A DNA stretch of 6,475 bases, taken from the NCBI GenBank assembly GCA_022560555.1, contig JADFSZ010000101.1, positions 1 to 6,475 on the forward strand. The letters run 5' to 3'. The notes under the pieces were generated by a model. The model did not search any database. It was not told the DNA's origin and saw only the letters and a list, made by a program, of their open reading frames with translations. The position numbers and the translations under genes are program-made. Shown here piece after piece: positions 1-6,475 of this stretch (position 1 is the stretch's first letter; each line of letters opens with the position of its first letter). The stretch comes from PVC group bacterium (GTDB lineage: Bacteria > GCA-001730085 > JADFSZ01).

Positions 1-1407
1 CGCGTTCTTCCATCCCTTGCGCATGGTATCGAGCTCAGTTTTGACATTTTTTTCCTTATCACGCAGCTTGGCCGCCATTTCGAAATCTTGATTTTTAATG
101 GAGGATTCTTTTTCGCTTTTGATTTTTTGAATGCGCTCCTCAAACTCTTTAATATTCGGAGGCGCGCTGGTGACCGCAAGACGAACCTTTGAACCGGCTT
201 CATCAATTACATCAATGGCTTTATCCGGCAAAAACCGCCCTGTAATGTAGCGATCGGACAATTTAACAGCAGCATCAATGGCTTCATCCAATATCTTAGC
301 TCGATGGTGTGCTTCAAACCGATCTCTCAAGCCTATAAGGATTTTGACTGTTTCGTCCACGGAAGGAGGATTAACTGTTATCGTCTGAAATCGTCTCTCT
401 AGAGCACGGTCTTTTTCTATGTTTTTACGATATTCATCAAATGTCGTAGCTCCGATACATTGAATTTCTCCGCGGGATAATGCTGGTTTCAAAATATTAG
501 AAGCGTCCATAGCCCCTTCGGCGGCTCCGGCACCGACAAGTGTATGTAATTCATCAATGAACGTGATAATGTTTTCGTTTTTCCGAAGCTCATCAAGAAC
601 AGCCTTGATGCGTTCCTCAAATTGACCGCGGTATTTAGTTCCGGCAATCATCAAGGCCAGATCAAGACAGACGATTCTTTTATTTCTTAAAATTTCCGGA
701 ACGTTTCCGGAAACAATTCTTTGGGCCAATCCCTCAACAATAGCGGTTTTTCCGACACCGGCTTCTCCCAAAAGAACAGGATTGTTCTTGGTCCGACGTC
801 CTAATATCTGCAAAACACGTTCAATCTCATGACTCCTGCCAATCACCGGATCCAATTTACCTTCCTGAGCCAGTTTCGTTAAATCAGTTCCAAACGCATC
901 TAGGGCCGGCGTTTTTGTTTTTTCGCTCTGTGTACCAACCGCGGTTTCCGTTCCTTGCATATTGAAGATCGCGGATCCCAGAAGCTTCATAATTTCATTT
1001 TTTACCTTCTCGAGAGTTATTCCGGAATTCTGCAGAACCATCGCAGCGACTCCCTCACCTTCCCTGATCAAACCAAGAAGAATATGCTCCGTTCCGACAT
1101 AATTATGGCCCAATTTCCGGGCTTCGTCCATGGACAGCTCAATCACCTTTTTGGCTTTTGGCGTAAATTCAACCTCCCCAACCTGAACAAGACTCGGACC
1201 TGTTTCAACAAGTTTTTCAATTTCTAATTTAATTCTTTCCAAACTGAATCCCAGTTTCTGTAAAACGGCAGCGGCCACACCTTGGCCCTCTTTGATGAGG
1301 CCGAGAAGAATATGCTCGGTGCCAATATAATTATGATTGTAATTTTTTGCTTCTTCTCTTGCTAAAACGAGAACTTTTCTGGCTCTTTCCGTAAAACGAT
1401 CGAACAT
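1..1407 (-). CDS. clpC: ATP-dependent Clp protease ATP-binding subunit ClpC (N-terminal 469 codons; 3' end lies beyond the window edge)
   Basis: The minus-strand frame is open from the ATG at 1407-1405 to position 1 (1407 nt, 469 codons). Translation starts [41 protein letters not shown]. The Clp_N repeat is duplicated ([12 protein letters not shown] and [12 protein letters not shown]). Walker A GEAGVGKT maps to 745-768 (checked by hand) and Walker B is [15 protein letters not shown]. The window ends in a UVR-like middle-domain segment ([14 protein letters not shown]). A GGAGGA Shine-Dalgarno sequence at 1412-1417 sits 4 nt upstream of the ATG. Confidence 0.95.
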
Positions 1408-1440
1408 AGTATCCTCCTCGTCGCTTCTCCCCAACCGGGG

Positions 1441-2502
1441 TTAATTCAATTGTGCCTGATCAAATAAATTTCTAATAAGAGACGCTCGTTTGACATCACG
1501 TTCATAAGAGTTCATTTCCCGTCCTTCTTGAAACTGGATGTGCCCCGGCTTCGTTAAAATCATCAAGACGGATAAAACCTTGCGGTCAATATCATGGATA
1601 TGCCCCAACCCAATACCGAGACGCACGGCAGACATCAGATTAATCGCCTCTTCTGAAGTCATAATCCGGCTGTGTTTCAACAAACCATATGCGCGCCATA
1701 TCCGATCCTCAATCTGAACCTTGGTTTCCTGCATAAGGATTTTCCGGGCACTTTGCTCATGCTCGATAACCTGTTTAACAATTCTCTCGATATTATCAAG
1801 GATATCAGCTTCGGAATGTCCGAGGGTTATCTGATTTGAAATTTGAAAAAAATCGCCGGTCGCTTCCGTTCCCTCTCCATGCAATCCTCTCACGGTTAAA
1901 CCAAGTTTCACAACGGCCTCGATGACTTTATTGATTTGCTTTGTCAAAACAAGGGCAGGTAAATGCATCATGACGCTGGCTCTCATGCCTGTTCCCGTAT
2001 TCGTCGGACACGCTGTGAGATATCCATATTTGACAGAAAACGCGAATTCCAAAACCCTTTCCAGCTCCGTGTCGATCTCGTCAACAACCTTCCATAACTC
2101 CTTAAGCTGAAATCCTTCCTTAATTCCCTGAAGACGAATATGATCCTCTTCATTGACCATCAGGCTGATGGTCTGAGACGGATTTACAACGATGAGTCTC
2201 TCTCCCTTAATTTCAATCAGATCTCGACTGATAAGATGCCTCTCAACCAAAACATTTTGGTCCACTTCGGATATTTTACTCACACTGACCAAAATCATCG
2301 ATGACAGCGATTTAGTTTTTTCAATGCCTTCACGGATCAGTTTGGCAGTATCCTTAAATGATTTTTCAGAAGCGACTGAGGTAAAGGACATACGCTCGAG
2401 ATTTCTCGCGACACGTATGCGCGATGACAAAACAATATCCGAGCTAGGCCCGTCTTTCGTCAGCCAATCCGCCGTATTGTGAAGGACTTCATGAAGATCC
2501 AT
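1441..2502 (-). CDS. mcsB: Protein arginine kinase McsB (ATP:guanido phosphotransferase family), 353 aa
   Basis: This is the lower part of track ORF 1441..2583. I place the start at the internal ATG at 2502 (MDLHEVLHNTADWLTKDGPSSDIVLSSRIRVARNLE). This matches the N-terminus I recall for Bacillus McsB (...GPESDIVLSSRIRLARN...). Phosphagen-kinase motifs are present: MVNEEDHIRLQ and GYLTACPTNTGTGMRASVMMHLPAL. The 27 extra codons in the track ORF are highly basic and lie inside mcsA in another frame. GGAG sits about 10 nt upstream of the ATG. Confidence 0.9.
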   Translation of the reverse strand: MDLHEVLHNTADWLTKDGPSSDIVLSSRIRVARNLERMSFTSVASEKSFKDTAKLIREGIEKTKSLSSMILVSVSKISEVDQNVLVERHLISRDLIEIKGERLIVVNPSQTISLMVNEEDHIRLQGIKEGFQLKELWKVVDEIDTELERVLEFAFSVKYGYLTACPTNTGTGMRASVMMHLPALVLTKQINKVIEAVVKLGLTVRGLHGEGTEATGDFFQISNQITLGHSEADILDNIERIVKQVIEHEQSARKILMQETKVQIEDRIWRAYGLLKHSRIMTSEEAINLMSAVRLGIGLGHIHDIDRKVLSVLMILTKPGHIQFQEGREMNSYERDVKRASLIRNLFDQAQLN

Positions 2503-2992
2503 GAGGCTCTGTCTCCAATTCTTTGATTTGATCACGGATTTTGGCCGCTTCCTCGTATTTCTCGTTTTGCACCGCGTTCTCAAGCAATGAGCGCAAAACC
2601 TGTATTTTGGTCATCCTCTGAGTTTTTTTGGATTTTTTGTGCAGTGTTTTTCCCAAATGCTGCTTGCTGCCATGAATTCGCTTCAATAATTTATCAAGCT
2701 GATCAGAAAAAGTCTCATAACATTGCGAACATCCTAGGCGGCCGATTTTTTTAAAGTTCTGAAAATTTAATCCGCATCCCGGGCACTTCGGATCTCCTTG
2801 CTCAAGTTCCGTCCCCTCCTCTGATAAATCCGCTAAACTCGACAACAGTTCTGACACAAGAAACTTGTGAGATGAACCCAGTGAATCTTTTTTTTTGGCA
2901 CAAGCTTCACATAAATGACTTTCAGTGACATTTTCATCTAAGATCTGCGTGTAATGGATCGTTGCTTCTTTGGGGCATAAATCGCACTTCAT
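2489..2992 (-). CDS. mcsA: McsA-like activator of McsB (two CxxC zinc-finger pairs plus a C-terminal UVR motif), 167 aa
   Basis: This is track ORF 2489..2992. The first pair of CxxC motifs is MKCDLCPKEATIHYTQ...HLCEACAKK. The second pair is KCPGCGLNFQNFKKIGRLGCSQCYETF, which closely parallels the Bacillus McsA segment as I recall it. A UVR-type helix (NEKYEEAAKIRDQIKELE) lies at the C-terminus. The gene sits directly upstream of mcsB and overlaps it. Confidence 0.85.
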   Translation of the reverse strand: MKCDLCPKEATIHYTQILDENVTESHLCEACAKKKDSLGSSHKFLVSELLSSLADLSEEGTELEQGDPKCPGCGLNFQNFKKIGRLGCSQCYETFSDQLDKLLKRIHGSKQHLGKTLHKKSKKTQRMTKIQVLRSLLENAVQNEKYEEAAKIRDQIKELETEPHGSS

Positions 2993-3061
2993 GGACTGAA
3001 AACCTTTACTTGGAGCTTTTTCAATATGCTGTATCTACACCAATAAAATTTAATGCATACG

Positions 3062-3090
3062 AGTATTTTAATAACTATCAGAAATTACAA
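3062..3090 (-). promoter_or_regulatory. Alternative weaker promoter candidate (TTGTAA-N17-AATACT)
   Basis: On the minus strand, TTGTAA (3090-3085) is followed by a 17-nt spacer and then AATACT (3067-3062). Each hexamer matches consensus at 4 of 6 positions. This could be a second start site or a chance match in AT-rich DNA. Confidence 0.2.
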
Positions 3091-3123
3091 GACTTAAATC
3101 GTATCCAAAAACAATACTGCGTG

Positions 3124-3132
3124 ATTATAGCA
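3124..3132 (-). promoter_or_regulatory. Candidate sigma70-type extended -10 promoter (TGCTATAAT) for mcsA-mcsB-clpC
   Basis: The minus strand reads ...ttagattgTGcTATAATcacgc.... This gives a perfect TATAAT (3129-3124) preceded by a TGn extension (3132-3130). No good -35 hexamer is present (CTTTTA at 17-nt spacing), which is tolerable for extended -10 promoters. The implied start near 3117 would give a leader of about 125 nt before the mcsA ATG. This is a motif match only. Confidence 0.4.
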
Positions 3133-3195
3133 CAATCTAAATTAAATAAAAGGGATCTTTTCGGTAAGTACGTGAAGTCATTCGGCTTGGGTTTT

Positions 3196-6100
3196 TTAGC
3201 CAAGTTGCATTTCAACCAACTTAACCCGCCCCTGACGGATATCATAAACAGACTTCCCTCGTAAAAATCCACAGGCAATGTCTTCGGTGCGTCCGTCACG
3301 CCAAGTCAATGTGAACCGTTGAACTTTAACCCGTTTGGCTCCAAAGGTTGGTTTTCTTTTTGGATTGGAATATATAAACAACGTGTCTTTGAGCGTAACA
3401 AATGCCAAACTGTTCTTAGGAACTAAAACACCCTGAAAGACATGTTTTTTATTCGTAAAGAGCCACGCGTCCAGAGAAGGCTCCGGGATAAATTGCAGTT
3501 TTTTGTCCTGGTCCAAACGAAAAGGTTGGGCCCCCAACATCATCAAAATCCAAATATGAATCCACTCCGCTGTTGACCCGCTCAAACGCGCGACAAAACC
3601 ATTGCCGTGCAGCAAATCATCCGGATAAGCCGAACTGCAGATAAAAGAAGAATTCTCAAGAATACTTCTCCCGTATATTTTTGGATCCATAAATGGAACC
3701 AAGCATGTCTTAATATCATTATAAAATTCCCTTGTGAGTCCCGATTTCAAAATCTCCAAAAGATATTTATATTCCATATGCATCCATATGGACTCGTTCT
3801 CCAGCCAGCCCGGGGAAAATATTTGAATCCGTCCGATTTCCGGAGGTTCCTTGGCCATCGACGAAGACACTTTATACATCTTGAGCTTCTTATCAAACAA
3901 GGGACTCCTTTTAATCGCCTGATAAAGACGTTTCGATTTCGTATCGTTTTTAAGAATCCGAAACAGATGAACGGGGCCCTCTAAGAACAAGGGCAAGGCC
4001 TGATGTTTAAAGCCACTTATATTCATGCATGGGTACCCTTTTAGGTTTGTCTTTTCGCTTGGCTGAAAATCTTTGGCTGTGGATCGAAAATACGTGCTCA
4101 TCACATGACTCTTAGGGGCTTTGGCCCTCTCAAGACCATTCTGAAGCTTTTCGTCCGCTTTGTCTAAAAGCGGCTTTATCATCTCTAAGCTCCATGGCAC
4201 AAAATCCCCATTGAGGCCCATACGGATATCTTCACGAAATTTTTCCTTCGCAGAAGTTGATGCCTCCCAATAGTCGTAATGTTTTGAAGATGCATGATTC
4301 CCCTTCCAATGATCGAGAGCCGTTTCGATTTTATTTAAGAACTCTGACAATTCTCGAGGAATGTTGAAAATATACTCATCCGGCAACGAAAGATCTTCCA
4401 AATTCTCTTTTAAGCTTCGAATCATCCGGACAAGTTCACACGTCTCCGCCGTTGAGGAGCCGAAAAGCCCCGGAAGTCCGTTCAAGGAATCATTCCAATT
4501 CGGTTTATCCGATTCCATTTCGATGCCAATGCCCTCAGCATCCAAAGACGCGATCTTATTTGCAAATATAAATAAAATCTTCGTGAACAAATTCGTCCGA
4601 TAGATTTCTCCATGACCGCTGCCTAAGCGCAATTTATTCTTGTCGTAAGACCTGCTTTCGATCAATTCGGTTTTTTTGGGGTCATGAACGACACTCCCAA
4701 ACTGCCGGACTTGACCTTCCCAAAAAACATATTTTTCACTTCTAGGCACAACACGATGGTCATTATCGTAAAATGTATAGACAGCTCGATCGAGCAGCAA
4801 TTCCCTTAACCGATCCGGATAAACAGAAAGAAAACTCTCTATAAGATCATTATTATAGTGCCAATGGTCCGACCAAAACCCTTCTCCATGATCCGCTAAT
4901 TCTTCCCTGTGGCACGTTTCCAGTATTTTTGCCAAAAAGATTTTGGGATCTACTTTTAATTGAATTCTCTTTTGAGTAATAAATGTCAGCAGATCACCAG
5001 GCATAAAACTTACTTGCACGAACTCCTTGATCAACTTCTGTTTATTTTTGGCAACACACCGCGCAATAGCTCGATTTAATTTCTTTTTATCGTATACCGA
5101 AAATGCTGTTCCCCGGATAATAAGTGGATTGTAACCGTCAGCCTGGCTTAAATTCAAAAAGTTAACCAAATGACTACTCTTAACATCCGCATTAAACCAA
5201 ACATCATTGCGGCGGTTTTGATTCACGTCGCGATAATTCCCATTTCCTTGCGAATAAAATGTGGGCGCTAAAACAAAATAATTGTAATCCCTTTCAAGGT
5301 CTCCATGTTTGCGACTATAGACATTGATAGCGATCGGGCCCCTATTTGTTTGCAATGAAACTGGGAGTCCTCCACGTAAGATATTATCAAGAAATGTATA
5401 GGACGAATAAAGATTGAATTCCTTTGATGAGCTTTCTGTCAATGCAAAATTCTTGATCTCATCAATGATCGTTTTATTGCATTCTGCTTTTTTCTCAATA
5501 AAATTCCTTTGAGTCACTTGGCGGACAATTTTATTCAGTTGTGTTTCACTATGCGCATGACCGAATAAAGAAACGATATTTTTTTCACCTTTTGGTTTCA
5601 ATAGAAACCGAGTATATCCCATTGCCGATGGTGTACGATTACTCGCCTGTTGGCGCTTTGGAACCTTAAAGCTGCCTTGGCGAAACTTCACTGGAGCCAG
5701 GAAATCGCAAGCGTCCCCAAAAATATGCGTATTCTCGATGATAGGATCAAGCAATGCCCTGTTCTTTGATTTTGGATCAAAACTAAAAAAGAAATTTCCC
5801 TCCTCAATATGCGTTACTCTCGGCGTATCAGAAACTTCAACACGAAGCTGATAGTACGGGGCTTTTTTACTAAGATTACGAACCTGAACCCATGCCTCGG
5901 CAGTGCGCGCTATATTTTTGTTAAGAACATCCGTAAGGCCGTAAGGAACCAAAGCGGGAAGTCCATCAATAATTTCAGCACGGTAAGATTTCCTTCCTGT
6001 GTTTTTGATCGTAATACTGCGCACAAGGCTAGCATAGGGTTCCTCGGGAAGAGTAAAATAATTGACTGTAGCGGTTAAACCTAGATCAAGATTAATTTCT

Positions 6101-6348
6101 TGCAGCGTCAAATCATGCGCTGAAATCGTCAATGTTTGCTTCTTCTTAAAACCGGTTCCTTCTAAATGGTTTTGAAACGGCTCCCAATAGATCGTCTTTG
6201 ATCCAGATGTTAGTTTGATAAACGTGCGGAAGCCCTGTAATGACAATTGCCGCGCTGCGACTGATCCTGCCGGACCGGCTCCCACCACCACCGCATCCCA
6301 GCTTATGTGTGTCGCGTCATCAAGGTCAATTGTGGCGGAGATGGTCAT
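3196..6348 (-). CDS. Large GH94-clan (GH94/GH149/GH161-like) glycoside phosphorylase-like protein with a foreign-looking FAD-binding N-terminal fragment; about 1050 aa as a single ORF
   Basis: This is track ORF 3196..6360. I prefer the ATG at 6348 because GGTGGAG sits 6 nt upstream, whereas the GTG at 6360 lies inside that Shine-Dalgarno sequence. Four motifs match what I recall from Cellvibrio gilvus cellobiose phosphorylase, in the same order. YRDVNQN (5215-5235) matches FRDSNQD, the phosphate/substrate arginine. NWNDSLNG (from 4500 downward; W622-N623-D624) matches DWNDCLN, the catalytic acid. PGWLENESIWMH (His codon at 3778-3780) matches PGYKENGGIFCH, the phosphate histidine. LSGSTAEW (3562-3582) matches LTGTAAW. 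The spacing from His to SGST (about 68 aa) also fits GH94. Substrate specificity cannot be read from the sequence. Confidence 0.8.
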   Translation of the reverse strand: MTISATIDLDDATHISWDAVVVGAGPAGSVAARQLSLQGFRTFIKLTSGSKTIYWEPFQNHLEGTGFKKKQTLTISAHDLTLQEINLDLGLTATVNYFTLPEEPYASLVRSITIKNTGRKSYRAEIIDGLPALVPYGLTDVLNKNIARTAEAWVQVRNLSKKAPYYQLRVEVSDTPRVTHIEEGNFFFSFDPKSKNRALLDPIIENTHIFGDACDFLAPVKFRQGSFKVPKRQQASNRTPSAMGYTRFLLKPKGEKNIVSLFGHAHSETQLNKIVRQVTQRNFIEKKAECNKTIIDEIKNFALTESSSKEFNLYSSYTFLDNILRGGLPVSLQTNRGPIAINVYSRKHGDLERDYNYFVLAPTFYSQGNGNYRDVNQNRRNDVWFNADVKSSHLVNFLNLSQADGYNPLIIRGTAFSVYDKKKLNRAIARCVAKNKQKLIKEFVQVSFMPGDLLTFITQKRIQLKVDPKIFLAKILETCHREELADHGEGFWSDHWHYNNDLIESFLSVYPDRLRELLLDRAVYTFYDNDHRVVPRSEKYVFWEGQVRQFGSVVHDPKKTELIESRSYDKNKLRLGSGHGEIYRTNLFTKILFIFANKIASLDAEGIGIEMESDKPNWNDSLNGLPGLFGSSTAETCELVRMIRSLKENLEDLSLPDEYIFNIPRELSEFLNKIETALDHWKGNHASSKHYDYWEASTSAKEKFREDIRMGLNGDFVPWSLEMIKPLLDKADEKLQNGLERAKAPKSHVMSTYFRSTAKDFQPSEKTNLKGYPCMNISGFKHQALPLFLEGPVHLFRILKNDTKSKRLYQAIKRSPLFDKKLKMYKVSSSMAKEPPEIGRIQIFSPGWLENESIWMHMEYKYLLEILKSGLTREFYNDIKTCLVPFMDPKIYGRSILENSSFICSSAYPDDLLHGNGFVARLSGSTAEWIHIWILMMLGAQPFRLDQDKKLQFIPEPSLDAWLFTNKKHVFQGVLVPKNSLAFVTLKDTLFIYSNPKRKPTFGAKRVKVQRFTLTWRDGRTEDIACGFLRGKSVYDIRQGRVKLVEMQLG
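6223..6348 (-). other. 5' fragment of an FAD/NAD(P)-dependent oxidoreductase gene (Rossmann beta-alpha-beta with GxGxxG), truncated after about 42 codons and fused in frame to the phosphorylase body
   Basis: Translation is MTISATIDLDDATHISWDAVVVGAGPAGSVAARQLSLQGFRT. The stretch DAVVVGAGPAGSxAA...G is the classic dinucleotide-binding start of geranylgeranyl-reductase or monooxygenase-type flavoproteins. The GAGPAG codons map to 6265-6282. The expected continuation (hydrophobic beta2 strand ending in Glu/Asp, e.g. LLLEK) is absent. The sequence instead switches to FIKLTSGSKTIYWEPF. Codon style is GC-rich here and AT-rich beyond the switch. Confidence 0.6.
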
Positions 6349-6475
6349 GTTGGTCTCCACCTGAGGAGAAACCGTTGTGGCCAGTGTAGCGAAACGGTCG
6401 TTTTTTCCATTCCAGCTTGTCTCGCAAGCAGCAAAGCTTCGTCAGTCGTGAAGGCTGCCTCCACGGATAATGGCC
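6345..6475 (-). CDS. Possible 3' end of an upstream ORF (unknown product), with its stop overlapping the downstream ATG (ATGA)
   Basis: The minus-strand frame is open from the window edge: ...PLSVEAAFTTDEALLLARQAGMEKTTVSLHWPQRFLLRWRPT*. Its TGA (6347-6345) overlaps the ATG at 6348-6346 by 4 nt, a typical translational-coupling arrangement. The sequence is too short for a family call. A different frame ends earlier (..AIIRGGSLHD*), so even the reading frame is uncertain. Confidence 0.3.
   Translation of the reverse strand, partial: PLSVEAAFTTDEALLLARQAGMEKTTVSLHWPQRFLLRWRPT

Follow-up and report, generated by a model that had tools for sequence, protein, structure and literature searches.

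Does the long open reading frame (ORF) at this locus encode a natural fusion of a flavoprotein with a glycoside phosphorylase, or does it combine pieces of separate genomes? The ORF lies on the minus strand of the window (the whole 6,475-nt stretch that was analysed), at positions 3196–6348, and comprises 1050 residues from an ATG at 6348, with the open frame reaching back to a GTG at 6360. Its translation starts with MTISATIDLDDATHISWDAVVVGAGPAGSVAARQLSLQGFRT and then reads FIKLTSGSKTIYWEPF, so that an FAD-binding Rossmann fold, of which about 40 residues are present, gives way to a 5′-truncated phosphorylase. The original prediction described the beginning of a high-GC flavoprotein gene, with its own Shine-Dalgarno sequence and ATG, joined in frame to a truncated low-GC phosphorylase gene, and all of these features are indeed present, including a GGTGGAG Shine-Dalgarno sequence and an ATGA overlap with an upstream ORF, which ends in …WPQRFLLRWRPT before its stop codon.

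Composition and domain content of the hybrid ORF

The change in domain content coincides with a step in base composition. Positions 6244–6475 have a GC content of 56.9%, which falls to about 40% beyond the same junction, while all windows of 232 nt across 1–6243 have a mean of 42.2% (sd 3.2%) and a maximum of 49.1%, placing the step far beyond chance. Recounting reproduced exactly the predicted hand counts of 133 G+C in 235 nt (6241–6475) and 48 in 120 nt (6121–6240). Divided into the three segments defined below, GC content is 56.9% in X, 40.1% in A and 42.8% in B; within the hybrid ORF, the corresponding third-position values (GC3) are 0.60 for the X head, 0.37 for the A part and 0.46 for the B part.

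Dinucleotide-binding models from Pfam and NCBIfam matched only residues 17–48 (numbered from the GTG at 6360), and past residue 48 no flavoprotein similarity was found apart from one GIDA alignment extending to residue 69. With so short a fragment, all scores fall under the model cut-offs; NAD_binding_8 gave E = 2e-4 on the fragment, and TIGR02032, the geranylgeranyl-reductase-superfamily (GG-red-SF) model, gave E = 3e-5. The head contains the dinucleotide-binding motif VVVGAGPAGSVAARQL (beta1-GxGxxG-alphaA), as at the N-terminus of that superfamily, and lacks the beta2 strand with its terminal acidic residue together with the remaining ~360 residues of the fold. Since Pfam searches of the full hybrid ORF and of a native homologue (P0001, below) detected no glycoside-phosphorylase domain, domain boundaries were set by homologue alignment and a PDB sequence search.

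Three lineages within one contig

Aligned to independent contigs, the window was shown to be a three-piece mosaic of segments X (6244–6475), A (4871–6243) and B (1–4891), with both joins falling inside 21-nt stretches compatible with each partner. The locus had been predicted to be a two-way chimera; its chimeric nature holds, and the second junction, at 4871–4891, had been missed.

Segment A, on the minus strand, consists of 1373 nt from the interior of a GH161 phosphorylase gene; it covers native residues 83 to ~540, and the first 82 codons are absent. It differs at only two of 1373 nucleotides from contig L001 (ENA ERZ23486746 scaffold_22547), in which the gene is intact and encodes 1090 residues, and four further independent contigs encode the same 1090-residue protein with a native N-terminus and an A-type C-terminal half. 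Within segment A, the hybrid ORF agrees with the native A-lineage protein (P0001) at 100% of residues; beyond it, their identity drops to about 45%. In the native protein SLQGFRT begins at residue 83 and the tryptophan used as a landmark in the original prediction is residue 102; the N-terminal truncation is thus real, with about 82 residues lost instead of the 60–70 estimated.

The phosphorylase had been assigned to the GH94 type, which did not hold. P0001 aligns over residues 18–996 with GH161 chains in the PDB (9qqk, which is GH161A, and 9h8v) with E ~1e-216, whereas Pfam GH94 models matched neither the hybrid ORF (E ≤ 1) nor P0001 (E ≤ 0.001), and PF06165 was precomputed for just two of the 120 best homologues of the hybrid ORF (47–84% identity). 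The NCBIfam GH149 model NF058639 scored 102.7 bits (E = 1.3e-29) against a cut-off of 1150 bits, which indicates a clan-level relationship only. GH161, GH94 and GH149 together form clan GH-Q (PMC6484121), and this shared clan accounts for the earlier impression of a GH94 enzyme.

Segment B, also on the minus strand, consists of the 3′ half of a different GH161 gene (3196–4891, stop codon 3196–3198) from a second lineage, labelled 'PVC group bacterium', and of the native downstream neighbours of that gene (1–2992), namely mcsA (2489–2992, NCBIfam McsA), mcsB (1441–2502, NCBIfam McsB) and the 5′ part of clpC (1–1407, with a ClpC-like translation). A promoter and terminator scan of the spacer between the GH161 gene and mcsA found nothing. 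Window positions 1–4891 are 97.9% identical to L002 (GCA_022561295.1) and 97.85% identical to L004, two independent assemblies with the same gene order, and protein P0002 is ~99% identical to the B part of the hybrid ORF. Upstream of junction 2, both contigs carry their own B-type sequence, which matches between them and is unlike that of the window. The GH161 genes of the A and B lineages share ~45–50% protein identity.

Contigs L001 (A) and L004 (B) were recovered from the same sample, ERZ23486746. The window diverges from its reference contigs by 0.15% in A and 2.1% in B; a placement of A and B as paralogues in a single genome is unlikely given these figures (2/1373 nt for A and ~105/4892 nt for B against the ERZ23486746 contigs). 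Such paralogy would leave the X join unexplained.

Segment X, on the same strand, contains the 3′ end of a class I SAM-methyltransferase gene (6345–6475, ending in …PLSVEAAFTTDEALLLARQAGMEKTTVSLHWPQRFLLRWRPT), which is cut by the window end and whose TGA overlaps the next ATG, followed by the 35 first codons unique to a flavoprotein parent (6244–6348, MTISATIDLDDATHISWDAVVVGAGPAGSVAARQL), which encode beta1-GxGxxG-alphaA. An exhaustive phmmer search with the head returned stand-alone flavoproteins only (123 relatives, none longer than 588 residues), the best named relative belonging to a Planctomycetaceae MAG; the relative P0258 is identical at 35 of 42 positions. A word-index protein search with the 42-residue head returned no candidates, a weak negative because the exhaustive and hybrid-query searches gave many relatives sharing long words.

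At the DNA level, window positions 6221–6473 are 77.9% identical to contig L007, which encodes P0258 and continues as an intact flavoprotein gene. The methyltransferase tail aligns with the tails of methyltransferases encoded upstream of the flavoprotein in L003, L006 and L007, and the L003 homologue matches Pfam Methyltransf_25/12. The order methyltransferase, flavoprotein, type III polyketide synthase (PKS) is found in both L003 and L007, while the short contig L006 has the first two genes only. L003 and L006 had been retrieved with a degenerate DNA pattern for WDAVVVGAGPAGSVAARQL, which hit one Gemmatimonadota-type contig each in the GTDB genomes (L003) and the JGI metagenomes (L006); both were rejected as parents of X, as their gene order is alike but they have no DNA similarity to the window, which makes them homologues. 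The contig of the window itself turned up in neither of the two sets. The second part of X is the beginning of a stand-alone FAD-dependent oxidoreductase of ~400 residues, and these comparisons place the segment in a gene cluster of Planctomycetota-like type, with methyltransferase, flavoprotein and type III PKS.

These data bear directly on whether the ORF represents a natural, previously undescribed architecture, in which a phosphorylase family would have a native N-terminal Rossmann segment. The uninterrupted frame is the one feature that agrees with this proposal. None of the 120 GH161 homologues has a GxGxxG motif in its first 60 residues or a Rossmann N-terminus; an FFPGIAG-type motif occurs in 109 of the 120, with close variants in the other full-length sequences (two sequences being partial), so that all full-length homologues have the conserved native N-terminus. 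The Rossmann piece moreover ends before beta2 is complete, the nearly identical A segment sits in genes with native N-termini in five independent A-lineage contigs, and no relative of the head exceeds 588 residues (0/123) or shares the hybrid layout. The proposal, which was among the causes originally considered, is refuted on this evidence, and we assign it a negligible probability.

Joins at 21-nt stretches and the probable origin of the mosaic

Junction 1, between X and A, lies within a 21-nt overlap at 6223–6243 on the minus strand (TCATTACAGGGCTTCCGCACG), which codes for SLQGFRT, with the crossover somewhere inside. The window matches L001 from 6243 downward, and the overlap is native GH161 sequence. 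It has a native counterpart in the flavoproteins as well: P0258 reads …QQLSLQGFRTLLVD, with SLQGFRT followed by LLVD, and the DNA alignment with L007 passes through 6223–6243 with 17 of 21 positions identical, ending at window position 6221. Past the overlap, the window reads RTFIKLTS where the flavoprotein relatives read RTLLVD/E; the residue after the threonine is leucine in 107 of the 123 relatives and phenylalanine in none. The searches did not recover the true X parent, the closest relative being 78% identical in DNA; that parent would have carried the exact SLQGFRT 21-mer. The predicted position of the junction (about 6222/6223) was off in detail, as identity to the native phosphorylase gene already starts at 6243 and 6223–6243 is an overlap of both parents.

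Junction 2 lies within another 21-nt overlap, at 4871–4891 on the minus strand (TCATGGAGAAGGGTTTTGGTC), inside the conserved motif HGEGFWSDHW, and is exactly the same in the A and B lineages. In a three-way alignment of the window, L001 and L002/L004, the exact run is 24 nt between L001 and L002/L004 and 21 nt between the window and L002/L004, and this is the sole long exact stretch that the two lineages have in common.

The window is very probably an in-silico chimera of three unrelated genomes from one metagenome, produced by a de Bruijn graph assembler at k = 21. The default smallest k is 21 in both MEGAHIT and metaSPAdes. An assembler with this setting could pass from one genome to the next through a single shared 21-mer, and at low coverage there would be no competing branch, so the chimeric path would be kept in the final contig. 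An assembly chimera was among the causes originally listed and is the one we favour, as each segment continues natively or matches better in independent contigs (A in L001 and four others, B in L002 and L004, X in a 78%-identical relative only), and as both joins sit on short shared stretches near the assembler k (21 nt exact for A/B, and 21 nt for X/A if the X parent had the 21-mer as proposed above). The artefactual nature of the window is something we infer from these sequence comparisons and did not observe.

Database look-ups are in line with an assembly artefact. Among 5.8 billion protein clusters (~15 billion sequences), the exact hybrid protein was found with neither start codon, while each of its parents occurs repeatedly. 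In the same exact-protein look-up, the McsB of the window was absent, and its McsA was present only on contigs of other strains.

Both joins keep the frame and leave a single long ORF that starts at an ATG behind a good Shine-Dalgarno sequence, as would be expected of a natural fusion under selection too. The frame is preserved automatically, however, wherever two genes are joined at an overlap that specifies one and the same peptide in each.

A genuine recombination scar would have to be a very recent mosaic, in which an organism of lineage B took up the GH161 fragment of A and a fragment of the planctomycete cluster by illegitimate or homology-facilitated recombination at 21–24 nt of short homology, leaving a disrupted or hybrid gene run from foreign flavoprotein start signals. 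Such short-homology recombination is biologically possible. The co-occurrence of A and B in at least one sample, microhomology at both junctions long enough for recombination systems, and 1050 open codons with a Shine-Dalgarno sequence and ATG all fit this account. It nevertheless demands two independent rare events involving three lineages inside 1.4 kb, both of them extremely recent, since a free-living A population matches the A segment at 99.85% identity; the join is missing from the protein clusters in which its parents recur, and the loss of essential conserved parts of both enzymes leaves no apparent selective advantage. We consider it improbable.

Template switching at short identical stretches during PCR or multiple-displacement amplification (MDA) could likewise have produced a chimeric DNA molecule in the laboratory, which was then assembled faithfully. 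Here too the joins are at short exact identities, and the A/B join is at the homologous position of orthologous genes, as in PCR chimeras. Two such events on one molecule, present deeply enough to assemble over 6.5 kb, would be required, however; MDA chimeras are typically inverted and the joins in the window are not; and nothing in the data needs a laboratory origin beyond what the assembly explanation supplies, leaving this origin a very slender chance.

On the preferred reading of an assembly artefact, the flavoprotein–phosphorylase fusion is almost certainly not a real feature, and the protein is almost certainly not made by any cell. A protein of this kind should have neither activity, since it would lack the acidic residue of Rossmann beta2, the rest of the flavoprotein and, on the phosphorylase side, the 82 most conserved residues at the N-terminus.

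Implications and comparison with known systems

The main value of this analysis is one of caution: with its plausible start site, the ORF would enter annotation as a novel 'flavoprotein-phosphorylase fusion', and the three lineages that the contig packs into 6.5 kb would distort taxonomic binning. It takes no more than an identically coded short peptide, or a shared conserved motif such as HGEGFWSDHW, for unrelated genes to form frame-preserving chimeras. Were the join true, an unusual instance of microhomology-mediated gene scrambling across phyla would have been caught in the act, a PVC-group GH161 gene having very recently been rebuilt by two events with DNA from a ~50%-diverged co-resident lineage and from a planctomycete polyketide gene cluster; nothing in the data requires such a reading.

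Compared with the GH161 beta-1,3-glucan phosphorylases (PapP of Paenibacillus polymyxa; PDB 9qqk, 9sr2 and 9h8v), the body of the ORF is GH161 sequence. Unlike these enzymes, the window copy begins at native residue 83 and lacks a complete GH161 N-terminal domain, residues 1–82 including the strongly conserved FFPGIAGxWGIPMWxFYVNRGQ block, and is itself spliced from two lineages. The head resembles the stand-alone NAD(P)/FAD-dependent oxidoreductases of the geranylgeranyl-reductase superfamily that are encoded between methyltransferase and type III PKS genes in Planctomycetota and Gemmatimonadota, with the upstream methyltransferase tail, the ATGA overlap and the Shine-Dalgarno sequence all as in L007. 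In contrast to those proteins, only the first 35–42 residues are kept, and the LLVD/LLVE beta2 strand and ~360 residues are missing.

K-mers shared between genomes present at low abundance are a known cause of chimeric metagenome contigs (reviewed in PMC7299287). Like such de Bruijn chimeras, the window switches genomes at 21-nt exact k-mer overlaps with an abrupt change in composition, has a different native continuation for each segment in other assemblies, and is a short contig with the foreign piece at its end. Most descriptions of chimeric contigs concern close relatives at the strain or species level, whereas here the partners are ~50%-identical orthologues (A/B) or wholly unrelated genes (X/A), which would have been joined through chance or motif-driven 21-mers that in both cases keep the reading frame and so mimic a fusion gene.

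A hybrid reading frame of uneven composition

On the minus strand, the hybrid open reading frame (ORF) runs from 6360 (GTG) or 6348 (ATG) to a stop at 3196–3198, encoding 1054 or 1050 aa, and its N-terminus reads MTISATIDLDDATHISWDAVVVGAGPAGSVAARQLSLQGFRT, then FIKLTSGSKTIYWEPF…. The original prediction, that the beginning of a Rossmann fold is joined here to a truncated phosphorylase at a step in GC content, was borne out by the ORF, the model matches and the GC windows, and its G+C hand counts were exact on recount. Residues 17–48 (GTG-start numbering) are the sole region matched by dinucleotide-binding models from Pfam and NCBIfam, including NAD_binding_8, FAD_binding_3 and the geranylgeranyl-reductase superfamily TIGR02032, the lone exception being a GIDA alignment that extends to residue 69 in the same numbering. 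An upstream ORF fragment, ending in …WPQRFLLRWRPT and a stop codon, overlaps the hybrid start as ATGA, and a Shine-Dalgarno sequence (GGTGGAG) lies 6 nt upstream of the ATG. By segment, GC content is 56.9% in 6244–6475 (X), 40.1% in 4871–6243 (A) and 42.8% in 1–4891 (B); other 232-nt windows reach at most 49.1% (mean 42.2%, sd 3.2%).

Two joins and three parent lineages

Rather than the single two-part junction originally described, the hybrid ORF contains a second chimeric junction, from A to B, at 4871–4891. The lineage A contig L001 (ENA ERZ23486746 scaffold_22547) matches the window by blastn in a single block, 4814–6243, at 98.7%, with no other substantial match, and differs from 4871–6243 by 2 mismatches in 1373 nt. 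Positions 1–4891 match two lineage B contigs, L002 (GCA_022561295.1, "PVC group bacterium") at 97.9% and L004 (ENA ERZ23486746 scaffold_27824) at 97.85%, the latter coming from the same sample as L001. At the protein level, hybrid residues about 36–495 are 100% identical to the lineage A protein P0001 and 30–60% identical to its lineage B counterpart P0002, whereas residues about 500–1050 are about 45% and about 99% identical, respectively. Upstream of the junction, the two lineage B contigs agree with each other and the window differs from both.

The switch sits exactly in the one long exact stretch shared by A and B in this region, TCATGGAGAAGGGTTTTGGTC on the minus strand, which measures 21 nt in the window and 24 nt when the reference contigs are compared with one another; it falls within the conserved motif HGEGFWSDHW. 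The base directly after it, window 4870, is G on the minus strand and A in all three reference contigs, either a strain SNP or a join error. L002 breaks off 724 nt, and L004 134 nt, upstream of the junction, so that both independent contigs end (at their own position 1) within the GH161 gene; this suggests a tangled assembly graph and evident difficulty for assemblers here, probably caused by k-mers common to co-occurring GH161 homologues.

Downstream on the minus strand, an AT-rich spacer (2993–3195; 31–34% GC in 200-nt windows), in which a consensus scan found no sigma-70-like promoter or intrinsic terminator, separates the GH161 stop from mcsA (2489–2992), which lies directly downstream and forms an operon with mcsB (1441–2502) and clpC (1–1407, cut by the window end). 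No ctsR was seen in the window operon. L002 and L004 ('PVC group bacterium') share the mcsA-mcsB-clpC order, and L004 and a further contig, L005, encode a 100% identical McsA despite only about 98% identity in DNA.

At the other join, identity to lineage A begins at TCATTACAGGGCTTCCGCACG (6223–6243, SLQGFRT). Exhaustive searching by phmmer for the 42-aa flavoprotein head recovered 123 relatives, every one a stand-alone flavoprotein (full-length ones 370–460 aa, longest 588 aa); the best named one is from a Planctomycetaceae MAG. After GxGxxG these read (A/S)xAAR(Q/E)L(A/S)xxGxR(V/T)LL(V/L)(D/E), a pattern that the window follows as far as T; it then has Phe, a residue that no relative has there, where 107 of the 123 have Leu. 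A search with a hybrid query also found P0258 (399 aa), whose head, MTISATIDFLNATHTRWDAVVVGAGPAGSIAAQQLSLQGFRTLLVD, is identical to that of the window at 35 of 42 positions and in which SLQGFRT is native. Its contig, L007 (GC 54%), aligns to window 6221–6473 at 77.9% DNA identity, spanning the 21-nt stretch with 17 of 21 positions identical, and agrees with the window in methyltransferase tail, ATGA overlap and Shine-Dalgarno sequence; a type III polyketide synthase gene comes next. This gene order recurs in contig L003, and the short contig L006 shows only the methyltransferase gene with the flavoprotein gene after it. The conserved methyltransferase, FAD oxidoreductase and alkylresorcinol-type polyketide synthase cluster (L003 3976–6979; L007 1–2380; L006) is found on contigs from both Gemmatimonadota and Planctomycetota, with the stop of the methyltransferase gene overlapping or abutting the flavoprotein start.

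Word-index search, DNA scans and exact-protein look-ups found neither the exact parent of X nor the source contig of the window or its reads. The word-index protein search with the head returned no candidates; since the phmmer and hybrid-query searches recovered relatives sharing many 5-residue words with it (P0121, P0258), such negatives for very short queries are not to be trusted.

Origin of the mosaic

Two joins thus lie within 1.4 kb, each on an overlap of ~21 nt, linking three lineages that differ in GC content and in divergence from reference populations (0.15% for A, 2.1% for B) and whose native continuations are each documented elsewhere. Both partners natively carry, or plausibly carry, each 21-nt stretch, and the frame is therefore kept across the joins. 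Judged from these sequences, the contig is very probably an in-silico chimera, in which a de Bruijn graph path would have passed from genome to genome via single shared k-mers, a history of which this pattern is the signature. The odd length of the window (6475 nt) suggests a complete short contig whose final 232 nt are foreign. The smallest default k is 21 in MEGAHIT and metaSPAdes. Metagenome assemblies are known to form chimeric contigs through k-mers shared at low abundance (PMC7299287).

A real, recent recombinant is improbable. The intact 1090-aa lineage A gene occurs on five independent contigs and the native lineage B arrangement on two, and the homologue search and exact-protein look-ups of the hybrid ORF gave no second instance of the window's arrangement. 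A chimera made in the laboratory seems slightly less likely still. We therefore do not regard the 'fusion protein' as biology. If it existed, its flavoprotein part would comprise beta1, the GxGxxG loop and helix A only, and its GH161 fold would be missing the N-terminal block that is most conserved, and therefore neither function would be expected.

The phosphorylase family and its native N-terminus

A homologue search with the hybrid gave 4900 homologues at E<=0.001, the best 120 of which are nearly all 1070–1120 aa and mostly from Omnitrophota or PVC-group metagenomes. Among these 120, every full-length homologue carries the conserved N-terminus …KYxLxxxGxFVIENYNxSKPFSNFFPGIAGxWGIPMWVFYVNRGQCIASFG…FQPANKSYRLTSLQGFRTFIK…, which identifies SLQGFRT as native phosphorylase sequence, and none has GxGxxG within its first 60 residues; that the hybrid is a native architecture is accordingly hardly credible. 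SLQGFRT lies at residue 83 of P0001, so that 82 native residues are missing, rather than the roughly 60–70 first estimated.

By sequence comparison the family is GH161, not GH94 as proposed: no Pfam GH94 model matches, and P0001, which has no domain match in Pfam, aligns from residue 18 onward with the solved GH161 phosphorylases 9qqk, 9sr2 and 9h8v (E about 1e-216). A GH149 NCBIfam match falls far under its cut-off; clan GH-Q holds GH161, GH94 and GH149 (PMC6484121). The ~1090-aa GH161-like clade is very large in Omnitrophota and PVC-group metagenomes, with most members annotated 'hypothetical'. It appears under-described, because in the GH161 founding paper (PMC6484121) Gram-positive bacteria and heterokonts are the main sources of the family.
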